Shown here one piece after another: positions 1 through 64,000 of a DNA stretch of 64,000 nucleotides (the first letter of the stretch is position 1; every line of letters begins with the position of its first letter). Below the pieces are notes generated by a model. That model was not told the DNA's origin. It saw only the letters and a list, made by a program, of their open reading frames with translations, and did no database searches. The translations under genes were made by a program, and so were the position numbers. The DNA comes from Trichoplax adhaerens. Lineage: Eukaryota; Animalia; Placozoa. The stretch lies in contig NW_002060956.1 in the NCBI RefSeq assembly GCF_000150275.1, forward strand, positions 1,486,280 to 1,550,279, given 5' to 3'.

Positions 1-3000
1 CCAATAATTTCATTTCCTAGTAAGAAAGAAGATAGAAGGAAATTATAAAGATAATAGAGATAGTACGATATCTCCGATCAATACAAGGGTGAACTTATGT
101 AAAGATACCAGTACACTAAATATCAAGCATGTACAGGAAAAGCTGAATTGCACGATACCTATGGTTTCCACTACTTTTACATTACATTTCCTTTCTAATA
201 TATTTTCACATTCTGACACTAGATTCGTTATAGAGATTCGATTTTGTTGATGTTTATAATCATGTGCCATTGATATCCACCTTTGTTCAAATGCTGCAGT
301 CGATAAATTAAGCGGTCTAAAAACGGGAAAAGATCACAACGATGAACTTAGTTATACTGCATTACAGAAATTTGTATTTGACTGCAAAGTACCAGTGCTA
401 ACAAGTAATCTTAGTTGAGAATGTGTGTGTTACACTTTAAATCTGATTGTAACGATTAGAAGATGATATATCTTTTATCATTGATTAGATACTCTTTTAT
501 ATCTTACACCGCGCCTACCTAATTACATCGAATATAGAAATAGAATAATTAAAAAAATGACGCTGTAAGGAGTTTGTTACTGGGCTGAAGCAGGATATAT
601 TTCCTGACAAGCTAAGATTTAGCGATGGAATAAGTAATACCAGCTCCAACTCATGAAACGCCTAGATTAGTGTAAAATTACGTATATAATCGATCATAAC
701 ATGCCAACTCTTACAGTAATATAAGTTATCCTAAACCGTATATGTCAAACATTAATCTAGCAGAAATACATACGGATTCGCCGATATCTAAGTTGTCTAT
801 AAAATTGGGGTTTTCCATTTTTTTCTCATTAACGGCACACTGTATATCAGGTTATAACATTATGACATAAAGATACTATAGGTGAAACATTTATCATGCG
901 TAGATCATGAGTATGAAATAATTAAAACAGTCTTAACGATGTTCTACCTGAATACCAGATGACGGTTTAAGGACTGTACTGATTTTATTGTATTGCTTAT
1001 CGGCCTGATTCGCTATGGCTAAAACAATTATAAACGCGTCTTCTTTCCAAACTTTCATGAGAGCAATTCTTAACTTACCAAAAGAGGGTGTTGACTAGTA
1101 ACAGAATTGCGGGAATAATTAAATTGTAATACCGAATACTAGTAAACAATATTTGAATTTAAAGACTCTAGCTAACACTTACCAAGACATCAAGATTGCC
1201 GTGAGGAAATGATAGTAATTCCGCAGGAAACAGTTCGCGTTCAATAGAAATGGTGGAATCAGTTAAATCGTCTAGAGGATTCTGTATTGATCGATCAGCA
1301 ACAGGATTCGCACTCATTGGACTCGGATTATTTTCAAGATCGAGAAGTTGATTCTTTTCGACATCAATTAATTTTTCCAAATATCTACTGTTTTCGTTAG
1401 TATTTAATTGCTCTTCGGTGATCTTTATATTTTCTATAGATAAGTTTATTAGATTAGATTCAGTAGAATTATCGCCAATCAATAAGTCGCTTGCTGGTTT
1501 GGGAGATTCGTATGGTTCCGCAGAGTTAATGCCTGCAGATAACGTGACTTCACTCGCTGTGGTAGAACTTTGATCGTTCACTCTATTTCTTTCATCCTTA
1601 GCCGCCGGTGCTAAAGACTTTATGTCGTCTGAATCAAATCCAACAAACAGAGCTGATGCGATGCGTTTTTTCTCTTCTAATTCATAATTGGGTTTATTCT
1701 GCAAAATCTATATCAATTAAATTTAAACCCTAGATTAAAATTTATACGTGCTTTAACATAACGGCTTTAGTTTATATGATCATCCCTCATTTTACCGTTT
1801 GGCTAGGTGGTTCTTCGATATTGGAAAGATTTTCTTCTTTACTAATATATTACATTATTAATAAGAACGCATGTGTAAGTAACGGCACATCCTGAAAATC
1901 GTTAAGAGAAAGCTTACATTTGTAAATCAATTAATTTTAATGTAGTCATCAAGTACTAACGCTTTCTTTTCGATGTCTTGACCACCTAAAGGAGCCTGTA
2001 TCATATATCCCTCTTTTGTCCATGGACGTTGGCTATAGGGTGATAATTTTCAGAAAAGTATATTCAACTTAGAATTAGGTCTTGCTAGTATTCCTCTCTA
2101 TACACGTATCTACTCACCCTTCTACTTTTTTAGCATTTACATCTTGAGGATTAAATTCTTTTCGATTAAACTCTGTTCCTTCCGGCTTAGAGTAATCATG
2201 AGATGCTATTACTCTTCCTCCGTCATCCTCTACCGGTGTCTCTTTTGAACTAGCGCTAGTATTTACATATGGGTCGAATTTTAAACTTGATCTGACTTTA
2301 ACATCTGGTATCGCCTTTCTCTGATTCAATGTTCGATATGGTAAACTTCCATATGCTAAAGCATTACTTACAAAAGTGTCTAGAAAACCAAGCGAAGGAT
2401 CAACCTAACAATAATTCAATATTGATGATGCAATTAGTATTAGCTTTGGAAGATTACTGGATCGTAATTTACGTTTTATAGGATACAATGTTGATACTTC
2501 TTTGGTATATACCTCAATATCCTCGCAACTTGCATTCACTGGTAGAATTTCACTTCTATCGTTGATATCTAAAGTAATCAATAATTGTAGTGCTTCCTGG
2601 CATCTTTGCTGTACATCCAGATTTACGGAATTACTATGTTCTTCTAAAAAGTTGTGAGTATAATCTGAGACATCATTTGTTCGACTAATCAATTTCATAA
2701 TAGCTGTTATTAAAAGGCAAGAGCAACCAGGATACTGCTTTAAGACGTTCTCAGCTAAGATACACATATTATCAGCAAGATTCATCATTTGTATAGAATC
2801 GACCAAGTACGCGTACTCTCCTAAAACCTAAGTATGATAAATATGAAATAAGTAAATAATAGACGATGTTATTAGACTGTTAGAAATGATCAAATACGTA
2901 TGTTATAGTGAACAAACCCAGGAAATTGCGCGTATTAAGAGAGTTGAAAGTTTTGGACGCTTTAATAACTTAAAATACTCATGAACAGCGTACATACGTA

Positions 3001-6000
3001 GTTCCATATCAGATTGCTCATCTTCTGTCCCTAGAAGGTATTTAATACAAAATTTTAAATAAGATTTACACGTTATATAAGTAATTATTAATAATCTATC
3101 GCAGTTTGAAGTAATAAGCCAATTACAAACCTTCTGCAATTAAACGAAGGAGATTATCGACCATAGTAACAGGTACACAGTCTTTTCCTAGTTCAAATAT
3201 ACTATTCATTGTTTTGATATACCAGAAGCTATCAGGAGCAAATTTTTCAGCAAGCTGACAGATTCTGGAAACCAAATCAGACTTAAAATAGTTGTCTTCG
3301 CTAGATTGCAGATACTTAATCAATTTTTCGGTAATAAATACGATGTTTTTGGGGTTAATCATTCGGCATAGCAGATCCAAAGTCTTAAAAATTTTTGCAT
3401 CCATAGTTTAGGATCGTTAGAATTGTTACGAAACGTTACAAATGATGCAGTAGGATACAGTTACTTACCTTTCGACGTAATGTTTCATCAGGATCGTCTA
3501 AACAATCCACTACTGTCATCTGATGCTCGACGGCAAACAATGGGTTAACTTGAACAATCGATGATAAACCTTTAATCCCTAAAATACCATTTAATACGAT
3601 AATATTGGAAAATAATAAGGAAACTATAAAGCCTTAGCCGATTATAAATGGAACACATTAGACATTTTTAAGTTACAGTTCTACCTATATAACGCAAATT
3701 GTTATTTTCTGAAGACAAAAATTTTGATATCCTATCTGCAGCCTTCTCCAGTAGTTTTATGTTTGGGTATATTGTTGTAGCTGTCTGAACCACCTCATAA
3801 ATGATAGCTGAAACAAATATTTTAATTCTTTTATCTTACACTATTACACCAAGACATTTACCAAAGTGACTCGATCCAAAGTGAACTTACAATATTCAAT
3901 TAAACAATTTGGATTTGCTATCGATGCTAAGGTGTCTATAATAACGGGATATATTTTTTGACTGCAATTAAAATCGTCCATTCCTAAATACGCTAATAGC
4001 CGTAAGAGTTTTATCTGCAACCATGGCATAGATATTCCACGATAATTTAGATCGGACGGTGGCTTATGAGCTAAAAGCTGACGCTGGATGCTTACAAATC
4101 TGTCAATTAAGGGTTTTAAAGGTGCGGGATCTTCCTGTGTAGTCATATTTAACAATTTTAATAGAATTCAGACCTTTACCAAACATTATAATATGAAAAT
4201 TAATAAAACAAGACCAAAGGGTTTGATGGTACCTTGGCTAGGCACAGGTAAGCGGTTATGACCGCCGTAAGAACGCTAAAATCAGAGTCGAATAATATTT
4301 CTTGAAGTTTACTCGCAAGATTAGCGGATTCCGCAGATAAATGATGAAATTTAAGTAAGGCAATAACAGCTCTTTTCCTTACAGCTTCTCTGTGAAATAT
4401 AAAATTATAATCAAAAAGAGAAATTTTTAAAATATACAGTAAAGCTAGTATTAAGTTATGAGTCTGGTAAATGACTACCTCGTATGATTAATTTTCTTTT
4501 CGACAATTTGAATTACGGCAGGCATTGTTTCAATATTAATTAGCATAGCAACGGTCGATAACGCCATACAGTTCTCAACAAAATTAGTACTATTCAAGTC
4601 CTATTGAGATCATTACGCGTAAAATAAATAACTGATACTAAATTAATAAATGTAGTATTCAAAACAGGCAAACCTTTTGCAGCGTATTAATCAATAGAAC
4701 CAGTAGATTATGATCTTCACTTAAAAGACATGATGCAGCCAAGTAGCCTTAATAAGATAACATTCTTTTGGTAAGATGTCAAATTGACAAATACTGTATA
4801 GATATATTTATATACGTAATGTTATCAATCATGTAAAATATATCGTAGTTACAGTAAGATATTCATGAAAGCTTTCAGTGAAGAATTTTAAGATAGAAGT
4901 AATTAAAAAAGCAGGCATACGTGGCGGATTGTGTGATGAAACTGCACATAGCACTAGAATTAGTGAGGTGTAATGTGTGAATGAAGTCGAATATTTATCT
5001 GGCAATACTGTATTCTACTTTTTCAACTAAATGTACATATTGTAACATATCCACAGTGAGGTCAATATTACGAACCGATTCGTTTTTCTTTCATGGAATT
5101 CTGTTGCGTAAATTTGATGGCATGAATATCAGCAAAGGAGACATTGTAATGATGTGTTGTCATAAAGATGATTTCGACCAGGAAATCTTTCATTTCGCCC
5201 TGACGGAAATATTTACATCAATTACTTTTGCTAGCAGTGAAATAATTGTACGCGTATAACACGGAATGCGCATTATATACAGTACTATGAATTATGTATT
5301 CTTTCTGCATGAGATAGCCCCTACAACATACGTTATATACCTTAAAGCACTATCATTAATTCTATAACTTACAACTACATAGATAATATTAGTTTGTATC
5401 TATAATTGTTTTCATTTACGGTAAAACTATACGTACATAACATATTCCTCTCGTGGACTAATGGATATTTGCGAACAAGAACTGGCATTAGCTGTAGTAG
5501 CTAATTGTAATACAAATTACGCATACATTGGAGAACGTTGACAAGATGCAAACAGTTACAAACCTTAATTATAGGTTACTTATGTAATTATCTTATACTA
5601 GGTAAAGAAATAATGAATACAATCTGTACAGTATAATACGATCTAGCATAAACCCTTACAAATTGTAAGCAAATTTCTAGACATGATAAGAGTTCCTTTT
5701 AAAATTTTATTTTTAATATTTGTATAGCAATCCATAGACTTACTGAAGAAATATTTGGTGATTGCATTCGTTCCTTTAGCAATTCGATCTCTGCACATAA
5801 TATTTTATCTTCTTGCTGTACATGAAAACATAAATAACCACTAAGTGCAGCTTGGATATAGTGTGTAATGAAATAGCTTTAGATGTTATAGCATGAAAAA
5901 AATATGTGGTGGCCAACGATAGTATGACAGAATTGTTTAGTAGAGCTAAATATCAAGAAGTTTTAGCACGAAATAACAAGATCAGCAAAGTGAAAGTAAT

Positions 6001-7106
6001 ATACTCTAATCAATCTTGCAAGTTTAAGCACATAGTAAAGACACTACGCATTTAATCATGAGACGTATCTATTAAGCTGATTGTAATAAAAAGAGCCAGA
6101 GATAGGGAACAAGCAATAATGGAGATGGATATATAGCACGCATTTATGTGCAATCTATAGGTCGAATTATTTGTTATAACAAGTTCTTGTGGAGTCTACT
6201 AAGTTAATGGCTTTGATGTCTATTTGTTTAAATTGAACGTGAATACTATATGTAAACAATATCTATTGCGTACTCTACCCTAATCTACGAATTATTATTT
6301 CTATGACAGGCATGATGATTTCGGAAACTCTACGCGTAGAATCTCTATCTAAAACAATTGATTTCCAATTCCATCTACGGTCATACTGAACAACACTTGC
6401 AACTATAGACGACACTATTTACTGACCTATCTGTATCGCTATTGCAGAGTATGTAGCAAAGAAGTTACCATTGCGATTTGGAGTGTGTACGCGTATTGCA
6501 AAGTGTAGCAGGGTCGTCAAAATAGTGCTGTACTTCAACACATAACATTAAAACATATTAAGGTGGGAGAGCTCTAGACTTACTTAGCCTGTTCAATTAT
6601 CATTGAGACACTAACATCCAAAGTTAGGCCTGGAAATATTAAATAGCATGAATATCTGCAGAGCACTGCAGCTAAGATTAGGGTTAGGGCACGATCGCCA
6701 ACTGTATTAGTATGAGTGAGCTACCGACATCTTGAAGCTTGATTAACTATCATCGAAATATCGACGTCTAAAGTCGGATCAGATCGAAAACAATTTAAAT
6801 ACGGTAGATGCAAACAGAAAACTATTGGTTGCTATTATGCTCCAATGGTATGAGTAAGCTGCCAAGTTATAATCGTTCTAGCTGATTTATTATTATTGAA
6901 GTATTGGCGTCTACCATTAGATCTTCATTGAAAGCATCAAGGAATAACGTCAATGGCAGTAGAGAATTGTCACTTACCTGCCTGGATTTGACATCGAGAA
7001 GTTTATTTACCAGAGACTGAAGACTTTTAACAACTGATAAATGTGCTTTGTGATAGTAATGATCGAGTGATAAACCTAGAACTTTATCCAGAGCTCGTTC
7101 AGCCAT
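1..7106 (-). CDS. AP4E1: AP-4 adaptor complex subunit epsilon, multi-exon; 3' end runs off the left edge of the window
   Basis: Spliced minus-strand exons read MAERALDKVLG...KSRQ / QEDKILCAEIELLKERMQSPNISS / GEMKDFLVEIIF...ADIHAIKFTQQNSMKEKRIG / YLAASCLLSEDHNLLVLLINTLQK / ...PWLQIKLLRLLAYLG / ...TLDLLCRMINPKNIVFITEKL...QLAEKFAPDSFWYIKTMNSIF...NLLRLIAEG / ELRMYAV...ISW / ...LPVNASCEDIE / low-complexity hinge (1168-1704) / RPLNLSTAAFEQRW...VVETI / GNEII. These are colinear with human AP4E1 as I recall it (e.g. LAEKYAPDNAWFIQTMNAVF, PVDRSCEDL, RPLKISSDDFGKLW). Introns are GT-AG. Confidence 0.93.
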
Positions 7107-8024
7107 AATTATAATCCAACTTATTTACCATCCAACTAGCCCTCAATCACTGTTCAATTTGACGAAGTCTCAACTTGAGCGTAGTACTAGTATTTCTATG
7201 ACGACAGAACAAGTCCGCCTTGTCCGTCCGTTACGATAGTGTACAAGCTCAGTCTAATGGAGGATATAGTATCAGCCAGCTAGATACAATACAGCTCAGT
7301 GTATAACATCATAATTCCTTCGAAATTTGATAGGATAACTTGATATTCTAATTCTTGAATTCAATAGTTAAGGGGGATATCGGAATACTTGGATAAGTTA
7401 TCATTGCTCATTCATTTGTAGTAAGTACTTATAATATGATGACTTGTATGTAGTCTTATAATACCGTACATGATTATATTGTAAAAGGTGGACTGATAAT
7501 TTATTGTATATACATGCATATGTTGTAACGTAAACGATAGCTATAATAGTTAGTAATTAGATGTATATGTAAAATGTCACGACGCACAAAAGCAAAAGGT
7601 GTAAGCTGGAATATCTATAAATACCCAGCATTTTTAATAAGAAAGTTAGTTACAAATCTTACTCGCGGAGTAAAACTCATTGCTTAAAAACATAACAATT
7701 TCAAATTAACATGATTGACTTTTAAAACTAAACTGATAGATATACGTATATATATATTTATCTGCGTGTGGGTACTTCGCTTGTAATATATCAATATTTA
7801 TCATTTCCTTGAATTTTAACTTGACGGCAGTAAATTTAAAGTGTAATCCATTGCTAATGGTTTAAATAATTGATAATTTCTTAGCTTTTCCGAGATGTGA
7901 GTTATTAAACGTATTGATAAACAATATTTTCATGGTAAAATAGATAAAGCTAGCAATGATTTCTTCTTAATACAGACTACAGTATTTTGAATAATTTGAT
8001 TGATTTTAAAAACGATAGGATAGG

Positions 8025-8335
8025 TATTATCAGGGACTATTAAAAAGAAAGAGACGGGGCAGGAAACGACCACAGTGCAAAATGATGTGGAAGCTTATCA
8101 CTTTTTCGGTCATTCTACTATACGCTACTGATGAAGCCGTATACCATACTGCACAAACTGACTTAGCAGGCTAATAGCAGCTAATTTGGATATCAATTGC
8201 AGACAGTATAGTATATGGATACAGGCATACGATACAGTCGAAATGATCAGTCACATAATCAGCTTCCACATTATTAGTATAGTGAACAACAGCTTCCTGT
8301 CCCGTCTCTTTCTTTTTAATAGTCTCTAGCAGTAT
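8025..8335. repeat. Long imperfect inverted repeat (foldback), MITE-like or hairpin-RNA-like
   Basis: Left arm gggactattaaaaagaaagagacggggcaggaaac (~8033-8067) matches the reverse complement of ~8292-8326, gagactattaaaaagaaagagacgggacaggaagc. Nested inner pairs: aatgatgtggaagct/agcttccacattatt and ccgtataccatactg/cagtatagtatatgg. The centre is near ttagcaggctaa (8163-8174). Confidence 0.85.
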
Positions 8336-9033
8336 TAGTCCACGTATAATGACGATTTTCATTCATTCGATTATTTTGAAAGTGAATTGCTCTACAATAA
8401 AAAACAGCATCTTCCCATAGTCCAAATTTTACAAGAAGAATACTGCTCAATATAATAATAATTAGGCACTTCACCAATGAAGGAAAAATCGCAAATTATG
8501 AAGATACGCGTATTCAAATGTGCCTTCAAAAAGTCAAACTATCGTTTTGAAGCACGAGAGATGTTCTACCGCGTACTGCATCACAATTAGCGGTTTGATA
8601 CCGTATCCTCGATTAGACCAGCATGAATTAATGTTATGTATATCCACATTCCATAGTACTGTAGTTAAATGGAGTGAAAACGCAACCCGAACCCGATCAA
8701 ATAGTTCATTTTCTAACCCCAAAATGAGTGCAATCGCTCTCTATATCGCTACAGAAATTCTTAAGGACACTGGCATACTGTACTGTACAGTACTGTATTT
8801 AGCGGTCCCTAGCTCAATATTGTAGTATTTCCCAACCACGTGATCTGCTATATATAGTCTTGTGATCACAATAATGATCACAAGGCCGTATAGAAACTGG
8901 CCACCTCAATCATTCTGTAGTTGTTAAAAGCATCATAAGCCGTAAAGACTTTGTCCGACTGCCATCGCAACATCATACGACGTGTAAGAGTATATTCTAA
9001 TCCTTCGTCAAGTCTTTCGATCGATCAATCAAT

Positions 9034-10743
9034 ATGAGTGCCAAAGTTCACGTAGAATACTGGTAAGGAATGTCACGATAATACTGTACGACGGTAGTGT
9101 ATTGAATTTCGAATAGATGTCGTTAGAAATTATTCTAGTCTTCCTGTACTGTTGATCCTATCTAGGATTAATGGTGATTTCTTGAGCAGCAATTAGACGT
9201 GACAGTAGTAGCCTTTCATGAGATAGATTTTAATAAGTTATGATAATTAGTTTTAGCTATGATACACTGTTTATGAGGAATTCTTTACTTGTGTAAGTTA
9301 CTACCTCTACAGTATGCAAGTAAGCCCGGACGCTCGTGCAATGAATTCCACGGTTCAATTCTTTAAATGAACAGGGCTTTTCAGAATAGTCACTTTCAAA
9401 ATACAACATCATCATCGTCATTCTAATTCGTCAAGTCTTTACTATCCTGAGGGTCTCTTATCTCTAGTGAGTATCGGTACGCGTTTTATTGATTGCGATC
9501 ACTTTGATTCGCTTGCCTTGTGAATAACAGCCAGATCATAAAAGTGTTACGATAGTACGGTACCGGCTATAAATAGTTAATTTATAAGATATAATAATTA
9601 ATTAGCCGTAGAGAATAACTATTTTCTTCTTATTATTATTGTACTTAGTAATTACTCTTCCTCATCATAACAGTACAGTATATGCACAGTATACAGTATA
9701 TTCGTTCGGTACCATGCCATGCAGTGAGACAATGACGAAGTATTTTTTACGATATCATCGTGATATATTATTATGGCACTGTACTGTTTAATGTGATGAA
9801 ATAAGAGATCCTGAAAATAACTTGCACATTATCCGTATCATTTTATTTATACTGTATATATGAGTACAGTAGAGTGGATGGTTTTATTGCTGATGGAAAT
9901 AACACTGTGCTGCAATACTTTGAAGCGGCAATTTCGTTCGTGATCATTTATACTATAGTGACTAAATATTAAAATTATATACATACGAGTATACATGTGA
10001 TCGCGAATAGTAAAATACAATATTATAGTAATTTAAATTTCATTCCAATACCGAATAAACTCATAGCTATTGTCAACATCTCTCATAGTGGCAGCTGAGG
10101 CTATGTCGGCCGATACAGAGACCTCGCTAGGGATCTAAAGGCCACAATACCTAACCTCCTTGTTGAAGGAGAAACTGGTAGATCTTGTAAGTCTATAACA
10201 CGTGTACACGTATAAACATGCGCTACTTAATTTACTCATATTTCAATATATAACTTGTACATATACTCGTATGTACACTACTTCTTATTATGGTTACTTC
10301 TGACAAATAACAACTCAATCTTTTCGCAGCGAGTTTCGAGGTCACAGTTGACGGAAACGTAATTTTCTCGAAGCTGGAATCGAAAGGATTTCCTGTCCAT
10401 GAAGAGGTGTGTACAGTACATTGATAACATTATACGTGATAGACGCGTGCTTACTGTAGTAAGTAATATCCTCTTCAGGAAATAAATGCAATATTACCTT
10501 CTAGGATTATGTCACTTTATATGGTAAATGTTAATGAATTAGATTATATTTTCCGCAATTGTATCACTATTAATGTACGGTATGTATACAATAATGCCAT
10601 AAACATTGATACACTTTAAAACTTTGTTAACAACACGATTTTTGGGGATTATGCAGATCATCAAAGCGGTTCAAAAATACATAAGTAGCAAAGATGTGAT
10701 GAAAGTAACTGACGTTCAAAAAGAGTCTTGCAATATTTTGTAA
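9034..10743 (+). CDS. MIEN1: Rdx-family selenoprotein, MIEN1 (C17orf37/Rdx12)/SelW2 type, 96 aa, with Sec encoded by TGA at 10096-10098 and a C-terminal CaaX
   Basis: Exons 9034-9062, 10089-10186, 10330-10406 and 10657-10743 (all GT-AG, 291 nt, frame consistent) give MSAKVHVEYCGSUGYVGRYRDLARDLKATIPNLLVEGETGRSSSFEVTVDGNVIFSKLESKGFPVHEEIIKAVQKYISSKDVMKVTDVQKESCNIL*. It has the Rdx signature V.VEYCxxU/C-G, the FEV.V.G..IFSKLE..GFP motif, and a terminal CNIL comparable to MIEN1 CVIL. Confidence 0.93.
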
Positions 10744-10817
10744 ATTGCTACACCAAGGATTCCTTATCTTCGTACCAGTTAATGAACTTTATTACCCTTG
10801 TATGTTACGTATGCATG

Positions 10818-10896
10818 CTATAAATATCCATGATGATATAATTTGAAAGTGGTGTAAGATACCTCAAATTAATATCTGAATTTACTATATTTACAG
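10818..10896 (+). promoter_or_regulatory. SECIS element (type II) in the 3'UTR of the selenoprotein gene
   Basis: Helix I: TAAATAT (10821-27) pairs with ATATTTA (10887-93). Core: ATGAT (10830-34) opposite TGAA (10877-80), giving the tandem G.A/A.G quartet. Helix II: GATATAATTTG pairs with CAAATT-A-ATATC. Unpaired AAA at 10846-48. Apical mini-stem GGTGT-aag-ATACC. The core lies ~90 nt after the stop codon. Confidence 0.88.
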
Positions 10897-11329
10897 TCTG
10901 CAACTACGTTACACTACAGGTATAAAGTTCATCTATACACAAATTAAGTTAGCTCTTCGATTTTTTGCCTTATACATTACTATAGCATCTATTATTTATG
11001 TTAAGCTAAAGATTATTACGTTTTCTAGACTTGGTGAACATTGCCGGTACTGACGTTGCTTCAGTATCACGAAACCATTACAGCTTTGTAAACGTGATAG
11101 TTCTGTTGACACGATAGGAAATATGTAGTGATATTACTGATTACTATTACCAGTTTTAATTTCCGTAGTATTTCTTAAGGAATATTAAAGGCAAATTGCT
11201 ATTAAAATTCAAATCGATGTTATGTAATGATATTTTAAGCTTCAATATCTCGATTTTGTATATAATTATTACCATTGACAAGTATAGTATTTCAACATGA
11301 AAGCTAGGAATAGGAGATCAACTGGCATT

Positions 11330-12920
11330 TACTGTGTACTGTACCGTAGGAGTATACAGTAAGACAAGAGCATTCCGAGGCTGTTGCAGAAACCCTGTAC
11401 CTGAATGATTTATCACATTTACAAGTTGTACTATTCAACAGTACAGAACTTGCTTTATTCAAACACTAATTACGGTAGTATATTAGGCGCCTCTCGCCAG
11501 CAAATGAAATGTATCAAGGTCTGATTGAATTAATTAATTAATTAAGTAATCTTTGCTGCACCAGCAGCAGGATAAGTAGCAGTGTACTGTACAGTGTACA
11601 GTACCATGGACCAGCAAAAGAAAGCCTCAATTGCTGAAAGGTTTTTCTTTAAAAGTCCCTAAGGACAGTAGATACTGTACTGTACTCTGGCACATATGAT
11701 ATTATACACAATATATAGAGTTCAAATACGTTAATGCTCTATTCTGGGCGACTTGCGTCGAGTTTTGAAAAGGATTTGACCAAATACTGTATGTCTAGTT
11801 CTTGATTGGACGTTGGGTTTTCGCTGCCTATGTAAACGTACCATAAATTGTATTATGCCGTCTACGATTGTAGGCTTGCTAATAGCTTATAGCAAGTTAA
11901 AAGCTTGGAACCTGACTATGGAATATTTATGTTTAATGCACTGTCGACTGAGTGCCGAGTGTGCGGATTCGGCTAGTATCGCACCACACCGGACCCAGTT
12001 TACGCTGCTTATGATGTTGGGAGTCCGTGCGTGTGTTTGAATATACTTTACTGTACTAGCATGTACTGTAAAATGGCGATTTTACAAGAATAACGGTACA
12101 CCATAAATGGTGAAAAAACATTTTCAACATGTAATTGACCAAAAAGTTGCAACAGCATGCCCAAGAGAGCTTACTGTTTCCACATACAGTATAAAAAATT
12201 GACTTAATTTCGTCAAAAATGCCCGCATACTGTACAGTACAGTACAGTATAATGTACTGTACTGTACAGTATGTGCTGATTCATCGGATTGGAAAAGGAT
12301 CGCACTGCACAGTGTACAGTATGTTTGTGCGCAGTGCACATTTTACCGTACTGTACTGTACAGTACAGTACAGTACAGTACGCTACAGCTCGATCAAGAG
12401 CGCAACCCAAGAAAAGATTGTGGAAAACAGGCGTTGTACTGTACTGTACACTGTAATGTACAGTACTATACACTCACGTGACGTACTGTACAGTATTGTA
12501 CTGACCACTGTGACACGTGCACACGAACACGACTCTGCCTTACTGAAAGTGAGAGATCAAGTCAGTAACTGTACTGTACTGTACGCTATGGAATAGGGTT
12601 TTGTAGAGAAATGGACAGTAGAAGTACTGTACGCTGCATCGTACTGTACTGTAGAGGTCCAAAAAAGGGGGGAAAAACCATGGCACTGTACAGTACGCTG
12701 TACTGTACTGTACTGTGTACACGTGTACTGTACTGTACCACCGACTACAGTACAGTACCACAAATTTCCAAGGACTGTCTGAAATGTACTGTATAGCACT
12801 GTACAATAAGTTTAGTCCGTGGATACTGCCATCAGCGGGTGAAGCGGTATTCGACTGTCGCTTGCATCGTGGAAGTTTGCTTCAATGTGGTGTACTACTA
12901 CTATACTGTATACTACTGTG
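11330..12920. repeat. Dense cluster of short (ACTGT)n/(ACAGT)n pentamer arrays in both orientations, interspersed with unique segments
   Basis: Examples: gtactgtactgtacagtacagtacagtacagtac (~12349-12381) and tgtactgtactgtactgtgtac (~12699-12720). Densest at 12225-12805. This explains the spurious YCTV/VQYS-rich ORFs in all frames. Confidence 0.85.
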
Positions 12921-13314
12921 TAGTAATTAGCATAGAATAGCACACGGTATAACGTAGCCTGACGCCAACGCAGACACTAAGCACTCCGGTGCCGTACAGC
13001 AGCGTAGTAACGGCTTATTATTGTTCCTAAATTGACTTTTCTCGACGAATTTGAATTTTTTGGGGGACTCTTACTCAATGTAGAAATCTTTCTATTCCAT
13101 CTTATTATAAACAGTAGTAAAAGGTGATCTAATTTTACTACGTTGATATCATTGTTGAAGCCTGAGTATGATTTCTAAATTACTTTAGCATCAAATTAAT
13201 GTCTTTATGTTCTTCTTACATGCAGAAGAAAAAAACCCTGTGAATGTGACAAACTAGCTTGACGCGTGCGCAACACTAAATTACAGAAGCTGCTATTAAC
13301 TGTAAATTAAAACG

Positions 13315-17238
<3,924 letters not shown>

Positions 17239-18321
17239 AATTCAGTTTCTGTGTTACTTTTACTTTCATTATAATTTTTTTTTATATGTGTGGAAGCATG
17301 GACAATAATAGCTATATTAAAGTGCTGACTAATAGCGAAGGTATAACTTCGTATTAATGTAAATTGAGCGGAGTTCTGTTAAGTGTTTCAGCAAGATTAT
17401 GGCATGTTCAACAGCAAGTTAAATCTATGGAGACATTATTTGAAAACAATCTTGTTACATTAAGATCGAGAGATTAACGATTACTTATACTTATGCTTGT
17501 AAGGATTCCATGGGACTTTCGACTGTATTATATCTATTTACTGTTAATAATAATTATTAAATCATATTTTATAGCATATCGATATCTCTAGATACCAGTA
17601 AGCTTTATCCTTAAAGACTAAATTATACTTCGTTTAATGATATATTCAGAAAACGACTTAGTAGTGAATGAAGACATATGTATAATACTACGCGATATGC
17701 TATATTAAGGTGTGTATGCTTAGTAAAAATGGAAACTAAGGTATTATAACTTTCAATTATTTATAATGTACAGTGTCATAGTATATCGCTATATAGATAG
17801 CGTTGCTTATTCGATCCGACTAAAAATTATGAATATTATTTGACTTTGAATTCTCAGTCATCTAATTAGTAAACCAAAATAAAATTTCAAATTTCGATTA
17901 CGTTTCCTTCTTTTGAGTTTCATGTAGCCCATTTTCAGCGATTTCTGTTAAGCTTTATCTTACAATTAACTTGTTACTCTGTACTCGAAACACTAAGTAA
18001 AATACGCCGTTAATATTGTGAATATACTATATATGTTAACATATATACTATAACGAATAAACTAATCGTAAGGATTTGTAGTATCCTTAGTGCTCATCGT
18101 AAGTAAATTTTCGAAGTTTTCTATTAAAATGTATCTCTCACTGTTGTAGTAGTACGTCTGCATAAGCGTTATTAATAGCTCATGCTAAAATGTTTATCTG
18201 TGATCTTGGAACAGTGCCTTACTTGCAAATTCACGCGTTCGTCCAATATTCAACTTTAAATTCGAGCGCTACCGTGTGGTAATGCAATATGTAAGATATA
18301 ATAACCGTCTGAGCATGCGTT

Positions 18322-18335
18322 GGTACCATAGTAAC
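18322..18335. promoter_or_regulatory. Candidate RFX X-box upstream of IQCE
   Basis: GGTACCATAGTAAC matches GTHNYYATRRNAAC at 13 of 14 positions. It is ~920 bp upstream of the inferred ATG of a ciliary gene. Confidence 0.35.
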
Positions 18336-19251
18336 GAGACACATTCTTAGTTTTATCGACTTCACTGCACTCTTTATACTGTACATACACAGTTCTATAC
18401 ATGCTTCGGATCTGGACTTAAGTTGTAATATCGAAGCATTATAATTAATTTTACCATTTTACCATACTGCGTGTATACTATACAAGTATTGTTAATGTTA
18501 TTATATCGATAACCATAAATACGTTTGATAACTATCACTGCTTGTTACAGATTATACCGTATCATATACTAGTTCTGATAAGATCTGCTTGTATATGAGA
18601 ACGCTAAATGCCATTCCCTACACCGTTAGAATACCGTGCTGCTGCATGATTATTAGCCGAAATACATCTAGCCTATCAACTCTTTCAGCTTGCTGCTATG
18701 CATACATAGGATAAATAACATATAAAATAAGTCAATGATTAAGGTGTCTAGCTATAGCATATTATACTGGAGATTATATCTATACTATTCGTAAATTCAG
18801 TAATAGAGAGAAGTACAGTAATAATAAGGCGATTGTTACATGCACGTTAGAATAAGTTTTCGTACAGTTTTTATAGTTTTAGTACCTTTAAAAGCGTCAA
18901 ATTGTTTTAGTCTTAAGTAGATTAAGAAAAGGCGATAGCTACAATTTGTTGGATCGTATACTACTCACTTTAGTACGATTCATTGACTCTATTGGCCAAG
19001 CTTGTTCTCTAAGATTTATGCCGTACAGCATAATTTGTGAAAGTTAATCGAGTAATTCCATCTAAAGTAATATTTATTCATTCAGGTAAACAACAAATTT
19101 ATAGAAATTTTATTTGGACTAGCTCAAGCACTTGGCATTAATATATATTTCCTGATGTTTAATATCTATCTAATATAGATATTGTTACTGATTGCGGTTT
19201 TAATGAATTATTCCGTTGCTCGATAGCAGAAAAGTGGGCCGTAGACCAATC

Positions 19252-22200
19252 ATGGACAGCGAAAATTATGTTAGTAATACCGATAGCTTGACGGTCGTGT
19301 TTTATGTTATCGTATTATAGGCAGTTTATAAATTATATTATTGACATTAAATTGGTTCTATGGCACTGCAAGTTTAACAAAAATTTTAAAGCTACAGTTG
19401 ACAGCTTAGTCTCTGTAACTTTAAGATATTATTCTAAAGTTTGAAGTGCAGAGTAGGGAAAATAATAATTAAACTGTCTATGATACGATAACATATAACA
19501 TCTAAAATAATAATTAATTTGTCCATAAATCTCGAATGAAATTTAATCGGGTACATCAATAGGAATCAGGCAGTAATGACGAAGCAGGATCGATCATCTC
19601 TGTGGTAAGATAGTCAAACTTCTAAATTCCTATAAATTCAAATAATCTTGGTTGAGTACTCCTATTAATCATAAGAGTATCCTTAATATTTATATGCGAA
19701 TGTTGTTGTCACATAAATATCTGCTTAATTACTCATCATGAATGAATGCTTTGATCCTGCAAATTATAGTCCAGCACCGGTTCCGTACGATGTACGTAAA
19801 ATATATTTATGTACTTAAAATGTATAGATATTTTTGATTACTATTAGAGTAATATTAACAAAGTAATAAGATTTTTCGTTATATTTTCCTTTGATATATT
19901 GTAGTATCCGCAACAAAGCAATCATCTAAAAAAAAGAACAAAGCTAAGAAGTCTACTACAGGTAACAGTTAGCATATTTGTGCATTTTTATCATTTCTGC
20001 AAAGATAATTAAATTTACTCGGAGAAACAGGTAATATTTAAGCAATAATTTCAATATTGAAAATTTCGGTATTGATCTATAGGGAGTTCGCCGTATTCAA
20101 ATAAGAGTAAATCATTAAATGCAACAAAAAAGGGAGTAAAAACTTCACATGAACGATGGGTTGAAGCTGTTCGTTCAAGAACTGCTGGTATCTTTCTGAC
20201 ATAATGAATAAATGATATTACATTAGTACAGAGTATTTAATCGTACGCTATGTTCTTCCTTCATTAAATTATAATTTAATTGTTGTAATAGCACTTACGC
20301 CTCAAAGTAGCATGGGACTAGCTCCTGGGATCAAGAATCCAGCACAAAAGAGCATGAGTCAATATTTACAGACACTACTAAAGGTATCTATCCTCTGGTA
20401 AACTACTACAAGACGCTGTCATTAATATATTCTACTAACATCATATTTCATTAAATAATAACATCGTATTTCCAAGGGAGGTGACCCTGAAGTTGAAATA
20501 CAGAAGCCAAAGCGAAATGCTAGTGAGACTCTATCTGATGTTTCTTGATACAACACAATATGAATGGGGATAGCTTATGGGATATATTTAAATTAATATA
20601 GAAACTCGAAATTCTGTAAATGGGTTTTCTTATAAGCCTCAAGAAGATATGCACGATGAGATTATAGAACAAAAAAAGGTTACCACAAGAGTATATAGCT
20701 GTTAGAATCTTAGAGCTGAATAATACATATTTATAGTAGCCTAACGGCCAAAGACCTACTTAAAACGTTTATGCCGCAGTATTATCTGGCAGAAATAGTA
20801 AGAGTTCATAAAATATAAAGAAGATAATACGGTATTTCAATACTGATTATAATTGCAGATTGTTGCTAATCTAAGAAAAGAGATTGATAATCAACGCGCA
20901 GCGATCAGAAAATTAGAACTAGAAACAAATAGAAAGGTAGAGCTAGATATTGTCACATGAATAATACGCTCGATAAATGTCTTGTGATAGATTTACTTAA
21001 ATTAAATAACAGAGGATTTTAATGCTAATATAAAGTATGAATTGCTTTATCAGGATAAACGAATAGAGCAACTAATACAAACAGGAGAGGTAAGACTGTA
21101 ATTCATATTCTATTAACAAACACCACAAATTTACCACAAACTAACCCTAACACTAACAAATTTGCTTGTCTATCGTAAATAGCAATATAGTGAGTTCTTA
21201 ATATTTAAATTTCTTCTAAAAGCAAAGAAAGTAGTTAACTATGATGTTCAGTCATAATCTATAGCCATTAATACAGTACAAGCGCACATATAATATTACA
21301 AATTTTAAAATCATTAGCTCTGACCTTCTATATGGTAAGCTAAATCTTAACGAATTAATCAGATTCTAATACGCAACCAGATAACTTAAAAGTGTGTCAC
21401 TAATCACGGCATTGACATTATTCGCTATACTATAAATCTAATCATCAAAATTCCAATTTTTTTCAGGAGGAACGTACGAGAACCTTTGGCGATAAAAAAC
21501 TTGAAGCAAGCTCGGTAGGACTAGTGACATAATCCATCAGTAGTAAATCAATAGTTCTTCTAAACATGATGACCAGTAGCTCACCAGCGATAGTTAGATA
21601 AGGCGGCATATATTTCTCCAAGCTTTACAAGAAACAAGATAATTATCATTATGACTGTAATATACTTGAATTTACATATGCTAAACCACATATAATAAGG
21701 TATTTTACTAAATTCAAAGTAAATCGATGATATTTTACGTAATAAGATTAGTAAATATATATGCACGGGCAAGCTAGGTATCTTAAAGTATATTTTAACG
21801 TAAAGTATTACATGCAAGTTGCCAAGCTTGATAAAAATGCCATAGTTGTATTGTACTTCAGATTTCGTCAGATCTTACTTTTATAATGAGTATTAGATAG
21901 CATCGGAACATTTTTTAGATATTAATGATATACAGATTTACTACAGAAGTACATACAGTAGTATGTGTTGCAGTATGCGAAGTCTAATTCAGCTTCAAAA
22001 TTATCGGCTTAACGGTTAAGGCTGACAAAAGTTACGGCTATAACTATCCCCAAATTTTACCAAAGGCTCTTTTATAGTAATTGTGATGCGATAAGAGATT
22101 TTTAATATGACGGTACTATAATCATGTTAGATGGTAAGCACTTTGAAGCAAAGAATCAATTCTTTAGAAAAGGCTAATCGAGAAAAAGAAAAGGAGATTA

Positions 22201-25200
22201 GGTAGGTGTATTATAATTTCTAAGCAACAAGCAATGTGAATGAATTATTTATAAAATACTTCCTTGTTTAAAAATATTGATTACGCCTATCGCAAAATAT
22301 TTAGTAAATTAAAGGACAACATAAAAAATACACAAATAAAGGAAATTGAAATTCACATGGATTCCTATTATCAAGAGGTAATTAAAACCAGGATACGATC
22401 AATGCCAATAGCTAGAGCAAATGAAGCGGGTTATGGCATAGCTCCATGTTATGTGGTCATTATTTAATTTTTCTTTTTTAGGAGTTGACTATAACTGTGT
22501 TTTAGCCTTAGAATCAGATTAAATATTTAAATGAGCAAAATCGTTCAATTAAGTTTTTACTCGAAATCGAAAACACGAATATGATATCCGTCTGGTACAT
22601 ATAAATTAATTTACATTCTATTGTGTCAAATTTCAAGATTCTTAGGTTACAAACTTTATTGAAGGCGAAATCAGATTCTATTGTACCCAAAAAGTAAGTC
22701 GAAGATGTTATTTAAAACAAAAGTGATACGTTACTTATATAGCCAGTAGTATAAACTTCAGCGTAGATAGAATGAAGACAATTATAAATATGTTTCATTT
22801 CATTATCAAGATTGATTACGGGGCACGATGAAGATAAAGCAAAATTAAAATCATTAAGCGAAACGGTATCTAAATTGAAAGGTAAGATAACTTCAAATAT
22901 CAATACTTTATAGTTATATAACAACCATGAGGTACATAGTGATATTGATCACTTGCTATGCGACTAAAATTATTTTCCTATTCCACAGAAACAAACGAAA
23001 AATTGACAGAAGAAAATGAAACTTTGACAACCGAAATAGATAAACTGAAATCAGAAGTAAAAACTACTACTACTGCTAAGAAAACTTCCAAGTCAGCTAA
23101 GGCTCAAGAAGAGATAGATGAAGGTTTATATAAAAATACGAGATCATTAGCCAAATAATGTATTAATTAAATATTCGCTGCCATCGATAAATGAAATCGT
23201 TTTTTAAGTTTAATAAAATATATGCGGTAACCGTTTTCTTCGTTTAGATGCCTTGGAACAGTTATCCAAGAAGGAAATTATTAGGAAATTTTCCCTATTA
23301 AGCAAGGTATAATTTGATTACGGTATTTATACTTATTTATTAAATTTATGTAGCATAAAACACGGTTAATTTATTTTCTGTCATAGAAATTTTCCATCTG
23401 ACTGAATGGAAATTAACAAATATACAGTGCAATTAAAATAGAACAATACTGTATTCTAATGTCATTAACCATTTTTAGAAATTACATGTAGCCGATGATG
23501 ATTTAAAAATGCTCGGTGGCATGACTATCGAAGACGAGAACAGCAATGATTGTAAATATTTGCTATAATTGCTATCTTAGATTAAAGTTTTATTTCTACT
23601 TATTCTGTTGGATATAATATTTCGTAGCTAAGAAATTATTTATCTTTATCTAATATTAGCTAAACCAACTCCATTGCAAGGATCACTGGCTGATCGTGTC
23701 AGACAACTTCAAGCTCGAGAAATTGAATTGTTAGACGATCGCAAAAAATTAAGAGCGGTAGTCAAAAAGCTGAAGGAGGACAGAACTCATTACAGAAATT
23801 TAAGCGACACACTACAGTAAGCTAGCATAAGTCCACAGAAGCTTAATAATAAAAACATATACATAAATGGAATTAGTAGCAAACTGAGGTATATCGAAAC
23901 TTAACATCATGATTCACGAGTGTGAAATATCGGAGAATTAAAGATAATTAGACATTTTGATATACTTCCTTGGTTGCAAGGCAATATATAAAATGTCAAT
24001 CAGTTAGTTAGATTAGTATATAAGCATGTAGGAAGTACCATACGACTGAAAATTAATGATTCTAATGAAATTTCGTCATTATATACCTTAATGTATAAAG
24101 CTATCGAATATGGCGTTTTATTAGTAATAGCAATATACTTTCGATTATAGGATATAAGAGTATCCTTTAAATTTTCTTTTTCGTTTACTTATCCAATCAT
24201 GCATTCTTGTTGCTACATACAGACTTAAGTATGTTACTATTATCGTTGGAATTTGAACATGAAATTATTCTTAATCTGGATGTTAACTATTGCAGGAAAA
24301 AATTAGATGATGGTGGTAGTAAGGGCAGCTTAAAATCAGTAGGAAATCGTCAGCAGAGTGAAAGCTCTGAAAGGTAGCACGAAAATATAACCGAAACATT
24401 AAAAATATAGTAGTTATTCCTTCTAATGTATTCGTACGTTTCAAGGAATAAGGGGAATGATACTAATGAAGATGATAAAGCGACTAAAAGAAAAGAGGCT
24501 ACGAGTTTAGCTAAGCAACTAAGCAATGTACGTCGGTTTTTATGATATTTCTTGTTTAATACTCATCAGAGTAAATTAATTACTATTAGCTATCAAGAAC
24601 TCAGATCTACTAGTATTTATTCGATATTGACGTAAAAATTTTCTGCTAATTCGATATTGATCCTATGAACAGATCCGAGAGCAAGATGCTAAGTTAGACC
24701 CAGAAGAGGTTAGCCTGAATTTGAGACAATTATAGTATATCCAAGTTTGAGTGTATTAGATTACGAATAATTATACGGAAAGTTAATAAATACCGTAATC
24801 ATTAAATAAATATTTACCTTAATAAAATTCATGTAACTTAGAGATGGTTAAAATTATGTGGATATTTCCATAATTGAAAGCACTATTTTCTTATATTAAT
24901 TAATTAATTTTGGACGAAGTGGTGCATCTTAATTCAATCAGCAATAAGGGGACATATGAATCGCAAGCAGTTTCTGGATGATCCTAATGCTTATATTAGG
25001 AAATCAGTTCCATCCGATGATGAGGTTACAACCTATAGTACCAAGTCAAAATTTAAACTAGGAAGATCGTCTAGCACAAGCAGTCAGGATGGAGGTTCAT
25101 TTCGAAAGCAGTCCCTTTTTAGGTATCTTATAAAATTAGAAGTATATTTCATAGTATTACCTGCGCGCTCTAAAATCAATGATATCTCTATATCGTACAA

Positions 25201-26890
25201 AAGAGTGCTAATACCAAAGCGAAAATCAATAAATCAATGTTATCAGTATATTAAAATGCGCTCGCTTTCTGCTTGTTGGTAATTTTTATCATAGATCATC
25301 CCGTTATCAGCTTCGAGTAACATTAAGATAACCGTGTCAGTTTAATTTTAATGTAAATCATGGCATAAGTAGCATTCTTTCACTGAAATACGATGGAAAG
25401 TGAACAAGAGGATAGCTTTAAATAACGTTTAATTTCTGTGATTAATATATATTCAGTCATAATTATTGTCTCATAGATAATGTCAGTTAAAGTTAATTAT
25501 ATTATATAATTACTTGAGCTTTCAATAATGTTACGATTATCTGTAGTGGAGTTATTTATCAGATTTTTTAATAAATCTATGATATAATTTGGATAATCGT
25601 GTAGTAGCTCAAGAGATCAGCAAGAACGATACAAACGCTCCGCAAAGCAAGACATAGATTCTGATGAAAATGCTGGCAGTGCATGGAGAAGTCGATCAAG
25701 TATTTACTTATTCATATTGACAGTTTTAAAAATAGACAGTAGCGGATAAGCTTTATTTTCAAATTAAGTCATTTAGTCTCTAGATGCTGATCGCATCACG
25801 TCCATAATACTGGGATGAGAAACTGTCGTTTAGTAACTCTAAATCTAATTTATAAATAAAATTTATATTTCAAATGTAAATCTAACATAAACCAAACATA
25901 TCTTGTATACTAGTGGATCATGACAACAGAAAAACATCAAGGTACGCAAATGATAAGTCTGACGATGAGGATGATAATGATTACAGCTATCGCTCTCGTT
26001 CAAGTGCAACTTCGAGAGGTAAGAAAATATCTACAAAGTATTAGCTTACAATAAAGCGGAGAACAAGAATAGTTTATTTGACAGACATCAGTAACTATTT
26101 TCGAACAAAAATAAATAAATGAATGTTTATTAAGCAGCTTTATGACGAGAATAAAGCACTCATTAAATTTCGATAAACATAGAAAAACTCTATGAATATT
26201 TATTGATCAATCACATGAGTATCTGTTATTTCCACGTTTACTCAGGTAAAAGAAATTCCAGAGTAGATCAAAATTCCGAAGATTCTGAATCTTCAGATGA
26301 TGCTGTACAAACTTCGAAAGGAAGAAATACTTCTTGTTAGTATAGTTAATTTTAGGCTTACATAATGTTATATTTAATTTTCGAAAAAATCCCTCACTAG
26401 ATGAATTAGAACTGAATGAATCAAAACAGCCGCATATAAATTTTATGACATAAATACGAACTAAGATATTGATAAATATAATCTATCATTTCATTATTAT
26501 TTAGCATCTTACAAAGATCAGAAAAAGCCTAAAGCCACATGGGGCTCAAGCCGACTATCTTCAGATGATGATGATAGACATGTAAGAATTTTAGATTCGT
26601 CGCATTAAAAATATAACTAGTATTGCTCTGCGAACGTAATATCACAACTTTTTTTTACAGTATTAGTATTGAGATACTAATAGCACTGGTATTATTCCAT
26701 TATCAATTAGCATTCTAGCAAGCAAGGGAAAAAGGGAAAGAAAGGAGCAATGAAACATAGTTTGAGTGGACGCTATGATGTTAGTGCATGGGCTGTCGAT
26801 GGTGATGACCTCTATGGTAATAATAATAATAATCGATATGGACATTCGAAAAGAAACGACAGATTGTCGAAAGGGGATGAATTATGGTAG
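19252..26890 (+). CDS. IQCE: IQ domain-containing protein E (coiled-coil plus IQ motif), >20 short exons
   Basis: Spliced translation: MDSENY/ESGSNDEAGSIISV/.../YKPQEDMHDEIIEQKK/IVANLRKEIDNQRAAIRKLELETNRK/DKRIEQLIQTGE/EERTRTFGDKKLEASS/MVSTLKQRINSLEKANREKEKEI/SKLKDNIKNTQIKEIEIHMDSYYQE/ILRLQTLLK. This matches the IQCE core as I recall it (EDMYDEIIELKK...RKDRQIEQLL...LKQRILKLE...METYYEEVHRLQTLL). IQ motif IQSAIRGHMNRKQF at ~24930-24975. The Ser/Asp/Arg-rich tail ends ...KGDELW* at 26890. Start codon and tail exons are less certain. Confidence 0.85.
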
Positions 26891-27396
26891 CATTGTCCAA
26901 AAGGAACTTGAATTGATTTTATGGTACACCTGATGAGGAACTTGCATTTTTTAAGCTTATTATAGTACAGGGTAAATTTATCAGATTAATCTGTATGCAT
27001 TTTACCATCTTCTATTAGCTATGATATATCGTTCTTTGAATTAGAAGGCAGTAATAGTGAATCAATCGCTTATATTCTATCCATGACGACTAATTTTGAT
27101 AGTTTATTATGTAGGTAATATATAAATGCATACATATAACGTTAAATCTCTATGCTTTTAATGTCTTCTATTTAAAGTATGAATAATTAAGTCACATGCT
27201 GTATCCTTGCCTTTATTTTCTAATACAATTCTTCATCTGTTACTATGTACAAAGCAGAATAATAGTAAATCAATTTGTATATTTATTAATTTTGAATTGG
27301 ATTGCCTTGAATACAATCTGAATAAAACTTGATAATTAAGTTTCTTAAAATTAACCATAGCGTATTATATTGCTTGATACGAAAGATATAAGTGAC

Positions 27397-27423
27397 TATA
27401 TATATATATATATATATATATAT
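27397..27423. repeat. (TA)n microsatellite
   Basis: Uninterrupted TA run of ~13 units. Confidence 0.9.
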
Positions 27424-30312
27424 CACTCCAATTAATTACTACACGACTATTATACGAGTTTCGCCTATAATGGTTCACTTAAAAGAGAGTTAAAACAGAA
27501 TAACATAAGCTAATATGACTTACCTTTGTGCTATAAGCAGACTATTGGAAGGATACTAGATAAATTAATGTTACTATATTTAACGAGCACGTATTACTGC
27601 ATAAATCAAATGAATAAAAAATTTAGCTTATCAAAACATTTTCTGTTTTGTGGGTGTATCAGTGGACGACTGATCTATGATGTAAAAAATTTTACCAAGA
27701 GAGGTTAAAGTATATTAAGAATACGATATATTATTTATTATTTATAAGTGGGTTCTTGTACAGTCTATAGTAACTAATTCAGGAACTGAATGATCGTAAT
27801 ATAAATAGTCTGGACTACAATTAATTTATGCGTACAATCAAGTAAGAGTTAAAGAACTACAGTACTTGTTTAAACACTTATAACAAAATATTTATGCATT
27901 GGATGGCTGTAAGAGATTTTAAGGCTCATCAATACAATTGTTTACGATCCGTACAAAATACAATATTTCGACATGTGCGATATTAAATCCTAAATAATGG
28001 ATGAGGTTGTTGACGATAAATTATCCATCCTTCCTTAAATTATTTAATTCATATTTATTCACAGTTTATTATCCTAAATTCATACCTACAATTCTCAAAA
28101 CAGCGAATTAAAGGCTGTTAGAAAAGCCTTTGACCAAATAGGCATTTAGCATTACCTACTGCGATTTGAAGCGCCGTAAGTAGCTAAATTATAATTTAAT
28201 GCTTTTAAGCGCCAATATAGAGTAGAAAATATACATAAAAATTTAAACTACCAATAACATTAGCAATTTTGGGGGATTTAGAATAAATAACCTGGACGTT
28301 AACAATGGTTACTAATTTAGCAATCTCTTTTATTAGCTTGTAATACGTATTCATAATGACCATCTCTTAAATTAATTATCATAACTATATTAATTCAGTT
28401 TTTGGTTTATTGGTTGCCTTGAATACGGATTCCCAATTGAATCCTACTGAATAAATTATTTTGTCCTGCAAGCGCTTGATAATTCAATTTAGCTACTAGA
28501 TAATGTTTATTTTATATCCAATAGTATTGCCATGAATAATAGCGAGCTAATTTGAAGATTTTATCAGTCTTTTAGAAAATCTATAATTAGGAATAAATTA
28601 GTTTTTACCGCAATTTTTATCGGTGAAAATTATAGAATTGTTTTGGAAACCATTTTCAGTCACTTATTTAATATTAATTAACTTGGTACATGGAAGGTGT
28701 AAATCGTTTAATTAATTGTTATTATCATTATAAATTCCAACAAATACAAAGGTGTTACTCCTATTAGTGTAATATACTGGACTAGGCTTTTGCTCAATAA
28801 ATAAACACTGTCGATAAAGTTCATAAATAGTATTTATTCTCCTAAGTTACGAAATTAATTAGGACAATAAATTTAGCCATATACAGGAATATAGCGCTTG
28901 AATTCAATTCGAAATATACATAATAGAACACAGTAATAAATGTATCAAGTTATGTGTAGTGTAATGATGTTCTGGAACTGTTCTGTGTTAACAGAAAGTA
29001 TCATACTACCATCAAAAAGTAGAGCGGCTGTATATACAACGACATTACTAGGGATAGTTTAGACCAAGATATACCAAATTGGTTTCTAAATTCAACTTTA
29101 TGCCTTCTTAATATCAAATTTTATCTATCCAGTCCAAGTGAGATTTTACTTTGCTTAATTTTTATCTTATTCAAATTGTATCAATGCTAAAATAATTTAC
29201 TACATACTATTAAGTATAAATCTTAAAATAAAGGTTACTCTTGCCGTAAGATTACCCTTTAAGTTTGTTGCATTTACTTAGACTAGTTAATTCTTGTGCA
29301 ATTAGTAGTGACGGCACTATAAACGTTGGGATCAGCTTTCAATTTACAAAGATTTTTGCGAAAGCGTCTGCAGTAAAATAAGGTCGCTACTCGAATTGAA
29401 TATATTTGCTGATTTCAGTAAGTAGATATGTTTACACCCATGTAAGTATTTGATTAGAAAAAATAATTTTTTGAAATAATTCATTTCGTCTTTATAAATT
29501 TTAATCAATACGATAAGTAAAAAAGTATGTTGCTATGAGTCATTTCTAAATTATTAATTAGCAAAGCAAATGAGCAAAGGAGTCATTCATCCAAACTATG
29601 CAATCCTTCCTCCAAAATAGCTTCTTAGTTACATTATAATGATGAATACATGATGTATAAAAGAAATCAATATTGTACAAGAAGTCATAAGCGATAATTT
29701 CCGTTTATTCCTACTCACATACTAAATTTGAACAGATTTAAACATAGTTAATACTATTAAAAGATGCCCAACAAAAATAAAAGGTAATACATTGATGTCA
29801 TAAATTTTGATGGAATGACAGGCAATCATTAAATTTTACAAATGACATTTCTCATAACTTAACAAAATGTGCCTACTCGGATTATTTTGATGCACTAGCA
29901 ATTCTATTGAATACAAGAAAGCTTAATTCTAACTTAATCCCTATTTTAGACAGTTTAGTTGATGTTGTTAAATGTCTAGCACTCCAATCAGCACGTTACA
30001 TAAGTTCCTACAGATCAGTATATCAGATTTAACAAATGTAGGCTATTCATAAAACGTTAATACTAAATTATTAGAAACGCATTGACGATACAAGTTAATC
30101 GGTGAATCAATTTGATTTGCGAAATTAAAAATTTTAGGAAATTTCAATTCAATGATAGTAAATTTCTGACTTGTACGCCACTAACCCTCATTTGATCTAA
30201 TTGAAAATAACAAAAGTAGACGAAAACATATTATCCTATAAATATTATTATGTAATTTTCTAAAAGGTTTAAATTAGATAGAAAAATAAAACATAAATAT
30301 CATATTAATAAT

Positions 30313-31422
30313 TTAAGCAATAATACTATTTTGTGATTTCGAAATGGTTGTAGTTTCGGAATGCGATAAACCTTTACTATGGCAACAGCCAAGTTTTCTA
30401 TAAAATCGACGAAATAATCGTGAGGATAGTAAGGAATAAATGATAGGATTAAACGCTGCGTTGGCGAATACCAAAAAGAAACAAATTGGAATAATACCGT
30501 GATGAATTCGCATATTTGAATCTTGTATTAATATTACAATAACAGTAAATGGAAGAAAAGCAATAAAACTAGTCATCGTAATGAGGACTACTAATAATAA
30601 AATGCGTTTCTCGCCTGATGAACCAGATTCTACAGGTCTAACAGCCATTCGTGTTTTACGTATATGGTGTGCAATAGCTAGGTATAAAGCGATCATGATT
30701 AAATATGACAAGCACATGATAGCAATCGTTATAAATACCATAGATTTCAATAATATATCATGAAAACTACCAACGTAACATAAATTTACAAAAATATTAT
30801 AACTGTCACTACCATCATAGTCGATAAAAAATCTTGATCTAATAGTAATTATGAGTGAAATGGATATACCAATGAGCCAACATAGAACAACGATTATTTT
30901 ACTACGATTAAGATCGATTTTGTATCTACTATTAATGAATACGAAAGTAATATAACGATCAATAGCAATAAATAATGTTATAATGTGCGACATGGTTATA
31001 CTGACGGCTAATAACATTCTAGCGACAGAGCATGCTGGGCTGATTAACCATAAATTTGTTCGATTGGGCATACGATTATTGCCCATGCTATAGAGTTTAG
31101 GCTTATTAGTAGCATAATATGCGTCACTTGCTACAACCAGTAATAAGTACAGTGAGCCACATAGATCGGCGACGGCTAAATTTTTAATTAAAAAAATGGA
31201 GACACGATTTAATTTAATGGTTGTTTTCTTAACAGTTCGAGGTTGATGAGTATTACTGGCAGGAGCTTGAGTGGTATATGGGCCAACTCTAACTGATATT
31301 TTTCTTAATTTTGCTCTTTGAAGTATGACATATAAGTTGGATAGGATACCAATACATGATAGACACCAAGCGACGCTTTTAGCGGTAATATTATCCTCAA
31401 GTAAAGAGTAAGTCTCAACCAT
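30313..31422 (-). CDS. Intronless rhodopsin-class GPCR with an LGR/RXFP(GRL101)-like 7TM domain, 369 aa
   Basis: Seven hydrophobic segments. TM2 IKNLAVADLCGSLYLLLVVASDAYY, ECL1 W..SPAC, TM3 IAIDRY, ECL2 NLC, TM7 NAAFNPIIYS. Confidence 0.92.
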   Translation of the reverse strand: MVETYSLLEDNITAKSVAWCLSCIGILSNLYVILQRAKLRKISVRVGPYTTQAPASNTHQPRTVKKTTIKLNRVSIFLIKNLAVADLCGSLYLLLVVASDAYYATNKPKLYSMGNNRMPNRTNLWLISPACSVARMLLAVSITMSHIITLFIAIDRYITFVFINSRYKIDLNRSKIIVVLCWLIGISISLIITIRSRFFIDYDGSDSYNIFVNLCYVGSFHDILLKSMVFITIAIMCLSYLIMIALYLAIAHHIRKTRMAVRPVESGSSGEKRILLLVVLITMTSFIAFLPFTVIVILIQDSNMRIHHGIIPICFFLVFANAAFNPIIYSLLSSRLFRRFYRKLGCCHSKGLSHSETTTISKSQNSIIA

Positions 31423-34400
31423 GACGAAAGTAACTTGTTACCTTCAACTTGAAGAACTTTAATGGTCGTCGAATAATTTTATAGGTAAACAAAATTGAAC
31501 ATTAGCCTCGATAGAATAAGTAGCCAGAAAGCTTGATAGAGTACAGATCGTTCGACTGCCACAATGTTGGTTAATGCATTAGCTTAAATAGTATAGGATT
31601 AATATATCCAAAATGGTTTCTTTTGGAGCTAATATCAGTTGATTGCGACTACTACACAATACTTCAGACTACTACTATCTAGGGTATCAAAAATTTTATT
31701 TAAGCAAAATGAAGTGGATATGATCAAGAAATCACATTATAATGTGGCCAAGCTGAATCAAAATAAAAATGCATATAACACCAAGATGTGTCTTATGTAG
31801 TGATACTACGGTTTCCTTTTTTTCACCTTTAACTTGTAATCGTTGATGTTCTCCTCGTTGTAAATAATTAGTAAACATTAAAGTTACAGCTACTGCTTTT
31901 TAAATAACTATCAAAATTGAATCAATAACGATGTTTCAAGTATGATGTGTAGTATTTACTTTACATTCATAAAATTGATGATAGCTTGATTGATACCAAC
32001 TCAACTAAATAGAAATGTTGAGATAATAAAAAATCGACTATAAATTATTGGCTAGGGATGAATTATATCTTCATCAACTGGCAATCATTGGACAATAGCT
32101 GAAATTTTGGATATCAGTTGTTGTTGTTATCAATTTTAAATCAGACAAAGCCATTGTCTCGTTATAAAATCCCGAATACACTGATATAATCAGCCGATAG
32201 TATAGTAGTAGTAATAGCCAATGTATTATTATCGTAATTTGCTGTTAGCTTAATAGCAGATTTGACCATCAAATTTCATGAAAGAGGACGTTTTATGATG
32301 ATATTAAAGGTATATGCAGGTGATATTTTAATTGAATATGAATAATGATTGTGATAGATACAGTATTGAGTAAAAAATTGTAATTGTCGAATGGGCTAAT
32401 CAAGTTATGTAATCAACTGAGTGGTATAAAATTACTCTACCAGAAATGTTTCTATCTAAACATTGCCTAGATACCGTAGCAACGTATCACGTAGACGATA
32501 GTTGAGTAAATCGTTGTTTAATCTTCACTATAATTATATACTATGAAGAAGCGAACTGAGTTTGTACATCACACCAAGATTGAATTAAGAAAATTATCAA
32601 TTATAGATTGATTTGATAATGCAAGATAAATATCGCTGAATAAATGTCATTAATTAAAACCGTTATTCTAGACGGATTTATCAGTAGAAGAAGATGGAAT
32701 ACTAATACTAGCTTTTAATTCTTTTAGCCATTTAATCGAATACGTAACAAAATGAAATAGAAGACACTGATCGGTCTCCGTGATAAAGAGGAAAACTTGC
32801 CGCAGTTATCAAACCTTGGCAAGGAATTGATAATTAAGACAGCCGATAAGCAGATATTATCATTTTATTTATATTTATTCTTTTCCATCAAAGTTATTGT
32901 ACCGCGACGATCTAGCTTTGACCATTTATTGCTCCTTTGACTACGTTTTCTAAGTGGTGTACACTATTGTCTACTAAAGTAATAACAAGTACAGGTCTTC
33001 TTGGAGTAAATATAATTTTACAAAGCTTATTTTTGTTTTCATGTGTTGTATCTTCCTACTTTAGTGATGTATGAAGCGGTAACAATATATCCAATTTATC
33101 ATTATTTATTTTAATGTATCATAATAGCTTTCAGTCTCTGGTTTAGTTTAAAAATTGAATAATTGTAACCGGAGGAAAAGTTGTTGTCAAATTTTTGACT
33201 AAGATAAAAGAATCGTCATGACCTTACATATTATATTGGATAAACTTTCTCGTAATTCTATTGAAGAATGATATTGTTTTAATATATCTGTCTTGCATCC
33301 TTCAGATTATTGTCAAGTTTTAATGGCATAATTTGTCCATGCGCTATTTTTCGATTTTCGTTATAAAAATGATCGAAATATTAAGCAATTATAACATCGA
33401 TGAATTCAACTGTAGATTGCGAAAGGAAGTATCGGAAAGTGATCTTATATTGATTACAGTTGGATTCAATTTTTGAATGCCGTAGGCTTAATGATTACGT
33501 AAGATTTTAAAAATTGGACTTACGTTTGTCAATTTTATCTGCTATTAACTTAAAATCTCTAGAATGAATATCTGTGAGTGTTACAGTAAAATTGATTATG
33601 AGAGAAACAACAATGGCGGTCCAGTACTGTAAAACCAATCATGTCGAATCATTTAGTTTGACCGACCATCAATCATAGCTAAAACAATTTTAACGTCATT
33701 TTAAGCCTTAAGCTGCGGTAACTCAATAGATACGTAAGTCAATAACAACAGAATGAATTACATTGTCATGACATTGCATACTCGTACATAATACTAAATA
33801 ATGCATTTCAACATCACTTTCCTTGGAAAGGATTACACTGACTACCTAAAGATATGTATCATTATGCTGTACTTGCATGCATGGTCTTCTATCAAAAAGC
33901 CCCTTGTAGTCTACGGTAGTTTCTCAATGATTATATACTCCATGTACAGATGCCGAAAAGTATTATTCTTTGAATCACGGTATTATGTACAACTAACAAT
34001 AGTGCCATAATGACTATCATCGCTATGGAAAACATTTAACTCTCTGTAAATTCTAAAAGGATAACTCTACATATAGTAGTTTGACATAATAGATTGTATT
34101 AGTCAAAGAGCTTTTCAATACCGCTAAATGGTATAAGTGATGAATTTTTTTAGACGAAAGCCTGTAGTTTATAGGTATTGGGCATTATTACTAAATTGTT
34201 TTTTTACATGGGTATTCAACTATTTTATGAATCAACCCTTTGATTCAAATTTTTTAACGCTGTCCCATCCCAGTAGGAGGGCACTTTATTTTTTTGTATG
34301 CCGCACTTTATTGCTACTGTATACCAAGGATCAATATTCGTATAAATACTTACTCGCATATCCGTACCGTCTATGCTCTTATTCTGAATTCATTTGTTCA

Positions 34401-36762
34401 ATAAAATGACTCAATGCATTCAGACTACAAAATTTGCTATTATATATTATTATAATTACTTTCAATTTTATTTTTGTAATTTGATATTGATTAGTTCGTT
34501 ATGATAATAATATTTAAATTGCAAGATTACCACGATTAATTTTTACATACGTTTTACAATTATCATCCGTCAACGAATATTTTCTGTCTGAATAACATTG
34601 ACCTTGTAAAATGGGAATACCAATACATTAATAGCTATAGAAACATGCGTATAGTAAAATTAACTTGATTTTTATTTTTTTCTTCCGGTTAAATTAAAAA
34701 TGTTAGTTGATAACGACATCATCGATCGTTAAGCCTATAATTTTCTACTTTAATATTTTTTGTGTTCACAATATCAATGAATAACATCGCATGATTAAAG
34801 TAGCCGTAAGCTATTATAATAAAATATCTATACCGTTACAAGCACAAGATGTCGACGGTGGCAATACGTAGATGCGCTATAATATTGAATTTTGCCGTAT
34901 ACAAAAAAATATTTTAATACCCTTATATGTCACAGTCATATCTCATTGCATACCGGCATTTGTATTAAATCAATAATGGCATTGTAGGAAATGATATTGC
35001 ATAACATAAGTAAAGTATTCTGTAGTTATTATTTAAGCTATCTACCCGAACTTATGAAGTATCCTGTAACAATTTGACAGTTATGTCATTGTACTATTAA
35101 ATGCAGCATCTTGCAATAAGCTTCGTAAGTATTGGATAGGATAATGCGACAACTATATACAAGAATTAGATGTAGTTTGATATACAATACCTTACCTTCT
35201 CGATACAGGCTATAATTACTTTTCTCATTATTGAAATCTTGAAGTATGAACTTACAGTTGATAATAGCAGCAGCCAGTAGAGTATTTTGTCCGAAAAATA
35301 GATTCTTCAGATAAGTTTTCGATTAGTCTCGATGTTGGACCTCATAAGGCTATAACCCTTCATCGCAAGTTCTACTGGTAAAATAGAACTCTCGACAATT
35401 GATCGATGTCTTAAATTGATAACTTAGACGACGATCCATCGATACGATAAATGCCATCGATTCTCAGGTAAGTAAAGTTAATATAACGCAAATACAGGAT
35501 CTTAACGGAAACTCTCTGTTTAAGCCCCTTTAGGCAAACAACAAGAAGTGAATTCAATCTACAGGACAGGATACACTGTCGATAAGGCAAGTTCAATGAT
35601 GCCAATATCCAAGAGTCTTGTTTATTCAGGACCGTTTATGGAATAATATACCTTTGTTAGTAACTATATCTGTACAATAGCAAGATGATATGCTTTAGCA
35701 TAAGAACCGATGTTATCAACCTCTCTTGCGCTTATAGGTCTCATCAACAAACATTACCATGGTCCTATCAAGAAATGATCTACCATATTATTCAATCTCA
35801 ACAATGGTGAAGAGCGTAAAAAGAATAAAGTAGTCTCTATCATCGCCATCTATCACGTACAAATGATAAATTGTATGATCCTGTGCGCCGCGAAATATAA
35901 AAGAGGATCGTGTTTTAGATCTGTTAAAAGAAAGCGATTATTGTATTTTCGGTAAAGTTTTCGCTTATTACAGATATTCAATGACATGACGGAACGTAGT
36001 TAGAAAATAGAATTCGTTTTTTTTCAAGTTATTCACGCACACACGTGTATCTCATGACATTGTAGTGGACGCGATGTGGGCCCGTATTTTCAGAATACGG
36101 AGAATTGGTGAGTCAAAATGGATGAACTTGCAATATAAATGAAAGATGACAGATGAGTCATCTCATGTGATTGATCAGGCCTGGAAAGTGTAACAAAACC
36201 TGTTCTACTAACTGTAATCAGAGTATAGATCATTCAGATCAAGAATCTGAGATTTTGAGCTTTCCTTTGCTTTAGTCTACTTTATTTGGAAGGCCAAGCC
36301 AAACGCGATATCATACTGTACACATGTTATCGAGACATAAGAACTGTGACAACAAATCAGCTCTAGTACGAACATAACTTTAATACCATATCCTAATGCA
36401 CGTGAACATTTGTAGCATGCGATCTTAATCTACAGTGGTACAGTAGATAAGGTTTAGATAAGCCGTAAATAGTATTGTGCGATATCTAGGATTCCTCACG
36501 TTCTATGGCGAGTACACTACAAGGTAACAAGCAGTAGTTTACAGGACAGGCAATGTTGCGACACAAGTAATTTTTTAATAGCAGATTTCATTACTGATTC
36601 TCTACCGATTGAGATACTGCGTAATAGTACAACAAGCTCTGACAGACAAGGAAAACTTCTTACAACAGCAGATCTTAGAAAAAGAAGGAGTAAGAATAAC
36701 AATAACAGAAAAGCAATAGCTGCTTCAATACGTTATCTAACTTGTTGACAACAACAGTTTAT

Positions 36763-37553
36763 CTAATAGCTTGACTACATATGGCAACGAAAAATAAATA
36801 AACTTGATTTCAAGTTAAAGATGACTGAGTTCAAAGAAAGAGAGATGGAATTATCGATGCAGGATGATAGTGAAGAGGATTCAAATGAAACAAGACAAGG
36901 ACTCCTACGCAGAGAATTTCAGCTTGCACAGAATAAATAAAGAGCTGATACGTAATCATAAAATGACTCATTCGTCTTGATTGGATTGATGACAGGGAAT
37001 CGCTACAGTATAATTATGGGATGCAAGGGTAGCTGACATGGGGCCATAAAATGATTCATTCCCAAGAATGATGAGCTAAGTGCCGTCAATAGGAAAGAGT
37101 CACTTTGGATGGTGATTTACTTAGCTACTTATTCATCGTCTGTCCACACTAAATTGGCTACTAATAGCTTGACTACACATGGCAACGAAAAATAAACTAG
37201 CTTTCAAATTAAATATGCCTGAGTTCAAAGAAGGAGAGATGGAATTATCGATGCAGGATGATAGTGAAGAGGACTCAAATGAAACAAGACAAGGACTCCT
37301 ACGCAGAGAATTTCAGCTTGCTCAGAATAAATATAGAGCTGATACGTAATCATAAAATGACTCATTCGTCTTGATTGGATTGATGACAGGGAATCGCTAC
37401 AGCATAATTATGGGATGCAAGGGTAGCTGACATGGGGCCATAAAATGATTCATTCCCAAGAATGATGAGCTAAGTGCCGTCAATAGGAAAGATTCACTTT
37501 GGATGGTGATTTACTTAGCTACTTATTCATCCTCTATCCACACTAAATTGGCT
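36763..37553. repeat. Near-identical head-to-tail duplication of a ~395-bp unit (36763-37160 and 37161-37553)
   Basis: Both copies begin ctaatagcttgactaca and end cacactaaattggct. They differ by scattered substitutions and small indels. Confidence 0.93.
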
Positions 37554-37927
37554 CCTCTGTCATCATGGATGAATACAGTGCGTTTTGTCGACAGTAAGTC
37601 ACTGACATATCACTGGAAAATGATTCGTTCTCAATAGGCTCTACCTCCTTCATTGAAAATGAACGACTTCAGAAAGACAGGTTAACTATTCTAGCATCTC
37701 CTATCTAACCTTGACCCTCATGTTATCCTTGATCAATAGTATGCATTTCGTCTAGTATCTGCCTAGTTCAAGCTGGGCGCAACTGTACTACTGTACGTAC
37801 GTATGCGTCAATGAGGTCAAGAATCATTTCAACGGTAACATGTCCACTCTTCATTCGTCCCAAATCGATTGTCATTGGACTCTTCTGTCATCATGAATCA
37901 TCTCAACATAGATAGGGTGGGCATGCA

Positions 37928-38391
37928 AAATGATTTATTCTTAATGAACGATATGCCATTGTATTATAAAAATGAGGGAAAATGAAAGATATGCCACTAT
38001 ATTATAAAAATGAGGGAAAATGAACGATGTGCCACTATATTTAAAAATGATTTATTCTTAATGAACGATATGCCACTATATTATAAAAAAGATTTATTCT
38101 TAATGAACGATATGCCTCTATATTATAAAAATGATTTATTCTTAATGAACGATATGCTACTATATTATAAAAATGAGGGAAAATGAATGATATGCCACTA
38201 TATTTAAAAATGATTTATTCATAAGGAACGATATGCCACTATATTATAAAAATGATTTATTCTTAATGAACGATATGCTACTATATTATAAAAATGAATG
38301 ATTTATTCTTAATGAACGATATGCTACTATATTATAAAAATAAGGGAAAATGAACGATATGCCACTATATTTAAAAATGATTTATTCTTAA
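37928..38391. repeat. Minisatellite with two unit variants (~42 bp and ~38 bp) running into an assembly gap
   Basis: Shared core tgaacgatatgccactatattataaaaatga followed by either tttattcttaa or gggaaaa. About 11 units are visible. Confidence 0.93.
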
Positions 38392-38441
38392 NNNNNNNNN
38401 NNNNNNNNNNNNNNNNNNNNNNNNNNNNNNNNNNNNNNNNN
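38392..38441. other. Assembly gap (50 N)
   Basis: Run of N directly after the minisatellite. Confidence 0.99.
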
Positions 38442-41400
38442 TCCCCACAGTAAAAAGTGCTATTTATAATCGTCTATAGCTAGAAATGCTTAAGAATCTA
38501 GTAACACAATTATAACTTGGACAAAGGATGCCAAAGAGTTTATACTATGATACAAGATAGTCATCATTTTCATATTTTGGCATAATATTCAGAAATATTC
38601 TCATTTTTTAGAACGTACCAACCTAAAAATATAAATTACAAAATCATAATAGTTTATATTTATCTTAACCACACCTTGCCACATGTATGTACTGATAATG
38701 TACATGAATTAATAATGAACAACTATTAAGCCATCTGGATTGATTTCTGCAATCTGGCAACGGTTTAATTCATTCCTCACTCTCTATTCTATCGTTTGCA
38801 GATAAATTCATTGGTCGTCGACATCATTCATTTATACAGGATGCGCCATGCTAACATCAACATCACTAATATTGCTTATAAAATTAATTAATTATAGATA
38901 AATAATCAGTTATCATTTTACTCTGTTAAAATTAGACGAAGCTGATTAAATTGTGATAGTTAGTAAAAGGAAATGGATGATGTACTGTAAATCTTAAGTG
39001 TTCATATTAAATTATACAGAATTTACAAATACTCGTACTGCAAATTGTCGTTGTTGTATGTCTTACCGAAGCTTTACGTTAACACTGGAAACATACACTA
39101 AAACTAACTTATAGTAAGGTAGCAATTTGTTATACAGTAAAGGTAAATTTGCAAAGATCTACTATAAGTAGCTGTAATGAAAACTATTTATTTATCAATA
39201 GAAGGTTAATTTATAATTATTAACAATTTATTTGCAAAGTTACTTTGAAAATTTCTTTAGCAATACCTTGATTTCGATAAGTGAACTTATTGAATTTAGC
39301 AATTGCTATTGAGTAGTAGGTTAATCGTACATTTATTGATTTTACTCACCTGAGATACGTATAATATAATTTTATTCCAAATACTTGATGATAATACTCT
39401 GATATATGAAGGGATCAACGTATTAATAATTATTCAAGTGCAGTATAAAATCTGAATAATATTTGCTATAAAGTAAATTATATATACATCTTGCTCACTC
39501 TAATTTATTTACCATTAACCTACTAACCTCAATGTTATAGTAACAGTCCCCATTTGAAATCAGTTTAAGATTACTTCAGTTGTCATGCGCTATATTTTAT
39601 AATTTAATTCATTTTGATATGTGCACTTAAATAATTCTACGAAATTCGGTAATCTTGTTGATATTGGCATGTATTACTGATATATCCGACTGAATATTCG
39701 ACTATTTAAATAATATACCAGCAAGCAATACTTTATTAGCATTTACAAATATGCGGTAGCACGAAGCCACTATATGAAATAAAATTTAAGACGGTTTGAG
39801 TAAATCAGTTCTTTTGGGTTTACTAATGGATTTACGAAATCTAAAGGTCAAACTGTCCTAGGTAGTCATATTATATTTGAAATTGCTTTGAATTATAAAG
39901 TTCTTAATAATTCGCTGTTTTAAATTGACTAAAATTTATATGACGATCTAGATTACTAAATACTTCTGGAGTATTCCTATTATTGTTTGACGTAACTAAT
40001 TGAATCAAAGCACAGCAATGTAAATTATATGAATATTACGTAGTCTTAATTAAGGGCTGACTGAGCTTGTAGTTGTACTTGGCTTCTTTATAATTCTTAA
40101 TACAGTAATGAGAGAATCATTGCTTTGGTTCTGAAGTCATATTCAATAGCGGCAATACTGTCTACAACTAAACTTTCGCTTATTACAGTACTCAAATTAG
40201 CTCATTTATGCAATGGTAACCGATATCTTGCATGAAACCTTTCAATACTACTGAATTTAAAGAAAATATCTAAACTACATAAATTTAAATTAGATTGCTA
40301 TCGACGCCTGAATTCAAGAAAAATATAACTCAAGACGTCGATAATTGTAATTTTATTCCGCTTTTGTAATGGAAGAGTAGTCATAAAGAACTTAAAACTA
40401 AGACATAAAACAAAAATAGTATTAGTGTTAGGAAAGAATTTATCTACTCAAGTGATAATAAAAACACGAGACAAAAAGGAATGATTGTGCCTTATTATTA
40501 TAATTCAACATTTTTAATCTATTACTACAAACGAATAGCCATGACCAAAGTAATAAATACATCGGATGCAGCATCAATTTCACTTAAGATGCTATTATTA
40601 TCTAAGGGATCATGGCGGTCACATAAACATGATTATTCAATTGCGAATAGCTCAGCCTGTCTAGCGTATATATTTTCTTGACAGAAATAGTATAAACAAT
40701 AAGAGTATCTTTAGTTTAAATAAATCCATTATAAATTAAATTTAACATGGCCAGTATGCACACATCATCTATGTTCTATTACGCCCGCACTATTAAATCA
40801 TCACGATATTCTCAAATGAGCATAATATAATATACAGTAACCATCATTGCATGAAACTGCGATACTTCGTATGCTAGTATACAGATAATATTAATATCTT
40901 GGTATGCTATTATTGTACGTGCCTTTTAAAATATAAGTTACTATTACTTGATATTCTATCATAGGTATCTATTGTGGTATCTCACCAGCAACATGTTATA
41001 TCTTCATAGCACTTTTCAAAGCAAGATTCAATCTTATAACAGTGCTCCAACGTCTAACTTATTGAGTACGGTAATGAATTAGAAAGGTAATAGATGCCAA
41101 TTTTACACGTATCTTTGCAACAAAAATCTTCTTTAACGTTTATAGATTGATATGAATAAATTGTCAAACTATTATACAATTTTATATCATCTGTTAGAAT
41201 ACGATACATTCATATCTATATACTGCAATGACCAACTACACAATATACTCGTATGTTGCCAAATTTTGAAAGGATAGTCGGCAATAAGGTCTACATTATC
41301 CAATAAAATATTAGAGAAATCTTTCTTATCGATAAGGCTATAATTTCTTACATTTTAATGCACTTATTAAACTCTGTAATTTTAGTTTTAGCCTACTAAT

Positions 41401-41937
41401 ATCGTAAATATTGTTACCGCAGAAAAATAAAAATGGCCATTTTCACTATATTCATGCAGGCATTCAGTCGGCAGCGCATATCGTGGTAACTAAAATTCTC
41501 TTACATGAAGATCTTTTAGTGTTTTTGTCATGGTACAGTACTAAATTTACTAGAATAAATTATCTAAAGCCATTTATGGCTGCCAAATATAATGTTCGCG
41601 TTTACTTAGAATAGAAAAACTGTTAGCGATAAATAATATCAGTCGTATCGTATTCTTCGATAGAATAAAAACGTTAATTTAATTTCCTGATGTAATTTAA
41701 CGTGTGTAATATTCCAGAATAATATTACAATTCCAGTCTATCCTTGCGGTTGGGTTATATAAAATAGGAATATCTAGACCAATATCAGCCTTAAAATTCA
41801 TTATTATCTTGGATGATAGCAGCTTAGGGATGAAACATAACAAGTCGGCTTTTATACCCAGTAAAACCTATTTTGAAACAAATGCAATGCAGACAGGTAT
41901 TTTTTAGACTTGGCTGATATGGTCCTGGATCTAATAA

Positions 41938-43044
41938 TTACTTGACTGTATTAACCCATCGTTTGCACATTTTATTCGATAGTATAGAATAAATTAAGGG
42001 ATTAATAGCAGAATTGATAGCTAATAAAAAAATTCCAATGGGTACAATTTGCATAAATGACCTACTTTCGACAATAGATAGCTGCAACAGTTTGAACATT
42101 GCAATTAAGATAGCTGGTAACCAACAAGCTAAATTGGTAAAGGCGATCATCACAGCTATAACTAATAAGTATCTTTCCGCTGTAATACGTCGTGTTTTAA
42201 CTAACGTTACACGTCGGACGTGATAAATAATTTTAGCATATAAAACTAGTACAAGTAGGTAACTCATAGACCATAAGCCAATAGATATAAATAGAAATAT
42301 TTGCAGAGGAACATCGTTTAAGTTACCATACATGCATAAATTGCGAAAAGTACCACTCGAGGTATCATTGTCAGCAGTATTAATTGATCGAATGACGATA
42401 TAGGTAGAACAAGCTATACCAACTAGCCAGCAAATTGCCATAATTATTATTGCACGCCGACGAGTAATACGATAGAGGCTTCGATGATGAATAATGGTAA
42501 TATAACGATCGATAGCAATAAAGAATGTTATTAACACCGACATAAATGAATCGATAGTAATTAGTAGTCTTGCAATGGAACAAACTGGATCCTGTAACCA
42601 CATAGCACCGATGGTTAGATTGCCGTTAACTGAGGGCGCTAAAGTGGTTGATAGGGTCGATTTACATCTCCAGCTTTTAGTATTTATTGTTTGATTGCTA
42701 TGATAATTGTACTTATTTTGATTTCCAGAATACTGTAAATGATAATGATAATCTGCTGAAGCAATAGTTAGCAAATAGAACGATCCAAGTAAATCCGCAA
42801 CTGCTAAATTGTTGATAAAAAAAACCGAAACTCGTTTATTTTTACTATCGTTGGTACTATCATTGACAGCATACTCTGGTGCAGTACGCTTGTGACGAGA
42901 AAAAATTCGACGGCAACGTCGAAATTTACCCATAAAAACATAAATGTTCGAAATTATACCTAATATGCCAAAAGACCAGGCTAACCCTCTTGCAACTTGG
43001 TTATCTTCTAATAAAAGCATTGCTAAGTTAGAACCATTAGCCAT
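41938..43044 (-). CDS. Intronless rhodopsin-class GPCR with an LGR/RXFP(GRL101)-like 7TM domain, 368 aa; paralog of 30313-31422
   Basis: LLEDN..ARGLAW start, TM2 FINNLAVADLLGSFYLLTIASADYHY, W..DPVCSIAR, IAIDRY, NLC, TM6 FTNLACWLP, TM7 NSAINPLIYS. Confidence 0.92.
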   Translation of the reverse strand: MANGSNLAMLLLEDNQVARGLAWSFGILGIISNIYVFMGKFRRCRRIFSRHKRTAPEYAVNDSTNDSKNKRVSVFFINNLAVADLLGSFYLLTIASADYHYHLQYSGNQNKYNYHSNQTINTKSWRCKSTLSTTLAPSVNGNLTIGAMWLQDPVCSIARLLITIDSFMSVLITFFIAIDRYITIIHHRSLYRITRRRAIIIMAICWLVGIACSTYIVIRSINTADNDTSSGTFRNLCMYGNLNDVPLQIFLFISIGLWSMSYLLVLVLYAKIIYHVRRVTLVKTRRITAERYLLVIAVMIAFTNLACWLPAILIAMFKLLQLSIVESRSFMQIVPIGIFLLAINSAINPLIYSILSNKMCKRWVNTVK

Positions 43045-46000
43045 CTTTATATCAATCCTTGTGATAGAGAAAATGCCGTTAGGATCAAAGTAGCTGTCCT
43101 TTAATCAAGGTAGAGTCCAATATTTGCGGCAATACAAGAATAAAGCTGAACCTAAAGTGAAAAATGAGTTATTACGATTAAGTATGGAAAAAGAAGAAAA
43201 AAATAACATTAAAAGTGGCTGTATATGAAACCTCTTCGAATATTAATATTAGAAATAAAGTTTGTAAATAGTAAAGCATCGTCGTACACTATTTCCTTGA
43301 AATTAAAATCGATATTTAGTTCTAATCCGTACCAGTTTAAGATAACGCTCAGAATTCATCCAAAAACGCAGCCATGCAATATTTATTACTTATCTTGGAC
43401 TTTTGAATATGACATTGGTGTTTTTGATCAAGTAGACTTGCAATTATGCAATCTAAGATCAAGACGTTATTATGGAAAGGATTTTAAATTTGGTTAGGAA
43501 TAACTAGCAAATAGTAAAATACGTCTGATAGACGGAAATTAAGAAATAATACGATGGAATAAGAGATTGAGTAGTGAGCACTCTAAAAGCGTAGAACAAA
43601 AATTATAATGTAAAGGACACGGAGAAAAAACATCAATTCGGATGTATAATTATCGATGATAGCTAAGGTCGTAATGATTAAGAGAGTTATTTTCTTCCTT
43701 TAGTGTGTCAATTAATTTATAATTAATTATATTTGCATGGCTGTGTTGATTATATCATTAAGGTGAAATTGACTTTATTAATGGGTGGTACAAAATTCGA
43801 CAATATCATTAAGTGCCATTAAAATGAACTAAATGCTTCCTCTTGTTGATAAATTTTGGCCAATTGATCTTTTCATAGTTATGTTTATTGACTAAGTTAT
43901 GCTATCACCAACTTAATGATCGCTTCGGCAGGAAAGATAATGTATTGCATTCAATTTCTGTTTTATGACGTCAAAATTAGTTAACATAGAAGAGAAGAGA
44001 ATGACTAAATAATATACAATGATATGCTTCATCATAATACCATTTATGAGTTATACATGTGCTATATGTAAATGTATTAGTATTTTTGCTATTCCTTCCT
44101 GCTCGCTATCATTTAAAAATAAGATGTTTTTATAAAACAGCAATTTTATGTCGTTAGTATACTTAGGATTTATGTTGTGAATATAATGTTATACTCTACA
44201 ATAGTGCTAACAGGAAAATCAATCAAGCTAGAAGTACAAAAAACTAAATATAAAATTAGACGATACCGTATCATCCAGCTTACTGTTGAGAACTTATTAC
44301 AATATTTGTCCTAAAATACAATAAGAATTAAATATTTTAATTACACTATTTAAAAATAAATTCGTGAAGGTATTATATTATATAACAATTTATTATTACT
44401 AATATAATTAATATTTAATTTGAGATATGTTAAAGTCTGATTACAGAGGTAAAATTGTAATATCGTCAATAAGTCGTCTACAGTAGTCAGTGAAACCTCA
44501 TTAAATTAACCTTACTGCTTAATATCGATTTGTACACTACCGTCCTTAATTCACTCAAAAATGCTCATGATTGAAACCGGGCTATAGTACAGATGAACGA
44601 TAGTTGACATTCAAAATCCTAAATTGAAAATAAGAAATACTAGTAATATGTTCTGCAGATTCAATCAGAATCTAATAATAATATCTGTGGATATCATTAC
44701 AATCAATTGTAAAGATATGTAATGTAAAGGCACAGACTTCTTTTCATAACAAAATATTGGCCAATATTACTGTAGAAATATGCTATGCACGATTATTTTA
44801 AAATTAGTTAATGAGATAGAATTGGGCAATCATTAATTGTAGCTTTTATTATTCATGTCAAAAGTAGATCAATACAAAATCGTTAATCCTATTTTAACAG
44901 TGAGCTAAACCTTTCTAACTGATATGAATCAGATTGAATTAATAAATTAATGAAATATCAAGGCAATCAATGGAAGAGTTATACAAACATCCCTGTCATC
45001 ATCTGCTAAAGGTATTCCATTAAACAATAGGTATCGGACGTATGTATATTATACAGTACCGTGTATAGTAATTAAAAAGATAAAAATAATTTATTTACAT
45101 TACTAAAATGACGTTTTAAAAAAATTAAATCTATCTAGTCGACCAATGTTTCAGATGCTTTTTGATGATATAATAAAAATGCACTCACGAAATGTTTAAC
45201 ATCTTATAAATAAATCTTGTCTATACAGTAATATAGCAATAGAAAGAGAGCATATTACTAGAATAACTTCGTGGATTGTGTATTAAAGAAAAGAGTGTAA
45301 AAACCAAAGTTATCGAAAAATAATGGAATTTTTAACAATACTGAGATCGGAAGCTAGAGTATAGTGCCTAGCGATCTACTTTTTATGTTCTAAAGTAAAT
45401 CTACATAAATGGTAAGTATATGAATAACCTAATAAAGTAAGTAGTTCATTACGGTATTGGACAGATCGATCACTGATAGGTGTTACAAGTATACAAAATA
45501 TATTTATGCCGTCTGATCGAGGATCCTTAACATTCTTGTCAAAGTACAAATTAAATTTTAACATCATAACCAAAATCATAAAGTTCCGACTGTAAGTAAG
45601 CAATTGGAGGATCGTAATTAATCTCCATATGGCTAAAATTTAAAATATAAATACGATGGGATTGACCCAAATATGTAAATTATTTGTAGAGTTCGAATAG
45701 TTGGATTTAGTTGCCATTTTTATTTAAAAATAAATTCAAACGTTCTACGGTACCAGGATGATTCAATCTCTTATCAGTACTAGCCAATAATTCACTGGTC
45801 TAAGATAGATATTGAAATTGTTTTGTATCAATAGCGTACTGTCACTACGATACTTTAATTTGAAACTATATAAAACCTTGCTTTAGTATTTTAAAAGAGT
45901 AAATATCAATTATAGGTATGTATTACATATTGCCTGATAAATAGAGTTTAAGTGGCCTTCATTAATCGAAATTCTCGTATATATTGAATTAACCTGCTTT

Positions 46001-49000
46001 ATCAATATTATATTGTAGTTTTCTAGGTAGCGATAGTTAATGGAATTTTCTTAAGTCGTAGCTGAGAATAAATAACTTAAATAAGGCTAAAATTATTAAT
46101 AAGTGAAGATTAAGATTATCCGAGAGTTATGTGAGTAGACCTGACTCAAAGTATAGTAGATTTACTAATCTGTAAACTGTCTATAGAGTTATATTATTGA
46201 TGGTAGTATTTTTGTTTGTTTGTAAGGCACATCAGAGAATTTAGATCTATTTGAAATTTCAACCATTCTGCATATAATCTGAGAAAATTGAGTAATAAAG
46301 TAGTTTAGTACGATAAACTACCGATAAAATGAAATTTAATGCTTATATATATATTTAACTGCGATGTACCATAACCGGTTGGAAACCAATATTGGAAAGC
46401 AAAGTTTTATATCTGGAACGTTAAGTAGGTTGATTACTCTGAAGGTACTGTTCTAGATTACTTCTTTTCAGGATAGCATCTAGATAACATCTGATGCCAT
46501 CCTGTATTATACAGAACTTAAGTTTTAGCAATAAACTTTTGATACAACAGTATTAATGGCTTAATTACAGCCACACAGTTGCGTAATCGATGGTTGTATC
46601 ATATAACAATAAAGATTATTAACTGTACTTTTTGCGAATATGATGGATATTGGCAAAGTCTTCATTAGAAGTAATTTTAAAACGTAATACTCATGTACTT
46701 ATAGAGAGTATTAATCGTCGCTTTCTATTTAAATGGCATCGTTTCGAAAAATAGTAATTATACGTAGAAGCTGACTTGTATAGCAAAACTAAAGACATTA
46801 ATGATTGTTATGCAATAAGGGGTATTATTATCTTTAATTTATAGAATTACTATATAAATTATGTTATCCTACATTAGCAGTCTTATAATAAATGAAAGGA
46901 AAATGTTACTTGCGTTAAAATTTAAATTATAACAATTTTAAAAATTATAACAAGGGTATTTTGCGTTATTGCTATATCCTGAAATCGTTTTATTCTAAAA
47001 AATTTGGTATCGAGTCACGGCTACTGAATTAAAGTTTAGCGGCTAATGTTTGAATTACTGGTTGTATTTTTAATGTTTGGATATCATTAAGGTCGTATTA
47101 TACTTTACATTGCTATACTACCGGTGATTATAAGGCTAAATCCACTAAATTCCCGGATAGATTTAAAAAGTGAAAAGGTATTAAATCAATGAAAATGATT
47201 TTTGGAGTAACTCCTTTGCTGCATAATATTATGGGAGATATAGTTATGATTAATGTTGCGTAATATGCTAAATTAGTCAATTATAATTTTTAATTTAAGG
47301 TAATCGCCTATTTTGATGTAATAAATATATTATTTAATACATCAATACTATCATGATTAACAACCAAAGAAGTATGCTAAATATACTACGTCAACGGAAT
47401 CATCGACAATTTTTAACTACTACAATATTAAATCAACTAATTTAGATTTATTTTACTCTGAAAAAATTTAACATCACTAATACTGAGTTACATTTTAGGT
47501 ACACGTAATCTACTTGGCATCGTAATATAAATTATTGACTTTCATTATCTGCCATCAATATTCTTAAGTTCATCAAAACAACGATGATGGCTTGTCATTT
47601 TACTGCATAGGGGTATACCTACAAATTTAACAGCAGTCCCAAAATAGATCTATCTAAATTAGCTAGTCCTTGATCCGCGTTGAAGGACTGATGCACGTAA
47701 TAAACTAAAGTTTCACAAGGACCCAAAGTTTTTTCTCATATAAGTGTTATTTTACTTATTTCCAACTCTTCTTACATTCTTATAGTAATTTTAGTGCTTT
47801 TCATATAGAAATGATATTGTAAAGACACAGTTTCGCAGGCGCTAAATGGAATATGTGTGAAATATATGCATTACCTATTTGAGCGGCTATAAATTTTAAA
47901 ATTCATTGCCAGATGAGTATATCTGCGATGATTATATAAGATTTGCAATCGGTTATAGCAGATGAACAATATTGCAAATGAAGTAAACGTAAAAAAGTGA
48001 AAACCATATTCAATTTACCCAGTGCTTATAAGCTTATTAGTTATTATTTGAGTTAATAGCAACTCCTTGTATATGTGTACAGTCGTGAAGATTTAAAGTT
48101 TTGCTTTCGAGTTAGTGACGCTGGAATCAGCTTCTTGTTAGTAGTAGACGCCTGCCGAATAGGGAAAATATATTTTCATCAATGGGATTACTTTTAAAAT
48201 GGGATATTAATGATTCTTAAAAATCTAAGTATTCAAACTTAATTGAATGATGGATTTGTCTCCTTCAAAAGCTTATCGAATGGCGTTGATATTCTCTATT
48301 TTAAATATGAATACGCTCTACACTACTTTTCTGTTCGTTATTCTCAGTACTAGAATTATACTCTATTAATAGCTGACATGGTAAACTACAGGATTATGCG
48401 CATCACTATTGCTAAATTTTTTTCATGACTACCAATCATGCATAATAGTTCTACCGTCATAAATAATTGTTATTAATATACCAGCGTTATCTAAATAATT
48501 GGATTGAATTCATCTACTATTGGCTAGCCAATATTTGATATCGTTTTTGACATGGCATAGGATATGCAGCTTTTCTAAGGAAATTTGAGTCGGTAGCAGA
48601 ATATTTAATCGGTATTTGCTGGTAGTATAATATTAAGAACTGGTTATTATTTCTAGAATATAGTACCAATAGAACTAGACTCACGTATTGATTCTACTAT
48701 TTTGATTGTTGACTTGATAGTCTTTATAATAATATAGCAAATCAGCCATCCCTTCGATTGGTATTAGTATAAGTCCATTGTACTGGGAATAGAATATAGA
48801 AAAAACAGGAAATAACTGTTTAATATTAATGGATAACAGTGAGATAAATAAACTGGATGAAAAGTTTAACCACAACGTCTGGCCTGCGCCCAAAAATGAT
48901 TTTGTAACCCTCTTACAGTTTCATTAAACGCTTGTTTCAGATATTGCAGTTGATGAACCCTTGCTAATAAATTTATGACTGAATTCAGATTTAAGATTTA

Positions 49001-51740
49001 TGGTTAAAATTAATTTCAACTTTTAAGAATTTAGTATCGCTTAGCGATCCTATTAATTCTTGCAGCTGCAAGACAATTTCTATATAGCCTTCAATTATAC
49101 TGTATATCAAGAAAGTGTGAATCAATTACTTGATTTTAGATAATTTTATAGTTTGTATGTTGGCTGAATCATTCTCTTGTCAAATGGAAAAATTAAATAT
49201 TTCAGTAGATGTACCGATTTATTGCCCACGTTACTGTACTTACTAGCAAATTTAAATCGTGATCTTTGAAACATGGATAATACAGATTATGTCGTAAATG
49301 AGATCTTGATCCTGAAACAGTTTAATTTTTCTAACGCTAATATTTGTTTATCAACTTTGATAATGCTTCAGTTTTTTTCTCATTTTCGACAGTGGACTTA
49401 TAATAGTTTTAATGTAGTACGGTAAAATTGGATTTATGTAGTTTAAGACTATGATTGAATGATAACTATATACTTTATAACTGTCGATAAAGTGTTGGAG
49501 TTATTTACAAGGAATTATCGTAAAAACGAAAATTTTTATAGAATCCTTTAATACTAAAAGCACGCAGAAGTTGAGATTTTGTCATAAGAAATTCTGCAAC
49601 TGATCGGCAGAATCGTATGATCAAAAATGACTGCTAGACGCTAATTTGCATGTCCTTTGTAGTTTTATGTAAATACTTATGTTAATAGTTTGACATCATG
49701 AACAAAAGCATAGTATTAGTTTCGTTAATATTAAAGTATCTGGGCGCTATTCCTGTAAATAGTTTTATTAGAGCATTAATTAGTCTTTTTGATACAGAGA
49801 ACATAGCATTTCTAGTTAAATCGATTACATGTAGCCTTTCACAGTAAATTCTCTTAATAATTCATAATTTCACTTGACTTGAATTAAATTCAGTCGATTA
49901 ATTACTAATAATGGCACCATCACGACAACAATCCTATTTCATTATTGATTATGTGATTAATTATTTCCTATAAAATTAATGTTATCGTTATAAATTAGTT
50001 ACTAGTACAAGGCTTCTACTTGAATAGTAATAGGGTTGCAGGATGTTTACGTTAATGTAACGATTCAGTTAGGGCCAATATTTACAATTATTTCATAATA
50101 TTCTCCTGCAAGCAACATTCTCTAAAGAACTTTAGTAAGAAAGAATATCGACGCTATTAAGCTGTTCGACGGCATTATACCCTAAAATTAAAGCATTATA
50201 ATAGCCTAAAGTAAGTGGATGAGTAAAATAAAAAGCGTTATTTTTTACGTCAGCTTATATAGTAAAAGACATGAGGTTAATTAAAATGAACATCTGCAAG
50301 TTCTTAATACAGGATTGAGTGAAATAAGCTGTTTAAATACCTATATACATGTTTCCTATAAAATTTATAAATAAGTAGATATGCGTAAGCGTAACAGATT
50401 TTTCGAAATGTAGTCGTATCCTGCTATTTCATTTTCTTGTAGCACGGGAGTATCAATACGTTCAAATATTTGAAAAATTATCAAAGAGTAATAGGTTATT
50501 TCGATATCAGCACAAATCGACTTGTATGTAATAGAGATGGTCTATAAGCCTTTATATAAATTTTCACTATAAATACTATAAATGCTTCACAAAACGTATC
50601 ATATACATAGTCATTTATAATTTAAGAAATCTTGACAGAAGACAATTAAAATGTACTAATGTTAGTAAAAATTCGTGATTGCATATCCACCACAAATTAT
50701 ATTTTAGGATAATGCTATCCTGATATCTTAATAAAAAAATTACAGGACTTAGCAAGTGTGATATATACCAATCACGAAATTCCAAGTTTTAGAAAAATAA
50801 GGGCTTTATTCAATCTTATACAAAGATTAACTACACAGCTCTACTCTAGCCGAATACTACTTCTAAAGACTTCTAGAACGAACTAACAGAATAATCTAAA
50901 GTTGCATGCTTTTATACTTTCCGTAGCATTCGCAGCTACAATCCGCATGGCAACCTTTTACCTTATTTTACACATAGCTAAATTATTCTTAGTAAGGCTA
51001 TTCTACTGCGGACCATCATTAATCCAATATGGATACGACTACAGTACTTACGTAGACATTATTCACACCAGCCAAAGTACAATGAATTAACCATATCCTA
51101 ATATATGATTTACAGTTCTATTTTTACCTATAGCCATATTAGTAACTCAACAGCTTACTGTATATAGTCATCTGTACTCTAGTATAGCGTCTCTACCACT
51201 ACAGTCTATAGTTACAGCTACCAAATATCTCTTAGGATAAATATCTACCGTACATTATACTACACATGGCTAACAGTCTACAATCACAATACTAAGTTAC
51301 ATTACAGCAAGATATTGCAATTTCATGGACGAATATTAAATACAGCACACTATTACATTTAAAAAGGAGATATTTGGAGCCACCCTGGACTCTTAACCAG
51401 TCCAGTTTTCTTGGAAATAGATATCTGCACATATTTCTTATGACTACAATAGATAATTAATTGATTTAACTTACTTTAGGGAGCAATAATATCGTATCCA
51501 CTGACGTATTGATATTTAAATTAATCTTTTAACTGTAGCAACAAGCAAAATTAAGGATAATCTAGCTTATTTTACGCGGGTTAAAAGGAAATCGATCAAA
51601 TACATGAACTCATAAATGTATTGCTATGTTCTATAGACAAAAATAACGTATTTTTCTTAATTTAAAATAGCCCACATCCTGCTTTTCAGGCAAATCAAAA
51701 ATAGGCTTAGTACGGTTGTTATAAAATCAGTAGGTGGCTG

Positions 51741-52698
51741 ATTCTCAATAACTACATCGAAGGTAATTGTAGTAATTTATTAGCATATACTAACTTTGTA
51801 CTAAAATCAAGATCAATATTCAACAGTAGGATAAATTACAACTACATTTAGATACCACTTTTCAACAAAATAGTTTTTATTTCTGCTATGCGCGTACGTA
51901 AAAATTATACTTAGTACAGCAATTTTTATTTCATAAATGTATAGCTAAGGCCTAAAATCGTTTTAATATCATTAATTGCGGTCTAATTATGTGTACAATA
52001 TGATAATTCTTGTTTATTGTAAGATTAGATACTTCGCTCTTTGTCAAAATTTATCTTAGATCCACAAGTGTGTAGCCATCTTTTATCGTTCTATATTTTA
52101 TTAGATCAACTTGACTGCATTCTAAATTTATGTACCATCTACTATCGCATTAATATTGCTATTAATCTTTAAATTGTAGCTACGAGTAAAATATAGGACA
52201 AATCTAGCTAAATTTATGTAAATAAGAAACGAATTCAATTTATTAAGTGAGCTAATAAATGCGTTGCTGTTGTCTATGGACACAAATACACGTTGTTTAT
52301 TTAATTTAAAATAAAGTATATCTTCTTTTCTGCTAAAATAAAATAAGCTTAATGGGATGATTTTAAATCATTACATGATTGATTCACTTGCTACATCGAA
52401 GGTAATGCTATTAATTTATTAGGATATGCTAAATGCACACTTAAATTTGAGATCAATTTCAATATAGAATTAAGTATAAGTACTTAAGTTACCGCTTGCA
52501 ACGAAATAGTATTTACTTCAATTATATATATAAACTATACGGTACTTATTTTCTTTCAAAACTGATATCTAATTATGTGTATAATACGATAGTTTTATTT
52601 GTTGTAAGATTAGATACTTCGCTCTTCATCAATCTATCTTAGATCCAAAACTATATAGCCATCTTTCATCGTTCTATGTTTAACTAGATCAGCTTGAC
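51741..52698. repeat. Older diverged direct duplication (~51741-52116 and ~52381-52698)
   Basis: Shared blocks in the same order: ctacatcgaaggtaat, tctaattatgtgta, ttgtaagattagatacttcgctctt, tatcttagatcca, tagccatcttt.atcgttctat, tagatca.cttgac. Confidence 0.85.
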
Positions 52699-53655
52699 CA
52701 CAGTAGTATTGGAATGAAAAATAAAATAAAATTTTCTATATTAAATTAAACAATTGAAGTCCAAACAAAATAAATTAGGGAAAAAACACCACTTTATTAT
52801 AACTATAACAACAATCTTAGCAAAACTTCTATGAATAGCAAAATACGGCCGAACTACTGCCTCAACCAACCAAACTATCAATTAATGAGGTAACTCACAA
52901 TCATCCTAGACTTTTCTCGTCTTCTCTAACTTCAACTGCTCTCAATTACCGAACTACGGCACCTTTAATATGGTACGCAAAGCAGTTGGTGGTGTTAGAT
53001 TATTTAACTGTCATTCTAAAGTGCTCCAAATTAAACTAGCAATCAAATACACATGATAAGATAAATTATACCCTAGATTCTCGACTACTACTAAATTAAT
53101 ACTAAGTATAGTTTAGCTTAAAACTCTATATTTCTACAGTATACGCTAAGACAAAATAACAATCCCAGATCGAATGTTTTGGGTTCATACTGTATCAAAT
53201 TACAGAGTAACATTAACTTCTACTGTAGTAAATGATCAAAATTAGCACACATATATTCTATTAACTAAATATATCGCTTGAATTACAAAATCATAATATC
53301 TGATTCTTAATAAAAATTATGCTACGGATTATCTTAACTTCTAACCCGAATAAAGCAGTCGGGTTTACAATATACTAAGATACTAAGTAAAATCTACCAT
53401 TATAATCAACCAAATAAGCCATATTTTTTGAAGCTAGAATACTTATCAAGATACAAAAACAAAGCTAGAATAATTACAATACAAGAACTTGGGGGAAAAT
53501 TCTAAGAATTAACCTTCATTACACCAGTGTCTAAATTGACGGATTGATGTTACTAAATCGTTTAGAAATGCTAGCTGGATTTACATAACCGTTACTTGTT
53601 CGATTTAGAAAAAATTTTTTGAGAATTTATCTAAAATTGATCAACTTGCAGAGTT

Positions 53656-54311
53656 TTAGCAAAAGAATTTGTATAACTCTGAAACATGTTCACAATTATA
53701 AGGAGCTTTCTCCAGGCAAAGAACGAGAGCTTTATCGCATTCACAGTTGGCTTGATCGCAAGTATCAAAGGAGGACTCTATTTGATCATAAAGAAATGAT
53801 GATTTTACGAAAATATTAATCAAGGCTGTAGTACAGCATCTAGGTATAGCAATGGATTCATAGCTGGCCGGCGTTATATAATTTTAATAATTGTCTAGTT
53901 AAGAAAGTATTTAATTGAATAGAAAACGACTCAAGGTGCAGAATAAAAGTTATAAAGATTTAGTTAAAAATTTAATTTAATCCTAACACTTACTGCAAAT
54001 AATTTCATTTTTCTGAACTTCCCACGAATAGAAGTTAAATTTTCCCTCGTATAAACCCTTACAATTTGTTTTTTGGTAGCATTTATCGTGATTCATACAA
54101 CAGATATCAGTTTTATCAACAGTATGATTACCTCTGGAACCCCAACCACAATAATTGCCGTATCCATAATAAGCTGCAGGATTACGGTTGATATTTCTCG
54201 ACTTCATCATGTAATATAAGTTGAAAAGGTTTTTTCTATGCGTTTTGGTTTGCATTGGCATTCGACAATCAATGTTATAAGAAGGATAGCAACAGTCTTG
54301 GTAATCATCAT
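53656..54311 (-). pseudogene. Secreted phospholipase A2 (group I/II/X-like), 2 exons, with a 1-nt frameshift after the signal peptide (pseudogene, null allele or sequence error)
   Basis: Exons 54311-53994 and 53777-53656. Frame A reads MMITKTVAILLITLIVECQCKPKRIEK then TFSTYIT*. Frame B reads NLFNLYYMMKSRNINRNPAAYYGYGNYCGWG...VDKTDICCMNHDKCY...EIIC/KSSFDTCDQANCECDKALVLCLEKAPYNCEHVSELYKFFC*. The two frames join if the A6 run (T at 54230-54235 on +) were A7. Confidence 0.8.
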
Positions 54312-57300
54312 TCAATATCCTGCGCAGATTTATTTTGACAAAGTTAATCGAAGCACCTTTTACAACGTCTAGTAGCTAATAATAAACGATATTGATAAAT
54401 CTCAGACTTAATGGATTAAACCTAAATGGAGTCAATTTTAGTAGAGTTTATTGTGATAGAATAAAAGTAGAAATGATAATGCATAAAATTTGCCACGTCA
54501 TCAGCTTGCATTCAGCTTTCCGTAGCCTACCTTAAGACATACCGCTGAGATATATATAGTAAAGGACTAAGAGTAGAGTCCTTTATAGCGTTTAGTATGT
54601 AACTAGTATTATTTTACGATAGAAAATACCTAGAAAGTGATAGTGTCTTTAAGTTTTACCCTACCAAATCATCATGTCGCCATCTTTTCTTCTTCATTAT
54701 TTTACAAGGCATTATATAGATTACTATAGAAGTAGCCATAGAGCAATTGCCTAATCTAAAGAAAGAGCGTTTGATCGTCAATTCAAATTGTAAATGAATT
54801 TGACTTAGTAACAAAACCCTATCCTTAGAGAAAGGGGATTTATACCATGACGATAAAGTACTGTAATGCAGTCTACAGTATAATCGTACAGTTACCGTAC
54901 AATCTGCGCTAAAACATCAACTGTCAATACTCAGCGATACTAATGTCAGAAAAGTAGTCGTGATAGTCATATCAAATTTTTTGATTAGCGAAATAGCGAT
55001 TACTGTAATCTTTATAAAATCCGGATTTTTTTCGGATTGGGATTCCGGAACCGGCCGGATTTATGTCCGATATAATTTTCCTGTTTTAATTTTTGGATTT
55101 TAGTTATGAAAAATATCGTAATAGTTGATTTTTGAAATTTGAACTTTTTGTTATCAATTTGAAACTTTGGAATTTTATGACGTGACTTGAAAGTCACATT
55201 AGGAAAGTTAGTTTGGAAAATAGAAAATAAGATGGAAATTGGCAGAGGTTGTATTGGTTGTTAAGTAGTTAGACTGTTGTTTTTATGACTAAATCTTGAT
55301 GTTTAAAGGATAATTTTTAGACCTTTATAGTGTATTAATGATAGAAATTATGTTAGAAGTGAAGTTTGATGTATTTTATAGTTAACTTGTTGGTTTTATG
55401 GTATTTTGTAAGGGAATCGTAGGGTAAATTGTGTCTGAACTTTGAATGATTTTTATTTTCTTAAATGGGTGTAAATGGTGCAAAGTAGTTTTCTAAAACG
55501 GATCTTGAGAGCGATTGGTTAGCAAAGGTTTAGTTTTAAACACCTCTGACGGCTCTACGAAGCCTATAAATGATAGTGCAATTAGAAAATTTAGGGGAGA
55601 GAGTAGAAGAAGGTTTTATTTGAAGAACTTGTTGAATTTAAAAGGCCTTCGGAGTCGAATTATCGTAAGTTAAAACGTTCTTCTTTTTGAAAGGTTGTTT
55701 GGTCGTTGACAGTTTTTAAGTCTGTCACTTATTTTATTAATACTTAAAGTTAAGTATTTGTAAGGTTGTTCAGTTTATACTTCTCTCCATTTTTTTTAAT
55801 AAATTATTGTTCGGTTATTTCCCCAAATTTTATTTGGTGTCAAAGTTTCGTTAAGTCGACCGGAGTGCAACGAAAGTAGAATCAAAGTTTGTTAAAGTTT
55901 TGTAGCTTGATCTCTACACTTTTCATTTCATTACATATAGATAACTATGGCTTATAATATTCTTTTAAGCAATTTTATGATTTCTTATTTTATTTATGCT
56001 TTACGTCTAAGAAAAGCTTAATGGTGTAGAAATAGTTGCATGATTAGAAACAACTAAATTACTAATGAACTATAGTAGTAGTCAATTGCTCATGTTAGCT
56101 GAGATTCGTATGGATAGAACTATCCATTTGGAAGCAATCAAATTTGATATTTTCTAATATTCAACTGATAGTTTATCACAATATTAATAGTAAAGACGAG
56201 TACTATACTTATATTTTGTAGTATAATGAAATACGCATAGTTTCTGAAACTTATTTCCTTTTCTGTAATTAATAAATTGTTAAGAAAGTTTTCAAAGTTT
56301 CGACTACAATCTTTCGTTTTTAAGACGGAGGAGATTAACTGGAGATGGTTAAAAATTCAATAGAGTTAAAACGTGTAGTTATTAAAATCTTCCGTTTGCC
56401 TTAATGAATGAGTATGTCACCTTTAGATGAGGAAATAAACTATCTACTTCCAAGTAGAATTTAAGACTATATCGTATCGCTTCAATTCAATTGTTTAGTT
56501 GCAAAAGTTCAGGAGCAAGATATTATTAGGCCGTAAAGAGTAGAAGTTTATTAGTATAACAATGAAATATTAGAATATTTTCCTAACTGATATTTGAGCT
56601 ACGCGTATAAGCGTATATAAATACTTTGAAATAGATACCGAGTCCTTTAATAAACATTCATGCAATAAGCGATGTTACATTTTAGATTTCAGATATTAGT
56701 ATTTATAAACAGATTATATTTAAAGGATTCATTTTCTAGTATATCAAAACCTAAGATTTACTTTCAGAATGGACAGAGTTTAAAAGGGAAGGTAATTTTC
56801 TTCTTGAATTAAATCACTTATAATGTTCTCTCAAGAAAGAACAAGTTATTTCAAATTTTTATGTACTCGATTATATATACTGTGACAGAGCTCGCTCCGA
56901 AATGAATAATATTTTGATCTAATATATGTAATAATGTTATTATGGAGGTTGCCGATCTCGACAACAACCTAGTTGCTAATTGAGTTTTGTTATCTATTAT
57001 CGTAATAATATACAGCGTGGATATGGTGTTAGTAATTAAAATGTCAAGCTGTGAAGATTAATTATGTTAGTTAATAAGGTGCTAATTAATAATATCCATT
57101 AGTGGCAAGTATTAAGTAACACTCGTTATGGTCGGATCTATAGTAAGCCTGTATTGCACATTATATAATTTAATGTGAAAGATTAGCACCGGGATTATTT
57201 GTGGGACACATGAAACTGTATATAAGCTTGATTATTACTAATTAATCTCAGTTCCACTGAGGCTAACGTAGAGTACACTAGTACAAACGTAAACGGGCTA

Positions 57301-60300
57301 GTAATAAAGATATTTATTAACCTAAACCTATCGTTTGACTCGACTACTATAGTGTAGGAATAACTTAGTTTTCCCTTACTGAGGACCTCCGGAGTTAGTC
57401 GGAGAACCATAAGAGTAGATAGACTAGTTTAGGTACGTTCACGAAAGCTGTTTTGTGACAATACTTATTAATATTAGAGGGTCTCTTAAAGCTCTTTTCT
57501 TCTGTCGATTACAATCAATCGTTTTACTAAACCTTCGCTATTAATATCGTACCAAAATTTCACCTTTTATAATTATTCATATTTACTACAAAATAGTAAG
57601 AGCTGGCAACCAGAAATACACTATGTAATTCCTCAACCTAGGGTGATTTATACAATCAATTTTGTTACATAATTTGAAATAGTGGAGCGGTTTGTCTAGG
57701 ACTTACCATGCTGGCCAGATAGCAAAATTAGATATATTAACTTGTCAAATCTTAGACGCGCCCACAATTTAAAGGATTTTGCATCAAAGTTTGTAGTGAT
57801 GCTTCCCATATTTGATTATAATCATAACTGTGTTTGATATATTTAGGCTTTTAAGCGTAGATATTTTGGTGATATCAATATTAGATGATTGCTAACTACT
57901 ATATTAGAAATTATCGATGACTAATATTAGCCAGTTGACTGATTACGGCACAAGATTGATGTGACTAAAAACGCTGTAATTGTGAAAGTACCCAACACTG
58001 AAAGGTACTGGATATTAAAGCATAAATTCTTCATCCTTTGCAATAGTTATAATCAGCGTTTAAAAAGAATGCCGGAGCTTAGCATATTTCGATACTAGAA
58101 ATGAACTAGCGTTGATTCAGCCATTTTGTAACGTATTTACTTCCGTTTAGATACTATTAGCGCTGTATTTTCAGCTGCTTAAATGAAACACTTATGAATA
58201 AAATTGAATTCTTATTGACCAAACTACCCAAGGATTAAAGCAATAAATTGATATATTTAGAAAGACAGCGATAATGAAAGGCCATATTTAGCTAGCTGCT
58301 ATTTCATTAACTTAATTTGTATCGACCAAATTATCCAAGTATTGAATCAATAAAACGAACATATCGAACAAACTGCTGTTTCACTGATAAGTCCATATCT
58401 CACTGTCTCACTGATGTTTCAGTAAGAAATTACTTTTATCCCGAATTTCCATAAAATGTTGAATGTTTCTAGATACAAAAGACATCATACGAATTTATCT
58501 ACTTGCGATGGAAGAACACAGTATAATAAAGTTATTTATCGTTTTGAAACCACACCGCATTAAAAGATACCCTGTCAAGATGTTTTAGTATCGTGAATTT
58601 TACACATGGATGCATAAGGCTAAAGAAGAGGTATTGCACTATTAGATACCAAAATACTACTTAGAGTCTGCAAGTGATTACATTCTTGATCATTTTGAAG
58701 ATGGACATTTATATATATGCGTGCTATGCTGTATTTACGATTTGTGAGACACCAGTCAATTTATGTTCATAGTAAATTTTCGCGTATTATTTTCATAAAA
58801 TACTAGTACAAACTCACGTCGCTTTGCTGACGGTTTACGATAATGTACTTATTTGTTCATAATTAACAAATAGTATTACCATTCGACATTATATCTATCC
58901 CAGTAATAGCCAGGCACTACTATATTCACAGCTATGCTTGTAGAATACTACTTTTCAATAATGCATAGACGGATGAATTGCTATGAAATGCTATATTAAG
59001 ATTAGTTAATGGTCCAAAGTACATTAATGTACGGTGATGGACATACCAAGTTAAGATTAGTAGGTACTGTAAGATATCGACAGTGCGGTATAATGTCCTT
59101 TGTACTGTGATCAATTCTATACCAGTCATTATAATGGGTCTAAGGATCGCTTGCTCTGTCGATAACAACCGTTATAAGAAAATGTAACAATCAAAATGGC
59201 TGTGTAGAAAACTCTATAAAGATTCTATGTTTATTCAATTTTCATCAGAGTATTACATCAAATCAAAATTTTCAGGCGCAGTGGCCACCCTTAGCGATAT
59301 AATGAATAATATTTTAAAAATCAGTACTCTGCAGAAATTACTACATTAGAGCTATTCGTTTTACTTGAAGAAATCTTGAAGTAAAAAGTACTGTAAGAAT
59401 CTTATACTGACCTATTGAAATGAATCCATAATCACAGTCATCTAACAGTAGTATAAATACCCCCGCGCTGCTCGTTAAGGGTGGGTGGATGGGATTTTTG
59501 GTGAAAATAGAGCTAAATCGTTTGATTTCAGTTTTTAGAATTGTTAGTCAAATTGAGATTTAAAAAAAGACAATTATCTTTTTATTAGGAATGTTTTAAC
59601 ACAAAAATAATAACCACAATATAATCTAGTTATTAGAAACCGCTCAACTGCTTACAAAGCTAGTGATTAAACGGAATCAAATTCGGTAGCGGTCATTGAG
59701 ACTGATGTAAAATTACTGTAATGAGTGATTATATATATAAAGTATCACAAGACTAAATAATGTATTGCAAATGACTAACAAATATAAAATTTATTGATAT
59801 ATTTTAGAAAAGGAAATATCTTAATCTGGGCACTTTCATAGAAAAGGATGTCTGCACCTCCTAGGACTAAAATAAATATGAATGTACTTAATTAAGAGCA
59901 AAGTATTGTGTCCCTTTACGAATAATTTTCAGTATCAGTGTGTAAATTATGGAAATAAAAATTAAGGACTTTCATATTTTTATACATATGTTAAACGTGT
60001 TTGATACTGTAAATGAGCTCAAATATGCTTTATTTTGCACAAAAAAAAACTCATTTAATTTTGTGATAAAATTTGTGCTGATGTACTCAGTCAGTTTCTG
60101 CCACAAATTAAATATTTGGACAAGATATATTTTTAAGACTATGGAATTTTTCAAAAACTAATGATAACCAGGAACTGACTTTATCATAGAGTAAGTTTTG
60201 TTGGATATAGATATAGTAAGATTACATAAATCATGCAAGCTAATTTTACGATAATATGGTTAGTTTACTCAGTAACTGCCTATAAACTATATTTATTAGT

Positions 60301-60584
60301 AGACTATCTATCTGCACCCGTTGGTGACAAACGAAAAGCTACTTCTTTCCGACTTATGATTATTAAATCTATTTACAGTAGGTTATAAAATTAAATACAC
60401 CACAGGTTTCGTAGCGTAAAATTTTAAATACCGAATGTCCTTCTCCTCCCATAATAAACAGTAGGAGCTCGCTAGTAACTGCTATTATAGATATCTTGAT
60501 TTATGTAAACTATTACCGGTATTTGTTATAGACAGTTAAAATAACTTCCTGCTAGTCTTAATTCAAAATTTATCAACTTACAAA

Positions 60585-61232
60585 TTACTTGCAAAAATAG
60601 TAATAAATCCCTGAAGCATGATTACAATTATAAGGAGTATTCTTAAAGCAAAGAGTAGCGGTTTTATCGCATTCACAGTTAGCTCGATCACAAGTACCCA
60701 CGGAATCCTCTGTTACATTATAGAAAAAGATAATGGTATTAACGGAAGAGAAGACAAGTCTACGATATAATTGATTTTATAGCTTGTGTAGTTTAATTTC
60801 AAGCGTGGTCTAGTTAAGAAGATACTTTCGTTATAACTTGATTGACTAGGAAGCAATTCAAGGTAAAGAATGAAAGTCATAAAGATTCGAGAAAAATTGA
60901 CTTTTACGTACATATTACTTACTACAAACTATTTCGCCGTTATCGTTTTGATCCCAAGAGTAGTGGTTTACCACTGCCCACTGCGAACCTGTACAGCCTG
61001 TTTTTTCGTAACATTTATCATGATTTTTGCAACAAGTATCTAGTTCATCGACAGGATCAGGATTACTTCCGTAAGGACCAAGACCACACCAGTTACCGTA
61101 TCCAATAAAAGCAATAGGATTACGATCGATAAATGTGTATAGCATCGAGCCAAAGTTGAAAGCGCTTTTATCAATACGTTTACTTTCACTCAGTACTACA
61201 AATGTTGTAATTAAAATAGCAAGAATCTTCAT
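60585..61232 (-). CDS. Secreted phospholipase A2 (group I/II/X-like), 2 exons, intact
   Basis: Exons 61232-60923 and 60709-60585. Signal peptide [17 protein letters not shown], Ca-binding loop YGNWCGLG, catalytic [11 protein letters not shown] (His/Asp), second exon [41 protein letters not shown]. Same phase-1 intron as the paralog. Confidence 0.95.
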
Positions 61233-64000
61233 GATTGTAATGTAATCTTTCTGATCAGATATATGTTGCGATAGTTATTAATTAACGAACTCCTTATATC
61301 ATCTGAATACCGATAGTGACAATGTAAATTGACGTGAGATTGAACGGACTTATAGTTAGTTGTAGTTAATTATAACAAATATTATCACGATATAGTTGAT
61401 TTACAAGTACAGCTTATATAATTTATATGACTCAACGCGGTCAAAAAGTTGTCAGTATCAGTATTTTCTCATCAATTTAAGCCTTTAGTATACTAAATTT
61501 AGTTATTAATTCGGTCATAGCCCAATCAAGATCCTGCTGTTGTAGATAAGCCTGCAGGCTACGGGTAATTATAATTAACATTATTGTTAGTGTTTATTGT
61601 TTCTAGAGCTTTTTGAATCAAGAGAAAATAGCAGAGATAAATAATACGATTATTACTAGTTCGATGGCTTACTAACTATACTATTAAAGTGATTTTATTG
61701 GCAGTAATTAATGTATAGAAGGGATTACCAGTATCTGTTAATACAGGAAATAATCAGATTTCATTAATGTTTTCTAATGTTGAATCGGTCTATTCCTTAA
61801 CAGTCTTTAATCCACTAATTTACTGATCGCAGAGACGAGAAATATACTTTGCTTCTACGCTTTCGTAAAATAGTCGCTTGAACTCATTTCGCTACTATAA
61901 GTAATCAATTGTTATAATATAAGAAATTATAGCTTGTGTATTGTACTAAGAATTCTTGTCTTAAAGGTTAAGAATAGCTTGAGGTCAATAAAATCCGGCG
62001 GGAATTAATCGAGAAAAGAGACTAAACTGTCTTTGTTCGTCTTAATGAATGATACTATCGTATGAGACAAAGTACAGTATAATCTCTATTTACTGTAGTT
62101 TTATCGTTTTTCTTGCGGCAGATACCGTGTATAGTAGTAATTAATAATAACCAGACATGTACTGCAGATCCTTCAATATCCTCAATTTATTTAGTTAAAG
62201 TTAAAAGTTACCGACTAAAAAGATCGAGTCTAATCATTAACTCTACACTAGCTCTGTCTCTAACTTAGCTTGTACAGCCTTAAATGATGCCAATTTTATG
62301 CATTCATATTCTAGTATAGATTACTAATTTAAGACACTATATAAAGAACTACAGTATATATGTAAATCATGACAATTAATACTAAGGTTAGTCATTACTT
62401 CAGAAATAATACCATACATGAACATAACCCGTGTAAGACTCACTAATATGTAAATTTTAATATTAATATTGTGGCAGAGTAACGATCTCAACTGATATTT
62501 AATAACTATAAATTAAGGAGGCAAAGAATGTTATTACAGTATTTACACTCGCGATATACGTCTGTATCTATCGTAATTTCTCTCGTTTTAGGCTTGATTG
62601 GTTATTATAAGTTGATTGTATCGATATTCTAAAGTTAAAACTATTTTAGCTATGAATAATGGAGCAAGTAATCTTAATTTTAAAGCATATCTAAACCATA
62701 TAATTCAAGTCTAGGAGTAGAACGAGCCTTACTATAAAAAAGTTTAATTATAGTAATGTTACTTAACACACCAGAACATTCGATAAATTTTAAAATTTTC
62801 GTTATACTTTACTGTAGCCTAAGCACTAAAATTCGAATAAAATCGACAGTGAACTGCGAGAATAGTACATGAAGAGGAAAGAGAGACTGATGATAAAAAG
62901 ATACAGGCAACTTTTCAAGAGAATATAAACGAGCATTTTTATCACGATGAAACAAGTGTTGATTAAAGATAGTGACGATACTAAAGTATTATTAGAGGGT
63001 TTAATTACTTAACCCTAATTAAGGTTTCTGTATTATTTAGCGACCAGTAAGATTACTAAATTACGCTTGCATAGACATTGATGTATTATTCTATATTGGC
63101 AATTATTACGTTATATTGATCGGTAATATCATTAGTAATGTAAATATTGATGTTTTGCAATACTAATGATTGACTGCTTTTTAACAATATTGTAAGATAC
63201 GAAGTCATGCATTTTCGTTGCATTTCAAATAGCTGAGTTATTATTAGAGAATAAATGTCTTGTAGCTGAATAGTATATAACATATATATATATATACGGT
63301 AGCTCTCTAAATGAAATTGTAATGATATGTTGATTTCGAAATCTATTTACTTAACGATCGAGGAATGCAGACTTACTTAATTGGATTAATGTAATTCAAA
63401 TAGTGTCAAGATGGATCCATTGATAAGTTATCGAATGGAAAATACAGAAGTAGAAAGCGCTTATCATGAACATGGAAGACGCAGTTTAAGAGCCTTTTAC
63501 TCAGATTCCTTTTATTTTTCTAATTGCTAAATGACAGTTCAGAATTGAGCTACTGATACAATCAGAACTACAAATTTTTACCTATTTTGAGGAGTAGTTT
63601 ATTTTTAGGTGTAAAAAGTGATAATTCATGTCTAACAATGTATAAAATATTTGCTAATTGTTCAATAAAGGAGTACTATAACCCAGTTTTACAATTATAA
63701 GATCATGATTATCCGATATATTTCTGTTTAGGTGTATGGATTGCCTTGATATTAGGAAATGATTTCGCTTCTTTCTCTCTAAAATAGAAGAGTAATCGTA
63801 AGGATGTACGTAGAACTGTTATAAGCTAGTGTAGATTTTATTTCTATCCTTAAAATAATTATAAATGTTGCTTCATTAATCAAAATGATTATTGGATAAT
63901 TGAAAACTATATTAGATTAAATTATATGAAATTTAAGCTAAACTAGATCCTTACAGAGCTTAACAGAACAATTTGTAAGATAGAGGAGCGTAGTCGCAGT

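Follow-up and report, generated by a model that had tools for sequence, protein, structure and literature searches.

The locus analyzed here, from the placozoan Trichoplax adhaerens, raises the question of whether a stretch of DNA in which ORF calling detects no gene encodes a protein that is read through an in-frame TGA codon as selenocysteine, and whether this protein is anchored in a membrane by a lipid. Our results for the window, i.e., the whole 64,000-nucleotide stretch analyzed from contig NW_002060956.1, make it very probable that positions 8920-11222 of the forward strand represent a single-copy selenoprotein gene of the SELENOW2/MIEN1 clade, published previously as Ta.SelW2, whose product would probably carry a prenylated membrane anchor.

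Gene structure and transcription

A sequence-only reading of the window had proposed four GT-AG exons joining into a 96-codon frame with a lone TGA codon at 10096-10098, at a place without a called ORF. This structure was confirmed by exon-by-exon translation and by the joints found in RNA contigs, and comprises the following features (positions of the window):

8920..9033, forward strand: 5' UTR, minimum extent; RNA contigs start at 8920/8921 and continue into exon 1
9034..9062, forward strand: coding exon 1, MSAKVHVEY followed by TG, the first two bases of a split cysteine codon
9063..10088, forward strand: intron 1, GT..AG, 1026 nt, phase 2, splitting the cysteine codon of the CxxU motif
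10089..10186, forward strand: coding exon 2, T completing the cysteine codon, then GGC AGC TGA, 29 codons, and a final T
10096..10098, forward strand: in-frame TGA at codon 13, predicted to encode selenocysteine, from the sequence and mRNA contigs
10187..10329, forward strand: intron 2, GT..AG, 143 nt, phase 1
10330..10406, forward strand: coding exon 3, encoding the Rdx domain core (SFEVTVDGNVIFSKLESKGFP...), CG finishing a serine codon, then 25 codons
10407..10656, forward strand: intron 3, GT..AG, 250 nt, phase 0
10657..10743, forward strand: coding exon 4, 28 codons for a C-terminal tail beyond the Rdx domain, with TAA at 10741-10743
10729..10740, forward strand: CaaX box CNIL (TGC AAT ATT TTG), cysteine at -4, isoleucine at a2, leucine at X
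10744..11222, forward strand: 3' UTR, minimum extent, from RNA contigs 10655-11142 (run X20) and 10655-11222 (run X15)
10821..10893, forward strand: form-2 SECIS element, from fold, pattern scan, covariance model R1, and covariation

The codons of the four exons sum to 96 (9 + 1 + 2 + 1 + 29 + 1 + 25 + 28), the sole interruption being the TGA within EYCGSUGY, and GT..AG boundaries were present in three out of three introns. As had been proposed, intron 1 splits the codon of the first cysteine (TG and T across 9062/10089); exon 2 continues from this cysteine with G S U G Y, which gives the redox motif CGSU. The predicted CNIL terminus also held, being directly followed by TAA. No ATG upstream of 9034 was seen in the sequence of the 5' UTR (8920..9033), and ATTAAA at 11184-11189 may represent the poly(A) signal, a candidate recognized in the sequence of the 3' UTR. 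According to the ORF list of the window, none of the forward-strand ORFs of at least 50 aa covers any of the four exons; the expectation that automated annotation misses the gene was correct, as ORF calling yields nothing here. Genome-wide, the SelW2 gene was found as a single copy and as the only SelW-type locus.

All of the exon joints (9062/10089, 10186/10330, and 10406/10657) were present in contigs assembled from the RNA runs X20 and X15, and exon 2 showed zero differing letters in both, which places the TGA in the mRNA. Retention of the TGA exon across RNA junctions, a check suggested together with the gene model, was thus observed in assembled contigs of both runs, this RNA support consisting of contigs rather than raw reads and originating from two samples of one study, while the other runs provisionally regarded as RNA resemble DNA. 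The TGA was also present in a DNA-like contig of run X3, and the sole coding variant seen (C10107T, GTC to GTT) is synonymous.

An RNA-contig joint from 8797 to 11331 would place SelW2 inside an intron of a host gene. This arrangement was rejected, since both ends of the joint lie in a dispersed ACTGT/ACAGT repeat. The same repeat was found to be the start point of many loose RNA-contig ends.

The in-frame TGA codon and the SECIS element

If the TGA were a true stop, the locus would give rise to a decaying or non-coding transcript with a peptide of at most 12 residues. The lack of a gene from ORF calling and of a SECIS in the Rfam results is in keeping with such a transcript. However, the frame remains open for 83 codons past the TGA over three more exons, exon 2 is 50-55% identical to its homologues (exons 2 and 3 showing 50-69% identity to SelW2-like loci), exon 3 scores above its Pfam cut-off, the only coding variant is synonymous, and both a SECIS and the selenocysteine machinery are present. 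Furthermore, the position of the TGA is kept in many homologues: foreign SelW2-like loci, known from metagenome contigs, feature TGA at the same position of the motif (L011-L014, L017, L019, L020, L026-L029, and L032), which is occupied by cysteine in MIEN1 (PMC3527542). Termination at this codon is therefore considered highly improbable.

The SECIS element is part of the transcribed 3' UTR, its core ATGA (10830) being located 87 nt downstream of the last base of the stop codon. This agrees with the proposed canonical type II SECIS approximately 90 nt past the TAA, the element being of form 2. Helix I is formed by 10821-27 paired with 10887-93, the core by ATGA at 10830-33 opposite GA at 10878-79, and helix II by 10835-46 paired with 10864-76, in which A10871 forms a bulge; positions 10847-48 hold the unpaired AA, and the mini-stem consists of 10851-55 paired with 10859-63. 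Helix II and the mini-stem were also seen in the MFE fold of the element. Two ATGA motifs overlap at this site, of which the first represents the core, the second being excluded by natural variants. Two natural variants, A10836G and A10861G, change A-U into G.U and keep the pairing.

Several approaches were used to evaluate this element. The SECIS pattern scan returned one match in the window (128 kb, both strands) versus 0.14 expected per shuffle, with thresholds chosen after the element had been seen; the same pattern missed most of the foreign SECIS elements, being specific and insensitive. The covariance model R1, built from five SECIS of foreign SelW2-like genes only, ranked the element first in the whole window with 20.1 bits (E 0.011, a rough value), followed by a runner-up with 13.2 bits. 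Scores of R1 for other Trichoplax SECIS candidates were low (11.6 bits for L009), the model being of the SelW2 type and not a general SECIS detector. Compensatory changes were detected in 16 out of 20 pairs, 86% of the cells being paired versus approximately 40% when the structure was slid, and none of 500 shuffles equaled this result; these pair counts derive from an alignment that was fitted to R1.

The Rfam model SECIS_1 gave no match at 8500-11500 even at E 10, the region yielding only sub-threshold snoRNA and miRNA look-alikes. However, SECIS_1 reached its cut-off nowhere in the whole genome, although this genome is rich in selenoproteins, and its blank at the SelW2 locus therefore says little. 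The foreign SelW2 SECIS elements, too, achieved only 24-28.5 bits with this model.

One of the look-alikes corresponds to the interpretation of positions 10824-10883 as a C/D-box snoRNA, which is suggested by the ATGATGA and CTGA boxes and by Rfam, where snoMe28S-Cm2645 matches weakly (19.3 bits, E 1.9), the kink-turn being used by both RNA classes. This identity was rejected and appears extremely improbable: the Rfam score is far under the gathering score of 48, the element resides in the terminal exon and not in an intron, and the long helix II, the unpaired AA, and the mini-stem are typical of a SECIS; the element also ranks first in the window with the SelW2-SECIS model.

Having been named as a prerequisite for the selenoprotein, the selenocysteine machinery was recovered from the genome in the form of tRNA-Sec (78.1 bits, anticodon TCA), SepSecS, and SelD/SPS, and SBP2 of Trichoplax has been described (PMC2746813). 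By this machinery, the SECIS would recruit SBP2 and eEFSec with Sec-tRNA, and UGA would be decoded as selenocysteine. The predicted product is a 96-residue thioredoxin-fold oxidoreductase with a Cys-Sec redox center.

Identity with Ta.SelW2 and placement within the Rdx family

The gene had been taken as undiscovered, which is not the case. It is already known as "Ta.SelW2 (+)scaffold_14" in the supplementary list of Jiang et al. 2012 (BMC Genomics 13:446, PMC3473315). Contig number and strand agree with the entries of this supplement in four out of four cases (SelW2, SelT, SelH_b, and SPS), by which the locus was identified as Ta.SelW2; the scaffold is the same by contig order (C1401 corresponding to scaffold_14), the strand is the same, and no difference is apparent from the entry. 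Beyond the family, scaffold, and strand given in that list, this study adds the SECIS coordinates, the RNA support, and the CaaX end. For the gene itself, our results confirm the published entry and show that standard ORF and gene callers miss SelW2.

Membership in the Rdx family, as proposed from sequence features, is corroborated by exon 3, which alone achieved 25.3 bits against Pfam PF10262 (Rdx; cut-off 22.6) and 23.7 bits, again above the cut-off, in the genome-wide search with PF10262. The pieces encoded by exons 2 and 4 gave no Pfam matches. The CxxU motif, encoded by exons 1 and 2, directly follows the first beta-strand (V-E-Y-C-G-S-U-G-Y). P0001 appears to correspond to exon 3 of this gene in a different placozoan.

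Regarding the position within the family, the gene had been assigned to the MIEN1 side rather than to SelW1, and the structural database points in the same direction. In the PDB sequence search with exon 3, human MIEN1 (2LJK) ranked first (E 0.002), with 11 out of 23 residues identical, including FSKLE..GFP, whereas mouse SelW (2NPB) was absent from the matches up to E 10. Peptides of exons 2 and 4 yielded no PDB matches at E up to 10. A closer relationship of the Trichoplax gene to MIEN1/SelW2 than to SelW1 is thus supported at the sequence level, the PDB evidence comprising one exon and being weak as phylogeny. With SELENOW, the gene shares the Rdx family, CxxU, a length of about 90 residues, and selenocysteine at codon 13. 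SelW1 is not known to possess the FSKLE..GFP motif, the long C-terminal tail, or a CaaX box.

The Trichoplax protein and human MIEN1 (C17orf37, Rdx12) both feature VEYC leading into the redox motif, and the tail following GFP comprises 31 versus 32 residues (counted by eye from Table 1 of PMC6738349) and ends in C-x-I-L in both. Human MIEN1 differs by CxxC instead of CxxU, hence by the lack of UGA and SECIS, and by an N-terminal extension. MIEN1 originated when SELENOW2 was duplicated in jawed vertebrates (PMC13134290), and the Trichoplax gene therefore represents a co-orthologue and not MIEN1 proper. Invertebrate genes were all placed in the SELENOW2 branch (PMC13134290, BMC Genomics 2026). 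SELENOW2 of invertebrates, fishes, and amphibians (Mariotti et al. 2012, PMC3316567; PMC13134290) possesses the same Rdx fold with an N-terminal CxxU and, as in the Trichoplax gene, a UGA-encoded selenocysteine with a SECIS in the 3' UTR; neither of these two papers mentions CaaX or prenylation.

The CaaX box, its conservation, and its ancestry

Among the metagenome contigs, nine further distinct genes of the SelW2-like type were identified, all of which end in a CaaX box, namely CHIL, CIIL, CVLM, CILI, CILL (three genes), CAIL, and CIVM. Cysteine is found exactly at -4 in all nine; a2 is isoleucine, leucine, or valine, and X is leucine, methionine, or isoleucine. The in-frame TGA of CxxU was identified in seven of them, the TGA exon of the other two (L030 and L033) being located beyond the contig sequence examined. 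Exon 4 of the foreign homologues comprises 28-29 codons versus 28 in Trichoplax. All three intron positions are common to Trichoplax and the four genomic foreign loci checked, and the split-codon acceptor, AG followed by T GGN NNN TGA, is shared by L017, L019, L026, and L028. Intron-less SelW2-like relatives (L014-L016, L021, L024, L031, and P0004) are devoid of a CaaX box, and the tail of P0004 is polybasic; a protein homology search with P0004 returned only itself, and the ESM Atlas only generic Rdx clusters.

CNIL features cysteine at -4 before the stop, an aliphatic a2 (Ile), and leucine at X, the position at which GGTase-I substrates carry Leu (or Phe, Ile, Met), and the genome encodes three separate prenyltransferase beta-subunit loci as well as ICMT. 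The a1 residue, asparagine, is not aliphatic, histidine being found at this position in the homologue L012. Among the positions of a CaaX box, a1 is generally the most permissive, so that the asparagine weakens the prenylation call without ruling it out. The likeness of exon 4 to the tail of MIEN1 is confined to length and pattern, and no statistically significant similarity was found. Human MIEN1 is geranylgeranylated at CVIL as a substrate of GGTase-I (PMC6738349, PMC3527542). Prenylation of Trichoplax SelW2 is predicted by the conserved motif and by the enzymes encoded in the genome, and is considered probable.

An unlipidated CNIL in a genuine selenocysteine-containing SelW2 would make the protein a soluble cytosolic oxidoreductase like SelW1, in which the C-terminal cysteine serves otherwise, e.g., as a metal ligand or a resolving thiol. 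Asparagine at a1, the absence of a significant match of exon 4 among solved proteins, and the intron-less relatives without CaaX, such as P0004 with its polybasic tail, are consistent with a soluble form. However, all nine of the other distinct Trichoplax-like genes with a readable last exon keep the cysteine at -4, an aliphatic a2, one of the residues L, M, and I as the final X, and a constant tail length, whereas a resolving cysteine needs neither the -4 position nor the CaaX pattern, and CVIL of MIEN1 is a proven GGTase-I substrate (PMC6738349). The soluble form is therefore regarded as rather unlikely. As for the prenylated form, GGTase-I would, with reasonable likelihood, geranylgeranylate the cysteine of CNIL, the last three residues would be cut off, and ICMT would methylate the new end. 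Such a lipid anchor would hold the selenoenzyme at the cytosolic membrane face, as is known for the cysteine-containing human MIEN1.

The literature search retrieved no paper linking SELENOW2 with prenylation, and the CaaX box common to many selenocysteine-containing relatives and to human MIEN1 seems to be unreported. The combination of selenocysteine and CaaX is apparently the older condition in the SELENOW2/MIEN1 clade, with amniote MIEN1 representing a derivative in which selenocysteine was converted to cysteine; loss of selenocysteine from MIEN1 was inferred in Amniota (PMC13134290). An ancestral association of selenocysteine with a prenylation box, as put forward from the Trichoplax sequence, is supported by the nine CaaX genes, the shared introns, and this loss in Amniota, the term "ancestral in animals" relying on intron positions shared with metagenome loci and not with named species. 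That the clade has been a prenylated, membrane-anchored selenoenzyme since early animals, selenocysteine and CaaX having stayed together from a time before placozoans diverged from the vertebrate lineage, is on balance plausible.

If so, most non-amniote animals would still make a lipid-anchored selenoprotein, of which human MIEN1 would be the sulfur-only remnant. Such a class is absent from the selenoprotein literature searched, and the lipid anchor would join the known routes of selenoproteins to membranes. MIEN1 has been studied almost exclusively as a human cancer protein, whose activity requires geranylgeranylation as well as a weak CxxC center. If its older relatives contain selenocysteine together with the same anchor signal, the ancestral task of the protein was probably membrane-proximal, selenol-based redox chemistry. 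The idea of an ancestral anchor thus provides a testable lead on the biochemical function of SELENOW2 and MIEN1, for which Trichoplax, with one gene copy and a small body plan, would offer a simple test system.

Gene structure and transcription

Direct reading of the sequence bore out every particular of the gene model proposed by the sequence-only reading, namely four exons, 96 codons, an in-frame TGA, a split Cys codon, a SECIS element, and a CNIL end. The following features were identified:

9034-9062 (+), exon 1: codes MSAKVHVEY, then TG
between exons 1 and 2 (+), intron 1: 5' end GTAAGG, 3' end ...CATAG
10089-10186 (+), exon 2: T finishing the Cys codon, GGC AGC TGA, 29 sense codons, single T
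10096-10098 (+), in-frame TGA: in exon 2, directly after GGC AGC
10330-10406 (+), exon 3: CG finishing the Ser codon, then 25 codons
10657-10743 (+), exon 4: 28 codons with Cys-Asn-Ile-Leu at the end, then TAA

Translated exon by exon, the spliced frame comprises 96 codons and features the redox motif E-Y-C-G-S-U-G-Y. No forward-strand ORF of at least 50 aa lies over any of the exons, and therefore the ORF track is blind to this gene.

To follow transcription, contigs of four public runs were aligned to 8700-11400. Two of these, X20 and X15, are recorded as RNA-seq and represent two samples of one study; the RNA support thus consists of assembled contigs of one study, not raw reads, which limits this evidence. 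One RNA contig, present in both samples, splices 8920-9062, 10089-10186, and 10330-10406 together, and a second one, likewise from both, joins 10377-10406 to 10657-10684, with GT..AG borders at all three joints. Because exon 2 of the RNA contigs does not differ from the window in a single letter, the TGA is present in the spliced mRNA, and retention of the TGA exon in transcripts, which had been named as a point to check, was seen in these contigs. They place the transcript start at 8920 or upstream of it, and 9034 is the first ATG seen in the transcript, which extends to at least 11142 (X20) and at least 11222 (X15). The remaining runs contain intron sequence and behave like DNA; here, the same TGA was found under a second organism label, about 0.6% divergent. 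The sole coding-sequence variant, C10107T, is synonymous (GTC to GTT), and 13 variants lie in introns.

Short dispersed pentamer repeat blocks of the ACTGT/ACAGT type (TACTGTACAGTAC...) occur in both orientations at 8767-8798, 11331-11345, 11576-11604, and 12219-12500. These blocks coincide with breaks or jumps of both RNA and DNA contigs, many loose ends being found at 8776-8806, and a contig joint from 8797 to 11331, with its ends in such blocks, was rejected as false.

SECIS element and Sec machinery

The structure proposed for the 3' UTR element consists of the following parts:

10821-27 with 10887-93 (+), helix I
10830-33 (+), core ATGA, 87 nt past the stop
10835-46 with 10864-76 (+), helix II, 12 pairs, A10871 bulged
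10847-48 (+), unpaired AA
10851-55 with 10859-63 (+), mini-stem, 5 bp, form 2
10878-79 (+), 3' GA of the core

Helix II and the mini-stem were recovered by the minimum-energy fold. Rfam gave no SECIS match at the 3' UTR of the gene. This blank is uninformative, since Rfam SECIS_1 reached its cut-off nowhere in the whole Trichoplax genome, for which about 28 selenoprotein genes have been published, and scored only 24-28.5 bits on SECIS elements of related genes. A custom pattern requiring ATGA, 11 or more pairs in helix II, AA at 10-14 nt, GA, and 6 or more pairs in helix I, with thresholds that were set after the element had been seen, matched only once when both window strands (64 kb) were scanned, namely at this element, the chance expectation being 0.14 matches per first-order Markov simulation of the window.

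A covariance model trained solely on five SECIS elements from foreign SelW2-like genes was run unfiltered over the whole window. Its top match was 10813-10902 (+) with 20.1 bits (E about 0.011; runner-up 13.2 bits), with core, AA, and GA all in register. In the six-sequence structural alignment, which had been fitted to the model, so that covariation counts are to be read with caution, 86% of cells were paired versus about 40% with partners slid, and compensatory changes at 16 of 20 pairs were matched by none of 500 shuffles. The natural variants A10836G and A10861G in the RNA contigs each change a modelled A-U pair to G.U; since A10836G would abolish the second of two overlapping ATGA, the first represents the core. 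On L009, another Trichoplax SECIS candidate with a sub-threshold Rfam match, the foreign-built model reached 11.6 bits versus the 20.1 bits for SelW2, which hints that SelW2 SECIS elements may have sequence features common to distant taxa.

Absence of the Sec machinery, which would speak against recoding, was contradicted by the genome: it encodes a tRNA-Sec (78.1 bits, gathering score 47; called tRNA-SeC with anticodon TCA by ARAGORN), a multi-exon SepSecS gene, and a SelD/SPS gene, and Trichoplax SBP2 has been described (PMC2746813). The SelD/SPS match (G000:C1409:487097-487612 (+), G000 being the Trichoplax assembly) contains two in-frame TGA, one of which may be the Sec codon of selenoprotein SPS2, a protein listed for Trichoplax in PMC3473315. 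On the very small contig C297 (G000:C297:59-475 (-)), an open 180-aa frame gave a weak SelD profile match, which at 47.8 bits stayed below the cut-off; this frame may belong not to the animal but to a bacterial associate, as a gene of the AIR-synthase type.

Transcription, splicing, the retained UGA, a SECIS-like 3' UTR element, and the Sec machinery are established here, and the locus is almost certainly a selenoprotein gene. SECIS-dependent Sec insertion at codon 13 would yield a protein of 96 residues that has a thioredoxin fold and a Cys-x-x-Sec centre.

Family placement and identity with Ta.SelW2

In searches and alignments, exon peptides were used one by one. Exon 3 alone matched the Pfam Rdx family with 25.3 bits (curated cut-off 22.6); genome-wide, Trichoplax has just two further Rdx matches. 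Its best match among solved structures was human MIEN1 (2LJK; E 0.002, 11 of 23 residues identical, FSKLE..GFP in common), whereas mouse SelW1 gave no match at E up to 10. Published trees place the invertebrate genes all in the SELENOW2 branch (PMC13134290), and MIEN1, derived from a SELENOW2 duplication at the jawed-vertebrate root, contains Sec in ray-finned fishes and changed from Sec to Cys in Amniota (PMC13134290; earlier view PMC3316567). Therefore, the Trichoplax gene would be a co-orthologue of SELENOW2 and MIEN1.

Trichoplax genes and entries of Jiang et al. 2012 (PMC3473315), assuming that contig C(1415-n) equals scaffold_n
Gene under study: C1401 +; Ta.SelW2 (+)scaffold_14
SelT-type Rdx match: C1404 -; Ta.SelT (-)scaffold_11
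Third Rdx match: C1402 +; Ta.SelH_b (+)scaffold_13
SelD: C1409 +; Ta.SPS (+)scaffold_6

Number and strand agree with the supplementary list for all four genes, and no second copy of exon 3 was found in the Trichoplax genome; the gene is thus the one already known as Ta.SelW2. The observation made from the sequence was confirmed and its interpretation supported, but the gene itself is not new. Searching the exon 3 open frame against 1.84 billion cluster representatives revealed no identical Trichoplax protein, only P0001 (a 70% identical read-through ORF of a Logan contig) and P0004 (a JGI protein). Trichoplax SelW2 is probably still absent from ordinary protein sets, in keeping with the suspicion that automated annotation truncates or misses the gene. 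P0001 comprises 79 aa on a contig of 1042 nt, its residues 1-36 matching exon 3 plus flanking intron translation, and is probably the same gene from a more distant placozoan.

CaaX ends in SelW2-like relatives

P0004, exon 3, and P0001 were aligned, and a scan of JGI metagenome contigs with this alignment returned 24 loci.

SelW2-like loci with CaaX-type ends
L012: transcript-like; redox motif CGGU; CHIL
L013: transcript-like; redox motif CGAU; CIIL
L032: transcript-like, frame break between two matches; redox motif CGAU; CIVM
L011, L017: genomic; split-Cys acceptor, then G-G-TGA; CVLM
L018, L019, L020: genomic; split-Cys acceptor, then G-A-TGA (exon 2 outside L018); CILL
L026: genomic; split-Cys acceptor, then G-A-TGA; CILL
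L028, L029: genomic; split-Cys acceptor, then G-A-TGA; CILL
L030: genomic; exon 2 outside locus; CILI
L033: genomic; exon 2 outside locus; CAIL

Exon 2 of the genomic loci is 50-55% identical to that of Trichoplax, all three intron positions and phases are shared with the four genomic loci checked (L017, L019, L026, and L028), and the last exon comprises 28-29 codons with the CaaX box at its end. In nine of nine other distinct genes, known from metagenome contigs alone, Cys is located exactly at -4, a2 is aliphatic, and X is L, M, or I. From the FP motif to the C-terminus, both Trichoplax and L019 span 32 residues; for MIEN1, a count by eye in Table 1 of PMC6738349 gave 31. The intron-less relatives of very high or low G+C (L014-L016, L021, L024, L031, and P0004), which are probably protist or bacterial, feature CxxU and lack the CaaX box. 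L011 has the same protein tail as L017 and keeps the intron 1 acceptor, introns 2 and 3 being absent; within the metagenome sample, this locus may represent either an incompletely processed transcript or a retro-copy.

The CVIL end of MIEN1 is geranylgeranylated by GGTase-I (PMC6738349, PMC3527542), and the Trichoplax genome contains three prenyltransferase beta-subunit loci and ICMT. Weak points for prenylation are Asn at a1 of the Trichoplax box and exon 4, for which no statistically significant similarity to the MIEN1 tail was found. Overall, a lipid anchor on Trichoplax SelW2 is predicted as rather probable: Cys93 would be geranylgeranylated, the last three residues cleaved, and the carboxyl group methylated, so that the protein would be anchored to the cytosolic leaflet, where its selenol-thiol pair could act on membrane-proximal targets.

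In the papers found on SELENOW2, SelW2, Rdx12, or MIEN1, no link between a Sec-containing form and prenylation was found, and neither 'prenyl' nor 'CAAX' appears in the 2026 vertebrate selenoproteome paper (PMC13134290). The apparently conserved pairing of Sec with a CaaX box would thus go beyond the published papers and represents a modest, seemingly unreported, and easily tested lead.
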